DNA from: Nitrosopumilus sp.
GTDB taxonomy: Archaea; Thermoproteota; Nitrososphaeria; Nitrososphaerales; Nitrosopumilaceae
Assembly: GCA_965224195.1 (NCBI GenBank)
Contig: OZ245040.1
Location: forward strand, 1,120,001 to 1,184,000
Length of the DNA stretch: 64,000 nucleotides
Direction of reading: 5' to 3'
Position numbers and translations under genes: made by a program. The notes under the pieces are model-generated. The model searched no databases. It saw only the letters and a program-made list of their open reading frames with translations, and was not told where the DNA came from. Of the stretch, positions 1 through 64,000 are shown in pieces (the stretch's first letter is position 1; every line of letters starts with the position of its first letter).

Positions 1-1583
1 ACACATAATTTCATTAATTTGAATTGTTTTTCTGGACTACAAAAAGTATCAACATCATCAAATGAGTTTTGTTGTAACAAACCAATTTTTACCATTCTTG
101 CAACCTCAAGAATTAGTTTTTCTTCATCAGGTAATGCTTCAGGACCTAAGAGTCTGACAATTTCTTTTAGTGTATCTTCTCTTTGTAGAATACCATAAGT
201 TTCACCTCTAATGCTAAACCAATCTTCACTAATGTTTTCAGTCCACCATTTTGCAATATCTGTAAGATAACCAGAATAACTGTTCATCCAGTTAATTGAT
301 GGATAGTGTCTAGAGTATGCAAGTTTTGCATCCAATGCCCAGAAAGTTTTGATAAATCTCATTGTGTGAGTTGTAACTGGTTCTGTAAAGTCACCACCAG
401 ATGGAGATACAGCACCAATCAAAGTAACTGAACCATTACGTTCTGGACTACCAGATGCTTGAACACGACCTGCTCTTTCATAAAATTCTGCTAATCTAGA
501 TGCTAAGTATGACGGATAACCTTCTTCTGCAGGCATCTCTTCTAATCTTCCACTCATTTCTCTAAGTGATTCAGCCCATCTACTTGTAGAATCTGCTACA
601 AGTACAACGTCTTTACCCATATCTCTATAATATTCTGCAATTGTGACACCAGTGTAAATACTTGCTTCTCTTGCTGCTACTGGCATGTTACTTGTATTTG
701 CGACAAGGACAGTTCTATCCATTAATGGTTTTCCACTACGTGGATCTTTAAGATGTGGGAATTCAACTAACACTTCAGTCATTTCGTTTCCTCTTTCACC
801 ACAACCAATGTAAACAACAACTTGAGAATCAGCCCATTTTGCAATTTGGTGCAATGTAACAGTTTTTCCTGTTCCAAATGCTCCAGGAATTGAACCAGTT
901 CCCCCTTTTGCAATTGGGAAGAATGTATCAATGACACGTTGACCGGTTAAGAGCGGTACAGTTGGATCGTGTCTTTTATTGTAAGGACGTGGTTTTCGTA
1001 CAGGCCATTTGTGATACATTTTGACAGGAATTGATTGTCCATCTTTCTCAATAGTAGCCATTACAGTTTCTAAATCATAATCTCCTTCAGATACAAGGTT
1101 TGAAAGTTTTCCACCTACATAATCTGGTGGAAGCATGATAGGGTGGTCTATAAGATCAGTTTCTTTAACAGTTCCAATAACATCTCCTGCTACAACTTCA
1201 TCGCCATTACTTGCAGATGGAATAAAGTGATATTTTTTTGTCATATCAACTGCAGTTGTTGTGATACCCCTTCCAATGAAAGAACCAGATGCTTTAGATA
1301 ATTCTTTTAGCGGTCTTTGAATTCCATCATAAAGTTGTCCAATAATTCCAGGACCTAATAATACACTGAGTGGGTTTCCAGTACCTACCACAGGCTCACC
1401 TGGTTTAAGACCACTTGTTGATTCGTATACTTGAATAAATGCGACCTCTCCGGTTAATCGAATAACTTCGCCTACTAATTTTGAATTACCTACAGTTACA
1501 GTTTCATACATTTTTGCATCAGACATACCATCTGCTTTTACAGCTGGGCCACTTACCCAAACAATTCTACCCTGAGCTGCCAT
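1..1583 (-). CDS. atpA: A/V-type ATP synthase subunit A (3' end beyond window)
   Basis: Minus-strand frame starts ATG at 1583 ([15 protein letters not shown]); Walker [50 protein letters not shown] motifs; follows atpE. Confidence 0.97.
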
Positions 1584-1586
1584 ATT

Positions 1587-2204
1587 CTAATTTCCCACTC
1601 CGAATTTTGCTGCAATATCTTTCCTTATTAAAGGCTTCAGACGTTCAATTCTTGCATCGATCGTGTTATCGAATGTCATTGTACCATCTTTAGATTTCAC
1701 TCTAATTCCTCCAAGACATTCAATTGTTTCAGATGATAACTCAGCTCCTGAAAATTGAAAAATTGTTGATTGGACAACGTCTTTGTCTTTTGCATTTGTG
1801 AAAATTGTTATTTCTGAAGTACCTAAAATTTGAGTTGCCTCTTCAATCAAAGCCTTAATAAGATTTGAATAATCACCACTGCGATCAGCATTTGCAATTT
1901 GCTCTAATGCAGATGTAAATACTCTATCAACTGCTTCCTCTAGAGCCATTAATTGTTTATTTCTGGCTTCAATATCTGAACCTCCTGTGATCTGTTTTTC
2001 AATCTTATCAGCCTCTTTTTTACCATCTGAGATAATTTTATCATATTCACCTTCTAATCTAGGAATAGCATCATCAAGTTTTTGCTGGGATTCATCTAAT
2101 CCAGATTTAATGTTTGTGAGAATATCTTTTTCAGTATTTTTTAGAATTTTGTCAATTGTACTTTCTAATGCAGAATTAGATGCCAATGGGTGCCGTTTAT
2201 CCAT
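1587..2204 (-). CDS. atpE: A/V-type ATP synthase subunit E
   Basis: Coiled-coil N-half, C-terminal GGIRVKSKDGTMTFDNTIDAR motif; directly upstream of atpA; true start may be a few codons downstream. Confidence 0.92.
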   Translation of the reverse strand: MDKRHPLASNSALESTIDKILKNTEKDILTNIKSGLDESQQKLDDAIPRLEGEYDKIISDGKKEADKIEKQITGGSDIEARNKQLMALEEAVDRVFTSALEQIANADRSGDYSNLIKALIEEATQILGTSEITIFTNAKDKDVVQSTIFQFSGAELSSETIECLGGIRVKSKDGTMTFDNTIDARIERLKPLIRKDIAAKFGVGN

Positions 2205-2273
2205 AATGGATTTTAATGTTTGGGATGAGAATCAGAAAGATATTAAACTCAATGAAAGTACCCAAAATTTGTC

Positions 2274-4373
2274 TTGGGAACAGCCGATCTAAAACTAGGA
2301 ACCGTAATTTTACCAAGAAGTGAGTCGCCAAAAGCAATTTCTAGACTAACAGAGTTTGAGTGGTATCACAAAATTGATTCTGCTGATGATTTAGTTACGC
2401 CTGAAATTGATGATTTACTACTAAAAGCACAGCAAACTTACCAATCCATTGATGATGTCATCAAAGGAATGGGGATTCCTCTAGAAGTAGGAATTATGGA
2501 GATTTTGTTCAAAGGTACTGTAATCAAGAAAAAAGACTATGAGATTAATGAAATTGAAGATATGGTAGAGCAGATTACTAAAGAATCTCCATCAATTATT
2601 GATAAACCAGCATCACTGTTAGAAGAAGCCGCAACTGCAAGAGTTTCCATTGAGGAATACAAGTCTCTCAAAGATACCTTAGAAGTAATCAGAAAAATGA
2701 AGATGGATATTTCTGGATTTGGTTTAATGAGACACTTTTTTACAAATCTCTTTGTGATTAATTCTGCTGACTTTGATGAGATTAACCGTTCACTTGAAGG
2801 CATTACAGTTTACAAATATGATTTAGAGAATAAAGAAAAAGCAGCAATCTTAGTAATTTCAGATACTACTGATTCTGAAAAAGTTTTAAAAGTTTTAAGA
2901 AGTTTCAATTCAAACTCATTTAAAATTCCAGAAGGATTTCCTCAAATTCCTAGTGATGCATATGCATTAGCAGAATCAAAAATTAAAGAACTAGAAACAA
3001 AACAAGCTTCAATTAAAAAAGAATTAGGAAAAATTACAAAGAAAATTAGACGAGATATTCTAGCACTTCATGAGAAATCACAAGTTGCAAAAGATGTTCT
3101 TGAGACTTTGAGAAAACCTGGAGGAACAAAAAACTTTGCAGTGATTCAGGGCTTTATTCCAAAGAAGATGGAAGCAAAATTCACAGAATCAACTAAACAA
3201 TGGATGTCAGTTGTTGAGGACATCACAGATCCTAAACTAAAAGAAGAGATTCCAACCTTATTTGACAATAAACGATTTGTTAGAACTTTTGAAGTGATCA
3301 CAAAAAGTCAAGGTATTCCAAAGGCCGGAGAGCCAGATCCAACGCCTATGATTGCCCTAATGTGGCCAATTTTCTACGGATTGATGTTTGCAGATATGGG
3401 TCACGGATTATTACTTATGGCATTAGGATTACTATTCAAATTCAAAGGACAAGGCGAGCTATCAAAATGGGGAATGCTCATTGCAATCTCTGGTGCATCA
3501 GCAGCTATTGCTGGTGTAGGCGCAGGAGAAGCGTTTGGTTTCCATCTTGATCATATGGGTCCATTTGAAGGATTGTTAGAAGAAGGTGGAGCATTACATT
3601 CTGTTAGTTGGTTAGTTGGAATTCTCAGTGTTGCTGAATTAACATTTGATCAAGTAATCAATATTCTCAAAGTTTCATTATTCATTGGAATTGTACATTT
3701 AGTTTGGGCAATGACTCTACGTGTAATTAGATTAGCAAAAGAAGGGCACAAGATGGTAGTCTTTACTGAAGCAATTCCAAACATTGCACTTTACGGAGGA
3801 ATTGTTGTTATCATGATGTGTGCAATTGGTTCACAATATGATGTGATGAACATGTATTCCAAAGTTCATACAGAATCTGTTCCTTGGGTTACAATGTTCT
3901 TAGGAGATTGGGCACAAGTTTGGATTATTACAAGAATTTCAATTATTATCGTAATTGCATCAATGGCAATCATGATGGTTGGTGGTGTAATGCATGCAAA
4001 GAAACATCCTGAAGATGGAGCGGATCCTGCAAGTGTCATCATGGAAGTTCTCTTAGGTAAAACAGTAGAGAGTTTAGCTCACACAATTAGTTATGCTCGG
4101 CTTGGAATTATGTTACTTGTACATGCGGCTTTGCTGATGACAGTAAACAATGCGTTCACATCATTAGGTGGTTCTGAATCAGGTGCTGCAATGGTCATGA
4201 TCATTGGAGGTAACTTAGGAATTATGATGATTGAAGGATTAATTGTGTATATCCAGTCACTCAGATTGCACTTGTATGAATTCTTTACAAAATGGTACGT
4301 AGGTGGTGCACAACCATTTAGACAAATTAGACCAGAGTTGATTTACAATCAATTCATTTGGAAGAAAAAATAG
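2274..4373 (+). CDS. atpI: A/V-type ATP synthase subunit I (a)
   Basis: 699 aa; DPTP..FYGLMFADMGHG, SYARL and QSLRLHLYEFFTKWY motifs; hydrophobic C-half. Confidence 0.96.
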   Translation: MGTADLKLGTVILPRSESPKAISRLTEFEWYHKIDSADDLVTPEIDDLLLKAQQTYQSIDDVIKGMGIPLEVGIMEILFKGTVIKKKDYEINEIEDMVEQITKESPSIIDKPASLLEEAATARVSIEEYKSLKDTLEVIRKMKMDISGFGLMRHFFTNLFVINSADFDEINRSLEGITVYKYDLENKEKAAILVISDTTDSEKVLKVLRSFNSNSFKIPEGFPQIPSDAYALAESKIKELETKQASIKKELGKITKKIRRDILALHEKSQVAKDVLETLRKPGGTKNFAVIQGFIPKKMEAKFTESTKQWMSVVEDITDPKLKEEIPTLFDNKRFVRTFEVITKSQGIPKAGEPDPTPMIALMWPIFYGLMFADMGHGLLLMALGLLFKFKGQGELSKWGMLIAISGASAAIAGVGAGEAFGFHLDHMGPFEGLLEEGGALHSVSWLVGILSVAELTFDQVINILKVSLFIGIVHLVWAMTLRVIRLAKEGHKMVVFTEAIPNIALYGGIVVIMMCAIGSQYDVMNMYSKVHTESVPWVTMFLGDWAQVWIITRISIIIVIASMAIMMVGGVMHAKKHPEDGADPASVIMEVLLGKTVESLAHTISYARLGIMLLVHAALLMTVNNAFTSLGGSESGAAMVMIIGGNLGIMMIEGLIVYIQSLRLHLYEFFTKWYVGGAQPFRQIRPELIYNQFIWKKK

Positions 4374-4385
4374 AATTAGAAAAAT

Positions 4386-5180
4386 CTAATCATTTTCATA
4401 AAGATTTATTGTAACTTTTGTAGTCCACGGTTTTAGATTATCAGGAAAGATTACTAGTAAACCACTATCTTTTTTGATATTTTCACAGGTTCCACTATAG
4501 CTTTGTTTGTTTATTCCATAGCAACCAGAGTCTGTGTAATAATCAAATTTTGAATTTACAAAGTTTTCACGTTCTTCAGATGATGGAACAAAATATACAT
4601 CAAAACCCAAATTTTTATTGTCAGTTTTTACACTATAATTGTATGATGTGGTATCCTGTGAAGTACAAATTGGGAAAAATTGCACATATCCATTTTTAAT
4701 TTTTAGTTGCTGCTCTGAATTATCATAATTTTTGTTCTCAATGTCGGGATATACAGAAACGCTAGGATCTGTACTTAGCTGTTGTCCTTGGACATATTCT
4801 ATTTCATGTCTTACAGTATCTATGGCTTTTCTATACAACATTGGTTGCCATTCTTCTTGACAATCGCTGAATTCATGTTTTAATTCAACATATGATTTGT
4901 CATTGATTTTATGAAGTTGGTTTGTGTTGTATTCTTTAGATTCAGCATCAAAGACATGATTAACGTTATTGATTTTATCTGATTCATGCCAAGTATTTGT
5001 TACTTCAAAAATAATATTCTTTGAATCACTTTGCCATTCAGATAACAAGTGAACATACACTGAATACTTGTTTACAACTTCTTGGGTTTCAGATGCAAAA
5101 ATCAAATGTCCAAAAAACATATTTACAAAAATTATGGAAAATACAAGAACTGGAATTATGGCATAGAGAATTTTATTCAT
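4386..5180 (-). CDS. Secreted/membrane-anchored hypothetical protein
   Basis: Long ORF; probable start MNKILYAIIPVLVF at 5180 gives an N-terminal hydrophobic segment. Confidence 0.7.
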   Translation of the reverse strand: MNKILYAIIPVLVFSIIFVNMFFGHLIFASETQEVVNKYSVYVHLLSEWQSDSKNIIFEVTNTWHESDKINNVNHVFDAESKEYNTNQLHKINDKSYVELKHEFSDCQEEWQPMLYRKAIDTVRHEIEYVQGQQLSTDPSVSVYPDIENKNYDNSEQQLKIKNGYVQFFPICTSQDTTSYNYSVKTDNKNLGFDVYFVPSSEERENFVNSKFDYYTDSGCYGINKQSYSGTCENIKKDSGLLVIFPDNLKPWTTKVTINLYEND

Positions 5181-5297
5181 TTTGACCTCCAAAACAACAA
5201 AATGATAATCCACAAGACGTGCACAAAAATTGATTGTCCTGAGACCTAATTTCTTTTGAACTGCATTTGGGACATTTTTGGTTGTCAATCATTGCTG

Positions 5298-5780
5298 TCA
5301 TTTTCTTTCCTCCAATTTCGGTTTGAACATAAGACCAATTACTGCACCAAAAACAATATGTCTAAACATAGTCATTGCTGGAACTTCTGGAGATATGTTG
5401 AGTTCTGCTATTCCTGCACCTAATGCAGGTAACATTCCAAACCAAACTGTTGTAACAGTTACAAGCATACCAAAAATTATTCCATGTAACCATATTCTAC
5501 TTTGCATAATTCTAGTAGAAATTGACAAGAAAATATATCCAAAGAATAATGTCAAACCTATACCATTAGAGATATGAAAAAGCTTGCCAATTATTATAGA
5601 AGATTCATGTTCTCCTACAACTAACATTCCAAGTACTGCTGAAATATCAAGTGGTACACCTGTAATTTCCATATCTACGTATGCTGCTATGTAAAAAGAA
5701 AAAGTTGCCACTAGTCCAGTAATGATTAGACTAGAAAATTTTTGATTTGTGTAAAAAGAAATTTTCATCATATTCATCAC
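5298..5780 (-). CDS. Integral membrane protein (4 TM, DUF1440/DUF6789-like)
   Basis: Four hydrophobic segments with conserved-looking His residues (FHISNG, RHIVFG); ATGA overlap with upstream gene. Confidence 0.7.
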   Translation of the reverse strand: MMNMMKISFYTNQKFSSLIITGLVATFSFYIAAYVDMEITGVPLDISAVLGMLVVGEHESSIIIGKLFHISNGIGLTLFFGYIFLSISTRIMQSRIWLHGIIFGMLVTVTTVWFGMLPALGAGIAELNISPEVPAMTMFRHIVFGAVIGLMFKPKLEERK

Positions 5781-6085
5781 TCTATTTTTTTAAGGTACTC
5801 CACTGCTTGTGCGGTTGTCCATAATGGAACAATTTTTGTTGCATTAAATTTTGCAACATTAGTCTCTACCATAAGATCCCAAATTACATGTGCACCAGGA
5901 GCTTCAACTATCCATTCAAAGGTATGTTCTAAACCAGAATGATACATTGATAAGACTTTGATTCCTTTTGCGTTTGCATCTTTTTCAAAAGTAGAACCCG
6001 CTTCTATTAGCAATTTTCTGTTTTCTTTATTGTTTAATGGACATGCTTCAGTTGTATGACTACCATAGATTCCATAGGTTCCCAT
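5777..6085 (-). CDS. Small hypothetical protein (GYD/DUF3303-like ferredoxin fold)
   Basis: H-x4-CP N-terminus, EHTFEWIVEA, TKIVP pattern; coupled to downstream membrane gene. Confidence 0.65.
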   Translation of the reverse strand: MGTYGIYGSHTTEACPLNNKENRKLLIEAGSTFEKDANAKGIKVLSMYHSGLEHTFEWIVEAPGAHVIWDLMVETNVAKFNATKIVPLWTTAQAVEYLKKIE

Positions 6086-6123
6086 TGCTTGTTGTGTTGT
6101 ATTTTCTATAATCTTCTATAACT

Positions 6124-6232
6124 AAAATTGATAATATTGTACACGGAAGAAAATTTTGTTTAAAATTTCCGATTTGGTAGTGGTTTTGGCCTGATTTAAG
6201 AACAAATGCCTTTGTATTTTCCGAACTGGAAA
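6124..6232. promoter_or_regulatory. Divergent promoter region with TTCC-N5-GGWA operator-like sites (copy 1)
   Basis: AAAATTGATAATA 6124-6136, TAAAATTTCCGATTTGGTAGT 6161-6181, TTTCCGAACTGGAAA 6218-6232; same blocks recur at 8335-8444. Confidence 0.65.
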
Positions 6233-6263
6233 TAAATAAAATCTAGTATGACACAATGACCAC

Positions 6264-7246
6264 ATGACAGATGAAATTGATAAAATCATTTTATCGCATC
6301 TAGGGAAAAATGCAAGGATTTCATCCCAAAACATTGCAAAAAATCTTCAAGATTTAGGATATACCATTACTGATAGAGCAATAAGACAAAGACTAGCAAG
6401 ATTGGAAAAAAATGATGTGATATTAGGCTATTCTGTAATTTTAAATCCCAATATCGTTTCAGAAAAAATTAATCGAACTATACTGCTAAAATTCAAACGT
6501 AATGAAAAAACAGATGAGCTTACTAATCTACTAATCAAATATGTGGAAGAATCAAATTTTTGTATTTATTCAAGTAAATTAAGTGGGGATTTTGATTGAA
6601 TATGTCATTTTGTATTTGATTCTATTGAACAATATGATTTAGAATCACATAATTTACTAAATAGATTTAGTAATTTGATTTCTGACTTTCGTTCTTATGA
6701 ATCAAAAACTATCAAATCTTCCCCTTACATGATTTATGGTGAAGATGAAGATGAAGAAAAGAAAGCACAAGTGTATAAAATTTTAAAAGCATTAAAGAAA
6801 CATGATAATATCAATGATAGATTACAAGCAATTACTGATAGTCTGATAAAATATTTTGATGGGTATTTTGCACGATTATGGTTTGTTGATAAAGATAGAA
6901 AAAATTTGATTTTAAAATTTAGTGCAGGTAAATACAAGAATATTGAAGGAGATTTGCCAAAGTTTCTATCGATTCGTTAAAGATAGGACCAGTAGTAAAA
7001 ACACGAAAAGCTGTAGTTACAAATGATGTAGCAAATGATCCCAGAATTAAACATCATGATTGGGCAAAAAAAGAGAAATTAAAATCATTTGCAGCATATC
7101 CTCTAGTCTATAAGAAAAAGTCTATTGCAGTACTGGCAATGTTTAGCAAAAAGAAACTTACACATGTAGATTTTGAGATTTTAGGTATATTTTGTGACCA
7201 ATTATCTAAAGAACTAACTGGCTTTTTTGAGGCTAAAGATTTCTAA
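6264..7246 (+). pseudogene. Lrp/AsnC HTH regulator fused to C-terminal GAF domain, disrupted
   Basis: HTH (DKIILSHLGKNARISS..AIRQRLARLEKNDVILGY); in-frame TGA 6597-6599 in context DFD*ICHF; 1-nt frameshift near 6955, after which a GAF-like frame continues (VVTNDVANDPRIKHHDWAKKEKLKSFAAYPLVY) to TAA 7244-7246. Confidence 0.85.
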
Positions 7247-7281
7247 TCTGAATAAAAAGAAAGAAAGGCCATTTGGCCAAT

Positions 7282-8331
7282 CTATTGTACAGAGTTTACA
7301 AATTCTCTCATTTGTTTTGCAACAAAGTCAAGGTTTTCTTCAAATACAAAGTGACCTGTATCAAGGAGATGTTTTTCTACATTCTCTAAATCACGTTCAT
7401 ACTGGTGTGCACCGCTTGCAGGGAAAATGTAGTCATTTTCGCCCCATACAATTAATGCTGGTGGTTGATGTTCACGTAATGACTCTTGCCATTGAGGATA
7501 CAATGGAACGTTTGTTCTGTAGTCATATGCCATTGCAAGTTGAATTGCAACGTTTCTTGGTCTAGCAAGTCCTGCTTGATCTGTAGTCCATGTTACAGGA
7601 TCAACTGCTTCTGGATTTCTCATTCCAAATTGATATTGCCACTGAGTAGTTTCTGGTGCTACTAAGTAGTGTAATTTGGATTCATTTTCTAGAGTTGGAT
7701 CATTCCACCAAACTTTCCAATCATCCCAAAATTCTTCTAATCCTTCATCGTAAGCATTTGCGTTTTGTATTACAAATCCTTGGACTTTTTCTGGATTGTT
7801 ATCAAAGAGTCTGAATCCTACTGGTCCACCATAGTCCATTACATAGAGAGGGTATTGATCTAGTTCTAATTTCTCTGTAAACTGTTCTACGATTTGTGTC
7901 TGATGATCAAATGTATATTCAAACTTATCAGTTGTTGGCATTGAACTTCTTCCATAACCTATCATGTCAGGTGCGATAACATGGAATTCATCTGCTAATT
8001 CTGGAACAAGATTTCTAAACATGTGTGAAGATGTTGGAAATCCGTGTAACAGTAATATTGTTGGTGCGTCAGAAGATCCTGCTTCCAAATAAAAAACGTC
8101 GAGGCCTTCAATTTTTATTGTTTTTTCTGCTACAGTAATTGCATTTACTTCAGAACATAAAACTCCGCCACAGACAATGTTGTCTGTTGCTGATCCATAT
8201 TTGAGTAATGGATTTCCTACGGATTTTAGTTCTGATGCGTCATCAATTAGAGCAGGAGTAATGGCCATTGTCAAAGACAATATTGCAACCAAACTCATGA
8301 TTGTTGATTTGTTATTCATGAAGTAATTCAA
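7282..8331 (-). CDS. Secreted alpha/beta hydrolase (haloalkane dehalogenase/epoxide hydrolase-like)
   Basis: LLLHGFPTSSHMFR, APDMIGYGRS, nucleophile MDYGG, VWGEND, DTGHF; N-terminal signal peptide. Confidence 0.9.
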   Translation of the reverse strand: MNYFMNNKSTIMSLVAILSLTMAITPALIDDASELKSVGNPLLKYGSATDNIVCGGVLCSEVNAITVAEKTIKIEGLDVFYLEAGSSDAPTILLLHGFPTSSHMFRNLVPELADEFHVIAPDMIGYGRSSMPTTDKFEYTFDHQTQIVEQFTEKLELDQYPLYVMDYGGPVGFRLFDNNPEKVQGFVIQNANAYDEGLEEFWDDWKVWWNDPTLENESKLHYLVAPETTQWQYQFGMRNPEAVDPVTWTTDQAGLARPRNVAIQLAMAYDYRTNVPLYPQWQESLREHQPPALIVWGENDYIFPASGAHQYERDLENVEKHLLDTGHFVFEENLDFVAKQMREFVNSVQ

Positions 8332-8334
8332 TAC

Positions 8335-8444
8335 AAAATTGATAATAGTCTCCTCGGAAAGGAAATTGAATCTAAAATTTCCGATTTGGTAGTATTTTCA
8401 GCATGAAGTCACTCTAAAAATACCCACAATTTCCAAATTGGAAA
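8335..8444. promoter_or_regulatory. Promoter region with TTCC-N5-GGWA operator-like sites (copy 2)
   Basis: AAAATTGATAATA 8335-8347, identical 21-mer 8373-8393, near-palindrome TTTCCAAATTGGAAA 8430-8444. Confidence 0.65.
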
Positions 8445-8501
8445 ATTAAATTACAAATTTTCAAGGTTTAAATCCGTAAAGGCTTGGACCTTTCTTATTT
8501 C

Positions 8502-9390
8502 CAACTAATCCCAAAACTAACCGTTTAGGCAAATTTTGATGATCATCGGGATCTGTCTGCATTAACACCAACACTCATTTTCATGAAATTCACAGAAATG
8601 ACAGATTCGCAATGGAACACAACAAGGCCACATCTGCCAAGACCGGCAAGTACTGGCAGGCAAAGTGCAGACGACAGGACCACAATTGATGCAATAATGT
8701 TTGTACTGATTACGGGCTGCAGATGGATTGACCTGCCTTCAAGGTATGGCTCCAAATCATCTGCACACAGGAGATTCCAAAATCTGCAGCAGAAAGGAAT
8801 TTGAAAAAAGATTCTCAGATGTGCAATAAAATCAGCATACAAGCAAAACAAGATTAACATGCAGAAAATATCAGCTGACTCGTCAACAATCCACAATAAA
8901 AAAGGGGGGCGACGTAACTGGATATGACGGATTCAAGAAGATTCTAGGCACAAAGATACATGTTGCAGCAGAGCAAAACGGATTGCCAATATCAATTGTA
9001 ATGAGTACTGCAAATATTCATGACAGTACAAAATTCATTGATGTCATGCAAAACATTTCAGAGTTTTTGGATGATGATGAGATGGCAGAAGGGACTGTTT
9101 CAGTCCATGCAGAGAAGGGCCATGATGCAAGATGCATCAGAGACTATCTGAGATGCAACGGAATGGGGTGGCTGGCTGCATTCCATACAGGAATAATTCC
9201 AAGCTTGTTGTGCCAAAAAACATGCAAAGCAATTACAGCAGGACCATGTTTGTAGTGGAGAGATTCTTTGCATGGCTCAAGTGTGGATTTAGAAGAACTG
9301 CCATAAGATATGAAAGGAACTGCGAGAACCATCTTGGACTTGTTTACCTGGCATCAATTATGATGTACTGGATAGTATTGGGATGAGTTG
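8502..9390 (+). mobile_element. IS5-family insertion sequence (IS427-like two-ORF type), decayed
   Basis: 18-bp TIRs CAACTAATCCCAAAACTA (8502-8519) / TAGTATTGGGATGAGTTG (9373-9390), 16/18 match; encloses transposase remnants. Confidence 0.88.
8583..9386 (+). pseudogene. IS5-family transposase, disrupted
   Basis: MTDSQW..TGCRWIDLPSRYG N-domain; premature TGA 8802-8804; A6G6 slippery run 8898-8909; GTKIHVA and VVERFFAWLK..RRTAIRYER; further frameshift near 9165. Confidence 0.88.
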
Positions 9391-9509
9391 TATAAAGAAT
9401 TGTTTATGACTCATTTTGTTGAGATATCCAACAATTTTCATATCTAAAATTCCATTAGATTGTGTATAGATTACAAGTTCAAAATGTTTAAAGTAACTTG
9501 ATTAACAAA

Positions 9510-9636
9510 AATAACTATGACAAAAGAGATTGAATCAAAGATTCGAGAATCAAACATCGTTTTTGCTCCCTCATTGCCACGACCAAGAATAACTATGACA
9601 AAAGAGATTGAATCAAAGATTCGAGAATCAAACATC
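9510..9636 (+). repeat. 49-bp perfect direct repeat flanking a 29-bp insert
   Basis: AATAACTATGACAAAAGAGATTGAATCAAAGATTCGAGAATCAAACATC at 9510-9558 and 9588-9636. Confidence 0.95.
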
Positions 9637-9780
9637 ACTAATGCTGAATTAATTGCACATTTTAGAGAGAAATGTAAGATTTGTGGCCATCATCGAATTA
9701 TGCACAATGAACTAGGTGTATGTGAAGGTGTAATGAACAAGCCATGTACATCTGGCTGTGATCTGTTTGAAGCAGAATAA
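9517..9780 (+). CDS. Small Cys/His-rich metal-binding protein with duplicated N-terminus
   Basis: CKICGHHRIMH..C..CTSGC; ancestral-length version can start at the second ATG (9595). Confidence 0.75.
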   Translation: MTKEIESKIRESNIVFAPSLPRPRITMTKEIESKIRESNITNAELIAHFREKCKICGHHRIMHNELGVCEGVMNKPCTSGCDLFEAE

Positions 9781-9826
9781 AGGATATTTTCCAATTCTTT
9801 AATAGGATATTTTTTGTAATTCCTCT

Positions 9827-10474
9827 ATGGGTTCAGAAAAGAATGGGGAGAGAATTTATCCATTAGGGTACGAACCTCAAGAAACATCTGATGTAGTAGA
9901 TGACAATGTTCGAAATAATTTACTTGATTTTATTTTAAAATCTGGACCTAGTGAAGTTGTAGATACTGACTTGTTTGCTGTAATGGCAAAAAGACGCTCT
10001 ACAAGAAAATTTTCAGATAAACCTGTTGAAACTACAAAAATTGATAAAATAATTGCAGCAGCTGATACTGCTCCAACTGCTGGTAATTTTCAAGGGTTTG
10101 AAATATTCTATGTAAAAAGTCCTGAAAAGAAAAAACTTCTAGTTGAGGCATGTAACAAACAGCCATACGTTAATGCGCCTGTGGTCCTTGTTTTCTGTAA
10201 AAATCCTTCCAGGGTAAAATTTGATTTCCCTGATTATATTTTGAAAAAATTTGCCATCCAAGATGCCACTTTAGCTGCAGGATATTCCCAGCTTGCAGCA
10301 CAGGCTTTGGGGTTGAGTTCTATTTGGATAGGAATGTTTGATGAACAAAAAGTGATGGATGTCATAGAAACTGATCTTGTACCTTCATCTGTCTTGTGTA
10401 TTGGATATCCCGAACAAACTAAATTCCCAAAACCCCGAAGAAATCTCAAAGATTTGGTACATGTAACTTGGTAA
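9827..10474 (+). CDS. Nitroreductase family protein
   Basis: RRSTRKFSDKPV, APTAGNFQ, LAAQALGLSSIWIG, LCIGYP. Confidence 0.92.
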   Translation: MGSEKNGERIYPLGYEPQETSDVVDDNVRNNLLDFILKSGPSEVVDTDLFAVMAKRRSTRKFSDKPVETTKIDKIIAAADTAPTAGNFQGFEIFYVKSPEKKKLLVEACNKQPYVNAPVVLVFCKNPSRVKFDFPDYILKKFAIQDATLAAGYSQLAAQALGLSSIWIGMFDEQKVMDVIETDLVPSSVLCIGYPEQTKFPKPRRNLKDLVHVTW

Positions 10475-10526
10475 GTTTTGTCTAAAATTCTCCATCTTTA
10501 AATAATCATAGTTTATTGTTTAGTTC

Positions 10527-10760
10527 ATGACTGATGCATATGTAATGCTAAATTGTGAACTTGGTGCTGAAACTGCAATTATAGAACAGCTCAAAGAACT
10601 TGAACAAGTAGTTGATGTCTTTGAAACCATTGGAACGCATGATATGATGGTAAAATTACAAGCAGAAAATTTTGAAAAAATCCGAGAGATTGTTTCATGG
10701 AATATTCAAAAACTAAAGAACGTACGTGCTACTTCAACTCTGATTAAAAAAGATAATTAA
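10527..10760 (+). CDS. Lrp/AsnC ligand-binding-domain protein
   Basis: AYVMLNCELG, TIGTHDMMVKL, TSTLI. Confidence 0.88.
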   Translation: MTDAYVMLNCELGAETAIIEQLKELEQVVDVFETIGTHDMMVKLQAENFEKIREIVSWNIQKLKNVRATSTLIKKDN

Positions 10761-10782
10761 GAATAGGGTCTTAGTAATTCTA

Positions 10783-10959
10783 ATGGTTGATGAGAAAAAT
10801 GAAATCGAAAAATTAATTGATAATATGATTTCTAGTGGTGATGAATTAGTTGATAATCTCAAATCTGTTTTGCCTAATTCTTTATCTGAATCAATGGTGA
10901 TGTTTCATGAAACAAACGTTACAAATCTCAAAAAGATCAAAGAATTTTTGAATAAATAG
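10783..10959 (+). CDS. Small helical hypothetical protein (58 aa; not in ORF track)
   Basis: MVDEKNEIEKLIDNMISSGDELVDNLK...KEFLNK*; fills the intergenic gap in operon orientation. Confidence 0.65.
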   Translation: MVDEKNEIEKLIDNMISSGDELVDNLKSVLPNSLSESMVMFHETNVTNLKKIKEFLNK

Positions 10960-11025
10960 TCCTAGTAGTACTGAGCCTAATGATTGCTACTATATCCTTT
11001 TTAATCATTATTTGATTTTCATGTC

Positions 11026-11406
11026 ATGGGCAGATCAAGAACTATTTCCATCACTGTGGAAAAGAAAACAGGGGATGCATTTGATGCAATTTTGAAGATA
11101 CCTCCAAAGATGATGCCTGATGCAAAAATCGACAATTCTAGTTGGTGGTCATTCACTGGACCTCATGGAAAATCAATGCTAAAATTTAATGAAAATAAAT
11201 CGCTTGGAATTTTGGACCACCAATACATTGATGAGGAATCCAAATGGGATGTGCCAATGAGAGTTGTTTCAAACGGTGATGTTTCTGAAGTTGTAATTAC
11301 TTTGAACAAACCTGATGAAATTACTGATGAGAAATTTGATCAAAGAATGCAAAAACTTGGTGAGATGTTCAATTCAATGAAAAACATCATAGAGTCTGAG
11401 TCTTAG
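11026..11406 (+). CDS. SRPBCC/polyketide-cyclase-like protein
   Basis: SRTISITVE, LGILDH, VPMRVVSNG, C-terminal helix. Confidence 0.75.
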   Translation: MGRSRTISITVEKKTGDAFDAILKIPPKMMPDAKIDNSSWWSFTGPHGKSMLKFNENKSLGILDHQYIDEESKWDVPMRVVSNGDVSEVVITLNKPDEITDEKFDQRMQKLGEMFNSMKNIIESES

Positions 11407-11563
11407 AATTTGGTCTTTAGTTAAGCCTGAACAAGTACAAATTATTCTTCAAGCTTAAATGTGAATTTTGTAATATAGAATAGAGAAAAAATGCCGTATG
11501 AAGAACATATTTCCAGAAAATGGAAGATGAAAAATCAGAGAAACTAAAGTCTAAAAAACAGGA

Positions 11564-11908
11564 TTAATCCTTGTCTGGATTATTGGAATTGTCATTTTGA
11601 TTATTTCCAGGGCCTATAATGTCTTCCGGTTTAACTTTGTTATCCCAGTTTCCTCTAACACCTTTAATTAGAGAAATGACTCCAGCTACAATGAATCCTA
11701 AAACTAGTCCAAAGAAAACAGTTTGATCAAATATCTTAAATGAACAATTGATTTCTACTGGAGGGATATCATCAGAATACTCGTAACATGTTCCAAATTC
11801 ATTTGATTCTAGAGTGGCAGCTTGAAAATTATGGCCAAATCCGCCTAGGATAAGAAATCCTACAAAAACTAGGGCGATACCTGCAATGATAAATCTCATG
11901 TCACTCAT
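11564..11908 (-). CDS. Two-TM membrane protein
   Basis: Two hydrophobic segments flanking a C-x12-C loop. Confidence 0.7.
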   Translation of the reverse strand: MSDMRFIIAGIALVFVGFLILGGFGHNFQAATLESNEFGTCYEYSDDIPPVEINCSFKIFDQTVFFGLVLGFIVAGVISLIKGVRGNWDNKVKPEDIIGPGNNQNDNSNNPDKD

Positions 11909-11961
11909 AATTTTTTTCCTGATTTGTTGTATTTACATTTTGACCTTGGAATGCACTGGTG

Positions 11962-12414
11962 TTATTTTTCAAGAGATGCTTTGAGATTCTCAAGTGATGC
12001 TTCATAAAATGCTGCCATGAACACTATGAAATCTAAAAATTCTTTTTCAGACATTTTTTCACTGTTGAGATATGATTGCCATGTCAACTCTACAAGATTT
12101 TTAGATTTTGGTTTAATTGAAATTGTTGCAATATATACTCTTAATGGTAGTCCTTCAGTTGCGATATATGTGAAATATTCTCCTTTTTTCCATGCAACCA
12201 CATGTTCTTCAATTTGATTTCCATCTTCAAATGTAATCAATCTAATGGCTCCTACGTCTGTTTTCTTTTTTGATAGGTATACTGTTTTTTTAACATCAAC
12301 AACCCATGTTGGCAACCCTACAATGTTGCTAATTTTTCTCCAAACCCTGTCTTTTGATGCTTTGATCTTGATTGTTTTTTTAACAGTTCTAGTGTGAAAT
12401 GACTTTTTTACCAT
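11962..12414 (-). CDS. SRPBCC (MxaD-like) protein
   Basis: IKIKASKDRVWRKISN..LPTW, VGAIRLITF, LENLKASLE; likely start MVKKSF at 12414. Confidence 0.82.
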   Translation of the reverse strand: MVKKSFHTRTVKKTIKIKASKDRVWRKISNIVGLPTWVVDVKKTVYLSKKKTDVGAIRLITFEDGNQIEEHVVAWKKGEYFTYIATEGLPLRVYIATISIKPKSKNLVELTWQSYLNSEKMSEKEFLDFIVFMAAFYEASLENLKASLEK

Positions 12415-12491
12415 GCTCCTATCAGGATATTGCTGAATTTTAAATTTTAGTTGAACAACCATTTTTAATCCCCTGAAGAGAAAGATATCAA

Positions 12492-13772
12492 ATGGTCTTT
12501 GGATGGGGGAAAAAGAAACAAGAAGAAACACCTATTGATGAAATCCCACAAAATAAGGAAATTTCACTTGCCGATGTTCCTAAAATTCTATCTGATCTTA
12601 GTGCTTTGAGAAAATCTCAAACTTTATCTGAAATAAATAATTTGAGAAACAAAACTGCTCCTCTCATTGAAGAATTAATGAAAATAGGAAATGTTCTTGA
12701 AAAAGATAATCTCAACATGGATGATGTAGATAAACATCTTGCAATTATCGTGGTTAGAGGTAAAAAGCAAGTTATTGATATGATCAAAAAAGATGTTGTT
12801 TCATTACCAAAAATATCTAGTTTTGAGGATGCTGAAAAACTAAATTCTGCATTAAATCTTATTCTTAAAAAAGTGGGTGATGTCTTGGGACGTCAAACTA
12901 GAGTAATCCATATTTTTGCTAAAAAATATGCGGGGCAATTAAAATCAAATCTTGCACTCATGAATTCTAATCATTCTGAAATTAGTGATTTATTGAAAAA
13001 TTATGATTCTACAAAGTCTCTTTCTGAAGAAACACTTGATATAATTAACCAAATCAAAAACTTTACAGAGGTACGTCAAGAACAATCTGAAAAAATTGAT
13101 AGTATTTCAAAAAATACAATTGTAATAAATGAAAAAATATCTACAATTCAGAACAATATCGATGAGATAAAGTCCTCTGATAATTACAAAAAATACCAAA
13201 ATTTGAAAAAGACTTTGGATGAATATGTTAATGAAAAATCAAAAATCAAAAATCAAATTAACACGCAATTTACAAAAATTTCCCGCCCTCTTAGTAGATA
13301 TGAATATGCCTCATCATTGGATAAGGATCAAAAAAATATTTTATCCAACTTAGTCTCTGAGCCATTTGATGTATTGACTGCAGCAAATAAAGATTCTATT
13401 GTAACTATACTTGAAAATATTCGAAAAGGAATTTCATCTGGTTCTATTTCTGTAAAGGATATTGAGAAAACATATTCTCAGATAACTGAAACTGAAGAAT
13501 CCTTAGATGGATTTGTACGCCAAGTTTCAGAATACCATAAAAAATATCAAGAGATACAAAATGAACTGAATTCTCTAATGCCTAGAGATTTGATTTCATT
13601 GGAAAGTGATCTTACCAAAAATACTTCCACATTAGATGAGTCTCAACTGAAATCTGAAACTTTTCAAGGTGAAATTAATGAAATTGATTCAAAAATCCCT
13701 GAACTAGTCTCTGAAATTGAACAAAAACTAAGACAATTTTCTAATACTAGATACACTATTTTAGCATCCTAA
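12492..13772 (+). CDS. Coiled-coil hypothetical protein
   Basis: 426-aa K/E/S-rich heptad pattern; no ATPase motif seen. Confidence 0.75.
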   Translation: MVFGWGKKKQEETPIDEIPQNKEISLADVPKILSDLSALRKSQTLSEINNLRNKTAPLIEELMKIGNVLEKDNLNMDDVDKHLAIIVVRGKKQVIDMIKKDVVSLPKISSFEDAEKLNSALNLILKKVGDVLGRQTRVIHIFAKKYAGQLKSNLALMNSNHSEISDLLKNYDSTKSLSEETLDIINQIKNFTEVRQEQSEKIDSISKNTIVINEKISTIQNNIDEIKSSDNYKKYQNLKKTLDEYVNEKSKIKNQINTQFTKISRPLSRYEYASSLDKDQKNILSNLVSEPFDVLTAANKDSIVTILENIRKGISSGSISVKDIEKTYSQITETEESLDGFVRQVSEYHKKYQEIQNELNSLMPRDLISLESDLTKNTSTLDESQLKSETFQGEINEIDSKIPELVSEIEQKLRQFSNTRYTILAS

Positions 13773-13803
13773 AATTAAATTAGTTCTAAACTGGATACTT
13801 GGT

Positions 13804-14202
13804 GTGTTATTCAAAAAGAAAAAATTTGAACGTAAAGTTCTATTGAAAAAAAAAGTTCTTGATAGCATATTGTCATTTTGTCAAATGAAACATCCCAATG
13901 AAGGAATTTTAATTTTAAAAGGAAAATCAAAAAATGGTGAAATCAAAATAGATGGATTAGTAATTCCACCATTTAGTGAAACCGGGCCTACTTTTGCAGG
14001 ATTTCCACATTCGTTCTTACCGTTTGATATGAGTTATGTGGGAATTATTCATTCTCACCCAAGTGGTTCTGCAGAACCTTCTGTAACTGATTTACATAAT
14101 TTCTTTGGATTAGTTTCAATGATTGTCAAATCTCCCTATGATGATGATTCAATTTTTGCATGGGATAGTAATGGAAATGCTATTCCACTTTCTATTGAAT
14201 AA
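13804..14202 (+). CDS. JAMM/MPN+ metalloisopeptidase
   Basis: PNE and HSHPSGSAEPSVTD (E..HxH-x7-S-x2-D). Confidence 0.9.
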   Translation: MLFKKKKFERKVLLKKKVLDSILSFCQMKHPNEGILILKGKSKNGEIKIDGLVIPPFSETGPTFAGFPHSFLPFDMSYVGIIHSHPSGSAEPSVTDLHNFFGLVSMIVKSPYDDDSIFAWDSNGNAIPLSIE

Positions 14203-14279
14203 TTTTACAAAAAACCTGCTGACCAGCCTGAAGAAAACTGAAGAAACTTTATAACCGTTTTAAAGTTACTTTTGTTGAA

Positions 14280-14612
14280 TTGAATCCTCAGCTTAAACGA
14301 TATTATCTTTTCCTAGGTGCTTCTTTGGTATTTAGTATTGGTTTACAAATTGGTCTTGGTTACCTTGGTGTTCCATGGTATATCAGCATAGGTGCAGTAA
14401 TGGCGATTTTCATTTTACTACCTATGATCATGAGAAGAAGACAAATGAGTAATGCTGGCAATTATGGTGGAGATTCAGGAACTGGTGGCGGATTCTTTGG
14501 TTCCCAAGGCGGTTCTAGTGGAATTCGATATGTTTGCCTTGTTTGTAACAACAAACACAAAGGTGGTACTTGTCCACGGTGTGGTTCCAAAATGCAAAAA
14601 GCCGATTTTTAG
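14280..14612 (+). CDS. Membrane protein with C-terminal zinc ribbon
   Basis: Two TM segments, Gly-rich linker, CLVC..CPRCGS. Confidence 0.75.
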   Translation: MNPQLKRYYLFLGASLVFSIGLQIGLGYLGVPWYISIGAVMAIFILLPMIMRRRQMSNAGNYGGDSGTGGGFFGSQGGSSGIRYVCLVCNNKHKGGTCPRCGSKMQKADF

Positions 14613-14622
14613 TTGATGCAAA

Positions 14623-14940
14623 ATGGCGTTAGAAGAATTAAGAAAAAAAGTTCTCTATCAAAACTCTATTGAAATATGGATTGGAATAAGTAAGGAAAAA
14701 AACATAGACTGGGTTGACACTGATAACTACCAAAAGTTCATAGCATTTCTTTTAAAAAATAACCAAAACATGAAACAAATGTCCATCTGTTTTGATGAAT
14801 CCGATAAAGCATCTGACGGTGGTCACAGCAAAAAAGTATTTGCTAACAATTTGGCAGCAATCAATAATGAAAATTCTGCATGCTATTCAATAAAATTGAA
14901 TGATGGTGCTATTGAATTAATTCGAAAATTTGATCTCTAA
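14623..14940 (+). CDS. Hypothetical protein
   Basis: 105-aa ORF in operon spacing. Confidence 0.65.
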   Translation: MALEELRKKVLYQNSIEIWIGISKEKNIDWVDTDNYQKFIAFLLKNNQNMKQMSICFDESDKASDGGHSKKVFANNLAAINNENSACYSIKLNDGAIELIRKFDL

Positions 14941-14945
14941 TTTTA

Positions 14946-16313
14946 TTATCTTTTCAATTTTGGGTTAACTATTGCATCAAGTGCATTGCCGATAAATACA
15001 AAAGATAATCCTGTAATTGCAATCATTATTCCTGGTGGCATTATCCACCACCACAATCCTCTAGCTGCTGCTCCAAACGTATTGGCGTCATGTAATATTT
15101 GTCCCCATGTGGGAAATGACGGATCCCCCAACCCTAGAAAACTTAATCCTGCTTCAGTTGTAATTGCGGCTGGAACTGAAATTGCAATACTTGCAAAAGC
15201 ATATGGCAATAATTGTGGAACAATATGTTTTAGAACAATTTTAGAGTCTTTCTGACCCATCATGTTTGCAGCATCTACATAGTCTCGGGTTTTGATTTGA
15301 AGAGACATACTTCTTGCCACTTTAGCAATGCCTACCCATCCAAAAATCATCAAAAACCCAACCATGACAAAAATACTGTTACTAATTGTAACTGAGAGAA
15401 TAATCAAAAATGGAAGTGCTGGCAAGGCGTAAATCACATCGTTAAATCTCATCATGGTCTCATCTGTTTTCTTGCCTTTGTATCCTGCATACACACCATA
15501 AAGCAAACCTGCCACAACTGATGCTATTGAAACTACTAATCCGATGAACAGTGCAAGGGGTGTTCCCCATAGAAGTCCAATTGCTAAATCTCGTCGTAAC
15601 TCATCAGTTCCCATTATTCCAAATGCCTTTCCACCGATGATTAATTTTGATTCATGAATTTGGGTTTCAGAATTTACTCCATACATGTCAATAGTAAAAA
15701 TATAATTTCCTTTCAATGGCTCATTTGTACCAATTTTAGAAAAAACAATGTTTTCTGCAGATAGTCTTTCAAACACAAACTCAAATTTTTCTGATTGCAA
15801 AAACAGGTTTTTCTTTATAGAATTATCTGTAGAGAAAATTCTTTCACTGTGTATTGTTTTTCCATCTGAATGTGGAAGTGATGTTGTTATCAAATCAAGT
15901 TTAACTCCATCTGGTCTAATTACTGACATTTGTAGAAGTGGCGAACCCGAATACTCTGAAGAGAATTCATAGATGAAATCATTAGGAAAATCATCATAAT
16001 CAAAATTTAATCCAAAATTATGTGATGTGAGATTTATTTCATCAACTGATATTTTTTCAATGTTTGGATTTTCCAAAATTTTATGTTCGGGGATTTTTTC
16101 AGTCATGAAAATATTTACCCATATTGGAATTGCTACTTTGGGATTTGAAATCCAATTACCTGGATTGTTCCACTCTTGAAATATTTCAACAGGAATGCTG
16201 ATTATTGTTATGACTGAGGTTATGACTAGAATTGAAAGAATTGTAATTCCTACAATTCCCATCTTGCTTTTCATGAATTCTTGCTTTATTTCATGAGGTG
16301 TGATGTTGCTCAT
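14946..16313 (-). CDS. dppC: Peptide/nickel ABC transporter permease (DppC/OppC type)
   Basis: MGTDELRRD, DYVDAANMMG EAA-like loop, TEAGLSFLGLG, PTWG. Confidence 0.88.
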   Translation of the reverse strand: MSNITPHEIKQEFMKSKMGIVGITILSILVITSVITIISIPVEIFQEWNNPGNWISNPKVAIPIWVNIFMTEKIPEHKILENPNIEKISVDEINLTSHNFGLNFDYDDFPNDFIYEFSSEYSGSPLLQMSVIRPDGVKLDLITTSLPHSDGKTIHSERIFSTDNSIKKNLFLQSEKFEFVFERLSAENIVFSKIGTNEPLKGNYIFTIDMYGVNSETQIHESKLIIGGKAFGIMGTDELRRDLAIGLLWGTPLALFIGLVVSIASVVAGLLYGVYAGYKGKKTDETMMRFNDVIYALPALPFLIILSVTISNSIFVMVGFLMIFGWVGIAKVARSMSLQIKTRDYVDAANMMGQKDSKIVLKHIVPQLLPYAFASIAISVPAAITTEAGLSFLGLGDPSFPTWGQILHDANTFGAAARGLWWWIMPPGIMIAITGLSFVFIGNALDAIVNPKLKR

Positions 16314-17365
16314 TGTCCAGTTCTCACTCTAGGATCAAAGTAGCCATAAAGCAAATCTGCAATAAATATGCTGATTAGAAAAAATACTGTTAGTAGGTAT
16401 GTTGCACCGATGATGACCGGTAAATCCATTACCGTAATTGCTTCAAAGTATAATCTTCCCATTCCTGGCCAATCAAAAACAGCTTCTGTAATTATTGCTC
16501 CGCCTAAAGACCCTGACAAACTAAGAGCTAGAATTGTAACAATTGGCGGTGCTGCATTTTTGAGTGCATGTGTATAGATAATCTTTTTTTGTTTAATCCC
16601 AATAGTTTTTTTTGCTATGATGAAATCTTCTTGCATAATCCCTACCATGAAATTTCTTACTAAATATGCCCATGAACCAAATCCAATCATTACAATTGTG
16701 ATTAATGGTAATGCCATGTGGTATAGTAGAGATACAAGATATGATGGATCTGATGATGGGATATCTGGTGTTGCTCTTGCTGGAAATATTTGCCATGTAA
16801 ATGCAAATAGAAAGATCATCAACATTCCTATCCACCATACAGGAAAACTAGAACTAATTATTGCAAAACTTGAAGTAATTCTATCAATTGTAGAGCCAAC
16901 TTTACTGCTAGAAAAAGCACCCAGGAATATTCCTATAATTGATATGATTATGGTAGCAGTTGTAAATAACAAAACTGTTCTGGGGAGTTTCTCAAATAAG
17001 ATGTCTTTTACATCTGAAGATCCTTCATCACTAGTTAGAAATGTTGCATTTCCAAAATCCAATAGCATTATTTTGTACATTGTTACCCCTATCCTTTGAG
17101 GTGAATACCACGGTTCATCCAGCCCTAAAACTTGTATTCTTTGATCAATTTGATTTTGAATGAACCCTTCAAATTCATCTACTGATGAGAAACTTTCTGC
17201 AATGGCTGGATTTTCTGTTATTTCAGATCTTACTTGAAAAACGATTCCTTGTTTTAGAATAATATCCATATTGGAGCCTACTAATACAATTGTAATAAAT
17301 AATGTAATCATCAAAACCCCGAACATTGTAGCCATTCGTGTGGCGATGTATTTTTTCATGCCCAA
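16310..17365 (-). CDS. dppB: Peptide/nickel ABC transporter permease (DppB/OppB type)
   Basis: LGLDEP, LDFG, HALKNA, ITEAVFDWPGMG, DLLYGYFDPRVR. Confidence 0.9.
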   Translation of the reverse strand: MGMKKYIATRMATMFGVLMITLFITIVLVGSNMDIILKQGIVFQVRSEITENPAIAESFSSVDEFEGFIQNQIDQRIQVLGLDEPWYSPQRIGVTMYKIMLLDFGNATFLTSDEGSSDVKDILFEKLPRTVLLFTTATIIISIIGIFLGAFSSSKVGSTIDRITSSFAIISSSFPVWWIGMLMIFLFAFTWQIFPARATPDIPSSDPSYLVSLLYHMALPLITIVMIGFGSWAYLVRNFMVGIMQEDFIIAKKTIGIKQKKIIYTHALKNAAPPIVTILALSLSGSLGGAIITEAVFDWPGMGRLYFEAITVMDLPVIIGATYLLTVFFLISIFIADLLYGYFDPRVRTGQ

Positions 17366-17444
17366 TAATCTGACAGTAGAGAATTAGTTTATAACAATAG
17401 ATGTTTTTTCCCACAGTTTATTACTACACAATAATATTGAGATT

Positions 17445-17813
17445 TTGAAAGACATGTCCTTTGATAGAGAAGAAAGAGAAATGCACACCGCTACATGTGG
17501 TGACTGTGGAAATGAATGTCAAGTACCATTCAAACCAAAAGAAGACAGACCTGTTTATTGCAGAGAATGCTTCCAAAGCCACAAACCTGAACCAAGACAA
17601 GGTGGGGGTAGATTTGGTGGAAGATCCGGCGGTGGAAGATCTGGCGGATTTGGTGGAGATAGAGGTTCTAGATTTGGTAATCGCGACGACAGACCACGAG
17701 AAATGCATGACGCAAAATGTGGTGACTGTGGAAATGAATGTCAAGTACCATTCAAACCAAAAGAAGACAGACCTGTTTATTGCAGAGAATGCTTCCAAAG
17801 CCACAAAAATTAG
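17445..17813 (+). CDS. Tandem CxxC-x17-CxxC zinc-finger protein with RGG linker
   Basis: Two copies of CGDCGNECQVPFKPKEDRPVYCRECF separated by a GGR-rich tract. Confidence 0.9.
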   Translation: MKDMSFDREEREMHTATCGDCGNECQVPFKPKEDRPVYCRECFQSHKPEPRQGGGRFGGRSGGGRSGGFGGDRGSRFGNRDDRPREMHDAKCGDCGNECQVPFKPKEDRPVYCRECFQSHKN

Positions 17814-17878
17814 AAATACCGTTTTGAGTAAATTTCAAAACTCCTTTATTTTATAAAACAAAGATTTAGAATCTTTCA

Positions 17879-18088
17879 TTGTTGCTAAATCTCATGAATG
17901 GTATTCCTCCAAGAAATAAAATTTTAATTGGTATGATGGTTGAAATTGTTCAAAAACAAGATCAACGTTCAGGACAATTAACTTCTGGAACTGTTAAGCG
18001 AATCCTTACGTCAAGTCATATTCATCCCCATGGAATTAAAGTTGAATTAGATTCTGGTAAAATTGGTAGAGTTCAAAAAATATCTTAA
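17879..18088 (+). CDS. YwbE (DUF2196) family protein
   Basis: KQDQRSGQLTSGTVKRILT..HPHGIKVEL..GRVQ. Confidence 0.88.
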   Translation: MLLNLMNGIPPRNKILIGMMVEIVQKQDQRSGQLTSGTVKRILTSSHIHPHGIKVELDSGKIGRVQKIS

Positions 18089-18091
18089 TTT

Positions 18092-18156
18092 AAAAAAAAA
18101 CGAGAGTGAAACGAATTCTAGGCTTAACTAAGGCCACAAAGCAATTCTCTCGTCAT
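18092..18156 (-). ncRNA. Candidate small structured RNA
   Basis: TATA-like TTTAAA 18179-18184 about 23 nt upstream; closing stem CGAGAG/CTCTCG (18147-18152 with 18101-18106); ends in T9; only a 10-codon ORF. Confidence 0.4.
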
Positions 18157-18240
18157 AGTTTTATACGCGATCATAGAATTTAAACATTGTATGAATATAT
18201 GAAAAATAACAGATAAAACTTTGAGATTTATTGATTTTGT

Positions 18241-18483
18241 ATGAGTGCTAATACGATTAGAAAAGCAAAAAAGCTTGTTGAAAGCGGTGGAGTTGTAAAA
18301 ATTGAAGATGATTTATTTCAAATAAAATCTTCATCTGATCCTGAAAAATCTTACTTTGTAACATCTGATACTTGTGAATGTCCTGGTTTCAAAAATTTTT
18401 ATAAATTTCATCATGGAAAAGGTTTGAAGGCAAATTGCTCTCATTTAGAGGCGATTAGAATATTCAAAGAAGATTCTGATTAG
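18241..18483 (+). CDS. SWIM zinc-finger protein
   Basis: CECPGF...CSH. Confidence 0.82.
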   Translation: MSANTIRKAKKLVESGGVVKIEDDLFQIKSSSDPEKSYFVTSDTCECPGFKNFYKFHHGKGLKANCSHLEAIRIFKEDSD

Positions 18484-18484
18484 A

Positions 18485-18820
18485 TTATTTCAAATCTTTT
18501 ACATCTAATTTTCCAACATGTGCTTTGTTTTTAGTAATTACGATTGGTCGTAAAATTAAACCTGGATACTTTACCATTAATTTGATTAATTGAATATCTG
18601 ATTTTTTGATATTATCCAAGTCTAACTCTTTGTACATTTTGTCTCTTTTCCGTAACATCTCATGTGGTCTTTTGTCTGTCATTTTGATGATTTTTTTTAA
18701 TTCAGACTCTGTAAAAGGATCTTTAAAGAAATCACGTGCTTCTACATCTATTTTCATTCTCTCAATGCTTGAGATTACCTTTTTGCATGTAATGCAGGTT
18801 GATTTGTGATATATTTTCAA
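18485..18820 (-). CDS. ArsC/Spx family thioredoxin-fold protein
   Basis: IYHKSTCITCKK, PGLILRPIV. Confidence 0.88.
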   Translation of the reverse strand: MKIYHKSTCITCKKVISSIERMKIDVEARDFFKDPFTESELKKIIKMTDKRPHEMLRKRDKMYKELDLDNIKKSDIQLIKLMVKYPGLILRPIVITKNKAHVGKLDVKDLK

Positions 18821-18875
18821 TCTGTTTTAATTTTTCATTTAGATTAAAATTTGTTTAGAAAAATGAAAAACATTG

Positions 18876-19043
18876 CTATGCACAGCAAATTGATTTTTTG
18901 AAATCTTCTGAATTCCTTTCAAAATTACATTCTTTACATACTTGCAAGCTTCTTTTTTTGAGGATTGAGAATGATACATCATATGATACTGAATACATTT
19001 TTCCGCCACATGAAGGACACGGTAATGGAATATCTATTTTCAT
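18876..19043 (-). CDS. Small zinc-ribbon protein (55 aa; not in ORF track)
   Basis: MKIDIPLPCPSCGGKM...VCKECNFER...ICCA*. Confidence 0.7.
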   Translation of the reverse strand: MKIDIPLPCPSCGGKMYSVSYDVSFSILKKRSLQVCKECNFERNSEDFKKSICCA

Positions 19044-19097
19044 CAATTTTTAATGCTTAATTTTGAATATAAGGTCCGCGTAGAATTTATCAATTGT

Positions 19098-20008
19098 TCA
19101 TTCTTCGCTGGTTTGATTTTTTAATTCTTCTTCAGAATCCTCTAAACTTGTTTCATTGAATTCCTCAAGTATTTCTTTAGGAATTGATATTCTGTCTAGA
19201 TATGCTTGTCTTGCTTCATTGTATTTCCTCCGTTTTCTAAAATTTCATTTCTGATTTTCTGAGCATCTAAAAAGTTGTTCTGAGTAAAGTTCAATTGATT
19301 AGATACCAAATCTCTGATTTCTGGCTCTAGGCCTGCAATGTAGTTTTCATACTGGTATCCACCATAGGTGCCATAACCTGGTTTGTATTCCTCAATTACT
19401 TGGTTTCTAAGATTTTCAGCAATTCTTCTTTGTTGTTCTAAAAATATCTCTTCTTCATTTGGTTCTTGGGATTTTTTCTTTTCAGTAATTAATTGGTCAT
19501 GTAATTCATAATAATATTTGAATAAAGTTTGACCTATTGGATTCTTTTCAAAATCGCTTTCATTTGAGCCAAGATATTTTCTTGCTTGATCTGTTGATAA
19601 TTGTTGTTGTAATATTGAGATTGGACTGGCATCTCCTTTAACTTGAAATTCAGTATATGCTAATCCTGCCATACCGCCCCATGATGCAACTGCGTTAACG
19701 GTATATGTCCCTAGTACTCTTTGAAAATCCACAAACTGTGCTTTAAATTCACCTGCAGGATTTGTGAATGCTTTAGTGGTATCTGTCCCTGTTCTAACTA
19801 AAACTTCTACGCTTCTAGCAGGATGATATGCGTGGTCTACTACTCTCCCAGTAACGACTACTGTATCTCCAGAGTGTATGGTGTCTTTTTCCATGTCTAA
19901 TTCTACGATAAAATCCCAAAGCACTGCCTGGGAAGTTGGAATAAATGAAAATAAAATAACAAATGAGCACAGTCCTATTACTATGGCTTTATCATTATAC
20001 ACATCCAC
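19098..20008 (-). pseudogene. Secreted Ig-like/carboxypeptidase-regulatory-like protein with 3' frameshift
   Basis: Signal peptide, GDTVVVTGRVVD..GTYTVNA; near 19225 the frame shifts and another frame continues YNEARQAYLDRISIPKEILEEF..EE* to 19098. Confidence 0.7.
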
Positions 20009-20161
20009 TTATTTTGATTTTTGCAGTTAAGACAAAGTATGAATAAAAATTTGCTAATTTTCAATTTTAATTGAGTAATTTTACTTGGTTTAAGCCCTGA
20101 GACTGTCAATTTAACAATCCCTACTAATTCTTAAACCCTTACAATCACTCTATCTTAAATC

Positions 20162-20836
20162 ATGGATTTGAAAAAATTCAGCAATGATATTTTTGAGATG
20201 TCTGAAAAACTCTCAAAAAATCTAAAGGAAAACGATGTTCCTAAACTGAACTATGTTGGGCAGCAATTGATTGGAATGTATAGGAAAAACCTTGTTAAAA
20301 TTAATCATTCTATTTTAGAACTAATTTGCGCTAGTAATCTAATTTCTAGAGGATTTACTGTTGAAGTTAAAAAAGATGTTTCTGATATTCTTGTTTCTGA
20401 TATTCTTGTTTGTAATATTTTTGCAAAGAAAGGTGGAGGAAATAATATTATTGAAATTGAAACTGGGTTTACTCCTCCTGAACATGCTATGGATACTATA
20501 GATTATTTCTCAGCCAGAATTATGAGTAAGATTGCAAGATATAGCCAACACTGTTCAAAGTTTTCTTTAGCAACTTCTGCGGTAGGATTGTTACCAATTT
20601 CCAAAATATTTCTATTGCCTCCAAATGCACGAAAAAAAGATGATGTGCAGAAAATTAAAAATCTATGTGATCGATATTATAAAAATCCCCCAATAAAATA
20701 TGATGATATATTGAATGCGCATCTTCATTCAATATATTTAATTAATATCGACAAGGGTTTTGCCAAAGAGCTTGATCCACAAGGATATGTTGATTTGACA
20801 AATGATCTGTTTAAACGAAGTGAAGTCCAGTATTGA
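20162..20836 (+). CDS. Conserved hypothetical protein with PD-(D/E)XK-like core
   Basis: ILVCNIFAKK..IIEIETG; contains a 5-aa duplication VSDIL-VSDIL. Confidence 0.7.
   Translation: MDLKKFSNDIFEMSEKLSKNLKENDVPKLNYVGQQLIGMYRKNLVKINHSILELICASNLISRGFTVEVKKDVSDILVSDILVCNIFAKKGGGNNIIEIETGFTPPEHAMDTIDYFSARIMSKIARYSQHCSKFSLATSAVGLLPISKIFLLPPNARKKDDVQKIKNLCDRYYKNPPIKYDDILNAHLHSIYLINIDKGFAKELDPQGYVDLTNDLFKRSEVQY
20377..20411 (+). repeat. 15-bp tandem duplication (in-frame)
   Basis: TGTTTCTGATATTCT x2 plus TGTTT. Confidence 0.9.
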
Positions 20837-20887
20837 GACTGTATAATTGAAAAAATTCAAATTCTCCTATTTCTTAGTAATATTAGG

Positions 20888-21022
20888 ATGATTTGTGCCG
20901 CATGTGAAACTAGAAAACACTTTGAATGCATTGATTGTATGAACAATCACAAAACTCATCTTTGTAGTTGTGATTGTCATAATGAGAATACTGAATCTCA
21001 TGAAGTTGGAAAATCTCATTAA
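20888..21022 (+). CDS. Cys/His-rich micro-protein (44 aa; not in ORF track)
   Basis: MICAACETRKHFECIDCMNNHKTHLCSCDCHNENTESHEVGKSH*. Confidence 0.6.
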   Translation: MICAACETRKHFECIDCMNNHKTHLCSCDCHNENTESHEVGKSH

Positions 21023-21024
21023 AT

Positions 21025-21705
21025 TTAGTTTTTAAATTTTCTTTCAATCTCTTGGGCCATAATTTCTAATTGACTGGTATCGCCTAATTTTCTATATGTC
21101 AATTTCTCTATGGTCTTGATAATGCTGATTGCTGATCTGTATTGTGGTATTTCAGGCTCATTTAGTTCACCATACATCCCTATTCCTTGAATTTCATTCA
21201 TTTTTGCAAATCCTAAAATTAATCCATTAAATCCTGTGATGATTGATTTTTGTGGAGTGGTTTCTACATCCAACCCTTCCATCTATTTTGTCAGTTCTCT
21301 TGATGTTGTGGTGATGAATGTTTTTGGTTCATTATTAAAAATTCTACTGGTGTGAAATCCTCCTAATGTGTAGATAAATTTTGCAGAATATTTTTTTGCA
21401 GTATCAATTACATCTTGACATAATTCATTTAATTCATTATTACTTTGAGGTTGCCCTTTACCCCCACCAAAAACTATCAAATCATCTGTATACTTGTATT
21501 CCCACTTTTCATCAGGAATGTCTACATATCCTCCTCTATCCACAATATATGTTGGAAATGGCGTCTTTGCTGTTCTGAATGTTTTTGTTCTAAGTGAATC
21601 GTTGATGAAATTTACAACTATACTTCCAACATTTCCCATGTCTTGCATAGCTGCTATGATGATTGGTTTTGTAATTTCTGGCTCTTCATTTTGAATGAAT
21701 TCCAT
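21025..21705 (-). pseudogene. PAC2 (proteasome assembly chaperone) family protein split by in-frame TAG
   Basis: DMGNVGSI, IYTLGG, ITGFNGLILG, GMYGE; the two ORFs abut in the same frame with TAG at 21283-21285. Confidence 0.88.
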
Positions 21706-22114
21706 AACACATCTAAAATCTAATGAATTTTAAACGTATGTTGTATATGCGATTTTTTATAATGAGAATAAATCTTATAAAATTATTTTTATTTTCTCAT
21801 TTCATTATCTAGAATAATTCCCTATTTTATAATCATTCATTTTTTAACATTAATGATGTTGTATTTTTTTTGTAAATGTATTGGGGAAAAATTCCTGTCT
21901 TGTATCAATTAAATGTACATGTTTTTGATTTGTGTATTTTGAATTTTTTTATCAGGTTTGTGGTAGTTTTGTGCCTAGAGATCGACTCTAAAAATTTACC
22001 CCAAAAGTAGAAACCAGTATCATATTTTAACTCTTGTAGAATTTTTGTTTCTATTTGTATGATCGAGAAAAATATGAAGATTCATAAGTAAAAAAAACTT
22101 TCTGTCGACAAATT

Positions 22115-23839
22115 ATGGAAACATCAATGGAAACTATTGGTACACTCGAGTATGTTCTTGACAAATACTCTAAAATCTGGAGCTGGAAGGTTACGGGTGA
22201 TCGAGCCGTCAGCATGATCTCAAGATTGGTATCTGAAGCATGGTATGGTGAGAATGTTAATGAAATTATTATTCCTGACAATACTGAAACTGTAAAACAA
22301 CTAAAACTCATTATGGATAGATATCCTCTTGAAATTTTATCAAAATCAACTTGGCAGAGAAAAATTGTAAAAACGTATGCTCCAAAGCCTACTCTTCCTC
22401 CAATCAAACTAAAACTAAAACGTGCAAAATCTGGAGAACAATTTAGAGGAAAATTATTAAATTTTCAAAAGGAAGGTTTAGATTTTCTACTGAAATCATT
22501 TGGAAATGCTTTACTTGCTGATGAGATGGGGCTTGGTAAAACTGTTCAAACCCTTTCATATGCGGCAACTGAAAAACAAACCTTTCCTCTTCTAGTTGTA
22601 GCCCCATTAGTTACATTAAACAATTGGGAACGTGAAATTCAAAAATTCTTAAAAAAGAAAAGTAGGAATGGACGAATTGTTGAATCTGAATCGCCAAGTG
22701 TCACAATGATTAGAACTGGAAAATCAAAAGAACTCCCAAAAACTGACATTTACTTGATCAATTATGAATTACTTTTCAAAAGAAATGATGACTTGGCTAA
22801 AATGGGATTGAGAACAATTGTTTGTGACGAGGTTCATAATTTAAGATCAAAAACAACCCAAAAATACAAGGCAGTAAAAAAATTAGCTGCAAATTCTTCG
22901 GTTCTTTATAGAATTGGTCTTTCTGGAACTCCGATTTACAATCGTGGTTCAGAAATTTGGCCAATTATTGATATTTTAAAACCTGGGTTGCTGGGGAGCT
23001 TTAAGGAATTTTGTGAATACTTTTGTTATGTTAATGAAAAAGGAAAAGCAATTGTTTTAGAAAACAAACGTGCATCCCTTAGAAATGAATTACAAAAACA
23101 TGTTATGCTTCGAAGAAAGAAAGCAGATGTTCTAAAAGAACTCAAAGATAAAGTTCGTTACAAAGAAGTTATTGCTGCTGATACTGATTATTATCTTGAA
23201 GAATTAGATAAAATTTGGAAGAAAGTGGAAACTGAACAAAAAGATGCTGACTCAGAATTCATCAAATCAGCATCATACCACAGGGCTATTCAAAGTGAAA
23301 GACAAATTGCAGGTATTGCAAAATTACCCCATGTGATTAATTTTGTAAAGAATATTATGGAAATTGAAGAAAGTGTTGTGGTATTTTGCCATCATAAGGT
23401 GATTCACAAATTACTTCATGAGAGTTTACAGGAATTCTCACCTGTATCAATAATTGGTGGTCAATCCGACAACCTTCGTCAAGATCAAATAGACAAATTC
23501 CAAAGAGGTGAATCAAAATTAATGATTGCTGGAATTCGTGCAGGAAATGTTGGTATTAATTTAACAAGAGCAAAATATGTTATTTTTGCAGAACTTGATT
23601 GGAGTCCTGCAATTCATAGACAAGCAGAAGATAGACTTCACAGAATAGGTCAGAAAAATACTGTATTTGCATACTATTTGATTGGAAAAGGAACTCTTGA
23701 TGATCACGTTGCCAATATTTTGGTGGATAAAAGCTATGAAATTGATGAAATCATGGATGAATCAAAAGAAAACTATGAAAATAAAGACAAAGCAGAATTA
23801 ATTCTGGCACAAATCCAAGATAAGATTAGATCAAAATAA
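22115..23839 (+). CDS. SNF2-family (HARP/SMARCAL1-like) helicase/ATPase
   Basis: LLADEMGLGKT, DEVH, LSGTPIYN, QAEDRLHRIGQ. Confidence 0.93.
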   Translation: METSMETIGTLEYVLDKYSKIWSWKVTGDRAVSMISRLVSEAWYGENVNEIIIPDNTETVKQLKLIMDRYPLEILSKSTWQRKIVKTYAPKPTLPPIKLKLKRAKSGEQFRGKLLNFQKEGLDFLLKSFGNALLADEMGLGKTVQTLSYAATEKQTFPLLVVAPLVTLNNWEREIQKFLKKKSRNGRIVESESPSVTMIRTGKSKELPKTDIYLINYELLFKRNDDLAKMGLRTIVCDEVHNLRSKTTQKYKAVKKLAANSSVLYRIGLSGTPIYNRGSEIWPIIDILKPGLLGSFKEFCEYFCYVNEKGKAIVLENKRASLRNELQKHVMLRRKKADVLKELKDKVRYKEVIAADTDYYLEELDKIWKKVETEQKDADSEFIKSASYHRAIQSERQIAGIAKLPHVINFVKNIMEIEESVVVFCHHKVIHKLLHESLQEFSPVSIIGGQSDNLRQDQIDKFQRGESKLMIAGIRAGNVGINLTRAKYVIFAELDWSPAIHRQAEDRLHRIGQKNTVFAYYLIGKGTLDDHVANILVDKSYEIDEIMDESKENYENKDKAELILAQIQDKIRSK

Positions 23840-24454
23840 TTAAATTTCTAATTTTTCTTTTAGCCTAGTTAGTTTTTCAATAATTGAATCTTTTTTTATT
23901 TGTTGTAATTGGGTGTCTTGAATTTCTTTTATCATCAATTCTATAATGCTGAGAATCTCTACATCTTGTTTTACGTCTCCAAATTTAATATCGTTAAACC
24001 CTTCAGTTTCTGTCTTGTCTATCTCTACAATTCCTTCTGGGAGAATTTCATATATTTTGATTACTTTATCTTCTATTCTTTGTGGTGACATTAACACGAA
24101 TTGATTCTTTCTTAGTTTTTCAATCTCTTCTACTATTTCATTTCTAGATATTTTTAAAATGCTTTCAATCTGCTCAATATTACATGATTTGATTTGTAAT
24201 AATCGTAAGATTTTTGCCCATATTGGAATACTTTTACTCCAAAGAATTTCCCTTGCTAGTTCAGTAATTGAAAATGATCCATCACTGTTCAACGATATCA
24301 TTTTTCTGTCTTTTAATGTTGCAAGTGAATCTAATAGTTTCCCAACTCCTAATCTCTTTAATTCTGAGTTCTCTAGGTTGGTCTCATCAAATGTGCCATT
24401 TTCATTAATTGCTAAATGCAAAATTTCTAAATCAATAGTTCCTAATTTTCTCAT
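23840..24454 (-). CDS. Hypothetical winged-helix protein
   Basis: Two wHTH-like repeats (FSITELAR; YEILPEG). Confidence 0.65.
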   Translation of the reverse strand: MRKLGTIDLEILHLAINENGTFDETNLENSELKRLGVGKLLDSLATLKDRKMISLNSDGSFSITELAREILWSKSIPIWAKILRLLQIKSCNIEQIESILKISRNEIVEEIEKLRKNQFVLMSPQRIEDKVIKIYEILPEGIVEIDKTETEGFNDIKFGDVKQDVEILSIIELMIKEIQDTQLQQIKKDSIIEKLTRLKEKLEI

Positions 24455-24527
24455 ATTCTCAACAATTTCTTAAGATTTATCATTCTTTGCACTTGAAGAA
24501 TATATGTGGATTATACTAAATTGATTT

Positions 24528-25148
24528 ATGGTTCAATACGAACTTCCACGATTACCTTATGGATATGATGAACTAGAACCATTCCTTGATACAGAAACAA
24601 TGAAAATTCATCATCAAAAACATCATCAGGCTTATGTTGATGGATTAAACAAATCACTTGCAGATGTTGGAAGTGCATCTCATCCACAATACATCTCATC
24701 TGTACTCTCTGATCTAAAATCAATTCCTGAATCTGGAAGAAGCGCAATAAACTTTTTTGGTGGCGGATTTGAAAACCATAGATTGTTTTGGGAAACAATG
24801 ACCCCAAATAGTGATGGAATCCCCACTGGCCAATTAGAGGATCAAATTGATGTATATTTTGATAATTTTGAAAATTTTAAAAAAGTTTTTTCTGAAAAAG
24901 CAGTTACCATTCAAGGGAGTGGTTGGTGCTGGCTAGTTTTTAATTCCACATATCATAAAATAGAAATCATTACAACTGAAAATCAAACTAGCCCTTGGAC
25001 TCTGGGGAAATTTCCATTACTTGGTTTGGATGTTTGGGAGCATGCATATTATTTGAAATATCAAAACAAGAGACCTGCTTATGTTGAGGCTTGGTGGAAT
25101 GTAGTTAATTGGGATTATGTGGGAAACCGATTTTCAGAACTTGCATAG
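24528..25148 (+). CDS. sod: Fe/Mn superoxide dismutase
   Basis: LPYGYDELEP, HHQKHHQAY, NHRLFW, QGSGW, DVWEHAYY. Confidence 0.97.
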   Translation: MVQYELPRLPYGYDELEPFLDTETMKIHHQKHHQAYVDGLNKSLADVGSASHPQYISSVLSDLKSIPESGRSAINFFGGGFENHRLFWETMTPNSDGIPTGQLEDQIDVYFDNFENFKKVFSEKAVTIQGSGWCWLVFNSTYHKIEIITTENQTSPWTLGKFPLLGLDVWEHAYYLKYQNKRPAYVEAWWNVVNWDYVGNRFSELA

Positions 25149-25200
25149 TTTTGTCTGATTTGGGCAAATTCTTTTAAAGATAAATCATTATTTTCCACTT

Positions 25201-26448
25201 ATGAACAAGAGTCTAAGATACATTGCACTTCTTGCAATTTTACCCTTGTTTACAGCAGGTATGACGACAGATTATTTCTTAGATGCTGAGGCCCTCAAAA
25301 GCCAAGGTACTGGAACATCACAATATGGTTCTGGTATCTGTGGATTACAACTCTGTTCTGAAATCCCAGGTGGTAAAGCCGCTTGGGAAGCAGGACAAGT
25401 TCCAGTCGCTCCTGTAGCTCCAGTTGAAGAAACTATGGAAGAAACCCATGAAGAAGAACACATGGAAGAAACTGAAGCAGACTTGGGTTCTGTACTTAGA
25501 TTATCAAGAGCAAATGTTCCAGCAACAATTCCTATGCATCAAGGATACTACAATGGTGAAGATGTTTTCTACATCATCACTGATTCTAGTGATCCAACAC
25601 ATGCAGACATAATTACTGCAAACCAAGGATGGCAAGTAGAACTTGCTCCTTTATTGAAGAACGCTCCTGAAGACGCACTTTCAACAGTATACTTGTTTGC
25701 CAACGGCATTCAAGGCAATGGTATACACGGATATCAAGGTCAAGTATTCACCAGTACTCCTGCACAAGCAGATGTGTACAGTGCATTGACCTCACATGTC
25801 CATGTAATGTGGAATGATGATGCATCTCCAAGGGTGCTTGATTCAGAAGCAATGGTTATGGAAGCAGCTGAGAATAATGAAATTACATTAACAGAAATTG
25901 ATGTAGTTTTGAACATGCCACAAATTATTTGGCCTGAAGGTCAGATGATGGTTAAGGAAGACAAAACATTAACTGATGTTACTCCTTATGGTGGAGGTCA
26001 AGTTCTTGATATCGATACAGAAGAGATGAATGTAACTTTCATAGCTCATCGTGAATGGGGTCCAGATGGTAGAACAATCTATTACATTGTAACAGATGCT
26101 ACTCCAAGTGGTCCTGCCGAAATGATGGGTGTTGTAAGTTCACCAATATCTGCAAGCTTGATTGCAAATTCAGCAGCAGACTTGTATCAGTTCAAAAATG
26201 GTTTAACAGGTACTGGTCCGTTAGGATTTCAACCTGGTATAGCAGCAGGAACTCCTGGCGATGCTAATTATTCTCCAATGTGGAGAATCTTTATGATTGG
26301 CTGGGATAATCCAGATGATGCTCAATTGCTAGAAACTATTGATGATATGAACGCATACAACGAAGCTGGTTTGATCAACATTGATATTGCACGTCCAATG
26401 TATAGTGACCATATTGTTAACTGTCCGTTTATCGACCCATTCCAATAA
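25201..26448 (+). CDS. Secreted protein with two internally repeated domains
   Basis: Signal peptide; repeats YIITDSS/YIVTDAT, YSAL/YSPMW, VLNMP/IVNCP; N-terminal YGSGICGLQLCSE motif. Confidence 0.8.
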   Translation: MNKSLRYIALLAILPLFTAGMTTDYFLDAEALKSQGTGTSQYGSGICGLQLCSEIPGGKAAWEAGQVPVAPVAPVEETMEETHEEEHMEETEADLGSVLRLSRANVPATIPMHQGYYNGEDVFYIITDSSDPTHADIITANQGWQVELAPLLKNAPEDALSTVYLFANGIQGNGIHGYQGQVFTSTPAQADVYSALTSHVHVMWNDDASPRVLDSEAMVMEAAENNEITLTEIDVVLNMPQIIWPEGQMMVKEDKTLTDVTPYGGGQVLDIDTEEMNVTFIAHREWGPDGRTIYYIVTDATPSGPAEMMGVVSSPISASLIANSAADLYQFKNGLTGTGPLGFQPGIAAGTPGDANYSPMWRIFMIGWDNPDDAQLLETIDDMNAYNEAGLINIDIARPMYSDHIVNCPFIDPFQ

Positions 26449-26450
26449 GA

Positions 26451-26476
26451 TCTTTTTTTCTTTTTTGTTTTTTTTA
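26451..26476 (+). terminator. Oligo-T archaeal terminator
   Basis: Three consecutive T-tracts right after the stop at 26448. Confidence 0.6.
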
Positions 26477-26571
26477 ATTATTTAACATTTGTTTGTTTTT
26501 AAGGATTTTTTCAAACATCTTTTTTGGGAATTATATGTCTAACTTATCTTTGATTGTGAGCATATTACATC

Positions 26572-26946
26572 ATGAGTATTGCTGGAATGTACATGTTAAA
26601 TTCAGAAGAATATCGTGAAGAAAAAGTTCATCAGGTTCTTGACATGTTGTATCTTGATAGGAAGAATGAATTTCGTGAATTATCTGAGGTTCTTCTAAAT
26701 GAAAAAGCTCTAAAGGTAATGTCAAACTGGAAAGAATTTGTTTTGAATTTCAGTTTGGATGTTGAAGATGCTTTCAAAACATGGTCTGGACAGAGTCCTT
26801 TAGCTCCAAGTTCTCCACAAAAAGCTTTGACTTTGTTAAGACAATTGGGGCATGACAAGACATCGATGAATCAGCTAGCACATTTGCTCAATATGTCATA
26901 CAACATATCGTGTGAATTCAAAGAGATTTATCGCCGTCTAAAATAA
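26572..26946 (+). CDS. Conserved hypothetical protein
   Basis: 124-aa ORF with host-like codon usage. Confidence 0.7.
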   Translation: MSIAGMYMLNSEEYREEKVHQVLDMLYLDRKNEFRELSEVLLNEKALKVMSNWKEFVLNFSLDVEDAFKTWSGQSPLAPSSPQKALTLLRQLGHDKTSMNQLAHLLNMSYNISCEFKEIYRRLK

Positions 26947-26970
26947 TCTTTTTTTAATCTAAATGTCTTG

Positions 26971-28300
26971 CTAGTAATTGAATAATGGATAGTCCGCGAT
27001 GAAATAGTTTAGCATGTATAGTAAAAATAATGCAAGTATTGCCAACTTCAATATTTTGGATGGTATTTTGTAAATTACACTAATTAAACCAAACATCATA
27101 ATGGGAATAAAATAAATCATGTAATATGCATAAGTGTCTCTCATTGTATTGATGCACAAAAATGGGATGAAAAATACTAAACCACTAATTATGAAATATA
27201 CCGTTTTTGAAAGTGGTGTTTTGTTATGTAATCTCTGATATACGCCATATCCTATTAGGGCGATGCTACTCCAAAAAGCTAAATATCATACAGGATTGAT
27301 CTTTGATTGAGTCCATAATGTGCTAGGGATGACAATATTTTTCTCTCGTCCATCTTCTGTCATATCTGTTCTGATAGATTCTCTGATTTGATGAAGTTGT
27401 ACACTATCCTCAGCTAAAAATGGGATAAATGTTTGTGAAAAATCAATAACTCCAAATTCTGTACTACGTTGATCCAAGTACCCGCCTGTAAACATTGTTT
27501 TTAGACGGTCAATAGGATTTGTGATTATATTTAAATTCTAAAATATTTTTTTCCAATAATGGTGTATTTGTACCTGTAACATTAAATCGAAGTATTTTTC
27601 TTTCTGATCCCTCAGGATAAATGTATACATCAGGGTCTCTTGTTTCATATTCAAAAACTGTCACTGTATTTTCATAAATTGCAAGTGGAATAAGAAATGC
27701 AGACATCAATATTAAAAATGCGATAAATGGTGTTTTTGTTAATTTCTTTGATAGGAAATGTAGACACAAATTCTCACGATTAGTGATAACATAATGGATC
27801 ATAATAAATATCAAAAAGAACATTGCAGTTTCTTTGATTAGTGCAGTTAGTCCAATTACTAAAGCTGCAAAATAATATTTTTGTTTGAAATAAAGATAAA
27901 TTGAAAAGAACCCAAGTGCCATAACTGGAATGTTTCTTAACATTAATGTAGAATGTACAAATATTATTGGACTAAGAGATAGAGCAACTGTGCTGAGTAA
28001 TGCCATTTTTTTGTTACTTAGATGTTCAATGACTTTATAATTGAAATACAAAAATACCATTCCAAATATTACAATTGGGAATCTCCAGCTAAACCAATTA
28101 TCCCCAAACACATAGAAAAACGGTGAGGCCATTATTGCCAAGCCTGGAAGCTGGTATGGCGTATGGTCAATTCCTAACATGAGCCATCTGGTAAAGTTTG
28201 TAAAATACAATTCATCTAATATCTGAAAACCTGGCTGATATATCACCAAAAGATGCAACCCAAACGAAATTGCAATAATATGAATAATACTAATTGGCGA
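26971..28300 (-). pseudogene. GT-C (PMT/family 39-like) membrane glycosyltransferase, fragmented
   Basis: FQILDELYF, FGDNWFSWRFP, ALIKETA, C-terminal RDTYAYY; split into 27509-28258, 27286-27495 and 26971-27159; 5' end abuts the IS1595 TIR. Confidence 0.8.
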
Positions 28301-29144
28301 TTATGCATCTATTGCCCCTAGCATATACTTCAACAATAGATCAAACAATTTACAATCTCTATTGTTGTATCTCCATTCCATTTCTTTGATGTACAACAAA
28401 AACTTTCTTGGACTTGCTCCGTGATGCTTTGCCATATTCTCTTTTGCAAAACTCCAAAACCCCTCAATGCCGTTGATGTATACGTTCACCTTTTCCAAAC
28501 ATCTTGCTGTGATCTATTGCGAGATGTTTGTAGCCGTTGAATACAAGTGAGTCATATCCCTTCCACTTGTCAGTATACACGATGCTGCCTTTCTTGACTT
28601 TTCTAATCGTACTTTTCAGAAGAGTTTTGGCTTTGACGTTATTTACAATCTCAACATGTACCTTGCCATTTCTCTCTAAAATTCCAAATACAATTGTCTT
28701 GTTTTTGGCACCTCTGCCACGATTTCCCTTTCTTCTGCCTCCAAAATACGCCTCATCAGCCTCAATTTTTCCTTTCAGAACCTTGTCTGTCTTTGCCAGT
28801 TCCTCAAGTATTGAATACCTGATTGTATCAAATGCTTTCAAGGTGGTCTTGTAGCTTGGACGTACTTGTTCTGATGCAGTCTTTGCAGAAACTGACAGCT
28901 CAAAGAGCTTGATTAGTGAGAGCCATGTGGAATATGGAATTCTAATCAAAGAGAACTTTGATGCAGAAAACGGTTTGAAATCTTTCTGACATTTTGTGCA
29001 TCTCATTCTGTCTCTGCTTTTCATGGTGTAGAGAGTTTTGTTTTTGCAGAAAGGACAGGAAATATTCTTAGTGTATTTTGATTCTAGGAATTGTATTAGC
29101 AATGATTCATCAGAGATTATTTTTGCAAATGATACAAAGTCCAT
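28301..29144 (-). pseudogene. IS1595-family transposase, frameshifted
   Basis: CPFC..CTKC zinc ribbon, EADEAYFGG, RGRG, YTDKWKGY, then INGIEGFWS..EMEWRYN in another frame (shift near 28490). Confidence 0.9.
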
Positions 29145-29190
29145 CCAACATTGTTGAAAATTATTCCATAATAATCTAGGGGCAGTAGAT
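28307..29190 (-). mobile_element. IS1595-family insertion sequence
   Basis: 15-bp TIRs ATCTATTGCCCCTAG (28307-28321) / CTAGGGGCAGTAGAT (29176-29190), 14/15 match; no clear TSD. Confidence 0.88.
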
Positions 29191-29443
29191 ATCCAATCAC
29201 CTACTAATTTTATTTAGATATTTTGATAATTGATCTTTGTTCAAGAATTCTCACAATATGCAATATTTGGAATACTTGGGTATAATAATTTATGAAACTC
29301 TTATTCTAAATTCAAATGAAATTTTTAGCATTTTCTGTTTAATTAAACTCTGAAGTTTAGATGGAACTATTGCAAATAACATCGATCAGAATAAAAATTA
29401 TCCAAAAAAAGATTAATTGAGTATGTGAAATCCATATTTTGTT

Positions 29444-29695
29444 ATGGACTTTATGTTGGAAGAAGAATTAATTGATTTGATGACTTTTTGTCTTCAGAAC
29501 CCTGATTCAGAAGAAATATCTGATAAACACAAGCGAATCACTGAGATTGGTCATGAATTATTTGCCGATGGTGGTATTGATGCTTTGGAGAATTTCTCCT
29601 TCGTGCTAAAAAATAGAATAATGGAAGAAATAGAAAAAGATCCATCTCCACTGCGTTCGCTGTGGAATGGCCTTACTGATGAATGGCAGTATTAA
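29444..29695 (+). CDS. Hypothetical protein
   Basis: 83 aa, IGHELFADGG..LWNGL..W. Confidence 0.7.
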   Translation: MDFMLEEELIDLMTFCLQNPDSEEISDKHKRITEIGHELFADGGIDALENFSFVLKNRIMEEIEKDPSPLRSLWNGLTDEWQY

Positions 29696-29713
29696 ATTTC
29701 TCTAGTGAGAAGT

Positions 29714-29857
29714 TTATCCTCTGCCGATTCTGAAAATGGCTGTACTACATGTAGGGCATGTACCCTTGATTGCAGGTTTACCATTTTTCATGGTGTATGG
29801 TGCAGGGGCGCCGATTTCTCGTTTGTCTCTACACTTTACACAATATCCTATTGTCAT
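29714..29857 (-). CDS. DUF5679-like zinc-ribbon micro-protein (47 aa; not in ORF track)
   Basis: MTIGYCVKCRDKREI..TMKNGKPAIKGTCPTCSTAIFRIGRG*. Confidence 0.82.
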   Translation of the reverse strand: MTIGYCVKCRDKREIGAPAPYTMKNGKPAIKGTCPTCSTAIFRIGRG

Positions 29858-30052
29858 AATTTCATTAGGCTCAAGGTCGTATTAGCGAGAACTTGTTGAA
29901 CTTTTTTCACTATTAGACAAATCTCCGATCCCATTTTTTGTGTTGCAGACCAATCTTTTTCGTATCGGAACGAATTATGATCATTTTAGGAACAAATTCT
30001 TCGAATTCTTTAAATTTATGAATAATTTTTTGTCTAAATTATTTTATTAATT

Positions 30053-30478
30053 TTAGCTTACACTGATTGATAATTTTGTGTATTCTGATAATGCACTTTG
30101 ATTTTTCAAACCTTCCCAGACAAAAACTTCTGCAGTATATTTGCCTGAATCATTTGGTGTCCATGATAGTGATGGACTAAATTCTTGGTTTGGAGTAAGT
30201 TGACCACTTATCCATCCTAATGATACAACAAAATCTGCATTGTTTTTAATCTGAACCAGATAAACAAAATTTTGTGATTTTGTTTGATGGTTTGTAATGT
30301 CTGCAGATATCTGAATTTTTTGATTCACGTTTATGTTATCTAATACTGGAGATCCAAAAGTGTTTTCTAATCTTGGATCTATTATTGATGTTCTTTCTAA
30401 TTCAGTTAATGCAAATGCTGGTGTAACACTTACAGTGATCACTAGTATTGCTAATAGCCCTATGCCCTTACTTACCAC
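30053..30478 (-). CDS. Secreted Ig-like protein
   Basis: Signal peptide (PAFA), SLSWTP..GKYTAEVFVW. Confidence 0.75.
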   Translation of the reverse strand: MVSKGIGLLAILVITVSVTPAFALTELERTSIIDPRLENTFGSPVLDNINVNQKIQISADITNHQTKSQNFVYLVQIKNNADFVVSLGWISGQLTPNQEFSPSLSWTPNDSGKYTAEVFVWEGLKNQSALSEYTKLSISVS

Positions 30479-30556
30479 AATTTTTTGGACATTTTTAGTT
30501 ACAAAAGCCTTTCTGCATTGATATTTCCAACTTTGATTCTAAATAATTTAAAATTT

Positions 30557-31873
30557 CTAAAGTTTAATTCTATAATAGTCCCATCTTTCAGGATCAAATA
30601 ATGTTACAAATTCTGCTTGTTCTTTATCGACTCTCGCTCTAATGACATCCCTTAATGCAAAACTGGTTAGAAATTTGAATTTCATGGCATGGGCTTGCAT
30701 GATGAACATATGGCGCATTTCACTACCTCCCTTTAACCCCCAATATCCCATTTTTAGGGCAAGTGGTTCTAAAAATATGGTATTTCCTATTCCATAATTT
30801 TCATCTCTAATCTCTTCTCGTAATTTGTAATTCTCTAAAGGACCTCCTTTTGAAAATCCAATTATTTCTCCATTTTTGTCATTTAATCGTAATGTGTTTA
30901 TAATCACTTGAGGATCTTTAACTGATTTTTCAAAATTTTCTTTTTCAAATTGAAGTGGTGATGGTAGTTCCAAAAATATTTCATATAATGATTCAATAAA
31001 CTTTGGATCATCTCTTGTTGTCATTGACTCTATTGTTGGAACCATCTTTAGATTCTCATATGAATAATTTGCTTGAATTATAATTTCTTGCTGTCTGATT
31101 TTCATAAATGATAAAACAGTATCAAAGAAATTCTTTCGCATTTCTTTAGGAAGTACTTTGAGAATTCCTTTTGCCATGTCTGTTTCTTTGTTTAAGAGTT
31201 CTTCAAAATATGCAACTGCACTTCTAACAATTAATGATGGTCTCCATGCTAATGCATGTGCATTCATCTTTGCCATCTCCATGGCTTTAGCAAAATCTCC
31301 TAATGCATAACCGCTAATTCTATCTACAACTGATAGATACCATCCAATTTCCATAATGTGCTCCTGATATGGTAAATTGTTTCTTGTTAAATCTGAATTA
31401 TTGAAGCATTCTTTTATTTGAATTTCTGCGTTGTCCTTAATTTTTCCACTCCAAGGGTACGTGGTTCTCAAAATCAAAACTTTGATAACTTTTAAATCTA
31501 TTTTTGCTTCATCAATTAACTGACGAAGTTTTTTATCCATTGAAATAAATTTCAATACACTTTCTTCGTGAGGTTTATCTACATTTTTTTGAGGATCAAA
31601 ATCATGGAATAGTGCTGCAACGTATAAATATTTTATATCTTCACTTGTAAATTTCACTCTTTTTTGATTATTTGCTAAAAGTGAAACATATGTTACTTCT
31701 AATTCGTGGTTGATATTGTGATATCCGTAGTAATCTATTCCCAATCCTTGGCTTTCAAACAGGTCTATGGTGTAATCTAACATCTCTACATAACAATCCT
31801 CTTCTAATCCATTTTCTACCATTAGGCTGAGAATTTCATTTCTCATTGAAGGTGTATTTGCAAATTGTTGCAA
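30557..31873 (-). CDS. HD-domain protein
   Basis: YHNINH, AALFHDFD; C-terminal GNAT-like region (inferred). Confidence 0.82.
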   Translation of the reverse strand: MQQFANTPSMRNEILSLMVENGLEEDCYVEMLDYTIDLFESQGLGIDYYGYHNINHELEVTYVSLLANNQKRVKFTSEDIKYLYVAALFHDFDPQKNVDKPHEESVLKFISMDKKLRQLIDEAKIDLKVIKVLILRTTYPWSGKIKDNAEIQIKECFNNSDLTRNNLPYQEHIMEIGWYLSVVDRISGYALGDFAKAMEMAKMNAHALAWRPSLIVRSAVAYFEELLNKETDMAKGILKVLPKEMRKNFFDTVLSFMKIRQQEIIIQANYSYENLKMVPTIESMTTRDDPKFIESLYEIFLELPSPLQFEKENFEKSVKDPQVIINTLRLNDKNGEIIGFSKGGPLENYKLREEIRDENYGIGNTIFLEPLALKMGYWGLKGGSEMRHMFIMQAHAMKFKFLTSFALRDVIRARVDKEQAEFVTLFDPERWDYYRIKL

Positions 31874-31988
31874 TAATCTTCGATCTAAATTCCAGTTTTT
31901 AAAGATGATCTCTTTGATTTAGAACTCATTTGTTTTTGGTGACTGTGGTTAGAAAGATTCAATAGAATTATGATTTGGTAATTTTTGA

Positions 31989-32393
31989 ATGTCATTTAAC
32001 AAAGAACTGTTGGAAAAATTAATGGAATTTAATGAAAAAAATCCCTCAAAATTTACATTGTATGTAAATGAAGAAACTTATTCAATTACAAGTACTTTGA
32101 TAACTAATTCTCCAATCCCTGTAAATGAACCCACCACTCGTGGCGGGGTATATTTTTCAGATAAATTTGCATACAAAATGAAATGTGTTGTAGATGATCT
32201 TTCTGTAGTGCCCCTACTTACAAAGAAAATGCTTGGACCCAATACTGAGTTTGGCGAACTAAAGATAACTACTACAATTGAATCTGATGGTAAATCCATC
32301 CCAATTGAAATTTTTACCAATCTTACAAACAGTGTTCAAACTCCAAGTTCAATTGAATTAAGTTTGATTATTGTAAAATTAGAATCAGTCTAA
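31989..32393 (+). CDS. Conserved hypothetical protein
   Basis: PTTRGGVYFSD, KMLGPNTEF; long ORF. Confidence 0.7.
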   Translation: MSFNKELLEKLMEFNEKNPSKFTLYVNEETYSITSTLITNSPIPVNEPTTRGGVYFSDKFAYKMKCVVDDLSVVPLLTKKMLGPNTEFGELKITTTIESDGKSIPIEIFTNLTNSVQTPSSIELSLIIVKLESV

Positions 32394-32944
32394 TTCACTT
32401 TGAGATATTTATCATATTTTTCTCTACGTTCTAAATCTGATAACACTTCATACGCTTTGTTTAGCTCTGCCATTTCTTCTTCCGAATTCTCCCTGGTTTT
32501 ATCTGGATGGGTCTTTTTTGCAAGTTCTCTGAATTTCTTTTTAATTTCCTCAGGGGTCGCATCCTTTGAAACTCCTATTACATCATAATAATTTGGAAGT
32601 TCATCGTTGTTTAGTGCATCTCTGAATTCTTTGTCATCTTTGGTATTCCTTCTCTTGCCAAGTTCTTCATAATCATCTCCCCAATCTGAATGGTATTTTT
32701 CAAATGTTTTCTCTTTTTTTGACTCTAGATTTTCTTTATCATAAGATGTCTTTCTTCTAAGGATGATATCTCTTGATAAAAATAGAAACACTGCTAATAT
32801 TGCAATGATAAATCCTGAAAATAACATAATTTTTTCTTCATCTGTTACTTCAAGTACCATGTTGAGATTTTCTTCTTGAGCATTTGCTGATTGCAGTCCT
32901 CCAAAGACGATAATTGATATTATAAAAATACTGAAATTCTTCAT
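32390..32944 (-). CDS. Membrane-anchored J-domain protein
   Basis: YYDVIGVSKDAT..HPDK..AYEVLSD..RREKYD; N-terminal hydrophobic segments. Confidence 0.88.
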   Translation of the reverse strand: MKNFSIFIISIIVFGGLQSANAQEENLNMVLEVTDEEKIMLFSGFIIAILAVFLFLSRDIILRRKTSYDKENLESKKEKTFEKYHSDWGDDYEELGKRRNTKDDKEFRDALNNDELPNYYDVIGVSKDATPEEIKKKFRELAKKTHPDKTRENSEEEMAELNKAYEVLSDLERREKYDKYLKVN

Positions 32945-32954
32945 TTTTTCTTTC

Positions 32955-33398
32955 CTATGATAATCTGAAATCTTCTTTTGCAGTATTTAGAACTACATGA
33001 GTTATGGTATTTTCCACATTAGGAATTGTTGCCAACTCCTTTACAAACTTGCTTAATCCTTTTCTTTCTTTGAATTTTGCAATGATTATGGTGTCTGTTG
33101 AACCTGTAATATCATATACTCCACAAACATTTTCAAATTTTGCTATTTCATCTTCTATATCTACAACTTTGTCATTTTTGGTAATGATTTCAATAATTGC
33201 AGTTAATGAATATCCTATTTTTTCATGATCAATGATTGTAGTGTATCCTAGGATGATTTTCTCTTTTTCTAATTTCTTCATTCTTGATAATACTGTCACA
33301 GTTGACATTCCAAGTTTTAGAGCAAGCTGTCTGGCTGATTGTCTTGCATCAACAAGTAAGTTTTTTAGAATTTTCTCATCTGTTTCATCCAGGTCCAT
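32955..33398 (-). CDS. Lrp/AsnC transcriptional regulator
   Basis: LDETDEKILKNL..DARQS HTH; VYDITGSTD. Confidence 0.93.
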   Translation of the reverse strand: MDLDETDEKILKNLLVDARQSARQLALKLGMSTVTVLSRMKKLEKEKIILGYTTIIDHEKIGYSLTAIIEIITKNDKVVDIEDEIAKFENVCGVYDITGSTDTIIIAKFKERKGLSKFVKELATIPNVENTITHVVLNTAKEDFRLS

Positions 33399-33519
33399 AT
33401 TCTATAATGGTGAAAAATTTATTTAAATTTTCATGAAATTTGTGTAAATTTGTTTGATTCTCTCTATTCTCATCTTTGATTTTTTTTAGATTTAATACAA
33501 ATGATGTCTAGAATATTCT

Positions 33520-33747
33520 ATGGGTGAAATTGAAGATCTAGTCAATAAAGGTCGGGCTCTAATGGATGAAGGAAAATTCTTTGATGCTCTTGGTTTTTTT
33601 GAACAAGCCCTTCTATTGAATCAAAATAATCCAGACCTTTGGAACAACAAGGGAGTTGCCCTGAGAAGTTTAGGTAGGTACGAGGAATCAATGGAATGTT
33701 TTAACAAATCACTTGAAATTGAACCTCGAGACAAATTTGCTTCTTGA
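33520..33747 (+). CDS. Small TPR protein
   Basis: LWNNKGVALRSLGRYEESMECFNKSLEIEP. Confidence 0.88.
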   Translation: MGEIEDLVNKGRALMDEGKFFDALGFFEQALLLNQNNPDLWNNKGVALRSLGRYEESMECFNKSLEIEPRDKFAS

Positions 33748-33807
33748 TGTCTATTGGTTATTGTATAATGATCGCTGATTTAATAATTCATTTTTCTAAT
33801 TCAAAGA

Positions 33808-34389
33808 ATGTCTAGTCAGGTTTTATGTCCACAATTGATAGTTGGGGAGACAAAAAATCAGTTTATTATTAACAAAATAATATCAAATACTGTGAGCGAT
33901 AAAATTGAAAAGATGCTGGTACAAGCTTTTGAATGTGTTGAAGATGAGAATTTCTCTGATGCTTTGAAATTATATGATTTGGCACTAAAAGAAGATCCTG
34001 ATAATACCAATATCCTAATTGATAAAGGTGCAACTTTACAAAACATAGGAAAACTAAAACTTGCAATTCATTCATATGATGAAGCCCTTAAAATTTCTCC
34101 TGAAAATATTGATGCATTGTTAAACAAAGGTTCCACATTACATTCAGATGAAAAATACATTCAAGCAATAGAGTGCTATGATTCTGCTTTGAAAATTGAT
34201 AAAAACTGCGCAATGGCTCTTGCATACAAGGGTCTTTCATTAGGGGAAATGGGCAAACTCAAAGAAGCCATAAAACATTTTAAAAAAGCATTATCTATTG
34301 ACAAACATTATGATTTGGCAAGTATTTCAAAAGACATTGCACAGGAATTACTAAAATCAATTAACGAAAAAAAATCTAAAATACAGTAA
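33808..34389 (+). CDS. TPR protein
   Basis: About four TPR repeats; true start probably near 33892. Confidence 0.88.
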   Translation: MSSQVLCPQLIVGETKNQFIINKIISNTVSDKIEKMLVQAFECVEDENFSDALKLYDLALKEDPDNTNILIDKGATLQNIGKLKLAIHSYDEALKISPENIDALLNKGSTLHSDEKYIQAIECYDSALKIDKNCAMALAYKGLSLGEMGKLKEAIKHFKKALSIDKHYDLASISKDIAQELLKSINEKKSKIQ

Positions 34390-34546
34390 CATCTCCTGGT
34401 GCTGGCTCTCGATTTGGCTGTTCGTTATCTTTGAAAAAGTCACTATGTTTCAAATTTTGGTGCTCTCTTAATTCTTCTATATTCTCAAAACCCTCATGAC
34501 ACAAGTAACATTTTGGTTTATGTTCATCAATTAGAGGAAGTACCAT
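34376..34546 (-). CDS. C2H2 zinc-finger micro-protein (56 aa; not in ORF track)
   Basis: MVLPLIDEHKPKCYLCHEGFENIEELREHQNLKH...APGDVTVF*. Confidence 0.75.
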   Translation of the reverse strand: MVLPLIDEHKPKCYLCHEGFENIEELREHQNLKHSDFFKDNEQPNREPAPGDVTVF

Positions 34547-34621
34547 GACATTTCTATCATGACTGGCTACTTATTTCTTGAGACTACAAGGAATATATCC
34601 TGATAGGAAAAACGAATCAAT

Positions 34622-35719
34622 ATGCTGGAACAACTAGTTGGAGATTCACAGGCTTTAGATCGTGTTCTTGCTGGCGAGGAACTTTCCTACAAAGATGGTA
34701 TGGATTTGATGAATTATGATAATTTACATTTACTTGGAGCAGTTGCAGATAACTCTAGAAAAAAACTAGTTAATGATACTGTAACATTTGCAGCATCATA
34801 CTACATGAATTACACCAATGTTTGTGCAGCTAGCTGTCAAATGTGTGCATTTTATCGAAAAGACGGTGCAGAAGATGCATACACCTTAACTCCACAAGAA
34901 ATTGAAGCTCGAGTGGGAATTGCAAAACAGATGGGTGCTACTGAAGTTCACATTGTTGGCGGCTTTCATCCCAAACTTCCACTAGAATACTATGAAGACA
35001 TGATGAGGTCAATTAAAAAAAGTCATCCTCAACTTAACATCAAAGCATTAACTGCAGCTGAGATTTACTATTTATCAAAATTAACAAAAAATTCTACTAA
35101 AGAAATTTTGTCTCGTCTAAAAGATGCAGGACTTGATTCAATGCCTGGTGGAGGGGCTGAACTATTTCATCCTGACATTAGAGGAAAGATAGTTCGTGGA
35201 AAATGTACGGGACAACAGTGGCTTGATGTTATTGAGGAGGCTCATAATATGGACATCAAAAGCAACGTTACCATGCTTTATGGACATATTGAAAAACCTG
35301 AACATATTGTTGATCATCTAATCAAGGTGCGTGAATTACAAAAGAAGACAAATGGATTTCTAACTTTGATTCCTTTAAAATTTAGTTTAGATAATACTGA
35401 ACTGGAACAAGAACACTTGGTGAGTAATGAATGTTCATCAGTTTATGATTTACGAGTTGTTGCACTATCAAGATTGATGCTTGCAAATGTTCTAAATAAC
35501 ATCTCAGTTTACTGGGTTGCATATGGCAAAAAGCTTGCACAAGTTGCATTGTCTAATGGCGGCAACGATTTAGTTGGAACTGCCTTTTCTGAGGAAATCT
35601 ACAAATCTGCTGGAAAAGCAACTTCTTCTTCAGTTGAAGAACTTGCAACAATGGTAAAAGAGATTGGCCGTACCCCTGCACAAAGAAATACTCACTTTGG
35701 TATTTTGAAAAAATTCTAA
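34622..35719 (+). CDS. mqnE: CofH/MqnE-family radical SAM enzyme, probably aminofutalosine synthase
   Basis: NYTNVCAASCQMCAF, EVHIVGG, SMPGGGAE, TMLYGHIE; mqnD nearby; MqnC not excluded. Confidence 0.78.
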   Translation: MLEQLVGDSQALDRVLAGEELSYKDGMDLMNYDNLHLLGAVADNSRKKLVNDTVTFAASYYMNYTNVCAASCQMCAFYRKDGAEDAYTLTPQEIEARVGIAKQMGATEVHIVGGFHPKLPLEYYEDMMRSIKKSHPQLNIKALTAAEIYYLSKLTKNSTKEILSRLKDAGLDSMPGGGAELFHPDIRGKIVRGKCTGQQWLDVIEEAHNMDIKSNVTMLYGHIEKPEHIVDHLIKVRELQKKTNGFLTLIPLKFSLDNTELEQEHLVSNECSSVYDLRVVALSRLMLANVLNNISVYWVAYGKKLAQVALSNGGNDLVGTAFSEEIYKSAGKATSSSVEELATMVKEIGRTPAQRNTHFGILKKF

Positions 35720-36039
35720 CCTAGTTGTTTTTTAATAGAATCTAATTTTTCTTCCATTTTGACTTGTTTGTCTCGTCTTGAATCTATTTTGATAATTACC
35801 TCCACTCTTGCTATGCCTAGATTGTGAACTGTCTCCATCATTTGTTTTGTTGCCGTGTTTATGACATCCATATTATTTGATTCTAGAATTGTTCCCATTG
35901 CATTGATTTCATATCTTAAATTTTTGATTTTTTGAATTGATTCTATTGCCTTTGCAATGTAAAAACTGGTGCTGGTGGTTTTAGTTGCCATTGGGTAGAT
36001 GCTGATTTCAGCTTGAATCAAGATGTCTAATTTTGTCAT
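35716..36039 (-). CDS. MTH1187/YkoF thiamine-binding family protein
   Basis: AEISIYPM, YEINAMGTILE, IKIDSRRDK. Confidence 0.88.
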   Translation of the reverse strand: MTKLDILIQAEISIYPMATKTTSTSFYIAKAIESIQKIKNLRYEINAMGTILESNNMDVINTATKQMMETVHNLGIARVEVIIKIDSRRDKQVKMEEKLDSIKKQLG

Positions 36040-36154
36040 TTTTTACTTAATAATATATTCTCAAGTTGTTTTTTGTGATCTGAATATGTCATTGATAGTT
36101 TCCCTAACATTCAAAGATGGGTAATTATGGGTAAATTTGAATTGGAACATAACT

Positions 36155-36265
36155 ATGATTAAGACAAAATGTGATAGATGTGGTACTGATTTAGGCACCG
36201 AAAGTAAGAAAACAAAGCAACGATTTTGTGGAAATTGTAAGAAAAAGTTTGATTTGTATAAATAA
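36155..36265 (+). CDS. Zinc-finger micro-protein (36 aa; not in ORF track)
   Basis: MIKTKCDRCG...RFCGNCKKKFDLYK*. Confidence 0.55.
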   Translation: MIKTKCDRCGTDLGTESKKTKQRFCGNCKKKFDLYK

Positions 36266-36546
36266 TTAATTTTAAAACAACACGAAAGCCTCGTTACGGC
36301 AAACGACGAGATGTGTGGTATTTGCAGGCTGCAATGTATGCCTTTATGCATTATGAGGAGACAAATTTTATTGCAAATCAAATCGTCATCATAGAGTCAT
36401 GTGAAGACGGAAAGTGCAGGATACACAAGGTAAAGTTTGCAGACTATGCAGATGAGATGCTTGAAACAATCCAAATGTTTTATTTGCCTGAATCAACTGA
36501 CAACTCGCCAACAAAATATCTAGAGTTTTTGAGGAGGATAAACTAA
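36262..36546 (+). pseudogene. C-terminal remnant of a phage-type PD-(D/E)XK (RecB/Cas4-like) exonuclease
   Basis: In frame upstream of the listed ORF: IINFKTTRKP (cf. IIDFKT), then WYLQAAMYA (QxxxY motif) and QIVII; no N-terminal half. Confidence 0.65.
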
Positions 36547-36894
36547 ATGTCTGCCGTATCCATGGCCTCAAGGTTTGACAGCACCTGCAAGGTCTGCAGC
36601 GTACAAATCAGAGCCGGTGATGCCATATACAAAGTAAATGATCACTGGTGTAAAAATCAAAACTGTGGCAAGTCTGACAACCAGGTTCACATGGAGAAGA
36701 GACGCATTGATCTTGAGAATAAAACTCCGCCTGGCGACTTGGATTCTGAGACGTGCAGTGTCATTGATGCAAATGCCGTGCTCTTGTACAAAATTAATCA
36801 GAGAGTTTTGCATGCCCTCAAGAGATATGACGAGGCCCCAAACCCTGCAATGGTTGGGCAGTTTACAAAAATCATATATGACAAGCTAGGATGA
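36547..36894 (+). CDS. Virus-like zinc-finger protein
   Basis: ASRFDSTCKVCSVQIRAGDAIY..HWC..C pattern; more GC-rich codons than flanking host genes. Confidence 0.6.
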   Translation: MSAVSMASRFDSTCKVCSVQIRAGDAIYKVNDHWCKNQNCGKSDNQVHMEKRRIDLENKTPPGDLDSETCSVIDANAVLLYKINQRVLHALKRYDEAPNPAMVGQFTKIIYDKLG

Positions 36895-37061
36895 TTGGCG
36901 ATCCTAGCTTGTTCTTATCATCCCGCACATGTCTTGATCTCACTGATATAGCACGAATTAAATAAAAAACATCACAACATATCATTAATTTTATTATGAT
37001 GTATCTTTGATGTGTCAGACTAAAGCACAATGCAGATATAATCACGCAGTAACAAGACCAC

Positions 37062-38653
37062 ATGGCACTGCTTTATGTTTTTATGGCATTGCTAATTTTG
37101 TCCAGTTTTATTCCGTTATCTTACTCTGAAGATATCAGGGGGTCGCATCATGATTCTAAAATACACATGCAGATTCAGGGCGATACAACATCAGGCAAGA
37201 TAACACACAAGGATGTCCAGTATTCATGGGATGACATAAAGTTAATTTATAAAAATCAAAAGCTGTACATATTTGATAATGATATAAAAATTCTGGCAAA
37301 ACAAGTAGCAGATTACAAGTATCTGATAATTGCAAAGCTTGCAGATGATGATGGCGTCAGATTGAGGTTCTTGTCTGATGTATCAGAGCCTGCAAAAAAC
37401 ACTGCACAGCGCAATCTGTTGGATGAAATGAATCAAAAAACTTTAGAGTCTGTCAAGTCTGAACATGACATGACTTTTAAAGAAAAACAATTGCTAGAAA
37501 AGGAGAAAAAAACAGCAGAGGCAAAAAAGATATCAGATGACAGACTGGAAAGAATTGCAGAGCAAAATACAAAGAATATGAATGGCAAGACATCTCATGG
37601 CATTATGGAGGACTGGAAGGAATCATAAAAACAGACGGGTATGAAATTGATAACTGATGATTCTAAAAAGACGGTAAAGCAGGATCCAAAAAAAGATGTT
37701 GTAAATACAGTACAGAAAACAAAGGTATACATTTCTGTTCCGCATCATGTAGAGTGGAAAAATACGCTGCGATATGATATACTAGTTACTGATGATGCAC
37801 GCATCAATATGTTGATGACTACAACTCTTTTGTAGGAAATGTACTATCTGATGTTGCAATAGATGGAACCATAAAGAATCCTGATGGCCAAACAGTTCAT
37901 AAATTCAAAGGTGTGACTTCTGCATCTGGCTCATATGCTAACAGCTGGCTTGTACCGGATAATTCCAACACTCGTGGGCAATACACTTTGGAGATAAATT
38001 CTGTGTTTGGGAAACAAAGAGATAACAAGCTGGTTTCATTTTATGTACTGCCAATTGCTAAAGGTTCTTTTAACAATCCACCAGTAGCTGACGCTGGAAT
38101 TGGAGGGCATTTTCCAAGTGGTAAATTGATAACTTTGGATGGTTCTAAAAGCAATGATCAAGATGATTCAAAGTTATTCTATACTTGGACACAAATAAAA
38201 GGTTTAGATGTTCCAATGAATAAAAAAATTGCAAAACCAACTTTTACAATTCCTGATATTGCAGGTATGTTTGAATTTAACCTAGCTGTTAGTGATGGCA
38301 GAAAGTCAGGCAATAATTCATCAAATGTTGCAATATCTTCAATTCATGCAAATGCTGGGGAGAATGAAACCTACACTGATGGTACCGCTAATTTTACTCT
38401 AAACTCTGCTGAAATAATACTTGACGGTTCTGAAAGTAAGGATTCTTTAAAGCATTCTTTGGATTATGTGTGGGAAATATTTGGCAATGTTCCAATACAA
38501 AGCACTTTGACAGATTTAAAAATAACAAACCCGACTCAATCTGTGTCTAAATTCATACCTGATGTTATAGGAAAATATAATTTTACTTTAACCATTAGTG
38601 ATAAGGACAAGATAAAAGATTCTGATAATATTATGATAACTATAAAAAAATAA
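37062..38653 (+). pseudogene. Large secreted protein with PKD/REJ-like Ig domains, split in three
   Basis: Signal peptide in 37062-37628; in-frame TAA at 37626-37628; frameshift near 37800; PPVADAG..ITLDGSKSND..YTWTQ and ANAG..ILDGSESKD..YVW repeats. Confidence 0.72.
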
Positions 38654-39058
38654 AATACAATTATAAATTAATTTAGATATAAATTAGTGTAAAAAAATCA
38701 TATTTTTTTTTATGTTGTTTAACTATTGTCTCATAACAGTTAATTGTGTGTTTATCATAACCTCACTGAGTGGCAGAAATTTTCAGTTAGCTTGTGCAAA
38801 TTATTTGTTCTCAACATGAGGTATTTGCCAATTATCATTCATTGTGTTATTGTGATGTTTTTGAGGATTATCATGATATTACAGTTGTATATTATACACC
38901 TGAGGCAAAATACAGTGCACTTGGAGTATTTTGCAAAAGGACATTGGCAATTCTGAAATTTTAACATCAGACTCGATACGGGTAATCGCCACACAGTTCC
39001 TGGAAAAATTATGAATGAACTCTATATCCCCACAACGTTACAGAACTCAAAACGCTTT

Positions 39059-39096
39059 ATATAGATAATCTCAATATAGATAATCTCAATATAGAT
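39059..39096 (+). repeat. 15-bp tandem duplication
   Basis: ATATAGATAATCTCA x2 plus ATATAGAT. Confidence 0.9.
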
Positions 39097-39162
39097 CAAC
39101 AATGTTAGAATTTCAAGAATTTAAGGAAATTATAAAAGATTATGTGGCCATAAGAACTTGAC

Positions 39163-39275
39163 AGAATTGGATTGGAATTGTATTCTTTAGTAAGGATCAC
39201 CTTTTGATATGGCTTCTGCAAGGTCCTTGCCATCTAAGAATTGGATTGGAATTGTATTCTTTAGTAAGGATCACC
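39163..39275 (+). repeat. 39-bp perfect direct repeat flanking a 35-bp insert
   Basis: AGAATTGGATTGGAATTGTATTCTTTAGTAAGGATCACC at 39163-39201 and 39237-39275. Confidence 0.95.
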
Positions 39276-39403
39276 AAAGGTAAACACATGAGATTTACAA
39301 AAGGAACAAAGGAGGTTTGACAAGACGTGGGGAAAAAGCCAAGCGTGAAAGACTGTCAAAGTCTGAACGGAATATATATAACGTATCATTGTGATAATAT
39401 GAA

Positions 39404-41245
39404 ATGATGTCTGCAGGACTGTATGCACTGGTACTGCTTGCATCCCTGTCAGTCCTCCTGCTTTCAAGTACAATCAGTACAGCTGATGCAACCAATCATA
39501 TTCCTCCAGTACTGAAAAATCCAACTGGCCTCGATGTGTATTCAACTCCAGTCTCTGCCACACTATCCTGGTATGCACCTATAGTAGATGCCAACGATGA
39601 CTTTGCATCTGAGAATATTCGTTATGTCGTAAGTGTCCATGATGGTACTAGTGGTGCTAAATTATCTGAACATAAGAATTATTACAGCGCAGATGGCAAG
39701 TTTTATTCACTTTCTGTATATGGTTTGACTCCTGGCAAGGCATATTCTTTCTCGCTTTATGCATATGTTGATACAAATAACAGTATTAGATCTGATACCT
39801 TGTCTCATGGCTTTACGAGCTTATCTCCGGGTGGTCCTATTATCCCTGGCCCACCAGTATTTACTTTAAAAGAAATAATATCCAATACCCAGGCCATATT
39901 CACAATTGAAAGGCCTGCAAAGGTGTTTCCTGGCGATATAGCACATTATGTTTTACAGTATACCTGCGGCTCTGGTGACAAAGAACATACCTACGGCGCC
40001 AAGACATCTCTCAACCCTAATGCTGAGATACGTGTAATGCCTGATAGATCAGGTGTTGGCCAGTATACGACTGTTGATGTAGGAGCATCTGGAAATATCG
40101 ACTCTTGCACTTTTAAGATTATCACCAAACTTGATTATAAAATATCTAGTGATTGGTATTCGTTTACTGTATCATATCCTGACGCAGATCCACTAAAAGA
40201 TCACAAAAAGAAGAAGAGTACTGGCAGCTCAAATGAGCACTACAAAAAGCCAACCTTTGGATTATCCCATCTGACAGAAAGTCTAATTGTAAATAATGGC
40301 ATGTGCCTTAATGACAGCTGCGTTGACGTTGTATCATGGCACACAAAATATCCGGAGGATAAAATATTGATAGACACCACAAACTATCTGCAGGCCAAAA
40401 TGTACACTGATAAAACTTTGCGATATGTAGAGTTTTTCTTTGGAGTGCCAAGGCCTGGAGATGCATCTAATGCAGAGGTATTCGTAAAGGTAAGCCTGTC
40501 TAGAAACTATACCAGTCCAAATAACTATGATGTAACTGGCATCAGTACCATTGATGCAGAAGGTTTGCTGGATGGCACTGTAACTGCTGCAACCATACAG
40601 CCAAGCAAATGTCTTAGTGCAGATGCCGAACCAAACTGTCACACTGTAACATTGCAGTTTGATTTCAACGAGGCGCCAATACACAGGGCATTTGCCATAG
40701 CGGCAGTTGACATGGACAGACGAGTCCATACAAATTACTTTAATGACGGCTTTGTGGTACTTGGCGAATCACTAAATCCAGCAGATATGCACCATGTTGC
40801 AAACAGTGGCAAGTATCACTCTAATGAATATGCAAGTACGCACCAGCTGACACTGACCCAGACAGACAGGGCCAAGAACCTGTGGGCTGACCAGTGGGGA
40901 TTTGCCTGGACACAAAATGACCATGGTACATGGCTCCAGCTGGAACGAGATGAGTTTGTACGACACCAGGATGACATTAGCAGCGTAATGACCAGAGTAA
41001 ACTCTAACTATGATAGTATGATATCTCATGAGAGGGACCGCGCATTACAGCATGCAAAGGATATGTATGGCAGCATATATGACAAACCATCCTCTGATCT
41101 GGCAGAGCCTGTAACCATATGGATTGTGCCCTCACCGTCAGGCAAGCTACAAAACCCGGAGATACTTGATGCAATGAAACTGGAGGAAGCAAAGGCAATG
41201 AGCTATTTGCAGCATATGGTACGCGCAGACATGTCGCGTGAATGA
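39404..41245 (+). CDS. Secreted fibronectin type III domain protein
   Basis: Signal peptide; PTGL..SATLSWYAP..YVV..VYGLTPGKAYSFSLYA FN3 signature; long unassigned C-terminal domain. Confidence 0.82.
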   Translation: MMSAGLYALVLLASLSVLLLSSTISTADATNHIPPVLKNPTGLDVYSTPVSATLSWYAPIVDANDDFASENIRYVVSVHDGTSGAKLSEHKNYYSADGKFYSLSVYGLTPGKAYSFSLYAYVDTNNSIRSDTLSHGFTSLSPGGPIIPGPPVFTLKEIISNTQAIFTIERPAKVFPGDIAHYVLQYTCGSGDKEHTYGAKTSLNPNAEIRVMPDRSGVGQYTTVDVGASGNIDSCTFKIITKLDYKISSDWYSFTVSYPDADPLKDHKKKKSTGSSNEHYKKPTFGLSHLTESLIVNNGMCLNDSCVDVVSWHTKYPEDKILIDTTNYLQAKMYTDKTLRYVEFFFGVPRPGDASNAEVFVKVSLSRNYTSPNNYDVTGISTIDAEGLLDGTVTAATIQPSKCLSADAEPNCHTVTLQFDFNEAPIHRAFAIAAVDMDRRVHTNYFNDGFVVLGESLNPADMHHVANSGKYHSNEYASTHQLTLTQTDRAKNLWADQWGFAWTQNDHGTWLQLERDEFVRHQDDISSVMTRVNSNYDSMISHERDRALQHAKDMYGSIYDKPSSDLAEPVTIWIVPSPSGKLQNPEILDAMKLEEAKAMSYLQHMVRADMSRE

Positions 41246-41444
41246 TATCCCGTATTTTTTGAATGTTATGTTATCTGATACTTTGGTCAAAACTAGGCCG
41301 GATTTTCAACTGATGGTAAATTCGGGTGACAGAGTGGTTCAGTTAGGGTTACCAACGCCTTAACATTGCAAAGCTGACAGCAAACAACACCACCCCCTCT
41401 TTTTATTTTAAAATGTTAACATACAACTATACTAAATTATTATT

Positions 41445-41588
41445 ATGGCATCAAAGCGCATAACCATTATGATTGATGAGAAAAATTACTCCAAAATACA
41501 CAAAATTCAGGCCAAGAGAATTCTAAATGAGAATCGCGCTGTCAGCTTTTCTCAGGTTATTAATGATCAATTAGAAAAAAGTTTCTAA
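41445..41588 (+). CDS. Small ribbon-helix-helix-like DNA-binding protein (47 aa; not in ORF track)
   Basis: MASKRITIMIDEKNYSKIHKIQAKRIL..VSFSQVINDQL. Confidence 0.72.
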   Translation: MASKRITIMIDEKNYSKIHKIQAKRILNENRAVSFSQVINDQLEKSF

Positions 41589-41885
41589 ATACCTAGTTTT
41601 TGTGTATGGCATAATCCATACACTTTTTGTAAAATGCCTGGGATAGGATATCCCGTCCTAGCTTTATCTTTGGAGGCATTGGACAGCTTTTGGTTTTTAC
41701 ACCAAGTGCTCATTTACCTTACAGATGGTATCGCCTTTTTTGATGGATATCTTACAGTGCTTGCCAGGTGCTATCAAACTTTGACTGCATTGCATTTGGT
41801 ATGATTACAGTATTACTTTATGATTATTAAATACTGTCTTTGTGTCCATATTGTTAACTAGGAGTTATCACTGGATCTTTATAGA

Positions 41886-42150
41886 TTGGAGATAACAATT
41901 AGAGATGCAACTAGCAAGGATTACCCTGTACTCTTGGAGCTGCTATACGAATTGGGAAGACCAAGAATACAAAAAGACTATGATGTTGAGATGTTTAGAA
42001 GCAAGATAAAAAAAATACCTGACATCTTTTGATAAAAAAATATCTGTTGCAGAAATTGGTGATATTAAAATTGTAGGAATGGCTAGTGTAATGTTTTTAC
42101 CAAGACTAAACCATACAACTTTAGAGATGTACATCCTAGAACTGTGGTGA
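41886..42150 (+). pseudogene. GNAT acetyltransferase remnant
   Basis: ITIRDATSKDYPVLLELLYELGRP, frameshift in the A-run near 42010, then VAEI..IVGMASVMFLPRLNH..MYILEL; truncated. Confidence 0.75.
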
Positions 42151-42768
42151 TAGAAAGTATTTGTTTGCCATAATGGACAACGAGACTAGATTTTGGATTT
42201 CCCAAGTAGCAGATTCAAATTTCCCCCTTTTTCTTTTTTTAAATGCCACAAAAATGCCTTAGAACTATGCAAAAATTTTTAGTCAATGTCCCCCCAGATG
42301 CATCTGGATTTGCCCGATTATATTTGACAAAAACAAGTATGATGTATTGTCTAACATTTCATTCCATTGCAAGAAAATGTATTATGATGATGGTAATCGT
42401 GAAGACGAGTGTTATTACAAGATAGGTTTAGTTGAGATACAAAAGGTTGGAACAAAGTACATTTATCAACAAATTGGAACTAAACGTGGCATAGTACAAG
42501 TGAATGATGAATATTATGATTGATCAGATATTGAACTTAGATGATTTGCTGTGTGATTTCTCAGAGTATGATTTGGATTGTGTCAAATCTATTGCTACAA
42601 AGGTTGCAGCAGTATTTGATAGTGGTATGGATTCCTGATGGTCTGTTGATTGTGCTAAAGGTAAAGACGGCAAATAGTATCTAATTGATATGGCTTTGGG
42701 CGTTATATCTGGTCATTACTTTGAGTGTCCTAACAGACCTAAAGTAAAATATTCTGATGGAGTGAGAT

Positions 42769-43017
42769 TTGCTGATGAGTGATGCATTAAAAGTCGCATT
42801 TGTATTAGTTAATGCAAACTTTCCAATAAATGATTCATTAAGAAATAATTTGGAATTAATAGATGAGGTAAAACAGGTATCTAGGACTTTGGGGCCATAT
42901 GATTTTGTCGTAAAGGTTGGAGCATCTAACATTGAAAACCTTCGAGAGGCAATCACCTGGAAGATACGAAAATTATCAGATATAAAATCAACTCTAACGC
43001 TGGTAAAGAACCAATGA
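42769..43017 (+). CDS. Lrp/AsnC ligand-binding-domain protein
   Basis: AFVLVNA, TLGPYDFVVKV, ITWKIRKL..STLTL. Confidence 0.82.
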   Translation: MLMSDALKVAFVLVNANFPINDSLRNNLELIDEVKQVSRTLGPYDFVVKVGASNIENLREAITWKIRKLSDIKSTLTLVKNQ

Positions 43018-43475
43018 CTGATGATTTTGTAGATAAAGTGGATTATGTCAAGTATACGGGACACGACTAGAAATCTTCTTCGTGTAAACATCGGGACATG
43101 CAGCAGGTTTAAATTTTGAATGAAGTTATAATCAGTATGACCGTTCTAAATCATCTTGAGTGCAACTGTGAAATTACAATAAAAAATTTAGTAAATATTA
43201 TAAAAAATTAGCTTGTTTGCATCCTAAAAAGATGTGGATGATAGCATTGGAACTCGGGGGTGATGGAGATGAAGTTCATTACTATCTGTATCCTAGTGCT
43301 GTTGGCTAACGTCAACATTACAATACAGATTTAGAAAGTGGCAACCCCACTTCTTTTTTATTTGCATTTTCAATCAAAGTTTTCCACTTATTATTACTGT
43401 GAATGATAATTGAAGTTCTAGGTACACCTGAAACAATAACCTTTGAAATAAAAGATAAAAAAGTAAGAATAAAAT

Positions 43476-43812
43476 CTACTTAAGATCAACCGTATTGAAC
43501 TCAAGATTTCTTAGATTTTTACCCATTGTTGCTCTGTAATAACTGAATAGTCCAGCTACTCGTTCAGATGTTATTTTTGTCTTAAATGTAGTATTTTGCT
43601 TAATCACTAAATTCTCTCTCACTAGGATTGAAAGACATTTGTCTACTTTTGGGCCTCTCTAATTTTGTAAATTTTGAAATGTCGTCAATTTTTTGTTCTA
43701 ACTCATAATCAGACAAAAGACAATCCAAAATTTTATGCATTCCTTCTGTAGAGAACAATCGTTCTAATGGTAATGCGTATTTGTCTGTAGTCTCGATTTG
43801 GTTTAAAGCCAT
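43476..43812 (-). pseudogene. Winged-helix protein, frameshifted
   Basis: PLERLFS..KILDCLL; after a shift near 43648 another frame continues VDKCLSILVRENLV..GLFSYYRATM to TAG 43476. Confidence 0.65.
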
Positions 43813-43842
43813 GCGATAATTGGATTTTGATTCTATTTAAAA

Positions 43843-44118
43843 TTATTCTGCTGGTTTCTTTTCTTTTCTAGTTGCACTATCTTTTTTCCTTCTTGCACCA
43901 AAACTAATCAAAACTAGTAAGAATCCTATACCTACTAAAATCCCTGATAACATTTGATAAGCTTGATTTTGATCCTCAGCTATTAGCAAATCGATAACTT
44001 CCTCTTCACTCATTCCTGATTCTCCTATTGGTTGATCAGCTGATACAATGGTGACGATAATTCCTGCAATGATCATTGCAAGGCCTCCTGATAGAATTCG
44101 TTTATCAGCAAGAACCAT
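43843..44118 (-). CDS. Two-TM membrane protein
   Basis: Two hydrophobic segments, basic tail. Confidence 0.72.
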   Translation of the reverse strand: MVLADKRILSGGLAMIIAGIIVTIVSADQPIGESGMSEEEVIDLLIAEDQNQAYQMLSGILVGIGFLLVLISFGARRKKDSATRKEKKPAE

Positions 44119-44163
44119 GTGTAATTTTAGTTGGCTTTCACCATATATTAGGTATTTTGAAAA

Positions 44164-44454
44164 TTAAAATCCTTCAGGTGGTCTTTGAACAAAAACATTG
44201 CAAACTAGCGCATCTGTTTTTTCATCTCTATATTGCACATTACATGACACAAATTTTCCTTTGAGTGCTCTCTCTAAATCTTCTTTAGTTTTCTCTTCGT
44301 ATTGTGGTTGTGCAGGATCATCGATTTTACTCATTATTACTTTTTCAACTTTACCATATTGTTCTGTGTTGTCTTTTCTTGTATGACTGACTAGTAATTC
44401 AAAAGCATTGTTTGTAAGAATTGAAAGTACTGCGCCACCTATTCCATCTCCCAT
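44164..44454 (-). CDS. Small thermonuclease-like (SNase OB-fold) protein
   Basis: KIDDP..LERALKGKFVSC..YRD..LVCNV resembles the SNase fold without full catalytic motifs. Confidence 0.6.
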   Translation of the reverse strand: MGDGIGGAVLSILTNNAFELLVSHTRKDNTEQYGKVEKVIMSKIDDPAQPQYEEKTKEDLERALKGKFVSCNVQYRDEKTDALVCNVFVQRPPEGF

Positions 44455-44480
44455 GGTACTATTTTTTTTCGGTTCTATAA

Positions 44481-45308
44481 TTACTTGCTGGCAATACTAA
44501 TTTCAAAGTCTGGAACAAGCCCTTTCTCTTTTGCCATTTGGAATAGTCTTCTGATTGATTCCTCTCCTGGGTCTCCCATGTTTACAGTTACGTGGTTTAC
44601 ATACATTTTTACAAATTTCTCAATTAGACTTTGTTCTTTACCTCTGGCATATTGCATTGCATATTCTATTGCATCCTCAAAATACTCAATTCCAAACTCT
44701 ATTGATTTTTGCAGATATTTGTCAAACTTTGCTATTGTCTCCATGCCTAGGTCTGTTTTCATGACATTAATCCCTAAAGGTACTGGAAGACCATTTGTGG
44801 TTTTATTCCACCATTCACCAACATCTAAAATTTTGACATTGCCTTCTTGTTCATATGATAATTGAGTTTCATGAATTACTAATCCAGCATCTACTTTACC
44901 TGATTTTACAGCTTCTGGAATATCACTGAAATTCATCTCAACGTAATCAAACTTTCCAATCATTAATTGCAATAGTAAGAATGCCGATGTCATTTTTCCA
45001 GGAATTGCGATTTTGCATTTTTTAATCTCATCAATGCTCATCTGTTTTTTAGCAGTAACAATTGGACCATAGTTAATTCCAAAACTCCCACCACTTCTCA
45101 AGATTGTATATCCTGGGATAAATGCACATGCATGAACTGAAACTGCAGTTACATCAAGTTCTGGATCTGTTGCTTTACGATTTAATTTCTCAATATCTTC
45201 AATAACATGATTTACTGTAAATTCTGGAGATGGAACTTTGCCTGTAAACATTCCATAAAACATGAATGCATCATCTGAATCAGGAGTGTGGCCTACAGAA
45301 ATTTCCAT
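44481..45308 (-). CDS. mqnD: 1,4-dihydroxy-6-naphthoate synthase (MqnA/MqnD family)
   Basis: GHTPDSDDAFMFY, DIEKLN, YGPIV, AGLVIHE, LPVPLG, MYVN. Confidence 0.88.
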   Translation of the reverse strand: MEISVGHTPDSDDAFMFYGMFTGKVPSPEFTVNHVIEDIEKLNRKATDPELDVTAVSVHACAFIPGYTILRSGGSFGINYGPIVTAKKQMSIDEIKKCKIAIPGKMTSAFLLLQLMIGKFDYVEMNFSDIPEAVKSGKVDAGLVIHETQLSYEQEGNVKILDVGEWWNKTTNGLPVPLGINVMKTDLGMETIAKFDKYLQKSIEFGIEYFEDAIEYAMQYARGKEQSLIEKFVKMYVNHVTVNMGDPGEESIRRLFQMAKEKGLVPDFEISIASK

Positions 45309-45461
45309 ATCTATTTCCTTGATTCTGGTAATAAATACCAAAAAGAAGAGAGAGTGAATCCATTTGTGGTGTGAAAAAAGAATCTCAATGTTTCTAACCG
45401 TATGATCTACTGATCTTTTGAAAAACTAAGGTTTAATACCTGAATCCAAAGTTTTGCGAAT

Positions 45462-47654
45462 ATGGCAAAATTCAAGTCTACTGACGAGGTAATGAAAATT
45501 ATCAAGAACAAGGGCAATATTCGTAACTTTGGTGTTATTGCCCACGTTGACCATGGAAAGACAACAATGAGTGACAGCCTTTTGGCAAACTCTGGAATTA
45601 TTGCTCCCTCAGCTGCTGGAAAAGCACTTGCAATGGACTTTGATAAAGAAGAGCAAGAAAGAGGAATTACAATTTACCAAGCAAACGTTACTTTGCTCTT
45701 TGCCCAAAAAGATCAAGAATATGTAATTAACATGATTGATACCCCAGGCCACGTCGACTTTAGTGGAAGGGTAATTCGAAGTCTCAGAGCAATTGATGGT
45801 GCAGTAGTAGTTTGTGATGCAGTAGAAGGTATCATGACACAAACAGAAACTGTAACTAGAATGGCCCTTGAAGAGCGAGTAAAACCTGTTTTGTTTATCA
45901 ACAAAGTGGATAGGCTCATCAAAGAATTACGATTAACTCCAGAAAAAATGCAAGCACAATTAGCAGAAGTAGTCTCAAATTTCAATACCCTCATTGACAC
46001 ATATGCAGAACCAGAATACAAAGAGAAATGGAAAGTATCCATTCAAGATGCAAGTGTAACATTTGGTTCAGCAAAAGACAGATGGGCAATTAACACTGAT
46101 TTAATGAAAGAAAGAGGAATAACATTCAAAGATGTAATTGATGCATATACTGAAGAAAAACTAGATGCTCTTATTGAAAAAGCACCACTAGCTGATGCAG
46201 TACTTGGAATGGTAGTAAAACATCATCCAGCACCACACGAAGCAATTCCTTACAGAATTCCACAAATTTGGAAAGGTAACTTGGAATCAGATATTGGCAA
46301 AGCTTTGCTTGCAGGTAAAGATGATGGTCCAACTATTATGATGGTTGTAAACATGGTGCTAGATCCTGCAGCAGGTCCTGTTGCAATTGGAAGATTATTT
46401 TCAGGTACAATCAAAGACGGTCAAACTTTACACATTATAGATGAGAAAAGAGAAGGCAGAGTTCAATCAGTCAATTTCTTTATGGGTAACCAAAGAGAAC
46501 AAGTTGGCGAATTGGGTGCAGGAAACATTCCAGCTTTATTGGGATTAACTGAATGTAGAGCAGGAAACACACTATCATCTGTTAAAGGAATTCCAATGTT
46601 TGAAGGTGTGAAATATGTCTCAGAACCAGTCGTTCAAATTGCAATAGAGCCAAAACATCCTAAAGATTTACCTAAACTCGTAGATATTTTAAGACAATTA
46701 ACAATTGAGGATCCAAATTTAGTTGTAAAAATTGATGAGGAATCTGGTGAGACAATTGTTGCAGGAATGGGTGTATTACACTTGGACGTTGCAGTACACA
46801 GAATTCAGGATGCAAAATGTGACATTATAACTTCAGAGCCATTAATCAATTACAGAGAAACTGTAAAGGGTACATGTGAACCAATTATGGCTAAATCACC
46901 AAATAGACACAATAAAATTTTCATGAAAGTAGAGCAACTAGAACCAGAAATTGCACACATGCTAAGAACTGGTGAAATTTCAGATGTTAAAGATAAAACT
47001 GTAGTAAAAGATTTGTTGAAAAATGCAGGATGGGATACTGATACAATCAAGAGAGTTATGAAATTTGATTCACGTGGTAATGTTTTGATTAACGGAACAA
47101 AAGGTGTTCAATTTGTACAAGAGTCAACTGATTCTATTAATTCAGGATTTGAAGAAGTAATGAAAGAGGGTCCTCTCTGTAAAGAACAGATGAGGGATTG
47201 TAAATTCATCTTTACTCACTTTGTTCCTCACGAGGATACAGCACACAGAGGTTTGTCCCAATTAGGACCTGCATCAAGACGTGCATGTATGGGTGCTTTG
47301 TTAACTGCAGGTACTGCAGTGCTAGAGCCAACTCTAGCAATTGAAGTTCGTGTACCAACTGATTTGGTTGGTAATGTTGCAACTATTCTTTCAGGTAAAC
47401 GAGGTAAAGTCCTTGACATGTCACAAAAAGGCGCATCAAGTATTGTAATTGGTGAGATTCCAGCATCTGAGACTTTTACACTATCAGAAGCTATGAGAGG
47501 TCAGACTGCCGGTCGTGCAACCTGGAATACATCATTCAAAGAATGGACAGAAGTTCCAAAATCCATGTTAGAAGCAGCAGTAGCTGATATTAGAAAGAGA
47601 AAAGGATTAGCACCAGAACCACCAGGTGTTGGCGAATTTATCGATAAAGCATAA
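45462..47654 (+). CDS. fusA: Archaeal translation elongation factor 2 (aEF-2)
   Basis: AHVDHGKTT, RGITI, DTPGHVDF, NKVD, diphthamide loop HEDTAHRG. Confidence 0.98.
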   Translation: MAKFKSTDEVMKIIKNKGNIRNFGVIAHVDHGKTTMSDSLLANSGIIAPSAAGKALAMDFDKEEQERGITIYQANVTLLFAQKDQEYVINMIDTPGHVDFSGRVIRSLRAIDGAVVVCDAVEGIMTQTETVTRMALEERVKPVLFINKVDRLIKELRLTPEKMQAQLAEVVSNFNTLIDTYAEPEYKEKWKVSIQDASVTFGSAKDRWAINTDLMKERGITFKDVIDAYTEEKLDALIEKAPLADAVLGMVVKHHPAPHEAIPYRIPQIWKGNLESDIGKALLAGKDDGPTIMMVVNMVLDPAAGPVAIGRLFSGTIKDGQTLHIIDEKREGRVQSVNFFMGNQREQVGELGAGNIPALLGLTECRAGNTLSSVKGIPMFEGVKYVSEPVVQIAIEPKHPKDLPKLVDILRQLTIEDPNLVVKIDEESGETIVAGMGVLHLDVAVHRIQDAKCDIITSEPLINYRETVKGTCEPIMAKSPNRHNKIFMKVEQLEPEIAHMLRTGEISDVKDKTVVKDLLKNAGWDTDTIKRVMKFDSRGNVLINGTKGVQFVQESTDSINSGFEEVMKEGPLCKEQMRDCKFIFTHFVPHEDTAHRGLSQLGPASRRACMGALLTAGTAVLEPTLAIEVRVPTDLVGNVATILSGKRGKVLDMSQKGASSIVIGEIPASETFTLSEAMRGQTAGRATWNTSFKEWTEVPKSMLEAAVADIRKRKGLAPEPPGVGEFIDKA

Positions 47655-47699
47655 ATTTTTTTTAAAAAACTTATACCTAGAATATTTTTAATTAGAATT

Positions 47700-47918
47700 G
47701 TGGTTAGTAATGATGATATTCGAGAATATACCAAGAAAAAATATGGATATTCTGTAAAAAATGGATGGATTGCTCATGCCAAAGAACATTACAATTTAGA
47801 TGTAAATCAGGCACATAATCGCTCAGGTGAGAGAAAATGGCCTTGCCCTAAGAAGAGATTAGTAGAATTTGAAGAAATTTTTACTTATTTTGGGTTGTTA
47901 AAAAAGACAAAAAACTAG
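47700..47918 (+). CDS. Small basic protein resembling the RlmD/RumA C-terminal-extension family
   Basis: IREYTKKKYGYSVKNGWIAHAKE..L...AHNR..RKWPCP......EEIFTYFGLL pattern; family recalled, not searched. Confidence 0.55.
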   Translation: MVSNDDIREYTKKKYGYSVKNGWIAHAKEHYNLDVNQAHNRSGERKWPCPKKRLVEFEEIFTYFGLLKKTKN

Positions 47919-49258
47919 TTAGATATTGTCTCTTTTTTATCAAGAATCCTAAAAATGGATTTTCCTGTTTCTGGTTCGATTTCCCATTCAACTTGTTTTA
48001 ATTCCGCTAGCCTTCCCATAGTTGCTACTCTCCACCCTTCAATGTATTTAGCATTTGTTTTATCTAGTATTTTTTCACCTATTTCTTCGTCCATTTCATA
48101 CTCTATTTTTGCAAACTCACATCTTGTTGAAATTTCTGGATTGGATTCAACAAATTCATTATTTGCTCTAATAATTTCTTGATCTAAAACCTTGGCTATA
48201 GGTACTTGTTGTAATGTTGGATCAAATTGATATTTCTGAACTGTCTCTAATGCAACTTTGTGAAATAAACTCTCTAATTTTATTTCAGGAATAATTTTTC
48301 CAATAATGTATTCTCTTTCATCTTTTGATAGTCCTTGTGAATAGTCTTGATTCAAAATTGGATTATCTAATAGATAGAATTCTTTACCTTTTTTAGTTAG
48401 TGAAATGAATTCCTCTTTTCCTTCTTTAGATAATACAGCAAATCCTAACGCAGCTAGCATTCCTTCAAAATACAATTGTTTATCGTTTCTGTCTTTTCGT
48501 GTCTTTCCAATATATTGATCTCTGAATCTTTTCTGAACTGAAACATTATCTTCTGCATCATTACTTAATTTTGGAAACCCTGTAGATATTTTTTTAGCTC
48601 TTTTAATAGAGTTTTTTGTTTCAAACTCTATAATTTTTTCATTAAATTCTGCAGCAATATCTAATGCATCTGCTCTTAATGCTTTTAGGTTTATTTTACT
48701 CAATGATGGATTCTTTCGTAACAAATCAGATAATACTGCCAGTACAATTTTGGATGGAGCAAATCTACTATAGAATCTAAATAATATTGGGTAATCATCA
48801 AATGTAATTACAGAGTTACTTGGTGTTGTAATTTTAAAATTTCTAATATATGTTCGAGTATCTTCTAAATTATTAATTAATTCTAAATAATCATTTTTTG
48901 AGTCTCTTTTTTCTTTTAATCTTAATTCCTCATTGATTGATGGTTTATCTGGTCCTGCAACATATTCTTGATATACTTCTTTTTTGAGATTGCTTTGCAT
49001 CATTTCTTTTTGTTCATCTGTCTGTGGGTATCCTTTCATGACATCCATTGATGATTTTGGGTCCAATTCCCATGTCAGTAATATTTGGATGGCTCTATCA
49101 AGAAATGCTTCTGGATTTCTAAATCTCTGCTTTTTTACTAGTTCATCAATTTTTTTTGCATCTTCATTTAGTGGTATGTACTTTATTTTAGATCCCAATA
49201 TACAATATAATCTATTTATGTTATAAGTATTGTAGTAATATCCATTTTTAACACACAT
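47915..49258 (-). CDS. Putative regulator: N-terminal RHH-like and C-terminal winged-helix-like domains
   Basis: KYIPLNEDAKKIDELVKKQRFRNPEAFLDRAIQILL; ISLTKKGKEF; ATMGRLAELKQVEW; probable start TTG 49198. Confidence 0.65.
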   Translation of the reverse strand: MCVKNGYYYNTYNINRLYCILGSKIKYIPLNEDAKKIDELVKKQRFRNPEAFLDRAIQILLTWELDPKSSMDVMKGYPQTDEQKEMMQSNLKKEVYQEYVAGPDKPSINEELRLKEKRDSKNDYLELINNLEDTRTYIRNFKITTPSNSVITFDDYPILFRFYSRFAPSKIVLAVLSDLLRKNPSLSKINLKALRADALDIAAEFNEKIIEFETKNSIKRAKKISTGFPKLSNDAEDNVSVQKRFRDQYIGKTRKDRNDKQLYFEGMLAALGFAVLSKEGKEEFISLTKKGKEFYLLDNPILNQDYSQGLSKDEREYIIGKIIPEIKLESLFHKVALETVQKYQFDPTLQQVPIAKVLDQEIIRANNEFVESNPEISTRCEFAKIEYEMDEEIGEKILDKTNAKYIEGWRVATMGRLAELKQVEWEIEPETGKSIFRILDKKETISN

Positions 49259-49385
49259 TTTAATTTGCGATCGTAATATTTTAAGAATTTAGGCATAAAT
49301 GTACTGCTTTTGGATCTATTATATTGAAGAGAAACCATTTATGTTAAACATAAAGAATTATATAATATACTTACGTACAATATAC

Positions 49386-49820
49386 ATGGTCGCAACAACA
49401 CATGGAAATAAACTCGTTCTAGATACTTGTGTCATAATCAATATTCTGGAGAATAGGTCAGTAGCTGATCTAATCAAATGTCATATTGATACTGAAAATT
49501 GTAGAGTTTATCTAAACAGTGTATCCCTTGATGAAGCCTCAAGAAAAGGATACGGCAAAAAACAACTAGTTTCAAAAATTTCAGAATACTTGGATACTTT
49601 GGTAATTGTAAAAGAAGTGACTAATGAGAATTACATCGAAGCCCAAAAATTAGAAGATAATTGTTCTTTAATTCATCATGGTGATTCTGCAATTGCAGCA
49701 TTTTCAGTTGAGAATAAATCAACTTTGGTTACATATGACAAAGAACTTCTCAAAGGATGTAATGTTGTAGGAATTCCAACTTTTAATCCAAACATGATTT
49801 TAGGAGGAATGACAGCATGA
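49386..49820 (+). CDS. PIN-domain (VapC-like) ribonuclease
   Basis: LVLDTCVII, SLDE, GDSAIAA, LVTYDKEL give the acidic tetrad; likely start MVATTHG. Confidence 0.88.
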   Translation: MVATTHGNKLVLDTCVIINILENRSVADLIKCHIDTENCRVYLNSVSLDEASRKGYGKKQLVSKISEYLDTLVIVKEVTNENYIEAQKLEDNCSLIHHGDSAIAAFSVENKSTLVTYDKELLKGCNVVGIPTFNPNMILGGMTA

Positions 49821-50680
49821 GTCTAATATCTATTCCTGAAGCATATTCTCTTAGCACTGGTATTGAAGTTGAAGGAATTGTAAAATCTATGGAAAAAGGC
49901 AAATGGGTTTGGATTAATTATTTACAAGATTACAAACGTGTTTGTAATGCAAAATTAACTGATGGTAAAGACAATAAGATAAATATTGCATTTTGGGACG
50001 ACGATATTCTTGCAGTTAGAAACAATCTAAAAATCCACATTACTGATGCAGAATGGGATGACACAAAAAAAGTTCTTTACAAAACAAAATTTGGTTCAAT
50101 AATTGTTTTAGGCTTTAATCCTAATTTAATTAAAAATGACATCATCAATATTAAAAAACGAAAGAAGATAATTTCTTTCAAAGAATACCAAAAACATGTT
50201 GAAAATAGCCCTGACCTCATGTATCTTGGCAAAGATAAAAAAGAATATTTACTTATCACAAAAGCATTTACTCAAATTGAAAAATATGCATCAAAATTTA
50301 GAAACAGTGGTGTATCACAAGCAATAAAATATTTGCATAATAGAATCACCCTTTCAGCAGAACAAATTCATACAATTCTTAAAATCTTTAATATTTCTGT
50401 TCCATGTGACAGAATTTTAAGAAATTCTATTCCTTCTAAACTGAAAGAAAATAAAATAATTCATACTAAAAATTCATACAAAATAAATATAAAAAAGAGT
50501 GATTCGGATTCTATTCATTTAGAGACAATTATTGCAGAAAATGTTGAAGGACCAAGATATACAGAACTACCTAGTGAAATATCTGTTAATGAGGTATCTT
50601 CAGATAGTAAATTTACGCCTATAATGATAGAAGATACTAAACATTGTGGAAATTTTGACACATATGGAGATTCAGCATGA
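49817..50680 (+). CDS. Protein with N-terminal SSB/RPA-like OB fold
   Basis: VEGIVKS..VCNAKLTDG..INIAFWDDDI..IHITDA..TKFGSI resembles the single-OB archaeal SSB pattern; ATGA-coupled to the PIN gene. Confidence 0.68.
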   Translation: MSLISIPEAYSLSTGIEVEGIVKSMEKGKWVWINYLQDYKRVCNAKLTDGKDNKINIAFWDDDILAVRNNLKIHITDAEWDDTKKVLYKTKFGSIIVLGFNPNLIKNDIINIKKRKKIISFKEYQKHVENSPDLMYLGKDKKEYLLITKAFTQIEKYASKFRNSGVSQAIKYLHNRITLSAEQIHTILKIFNISVPCDRILRNSIPSKLKENKIIHTKNSYKINIKKSDSDSIHLETIIAENVEGPRYTELPSEISVNEVSSDSKFTPIMIEDTKHCGNFDTYGDSA

Positions 50681-50762
50681 TAAATTAAATTAAAAAGAAT
50701 ACATTGTGTCATGAGAGTTTAAAAGATGTCAACATACATCAAAAAATAGGAGACAATTAAAC

Positions 50763-52115
50763 ATGGTCCAAAATAAAATTGATAAAAAAGCAGCTCAAAA
50801 GATTTTAGATTATATTGATACTAATGATGTTGAAACTGCTAGAAAAGGAGATATTATTGTAAATGGGAAAACTGAACAAAAATTGGCTCACACATTACCG
50901 AGAAGTCTTTTAAAACTAAATATTGACAATCATCGTTTTAGTACTGCAATCGAGACATTAAGGCAAGAACGAAAAGAAGAAGGTAAATCCCCTGAATTGA
51001 ATATGGGTAATAAATCCGACATAGATGAAATTAGAAATATGCTTAGGGGAATTAACCCCTTAAATTCAAATAGAAAAACACAATACAATAAACTATTACA
51101 AGAAGTAAAAGAATATTCAATAGAAAATTCTGGCAATGGATTAACAGCCTTGACCATTGTTACCGCTGATGGAATATACGTTAATGGAAATAGACGAGAT
51201 ACTGTTTTAGAAGATTTAACAGAACAAGAAAATAAAAAGAAACTAGGTGGATTACCCCAAAAATATGAAGATATTGAGGTAATAGTTTGTCCAGATACAC
51301 TCACTGCATCAGACATACGTCAAATGGAATTAAAAGAACAAGTTGGTCTTAGTCTTCGTGATGAATATGATAAAATGAATACCGCATTATTGATTAAAGA
51401 AGAATATGAAACCTTACTTGAAGGTAAGGGACCAGGTAAAGAAAGTGAGGTAAAAAATATAATTGCAAGTAGAATTGCAGGTAAAGACAAAACGCATGTT
51501 AGTGATTATTTAAAATTTTTAGAATTTGTAGATCTAGTACTTGAAGCACTAGATAAAGAGGGAGAATATTATAAAATTAACACAAAAACTGATAATGAAA
51601 AAGATTCGCAACCAGTCACAACCATTTGTATTGAATTTCAAAAGCAATGGGAAAAAGTAGAATCAAGTAAACAAAAAACAAATGTTGTTTATCATTGTGC
51701 AGCATATTGTCAGGGTGTTTTTAATCAACCAAAAGCAGATTCAGGAGATTATAAATTCAATTCAAGAAGTAAAAGAATTTTAAGTTCTGCTTTAAACAAA
51801 AAAAGTGCTAAACAATTACTGGACAATTATGATATGACTGATTTTGACTTTAGTTCCGATGCAGAGGTTAAAAAATATGGAACTATGTTACAACAGGTTG
51901 AAGACAAAGCAAAAAATGAAACGTGGTTAGAAACTCCAGAGAAACTCCTGAAATCAATAGAAGGTTCACTTTTTACTATAGATGAGGCATTATCTACATC
52001 TGAAAGTAAAAAAGTAAAAGCAAGATTAGAGCATGTACACGTAAAAAGATCTTTAAAATTATTTGTAGAGATTATAGATAAAATTGAGCATAAAATGAAA
52101 ACAATAAAGGATTAA
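50763..52115 (+). CDS. ParB/Srx-like domain protein
   Basis: LKLNIDNHRF, IVTADGIYVNGNRR (ParB-like GxRR), IRQMELKEQ..EYD. Confidence 0.65.
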   Translation: MVQNKIDKKAAQKILDYIDTNDVETARKGDIIVNGKTEQKLAHTLPRSLLKLNIDNHRFSTAIETLRQERKEEGKSPELNMGNKSDIDEIRNMLRGINPLNSNRKTQYNKLLQEVKEYSIENSGNGLTALTIVTADGIYVNGNRRDTVLEDLTEQENKKKLGGLPQKYEDIEVIVCPDTLTASDIRQMELKEQVGLSLRDEYDKMNTALLIKEEYETLLEGKGPGKESEVKNIIASRIAGKDKTHVSDYLKFLEFVDLVLEALDKEGEYYKINTKTDNEKDSQPVTTICIEFQKQWEKVESSKQKTNVVYHCAAYCQGVFNQPKADSGDYKFNSRSKRILSSALNKKSAKQLLDNYDMTDFDFSSDAEVKKYGTMLQQVEDKAKNETWLETPEKLLKSIEGSLFTIDEALSTSESKKVKARLEHVHVKRSLKLFVEIIDKIEHKMKTIKD

Positions 52116-52122
52116 GGTATCT

Positions 52123-54150
52123 GTGATTCAAATCAAATTTTCTAAACTGGATTCAAATATATTTCAAATTGAAACAGATGAAAAATTAAGTCCATATGTT
52201 AGAATAAATCTAAAACAAGAAAATTTTAAAAATACTGAAAATAAATTGGTTTGGCAAAAAACATCTGACGATAATCAAACAATTGAAATAATTTATGATT
52301 TATTTAGTGAGAATAGGTATGAAATTATTCCAAATCCAGAAATAAAAAAAATTATAGACAATTTTGAACATCTAAAAAAAGAATATGAAAAATTTGTGGA
52401 GATAGGTACAGAATTAAAAAAGAATAGAAATCCAACTTTACCTAAAATAGAATTAGAACAAGGAATATCTCTAAAACCTTATCAAAAAATGCCCGTTAAC
52501 CATATGATAACTATACCCAATACTGCAAATTTTTCCATTCCTGGTTCTGGAAAAACCCTAATGACATTATCATCATTTAATATTTTAACAAATCAGAATA
52601 AAATAGATCAAATGTGGGTTATTGGTCCATTGGCTTCATTTAAAGCATGGGAGATGGATTACGAAAAACTATTTGGTAAATCAATATCCAAACATACTCT
52701 TCGTTATCATGGAACTCCAGTAGAACGTAAAAAATTAAGAGGCCAAATAAAAGACAAAGATATAATCATTACATCATATGGTACGGCAAATAATGATTTA
52801 GAATTAATTAAAAATTTGTGGAAATATAATAATAAAAAAATATTATTAGTACTAGATGAATCTCATCACATTAAATCTATTGAAGAAACAACTACAGACG
52901 GCAACGATACAATGTCTTCTAAAATGATTCAATTGGGAAAATATGCTAATAGAAGATGCATTTTGACAGGTACTCCAATTCCTAGAAAGTTAGAAGATCT
53001 CTGGTCACAAATAACGTTTTTGTGGCCACATATTGAACCATTCAAAGAACTTTACGGGGGATCCCGTAGAGAATTTGAGAGATATGTAAAAGACGAATTT
53101 GGTGCAGAAGAAAAAATTAAAGAGATAATTAATTTCATGTGGAGTAGAGTTACAAATAAAGAAATGGCACCAGAAATGCCAGAAAGACATTCTCATCCAA
53201 TTAAAGTTATAATGGATTCAACTCAGCAGCAAATCTACCATATCATCAAACATCAAGCTGCAAGTGAGATGGATGAAGGTAGAAGTCAAGATGCAGTTAG
53301 AAAATTAAAAAAAGCAACTATCATCAGATTATATCAGACTGTAACAAATCCTAGATTAATATCTGAAAATGATGGAGATTTCCAAATTGATGGATTAAAG
53401 ACTGTCGAGAGAAAAGGAGATCAAGATATTTTGAATCTTATTTCAGAATATGACGGTACAAAAACCACTCCAAAAATTGAAGCGATAGCAGAACATGCAA
53501 GGGAATTATCCACAGGTATTGGAAAACGTGCATCAAAGAATGGACCAAAAAATATATTAATTTTTACTATTTTCAAAGGAACGGTAGATGACATTGCAAA
53601 AAAACTCAAGGATTTAGAGCCATTAGTAGTGAAAGGAGACATTGATGGAACAATTAGAGAGGACATATATGAAAAATTTAAAAATTGGAAATTTCCAAAT
53701 GGTTATGGAAAAATTTTAATTGCAACTATTGGTTCCGTAGCAGAATCTGTGTCATTACATAACAATAAAAATAATGAACCTGTATGCCAAAATGTAATTT
53801 ATGCAGAAAGAAGTCACAATGCAGGTCAATACATGCAATCACTTTTTCGAGTTTATCGTGTAGGTTCTAAAAAGGAATTAGACATACATTATTATTTTTA
53901 TCAAAGTATTTTTGATGGAGGAATTACTTCAATAGATGATACCGTTGACGGTATTTTAACTGCTAGAACAAATAGAATGTTTGATATTTTAGGTGATGAG
54001 TTCATAATGAAACCAATGTCATTAGGAATAGATACAAAAGATGATAAAAAGAATTATGATGAAAATGAGAAATTAAGTGATATTGATGATATCGATGAAA
54101 TAGAGGATGAAATTTTTAAAAAGGAAATCCCAAAGGAGAATTTAAATTAA
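52123..54150 (+). CDS. SNF2-family helicase/ATPase
   Basis: LKPYQ, NFSIPGSGKT, LDESHHIK, LTGTPIP, AESVSLH, motif VI variant QSLFRVYRVG. Confidence 0.88.
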   Translation: MIQIKFSKLDSNIFQIETDEKLSPYVRINLKQENFKNTENKLVWQKTSDDNQTIEIIYDLFSENRYEIIPNPEIKKIIDNFEHLKKEYEKFVEIGTELKKNRNPTLPKIELEQGISLKPYQKMPVNHMITIPNTANFSIPGSGKTLMTLSSFNILTNQNKIDQMWVIGPLASFKAWEMDYEKLFGKSISKHTLRYHGTPVERKKLRGQIKDKDIIITSYGTANNDLELIKNLWKYNNKKILLVLDESHHIKSIEETTTDGNDTMSSKMIQLGKYANRRCILTGTPIPRKLEDLWSQITFLWPHIEPFKELYGGSRREFERYVKDEFGAEEKIKEIINFMWSRVTNKEMAPEMPERHSHPIKVIMDSTQQQIYHIIKHQAASEMDEGRSQDAVRKLKKATIIRLYQTVTNPRLISENDGDFQIDGLKTVERKGDQDILNLISEYDGTKTTPKIEAIAEHARELSTGIGKRASKNGPKNILIFTIFKGTVDDIAKKLKDLEPLVVKGDIDGTIREDIYEKFKNWKFPNGYGKILIATIGSVAESVSLHNNKNNEPVCQNVIYAERSHNAGQYMQSLFRVYRVGSKKELDIHYYFYQSIFDGGITSIDDTVDGILTARTNRMFDILGDEFIMKPMSLGIDTKDDKKNYDENEKLSDIDDIDEIEDEIFKKEIPKENLN

Positions 54151-54163
54151 TTAAATCCATAAC

Positions 54164-55130
54164 ATGAAAGCAAATATTTCTGATTTAGTTTGTATTTTAA
54201 AATATTTTAATAATTCCAAAAATATTGAAAAAAAATATTTATTTTTTTAATTAAATCGAGACACAACAAGAATCAATTGGGTTAAACTGTATAATTTAGG
54301 AATAGAATTAAAAATTTTAAATGAAAATAAAAGCATTGCTAAAATTACATCCAAAGGAAAAGTATTCTATTCAATGTCAAATAATTCTTCAGAATTAAAC
54401 ATTGAGCAAAAATTATTTATTTTTACAAATGGAGTTTTGGATAATCCATCATTTAAAGTAATTAATAATTTTTTAAAATTATTTACTCTCAATAATCAAA
54501 GATGATTTAGAATTTTATAAAAAACAAAAGGGTTATGAAAAATTGAGAAGCAGTGATACTGACATTTTATTTGAATTAAATGTATTAAATTATGAAACAA
54601 ACAAAATAACAATCAATGAAAAATTTGCAGAAATCTTATTACATCAAAAATTATTGGGCAAGTCGGAATTATCTCAAAGTGAATTTGATCGAATTTTAGA
54701 TGAACAAAAAAGAATTGGAGATTTAGGTGAGAAATTAACACTAGAATATGAAAAAGATCAATTTAAGAAGAAAAGATGGAATTATCAAGAAAAAAATGTG
54801 AGAATAATTGGGAAAAAAAATATACGTAAAGGATATGATCTAGAGTCATTTTTAACACAAAAATCTAGACTCAATTCTGAGGGAATAGCTGATAAACACA
54901 TTGAAGTTAAAAGTAGAAAATATGATGAATTTTCATTTATAATTTCTGCAAATGAATTAAAAATTGGAAAGATTCTATCTGAGAGAGAAAATCATGAATA
55001 TTTGATATATTTTTGGAATAATTTAGGAAGCAAAAATTTGCCTACATCCCCGGTGAAAATTATGTCATTTAAAAAATTGAATGTTACACCTTGCAAGAAT
55101 TGTCTCAACTATTTTGTATCTTTAGATTGA
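54164..55130 (+). pseudogene. DUF3883 (NOV-C)-like PD-(D/E)XK nuclease; 5' part frameshifted
   Basis: IGDLGEKLTLEYEK, GYDLES, HIEVKS, ISANE in 54543-55130; broken frames from ATG 54164 include a wHTH-like AKITSKGK. Confidence 0.75.
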
Positions 55131-55207
55131 TCTTAGAAAATTAACTTATTTTGATGAGTATAAAATAATCAAAAAAAAAACCTATAAGAGATAATCTTAG
55201 TCAAAAA

Positions 55208-56092
55208 TTGAACAATTTGTTAAAATCAACTCAAAGACTTAATGTAATTTATCGTAGTGACTGTTTAAACAAATTAAAAAAATTAGATTCTAATTCTATA
55301 GATTTTATTATTACTTCTCCTCCGTATGCAGATAGCAGAAAAAAAACATACGAAGGCGCTTCTGCAGATAAATATGTGAACTGGTTTTTACCTATTTCAA
55401 AAGAACTTAAACGTGTTTTAAAACCTAGAGGCTCTTTTATTTTAAATATCAAAGAAAGAGTTGTTGATTCTGAACGTAGTACATATGTTCTAGAATTAAT
55501 TCTAGAGATGCGAAAACAAGGATGGCTGTGGACTGAGGAGTATCTTTGGCATAAAAAAAATTCTTTTCCTGGAAAATGGCCAAATAGATTCCGAGATGGG
55601 TGGGAAAGATGCTTGCATTTTACAAAACAGAAAAAATTCAAAATGTATCAAAAATCAGTCATGGTGTCTAAGGGAAAATGGACAGAGTCTAGACTCAAAA
55701 ATCTTTCTGAGACTGATATGGAACGTGATAAATCTCGCGTGATGAGTGGATTTAGTAAAAATGTATCCAATTGGTTGGATAGGGATCTGGCATACCCATC
55801 TAATGTCATTCATATGGCAACTGAATGTTCTAATGTAAGTCATAGTGCCGCATTTCCTGTATCTTTACCTGAATGGTTTATCAAATTATTTACAAAAGAT
55901 GAGGATGTTGTATTGGATCCTTTTATGGGGAGTGGCACTACTGCTGTAGCTGCAACAAAATTAAATCGTAATTATATTGGAATGGAAAAAAATACGTTAT
56001 ATCATAAATATGCAAATAAAAGAATTAGAATTTTTAAGAAAGAACTTGAAGCAAATTTAAAATCTAAAAATAAATTAAAAATTTCTAGTTAG
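55208..56092 (+). CDS. Beta-class N4-cytosine/N6-adenine DNA methyltransferase
   Basis: IDFIITSPPY (motif IV) before HSAAFP and VLDPFMGSGTT (motif I). Confidence 0.93.
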   Translation: MNNLLKSTQRLNVIYRSDCLNKLKKLDSNSIDFIITSPPYADSRKKTYEGASADKYVNWFLPISKELKRVLKPRGSFILNIKERVVDSERSTYVLELILEMRKQGWLWTEEYLWHKKNSFPGKWPNRFRDGWERCLHFTKQKKFKMYQKSVMVSKGKWTESRLKNLSETDMERDKSRVMSGFSKNVSNWLDRDLAYPSNVIHMATECSNVSHSAAFPVSLPEWFIKLFTKDEDVVLDPFMGSGTTAVAATKLNRNYIGMEKNTLYHKYANKRIRIFKKELEANLKSKNKLKISS

Positions 56093-56242
56093 CTTTTTTA
56101 AAAAGTGATTTTTGACCAAATTGATTTTAGTTGAATGTATTTTTCTCTGAATCTATTTTTCAGTAACAATATGTTGGAAAACTACATTATTCTTTAAAAA
56201 TTCTTAAAAAATCATATAATGATCATACTCTATAGAATACTA

Positions 56243-56728
56243 ATGTCGCTTGACGTCTCATCATTAATTCAGGCATTAAACAAGTCAAAACTAGTTGCAA
56301 AATGTCCGCACTGTGGAGATGAGTTCCGCCTTTCAAAGTCGCTTCTTTTTGACGGAAGAGGGAAATTTCCCGACAAGGCAGAAATAAGAAGACTGGAATT
56401 GTTCGAGGAGCTCAAAGACAGAGCCACAGATCTCTTGGAAAAACAAAAGAGAGCAACAACAAAATCAGAAAAAACAGCAGTAGCCGTAGGAATTGGAAAG
56501 ATTATTGAGAAAATTTTTCCTGCTCACAAGAATTTTGATCTGATCCCCTCTGATTGCAGATTCCTTGCAGAGCCAATAGATATGATAATCTTTGATGGAG
56601 TGTCTGAAAACAAGGTAGACAAGATAACCTTCATGGATGTAAAGACAGGTGGTGCCACACTCAACAAACATCAGAGACAAATCCGAGATGCGATAAATGA
56701 TCACAACGTAAAGTGGGAGTCATACTAA
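56243..56728 (+). CDS. Holliday-junction-resolvase-like endonuclease (Endonuc_Holl type) with CxxC
   Basis: CPHCG, GKIIEKI, RFLAEPIDMIIFDG, FMDVKTG, QRQIRDAI. Confidence 0.82.
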   Translation: MSLDVSSLIQALNKSKLVAKCPHCGDEFRLSKSLLFDGRGKFPDKAEIRRLELFEELKDRATDLLEKQKRATTKSEKTAVAVGIGKIIEKIFPAHKNFDLIPSDCRFLAEPIDMIIFDGVSENKVDKITFMDVKTGGATLNKHQRQIRDAINDHNVKWESY

Positions 56729-57237
56729 TGGTACAATCCTTTGTTGAGATGTTTAATCAGCTAAAGACTATTCACTGCATGTGTTCTAACTGTGATAATA
56801 TAATGAGGGCAAGTGATTTGAAATTGATCTCTAAAGAAAAAACAGACAAAACATGGCTTGATACACATGATGTAAAAACAAAACAGATAGACAAAAAAGA
56901 AGATAAGTTTGCAGAAGAAGAAGGTAAAATTAGAGAAGAATCTCGAAAGAGAGGGAGAGACCAAGTTCCAAAATTAATCAATCAATCGCTAAACAAGAAT
57001 TTCTTAAAACTAAAGTATGATCCGTATGATGTCAAGGCAATTCTACATCCAGTTGATTTTATTGCATTCAAAGGAATGAATGACGGACAAGTTGAACATG
57101 TCTCTTTACTGTCAAATAAAACAACAAACCCTCACATGCAAAGTCTTCACAAGGCAATTGCAGAAGCAATCAAGACAAAATCATATGATTGGAAAGTATT
57201 GCATGTAGCCGAAGATGGTGAGGTTGCCTACAAATAA
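56728..57237 (+). CDS. Paralogous HJR-like protein with degenerate active site
   Basis: CSNC, HPVDFIAFKG, LLSNKT in place of FxD/ExK; TAATG-coupled to the upstream paralog. Confidence 0.72.
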   Translation: MVQSFVEMFNQLKTIHCMCSNCDNIMRASDLKLISKEKTDKTWLDTHDVKTKQIDKKEDKFAEEEGKIREESRKRGRDQVPKLINQSLNKNFLKLKYDPYDVKAILHPVDFIAFKGMNDGQVEHVSLLSNKTTNPHMQSLHKAIAEAIKTKSYDWKVLHVAEDGEVAYK

Positions 57238-57258
57238 ATTAAAAATTGAGCATGAAAT

Positions 57259-58653
57259 ATGACTAATTCTAAACAAATAAGAAAATTTGATCTAAATATT
57301 GAAGAAGTTTTAGAGAATTGGGACGTATATCATGCAATAAGAGAAATTATTGCAAATGCCATTGATGAACAGATACTAACAGATACACAAGAAATTGAAA
57401 TTAAAAAAGAGAAAAATAGTTTTGTAATTCGTGATTATGGACGCGGTGTGAAATATGAACATCTAACTCAAAATGAAAATAAGGAAAAGATATCCCACCC
57501 AGAATTAGTTATTGGAAAATTTGGAGTGGGTTTGAAGGATGCATTAGCCACATTTGATAGACATAAAATCAAAATTATGCTAAAATCAAAATATGGAGAT
57601 ATCACAATTGATAAATCATCCAAATTTGGATTTGAGGATGTTATTACACTTCATGCAGTGATTTCTCCCCCATCAGAATCCAAAATTGTTGGAACAAAGA
57701 TAATTCTTGAAGGATGTACAAAAAATGATGTAGAAAAAGCAAAAAATCTCTTCTTAAAATTTTCAGGTGAAAAAATGTTAGAAAGAACACAATATGGTGA
57801 AATTCTACAAAAAGATTCTATTTCAAAAATTTACATTAATGGAATCAAAGTTGCAGAAGAAGATAACTTTCTTTTTTCATATAATATTACTTCATTAACC
57901 AACGCAATGCGAAAAGCTCTAAATCGTGAAAGAACACATGTTGGAAGAACTGCATATACTGAACGAGTTAAATCTATTTTGCTTTCAAGTAATGATGAAA
58001 AAATTGCCCGATTACTAGTAGATGATCTTGAAGGATATCAAAAAGGTACAGAACATGATGAAATGAAATACATCGATGTTGCAGTGCATGCATGTAAAAT
58101 ATTGAATACTTCATCATCAGTAGTTTTTGTAACACCCCAACAATTACAATATGACACTATGGCCATAGACAATGCTAGAAATGATGGATTGGCAATAATT
58201 GTTGTACCTGAAACAATTAGTCACAAAATACAAGGTATGAAAGATATTTCTGGAAATATAATGCGTGATTTGGGACAATACAATCTGGAATGGAATGAAA
58301 GTTTTGAATTCAAATTTGTAAAACCCTCTGAATTAACATTAAACGAACGTAAAATCTATGATAAGACATTCGATATTTTCAATTTAATTGGAGGCAAACC
58401 AAACATAATCAAAAATATTTCAATATCTGAAACTATGCGTAGAGAATTTTCTGGAAATGAAGCACTTGGTATTTGGGAGCCAAGTATTAAGAGAATAGTT
58501 ATCAAACGAGAACAACTCACAAAAATTGAATCATATGCAGGTACACTACTTCATGAAGCCGCACATGCATTAAGTGGAGCAGGTGATGTATCGCGAGAAT
58601 TTGAAATGGAATTAACTAACATTATTGGTAAAATTTCTGATAAATCAATCTGA
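57259..58653 (+). CDS. GHKL (HATPase_c) ATPase fused to a C-terminal HEXXH zincin-like domain
   Basis: AIREIIANAIDE, IRDYGRG, IGKFGVGLK, GT; TLLHEAAH near the C-terminus. Confidence 0.82.
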   Translation: MTNSKQIRKFDLNIEEVLENWDVYHAIREIIANAIDEQILTDTQEIEIKKEKNSFVIRDYGRGVKYEHLTQNENKEKISHPELVIGKFGVGLKDALATFDRHKIKIMLKSKYGDITIDKSSKFGFEDVITLHAVISPPSESKIVGTKIILEGCTKNDVEKAKNLFLKFSGEKMLERTQYGEILQKDSISKIYINGIKVAEEDNFLFSYNITSLTNAMRKALNRERTHVGRTAYTERVKSILLSSNDEKIARLLVDDLEGYQKGTEHDEMKYIDVAVHACKILNTSSSVVFVTPQQLQYDTMAIDNARNDGLAIIVVPETISHKIQGMKDISGNIMRDLGQYNLEWNESFEFKFVKPSELTLNERKIYDKTFDIFNLIGGKPNIIKNISISETMRREFSGNEALGIWEPSIKRIVIKREQLTKIESYAGTLLHEAAHALSGAGDVSREFEMELTNIIGKISDKSI

Positions 58654-58662
58654 GAAAATAAA

Positions 58663-59111
58663 ATGATTAACCAAATAAAATTCAAAGTGCAAGGGCGACC
58701 ACCACGAAAGACAGAAGATAAATCTTGCTGGTCCGTTAACAGTAAAGAATGGAAATACATCTACAAGCTTAAAGAAGAGGCATTTGAAGCAAAGAAATTA
58801 GCAGGTGTTGATGATTATTTTAAAACAAATGCAAAGATTTCAATTATTATCAATACACCCTATTTGACAAAAAAAGATGAAAATCTCCACATTGGCGATC
58901 TTGACACATTTGTAGCGGGAATTTTTGAAGCAATCCAACCTGCACACCCCAAAATGATACATTAGATATTGATGAGAAACTGAAAAATCACCCTGATTTT
59001 GGTTCTAAAATTTCTTTGTTAGTAGAAGATGATTCTTACATTACTGAAGTTAATGCCAAGAAAATTAAAAATGATGAAACATTTTATGAAATAGAAATTA
59101 CTGATGCATAA
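58663..59111 (+). pseudogene. RusA-like endonuclease, frameshifted
   Basis: FKVQGRPPRK, GDLDTFVAGIFEAI; another frame from about 58960 gives LLVEDDSYITEVNAKK..YEIEITDA*. Confidence 0.7.
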
Positions 59112-59261
59112 ATCATTCATTTGAACACACACTTTGTTCGTTCATTTGAACAAACAATATCTACGCCTATAACTGCCAAAACCACTCATTATCCGCCATT
59201 CAATGACATTCATTACCATTCATTACCAATAGTTATATACCGCAAATTTAATCCCAATAAC

Positions 59262-59675
59262 ATGAGTACACAATCTCAAACCAGCGACGCATTTGCAATG
59301 TACAAGCAAAATGTTCAGAAATACTTTGAAAATATTTCAAAACTAACTCCACAATATTTTCAATCTGCAACAGAATTGCAAAACGAATGTATGAAAACTT
59401 GTCAAAAAACAATTAACGCTACAGTATCAATGCAACAAGAATTTGCAAAGAAATCAGGAATCAATACTGAAATTCCAGACTCTGCAAAAACTGCACTAGT
59501 TGATACAAACAAGCAAATTGTTCAAGCAAGCACAGTAAACAACCAAATGGCAAAAACTGCTATTGAGGCAACTGTTCAAAATTTCAAAACATTTAACGAC
59601 AATGTTAATGCCTTTGCTGAATTAAACAAAAACATTATCCAAACCTGGGTAACTCCTTTCGCACAAACAAAATAG
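59262..59675 (+). CDS. Amphipathic-helix (phasin-like) protein
   Basis: Q/N/T/A-rich helical 137 aa; likely start MSTQSQ. Confidence 0.6.
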   Translation: MSTQSQTSDAFAMYKQNVQKYFENISKLTPQYFQSATELQNECMKTCQKTINATVSMQQEFAKKSGINTEIPDSAKTALVDTNKQIVQASTVNNQMAKTAIEATVQNFKTFNDNVNAFAELNKNIIQTWVTPFAQTK

Positions 59676-59787
59676 TGTGATTGACTTTTCTTTTTTATTT
59701 TATTAGTTTAGAATAATTTATGAAATTTGATGATCACTCATCAAACCCCACAGTGTGTTCGGTAATTTGTCTTTCAAAATTTGTATT

Positions 59788-59818
59788 TAACCCAGATGAA
59801 CGATTCATCAGTGGGTTA
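59788..59818. other. Inverted repeat/hairpin between convergent genes
   Basis: TAACCCA-GATGAA-CGA-TTCATC-AG-TGGGTTA; second hairpin TTTGATGA-TCAC-TCATCAAA at 59726-59745. Confidence 0.6.
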
Positions 59819-60916
59819 TCTGAGTTCAGAAGTTCCTCTATTAGTTTGATAACTTCCAGCTGATTCTCCAATGGACACAGCACACAAATCCTTAGGATCT
59901 ATCCCTGTTTGCTCAGTGCCCGTTTTTTTACTTTTTTTGTCACTCCAAACAAAAAAGCCAGCAGCTATTGCTACTCCGATACCTGACACGGCATACATTG
60001 TTGGAACCTGTGAATCATCGTTATCTACCGTTCCTGGGGCATTCTCTGTAACTAGAAATGACTCTATTCTTCCTGCACTTTCCTGAACATACCCTTCAAT
60101 GATTATTGTTCCATCATCTTGGCTTTCTATAGAGCGTATCGTATATTCTTCCTCATCAATAACAAAGGATTCAGTGAGGTCTCTGTCTTGGCAGACTCCG
60201 AGGTATACTGTGCATATCCCCATGGAATAGTTTGTTACAACTATGCCTGAAAACCCAAATTCTACAGTCTCACTCATTTTTGCAGTAGGATCAAACATTG
60301 ATTCCCACTTTGATAGTGGCAAGTCAGAAAGTCCTGTGGTATCTAGTAATTTTAAATCCAATACCTTCATGGCATCAGATTCTGAGAGATATCGTGCAAC
60401 CTCTGGTAGTATGACAAACACTGAGATTGGAGAGTTGATGTCATATACTCCAAATTCAGTCTCTATTGGAATTTCACCCAATACCTCAAATCCTCTCCAT
60501 TGTGAATCAAGGACAGATTCTGAAATAAAATGGCCATACATAGTTAGTTCTAGTAATATCTTGTATTCTATGGATGCCGAATTTTCATGTGGGGTGATGG
60601 TGGCAGAATATTTTCCTGTTACATCAGAGACTGTGACAAATGATTTTTCTTGCAATTGAGAGTTTATCTCTTGAATTAATACAGCGGCATTTTTAGAGTC
60701 TAAATCAAGTGATATTTTTTGTTGTGCATCTCCAAACAATTCGGCTAGTTTACTATCTTCTGAATACTGAATTGATACAATTCTTGTAAATGTAAAAACT
60801 GGTGAAAATTCATCAGAGCCTTTAGGTATTACAGCATCAAGCTGAACTGCATGTGCTGGTATCACAAATGACACTAGTACCAACATTACAACAACTCCAA
60901 CATATTTCTCATTCAT
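59816..60916 (-). CDS. Secreted, C-terminally membrane-anchored protein
   Basis: Signal peptide (PAHA), C-terminal TM, cytoplasmic EQTGIDP..GSYQTNRG tail. Confidence 0.78.
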   Translation of the reverse strand: MNEKYVGVVVMLVLVSFVIPAHAVQLDAVIPKGSDEFSPVFTFTRIVSIQYSEDSKLAELFGDAQQKISLDLDSKNAAVLIQEINSQLQEKSFVTVSDVTGKYSATITPHENSASIEYKILLELTMYGHFISESVLDSQWRGFEVLGEIPIETEFGVYDINSPISVFVILPEVARYLSESDAMKVLDLKLLDTTGLSDLPLSKWESMFDPTAKMSETVEFGFSGIVVTNYSMGICTVYLGVCQDRDLTESFVIDEEEYTIRSIESQDDGTIIIEGYVQESAGRIESFLVTENAPGTVDNDDSQVPTMYAVSGIGVAIAAGFFVWSDKKSKKTGTEQTGIDPKDLCAVSIGESAGSYQTNRGTSELR

Positions 60917-61015
60917 ACCATAAATTACATTTTATTCTATAAAACAAGAACAAGGGATTATTTTCTTTGAGAAAACATTACTCCTTTTTTATACTATTTT
61001 CACAATTACACACTC

Positions 61016-61315
61016 ATGCAAAAATACACAATCCTTACAGGACTATTTCTTGCTGCACTAATGGCTACATTTGCACAACCAGCATTTGCACAATATGATG
61101 TTCTAGATAAGGGGATATACCAAGGAATGGAAACCTCAAAAGACAAAGTAGAGATTGCAAACAAAGAGGGTGCATTAGGTTCTGGCACTCCATACTTTGC
61201 TGCAGATGGTGTACTAGGCGCATCATTACTCTCCGGTGGAGTATTTGGAGGGATTGCTGCAATGCTTTTCATTCGAGGTAAAAAAGGAAAATATGCTGCA
61301 ATTGGACGAGGGTAA
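61016..61315 (+). CDS. Small secreted/membrane protein
   Basis: Signal peptide (PAFAQ), GSGTPYFAADGVLG, C-terminal TM. Confidence 0.75.
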   Translation: MQKYTILTGLFLAALMATFAQPAFAQYDVLDKGIYQGMETSKDKVEIANKEGALGSGTPYFAADGVLGASLLSGGVFGGIAAMLFIRGKKGKYAAIGRG

Positions 61316-61401
61316 TCCCTCTCTTTTTGTGCGTAAATCCATTCAATTATTTAAAGAAAATTTTTTTTCTCACAAATAGGAAAATGTAGCATTTCTTAAG
61401 T

Positions 61402-61935
61402 ATGATTTTGACGTATTGTATGGTGATGTCAAACAAGTTCTCTCAACTATTGTGTATGGATACAATAAGAAATGCAAATAATCATCTAGAGCCAGGACAA
61501 CGAACTATGCTTGCTTGTGAAAACAATCTTCCAGAGTCAACCGTAAAGGCTGCGTTGTCTATTCTAAAAGATCATGATTATGCGCTTTGGATTGAACTAC
61601 ACGAACACAACCTAGCTGAAAAGATTATTGGAATCTATTCTGATCCAACAAAACGCCACATTCTTTTGCAAATTGATAGTCCTATTTCAAAAGATGAATT
61701 GCTTAATCAATGTGGAGCTTCACAATCTTCAGCTTATCGAAAGTTCAATGAGTTGTTGCAAGATGGTTTTATTTTGCCAGTCGGATACACCAAATCTACA
61801 AAACGTGTACGGCTATATGACAAAATAATCTCAAAGGCTGAGTTTAGCGTTTCAACAAAAATAAGTCAAATTCGACTTCAGGTAAATTTATCGCGTTTAC
61901 CAAAACTTCCAATAGGGGAGCCCATTTATCCATGA
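61402..61935 (+). CDS. ArsR-like winged-helix regulator
   Basis: YSDPTKRHILL..QSSAYRKFNELLQDGFIL; start uncertain. Confidence 0.72.
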   Translation: MILTYCMVMSNKFSQLLCMDTIRNANNHLEPGQRTMLACENNLPESTVKAALSILKDHDYALWIELHEHNLAEKIIGIYSDPTKRHILLQIDSPISKDELLNQCGASQSSAYRKFNELLQDGFILPVGYTKSTKRVRLYDKIISKAEFSVSTKISQIRLQVNLSRLPKLPIGEPIYP

Positions 61936-62516
61936 CCTCGATGGAGACTCTCCTTGCTACTTCTTTTGAGAAAAAATTTTCTGATTTTGTAGGAGATGTG
62001 GAAGTTACAAAAATTAAAAATTCAGTTTTTGAGCAATATGACATGACCCTACTATCATCCATTAAAGATTTTGAAAAATTTCAATTAATTACTGGTCAAG
62101 TTCTTGGTGATGATGGAACACCTATGATAAAGAAAACTTTAGAATCTATTTGCTCTTTAGAATCAAAATCTGAACACGTTGTGGAAATTAAAGATGAATC
62201 TCTGAAGAATGCAATTTTGTTATCTTTTGAAGATGGTGTTAAAAAACAAATTTTGGATATTGCATTTGATTATCCTCTGACAATCTGGGAAATTGCATCT
62301 AGGACAAATATTGAACCTGGAATCATTTCTGAAAATATTTCATACCTTATTTCTCATGGTTTACTTGCAACTAATGATTTACAAGATTCTGAACACAACA
62401 AAAAATATTGTTCGGTAATTGATAATTTCTCAGTAAAAACTGAAGGTGATGAATTTCACATGTATGTTACGATAAATGAAATTACAAATACTGATCCATT
62501 AAAGATAATTTCCTAG
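61932..62516 (+). CDS. ArsR-like winged-helix regulator, paralog of the upstream gene
   Basis: FEDGVKKQILDIA..PLTIWEIA..ISYLISHGLL. Confidence 0.72.
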   Translation: MTSMETLLATSFEKKFSDFVGDVEVTKIKNSVFEQYDMTLLSSIKDFEKFQLITGQVLGDDGTPMIKKTLESICSLESKSEHVVEIKDESLKNAILLSFEDGVKKQILDIAFDYPLTIWEIASRTNIEPGIISENISYLISHGLLATNDLQDSEHNKKYCSVIDNFSVKTEGDEFHMYVTINEITNTDPLKIIS

Positions 62517-62697
62517 GCTCAGAATCTCCGAAGACCTTATTTCTACTCTGTATACAACTAGTTTGAATCTCAATGGTAAAAAATTACTGGGAAAAACGCT
62601 TCAAGAAGGAACTTGTTGAGGAAGAAGATAAACTAAAACAAGAAGCTGCTGCTGTCAAAAAGAAACTTGATGAATCTGCAGAGTCTGAACCTGAATC

Positions 62698-63978
62698 TTA
62701 ATTTTCATAAACACTCAAACCATTATTATCTAAATTCAATGAATGCACATGTTCACTGTGTTCTACTCGTAATTTTGTAATCCGTATGGTTCTTTTCATT
62801 TGATTGTTAATACTTTGATTATCTAATTGGATTATCCCTGATGTGACAAATGATTCTGATGGTGTGCTGTTTTCAGAATTTTCTGAAATCAATAATGATG
62901 TGACATTAAAATTTTCTAATGATTGAATCATTCCTTGCAATCCTGCCCTCATGTGAAATTTGTTAGAATATTGCATTCCTAGAATTGATATTGAATCAAC
63001 AACAATTCTTTTAGCTTTGATTTTTTTAATGCTGTTTAACATAAATTTAGTTAAATGCTCAAACGGAATTTGCTCTGCTCTATACAAAGAATCATCTCTA
63101 CCTATTATTTCATCTTTGATTTTAAATGGTCTTAGATCTATTAGCAATACTTTTCCTTTAGAAATTAAACCTTCAATGTCCCATCCGAATGCTTTACAAT
63201 CATTTTTTATTTCATCGACACTTTGTGAAAGTGAAATGTAGACTCCTGGTTCATCATGTTCTTTTGCACCTGCACAAATAAACTGTAATCCAAATATTGT
63301 TTTTCCACTACCTGGAGGCCCTGACACTAATACCGAACTTTTCTTCTTCAAACCTGTTGTTAATGAATCGAATCCTGGAATTCCTGGTATTGTGATTTCT
63401 ACATTTTTATTTTTCTTTGTTATAATTTCAGATTTAAATATTGTAAAAAATATGACACTTCCACAAACACCTACTGCGGTTGAAAATGTTTCTCCTGCCA
63501 ATACGTAAGTGGTTCCTACTAATGATGCTAACAACCCTCCTGAAAATAACATTTGAGGAAATGTTGTACTTTTTTGAATTATTTTGACTGGTTGTTTTGG
63601 TGCTAAAATTGGTTTTATTTTTTGCTGTGTATCTTGTTTTAGAATTGGAATCTTTTCAAAACATTTGTCATGAAACCAAAAATTATTTCTTCTAATTGAT
63701 TTATCTTCTAAATTAATTTCAATGTTACATTTTATCAGATCTTCTGATAACACATTATCTATGACTATTTCAGTTTCTTGAAGAACTTCAACTGGAACCT
63801 GTTCACATAATCTTATCATTCTATGAATATACAAATAATCTGATTTTGGTAATTGGCTTTCTTTATCTAATTTTTCAATGATGTAATTTGTTCTTCCATA
63901 ATCTCCGAAATCGCTTTCTAGACTTTCTTTTAATTTTAAAATAATTTCATTTATTTCCAATATGGTAAATTCTAACAA
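62698..63978 (-). CDS. KaiC/RAD55-family RecA-like ATPase with N-terminal extension and TM hairpin
   Basis: PGFDSL, SGPPGSGKTIFGLQF, IVVDSIS, RTIRITKLR; hydrophobic segments before the ATPase domain. Confidence 0.85.
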   Translation of the reverse strand: MLEFTILEINEIILKLKESLESDFGDYGRTNYIIEKLDKESQLPKSDYLYIHRMIRLCEQVPVEVLQETEIVIDNVLSEDLIKCNIEINLEDKSIRRNNFWFHDKCFEKIPILKQDTQQKIKPILAPKQPVKIIQKSTTFPQMLFSGGLLASLVGTTYVLAGETFSTAVGVCGSVIFFTIFKSEIITKKNKNVEITIPGIPGFDSLTTGLKKKSSVLVSGPPGSGKTIFGLQFICAGAKEHDEPGVYISLSQSVDEIKNDCKAFGWDIEGLISKGKVLLIDLRPFKIKDEIIGRDDSLYRAEQIPFEHLTKFMLNSIKKIKAKRIVVDSISILGMQYSNKFHMRAGLQGMIQSLENFNVTSLLISENSENSTPSESFVTSGIIQLDNQSINNQMKRTIRITKLRVEHSEHVHSLNLDNNGLSVYEN

Positions 63979-64000
63979 TTTTCAAGTAATGGGTTATGAA

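Follow-up and report, generated by a model that had tools for sequence, protein, structure and literature searches.

A spacer-sized insertion in a cas operon remnant of Nitrosopumilus as a likely product of off-target CRISPR spacer integration

The insertion described here, in which 35 unique nucleotides lie between two identical copies of a 39-nt segment of chromosomal sequence, is very likely the product of a single off-target (non-canonical) spacer integration by the resident CRISPR adaptation complex of a Nitrosopumilus. This reading draws on observations of several kinds: the geometry of the unit, the many parallel events found in the same genome, a motif at the border of the duplicated segments, inserts that derive from the host's own chromosome, and adaptation genes that are intact. 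The unit, which we refer to as scar 2, is located in the window, by which we mean the whole 64,000-nucleotide stretch of DNA that was analysed (G000:C1:1120001-1184000), and the genome to which it belongs has a size of 2.07 Mb in 2 contigs and a GC content of 33.6%.

Scar 2 is built from a 39-nt direct repeat, AGAATTGGATTGGAATTGTATTCTTTAGTAAGGATCACC, whose two copies at positions 39163-39201 and 39237-39275 of the window (neither assigned to a strand) are 100% identical and have a start-to-start spacing of 74. Between them, at 39202-39236, lies the spacer-like insert TTTTGATATGGCTTCTGCAAGGTCCTTGCCATCTA, which is unique and 35 nt long and which we place tentatively on the minus strand as its probable canonical, crRNA-sense orientation. 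An earlier note on this DNA had reported perfect 39-bp repeats around a 35-bp insert, and our analysis confirms this structure. Within the window the 39-mer has exactly 2 matches at up to 3 mismatches, with a chance expectation of 0.00 from 100 shuffles; in the whole 2.07-Mb genome it is found only at these two places, and the insert is found once. The structure is not a simple tandem duplication, since between the copies there are 35 unique nucleotides with no relation to the flanks. The length of this insert falls within the ranges of the native spacers described below (34-42 and 32-48 nt), and it becomes 38 nt if the AGA at 39237-39239 is counted in. The insert also contains an imperfect palindrome, GCAAGG-T-CCTTGC.

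A blastn comparison of the scar 2 locus with its own genome identified the surrounding DNA as a small ghost of a cas operon. Positions 39074..39157 (plus strand) hold what is left of the region upstream of a type I-G cas7 (csb1) gene together with its first ~18 codons, with 95% identity over 84 nt to G000:C1:723002-723084. Positions 39147..39325 (plus strand) correspond to the 3' end of a type I-G gene of the 'Cas3-extension family', with ~90% identity to G000:C1:716594-716698 when one unit is removed and the remnant is aligned with the intact locus as 39147-39201 plus 39276-39325. An 11-nt microhomology, GCCAnAAGAAC, marks the point where the start of cas7 now joins the end of the Cas3-extension gene, ~6.4 kb of cas genes are missing between the two, and what remains of both genes spans ~250 nt; the full-length paralogs are named by NCBIfam as Csb1/Cas7g and as the Cas3-extension family (NF049934). 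This DNA is a non-functional remnant, and according to its alignment the Cas3-extension portion is the target into which the scar 2 unit inserted. The intact paralog has the 39-mer region once, with no insert and continuous with both flanks, which indicates that the repeat is duplicated local sequence rather than an imported one. The earlier note had proposed a comparison of empty sites in related strains; a search with the 2-kb region found no orthologous empty site among 31 genomes (30 relatives and G000 itself), owing to the lack of conservation of this region at the DNA level. Since neither these genomes nor the sequencing reads provide an empty site, the pre-insertion state rests on the single-copy paralog. 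The neighbouring genes encode a PKD-domain protein and an fn3-domain protein. The nearest CRISPR array is 212 kb away, and a leader and functional cas genes are absent beside scar 2, where the only cas sequences are the remnants.

The genome has three CRISPR arrays, each with its own cas1. Array 1 (C1:707205-713740) consists of 90 identical 36-nt repeats, with the transcribed sense ATTTCCGTAACCAAAATGTTACGGCCCCATTGAAGC, separated by spacers of 34-42 nt (mode 36-37) at periods of 70-78 (mode 72-73). It adjoins a type I-G operon that encodes Csb1/Cas7g, Csb2, Cas3g, a Cas3-extension family protein, a Csb2-like C-terminal protein, Cas4g/Cas1g and Cas2; the Cas4g/Cas1g fusion is intact (NF049935, 714.7 bits) and lies with Cas2 next to the array. 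Array 2 (C1:941995-946513), which adjoins Cas4, Cas1b and Cas2, has 68 repeats of 30 nt, spacers of 32-39 nt (mode 36-37) and periods of 62-69 (mode 66-67). Array 3 (C1:1457180-1466767) has 132 repeats of 37 nt that end in GGATTGAAAC, spacers of 32-48 nt (mode 35-36) and periods of 69-85 (mode 72-73), and its neighbours are I-B-like Cas7, Cas5 and Cas3, followed by Cas1, Cas2 and Cas4. Exactly three cas1 genes pass the TIGR00287 cut-off, each of them beside cas2 and cas4 or fused to cas4. The geometry of scar 2 (period 74, repeat 36-39, insert 35-38 nt) is that of arrays 1 and 3. A small orphan pair of I-G-like repeats is also present, at C1:1626224. When the native array 1 was compared with phage records there was no match, and a PAM is therefore not derivable from the native spacers.

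Scar 2 belongs to a genome-wide class of stray units. With exact 14-mer seeds (repeats of 28-60 nt and at least 15 nt between copies) we found 51 isolated two-copy repeats at offsets 30-200, and 27 of them have a period of 71-76. An independent scan of contig C1 (at least 30/34 matches, offsets 40-140, isolation required) gave 43 isolated two-copy repeats, of which 33 have a period of 70-76. Over five 400-kb blocks of the genome the units with a period of 70-76 number 2/3, 5/7, 8/12, 7/8 and 8/10. Every unit differs from all the others in both its repeat and its insert, and nearly all repeat pairs are identical; the events are therefore young. For close study we used 30 units with a period of 69-80 and a repeat of at least 30 nt, a set with a few doubtful members that include the unit at 1619806 and scar 1; from the 34 units listed, those at 912673 (period 66), 963056 (period 81, repeat 29), 1326359 (period 89) and 1541050 (repeat 28) were excluded. 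The unit at C1:912673, with its 30-nt repeat and period of 66, has the geometry of array 2. Longer repeats are found at G000:C1:798295 (43-nt repeat, 32-nt insert), 923061 (46 and 34 nt) and 1326359 (54 and 35 nt). Eleven of 33 units lie within 60 kb of an array, compared with 6.1 under the null (P = 0.03), and this lends weak support to the idea that proximity of arrays favours integration.

Scar 1, the other unit of this kind that had been singled out in the window, occupies 9510..9636 (no strand assigned) and consists of 49-nt exact repeats at 9510-9558 and 9588-9636 around a 29-nt insert, with a period of 78. The duplication includes the start codon of a small Cys-rich ORF and is in frame. 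Scar 1 may have arisen by the same process with an aberrant (slipped) ruler, but it is atypical of the class and is not counted as a certain member.

Many of the stray units fall in long open frames, as can be seen when one unit is removed in silico. The unit at 739057 divides a frame of 414 codons into 327 and 120, and frames are also split at 1490408, 1639458, 1363425 and 1228750; in-frame additions occur, for example, at 886994, 778956 and 1326527. The length is divisible by three in 12 of the 30 units, and in 10 of these 12 the frame stays open, the exceptions being those at 1228750 and 1542932, where it is broken.

The duplicated segments have a common border. When the start of the duplicated segment was used to align the 30 units, with the orientation and a shift of a few bases chosen for each unit, the consensus was G (23/30), T/A, G, C (16/30), A (28/30), A (20/30), T (16/30), G (14/30). 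The motif of the class at this position is therefore G-T-T-G-C-A-A-T-G-like, which is what the native repeat's ...CATTGAAGC end gives as its reverse complement. Read in the direction of the motif, the native repeat is GCTTCAATGG, the reverse complement of CCATTGAAGC; put differently, the duplicated segment has one end that is similar to the terminal ...ATTGAAGC of the native repeat. The information at the border is 5.10 bits, compared with 3.43±0.28 and a maximum of 4.28 for 200 sets of random sites treated by the identical procedure, and the mean number of matches to the native decamer is 5.23, compared with 3.50±0.49 in random sets. Informative positions are confined to the border, with just a weak C at -2 and -4 elsewhere in the segment and flanks. 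An unconstrained Gibbs motif search over the repeats drifted to unrelated GAT/GTT words, and the border-anchored alignment was used instead. When anchored on the motif, the duplications have lengths of 30-43 nt with a mode of 36 (10/26), 8 being shorter and 8 longer. The ruler is loose, and the enzyme appears to recognize ~9 bases at the repeat's spacer-side end before it measures.

For scar 2 itself, the best motif register is in the plus orientation of the window with a shift of 3, which gives a 36-nt segment, ATTGGATTGG...GGATCACC, and a 38-nt insert. The true duplication is likely 36 nt in length, at 39166-39201, and starts with ATTGGATTGG. The leave-one-out motif score is 2.9 bits in this orientation and -1.7 in the other. 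The first base of the scar 2 segment is A, at a position where 20 of 26 units with a period of 71-76 have G, and because its match to the border motif is weak, both the orientation and the exact register of scar 2 are tentative.

These results bear on much of what the earlier note had put forward. Its main idea, that a recurring process such as ectopic Cas1-type spacer integration was at work, is supported by the three intact Cas1-Cas2(-Cas4) modules, the geometry, the ~30-40 examples and the bias at the junctions. Of the genes that it had listed for a search, cas1 is present three times, and the genome-wide collection of units with comparison of their junctions that it had advocated yielded many more examples and a real bias, with a motif different from the one proposed. 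The note had pointed to a TTTTG run at the left junction and to AAGAAT spanning the right one. Both are indeed present in scars 1 and 2, but they are not a feature of the class (2/30 units). Among the 30 units examined they coincide only in scars 1 and 2, in registers relative to the junction that differ between the two, and we take the sharing to be a coincidence.

For 6 of the 30 stray inserts, an identical stretch of 29-38 nt is present elsewhere in the host chromosome, in some cases with one or two more mismatches near an end, and the traceable inserts are spacer-sized pieces of ~35-38 nt from distant loci. By comparison, the native spacers that match the host chromosome number 0 of 287 (89 + 67 + 131), the best match being 22 nt with 1 mismatch. 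The ~30 units have inserts that are not related to one another, and in a comparison of 30 inserts with 287 spacers no stray insert was identical to a native spacer. The mean GC content is 41.3% for the stray inserts, 40-42% for the native spacers and 33.6% for the genome. A common flanking PAM was not consistently present beside the six self-derived protospacers. We read the stray inserts as an unselected sample of captured prespacers, in which self-derived inserts would persist because no usable crRNA would be made at stray sites.

The source of the scar 2 insert, for which the earlier note had proposed a search, was not found. Its k-mers revealed no source in the host's own genome, no exact 35-mer was present in viral contigs or metagenome contigs, the third-codon-position wobble pattern of one reading frame had no match in viral contigs, and blastn against phage records gave two chance-level 25-nt matches only (E 0.3 and 4). 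The same holds for most native spacers in any organism, and the failure to find a source therefore weakens the claim little.

Of the other explanations for scar 2, one is that it is a repair scar, in which slippage, microhomology-mediated end joining or templated insertion produced a local duplication with filler DNA and no CRISPR proteins took part. The locus has a history of rearrangement, as evidenced by the microhomology-mediated deletion junction GCCAnAAGAAC ~6-16 nt to the left of the unit; the imperfect palindrome in the insert is of a type that snap-back synthesis can give, and the sizes of scar 1 and a few other units are unusual. Nevertheless, repair offers no reason for one common size, whereas the periods of 33 of the 43 units lie within a span of 7 nt that matches the native arrays. 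Nor does it account for a border motif common to the units that is like the end of the native repeat, or for traceable inserts that are ~35-38-nt, spacer-sized pieces from distant loci.

Comparison with other genomes also argues against a repair scar. Contig C1 of G000, with its 3 cas1 genes and GC content of 33.6%, was covered whole and has the 43 isolated units mentioned above, 33 of them at period 70-76. In 400 kb of G051, a genome of the same genus with 37.6% GC and a single cas1 (the I-G fusion), there are 8 units, 5 of which have a period of 72-73; some of the units in G051 are older, with mismatched repeats. The density of units is ~1 per 50-80 kb in G000 and G051. Two other genomes of the genus, G018 (54.3% GC) and G002 (52.7% GC), in which 0 cas1 genes were found, each have 4 units in 400 kb with 1 at period 72, and this single unit looks like one coding repeat common to both. 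The peak in the periods is thus absent from the samples of the two cas1-less genomes, which are imperfect controls because their GC content of ~53-54% is unlike that of G000. The evidence that the class depends on Cas1 is correlative, with units in G000 and G051 and no peak in the cas1-less G018 and G002 samples. Taken with the common size, the border motif and the traceable inserts, this makes a repair scar very unlikely.

A second explanation, which we consider highly improbable, is that scar 2 is an orphan mini-CRISPR array of two repeats and one spacer, left by a lost or foreign system whose repeat was the 39-mer. A 39-nt repeat with a 35-nt spacer has the sizes of a real array, the unit lies inside a cas operon remnant, and the genome does have another orphan pair of I-G-like repeats at C1:1626224. 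However, the 39-mer is the coding 3' end of a member of a cas gene family and is found once and uninterrupted in the intact paralog, it has no other copy in the genome, and Rfam, with its CRISPR repeat families, yields no match in the window at gathering score. Moreover, the ~30 other units each have a different repeat of local sequence, which is the prediction of target duplication and not of a shared repeat family.

It is exceedingly improbable that scar 2 is instead the footprint of another integrase, either a casposase or a transposase whose target-site duplication surrounds a tiny remnant. Casposons are known in this archaeal group (PMC8464041, as far as the portion consulted goes), and casposases are homologues of Cas1. 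The duplications attributed to casposons in that portion of the source are 13-14 bp and their elements are of kilobase size (PMC8464041), whereas here 36-39 nt surround 35 nt; the scar 2 insert lacks inverted ends, all three cas1 genes adjoin cas2, cas4 and CRISPR arrays, and the inserts of the ~30 units are mutually unrelated.

The sequencing reads speak to the physical existence of the unit. In k-mer contigs from 4 public runs of 3 studies, among which may be the source sample, the insert is joined to the repeat on both sides with 0 differences; record 4 of X1 spans 39172-39266 and record 26 of X4 spans 39163-39266. These contigs break inside the repeat, with an outer repeat part of mostly 30 letters, 1 short of the 31-letter rule for bridging, and it is only at the left junction, in record 26 of X4, that the contig reaches this length. 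A contig that skips the scar 2 unit was found in none of the 4 runs, a result that does not address a minority allele since contigs drop rare variants. That scar 2 is an assembly or amplification chimera, absent from cells, has a negligible probability: short tandem structures can come from MDA or mis-assembly, and the public contigs break inside the repeat, most of them one letter short of bridging, but the joins of insert and repeat have 0 differences in 4 runs of 3 studies, the genome is in just 2 contigs, and ~30 similar units with the geometry of native arrays are beyond random chimeras. The earlier note had named a chimera, a lack of further examples and a 39-mer that is a CRISPR repeat elsewhere as grounds for abandoning its idea. 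The reads argue against the first, further examples are many, and the 39-mer corresponds to no CRISPR repeat elsewhere in the genome.

If scar 2 is indeed the product of off-target spacer integration, what remains to be described is how the event would have proceeded and which module performed it; the chemistry of integration and the identity of the module are both matters that we infer. A Cas1-Cas2 integrase loaded with a prespacer of ~35-38 nt would have bypassed the leader-proximal CRISPR repeat borders as its target and attacked ordinary chromosomal DNA at two phosphodiester bonds ~36 bp apart on opposite strands. The DNA attacked would have been the non-functional cas operon remnant between the two surface-protein genes, and gap repair would then have duplicated the intervening ~36 bp, giving the order segment, spacer, segment.

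We favour the type I-G Cas4/Cas1-Cas2, with its 36-nt repeat, as the probable responsible module because the mode of the duplication lengths is 36 and because the class is present in G051, whose adaptation genes are of type I-G only and whose I-G locus has a 36-nt repeat ending in CCCCATTGAAGC. Alternatively, module 3, which has a 37-nt repeat and an equal period, may be responsible, or both modules may contribute. The sites resemble the two native repeats to a similar degree, with 46 matches of 182 cells for repeat 1 versus 47 for repeat 3, and the base composition of the spacer ends does not separate modules 1 and 3. Whichever module was involved, the scar 2 unit is probably inert as immunity, since there is no sequence relationship between its repeats and the native repeat, and since the class includes self-matching inserts that are tolerated.

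A broader possibility, which we advance tentatively and at somewhat less than even odds, is that off-target integration is not a rare accident but a steady and sizeable mutational force in CRISPR-bearing archaea like Nitrosopumilus. The density of units, the 12/30 lengths divisible by three, the 6/30 self-derived inserts and the weak excess close to arrays allow such a reading. If it is correct, dozens of 72-74-bp insertions per genome would split genes or add ~24 residues in frame, and they would provide an uncensored record of what adaptation captures, self DNA included, together with scattered potential seeds of new arrays.

The natural, fixed set of ~30-40 events has several further uses. 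It offers a direct estimate of the hidden cost of an active adaptation module, in the form of split genes and 24-residue insertions, and a natural read-out of what the integrase recognizes in vivo, namely ~9 bases at the end of the repeat next to the spacer and a loose ruler of ~36 bp, with no need for a leader. It is likewise an uncensored sample of prespacers, a fifth of them self DNA compared with none in the expressed arrays, and raw material with which the birth of new CRISPR arrays can be tested. For annotation, it accounts for puzzling 72-74-bp frameshifting duplications in these genomes.

Integration outside CRISPR arrays has precedents, which we describe here from the portions of the cited sources that we consulted. 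In the E. coli type I-E system, over-produced Cas1-Cas2 gives rarer off-target integrations, which can spawn new arrays (10.1101/148544, PMC7054753, PMC11788318, citing Nivala, Shipman & Church 2018, Nat Microbiol), and the evidence from natural genomes given in that context is circumstantial and concerns two other species (10.1101/148544). Scar 2 is like the 'neo-CRISPR' of E. coli in that a spacer at a non-CRISPR chromosomal site has created a repeat-spacer-repeat unit, a potential seed for a new array. Unlike in that laboratory over-production, however, ~30-40 events are fixed here in a wild genome, with 36-37-nt repeats, modules that contain Cas4, and three adaptation modules. Among the full texts searched, supplements aside, none describes events of this kind in Nitrosopumilus or a natural genome that carries dozens of them.

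The Cas1-Cas2 of P. furiosus performs full-site integration at non-CRISPR sites in vitro, with points of attack one repeat length apart, a preference for G/C at the borders, some repeat-like bases and no need for a leader (PMC6698737, in the part consulted). The repeat-like border bases at the off-target sites here are similar (PMC6698737), but that work was done in vitro on plasmids with a 30-bp ruler (PMC6698737), whereas the present events occurred in vivo and are fixed, with a ruler of ~36 bp, information in ~9 positions at one border and segment lengths of 30-43 nt. For type I-G adaptation, the portion of PMC10504553 consulted describes PAM processing and directional leader-repeat integration, and 'off-target' has 0 occurrences in its main text. 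The Cas4/Cas1 fusion family studied there is intact here, and the class is also found in G051, whose only cas1 this is; unlike in that work, there is no consistent PAM at the six self-derived protospacers (PMC10504553).

Ectopic acquisition in Streptococcus thermophilus similarly places a spacer away from the leader-proximal repeat, but according to the part of PMC7999890 consulted it does so at a true repeat inside the array, whereas here the target is unrelated chromosomal sequence 212 kb from any array. The casposases of Nitrosopumilus make a 13-bp duplication in family 1 and one of ~14 bp in family 2, and they move kilobase elements with terminal inverted repeats (PMC8464041, again in part). 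A Nitrosopumilus casposon thus resembles the units described here in having a Cas1-family integrase, a ruler mechanism and a target-site duplication, in the same archaeal group (PMC8464041), but its large element, sequence-specific target and 13-bp duplication (PMC8464041) have no counterpart at the sites seen here. Given what is known from E. coli and from experiments in vitro, the process itself is not new; scar 2 is a new natural case of it, and the genome-wide set is the more interesting part.

The arrangement that defines scars 1 and 2, a duplicated segment on either side of a short insert, recurs along contig C1 of this Nitrosopumilus sp. genome as some 30-40 isolated units, most of them beyond the window. 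Their periods, measured from the start of one copy to the start of the next, are 70-76 nt, and the repeat differs from unit to unit and is unique to each. Examples outside the window lie at C1 positions 3949, 173581, 682088, 703813, 739057, 882675, 886994, 898236, 907258, 911485, 912527, 1238977, 1326527, 1363425, 1490408, 1542932, 1639458, 1692970, 1698884, 1745573, 1892823, 2047816 and 2053230. Several units split long open frames or add about 24 residues in frame. In scar 1 (window 9510-9636) the duplication takes in the start codon and the 14 opening codons of a Cys-rich ORF of 61 codons, and the reading frame is preserved. The longer ORF that runs from the first ATG (9517-9780) would carry 26 additional N-terminal residues; identity between the two copies continues past the exact 49 nt, at 57/62 positions. 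Elsewhere in the window, two 110-nt direct repeats (17476-17807), 95% identical and spaced 222 nt apart, bear no relation to this class of unit.

Eight units fall inside 40 kb at C1:882675-923061, roughly 20-60 kb away from array 2, the native CRISPR array with a 30-nt repeat, and its cas genes. Over C1 as a whole, 11 of 33 units lie no more than 60 kb from an array, where the null expectation is 6.1 (P = 0.03). The cluster could possibly reflect either an effect of proximity or a permissive island.

The surroundings of scar 2 also recur in the genome. Window 38300-38650 is 96% identical to C1:1509723-1510073, window 40166-40300 matches three further places at 92-94% identity, and the fn3-protein gene beside the scar has a paralog at C1:1058585 (74%). 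These recurrences and the fn3 paralog place scar 2 in a variable part of the genome that is occupied by families of surface-protein genes. Immediately upstream of the cas7 start codon is a 15-nt tandem, ATATAGATAATCTCA, present in the window as two full copies and one partial copy (39059-39101). Since it is kept both in the remnant that holds scar 2 and in the intact type I-G operon (C1:723058-723100), the tandem may serve that operon as a promoter or regulator site.

An orphan I-G-like repeat, differing by four mismatches from that of array 1, the type I-G array, lies at C1:1626224-1626330. A second, truncated copy lies about 74 nt farther on, and the pair forms a tiny, degenerate array distant from all cas genes. 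Spacer 10 of array 3 and the array 1 spacer region at C1:713013-713034 have 22 nt in common, with one mismatch; the invaders that the two systems sampled may have been identical or related.

The unit at C1:912673, with a 30-nt repeat and a period of 66 nt, shares its geometry with array 2 (30-nt repeat, period 66-67 nt) and may have arisen off-target through the second adaptation module.
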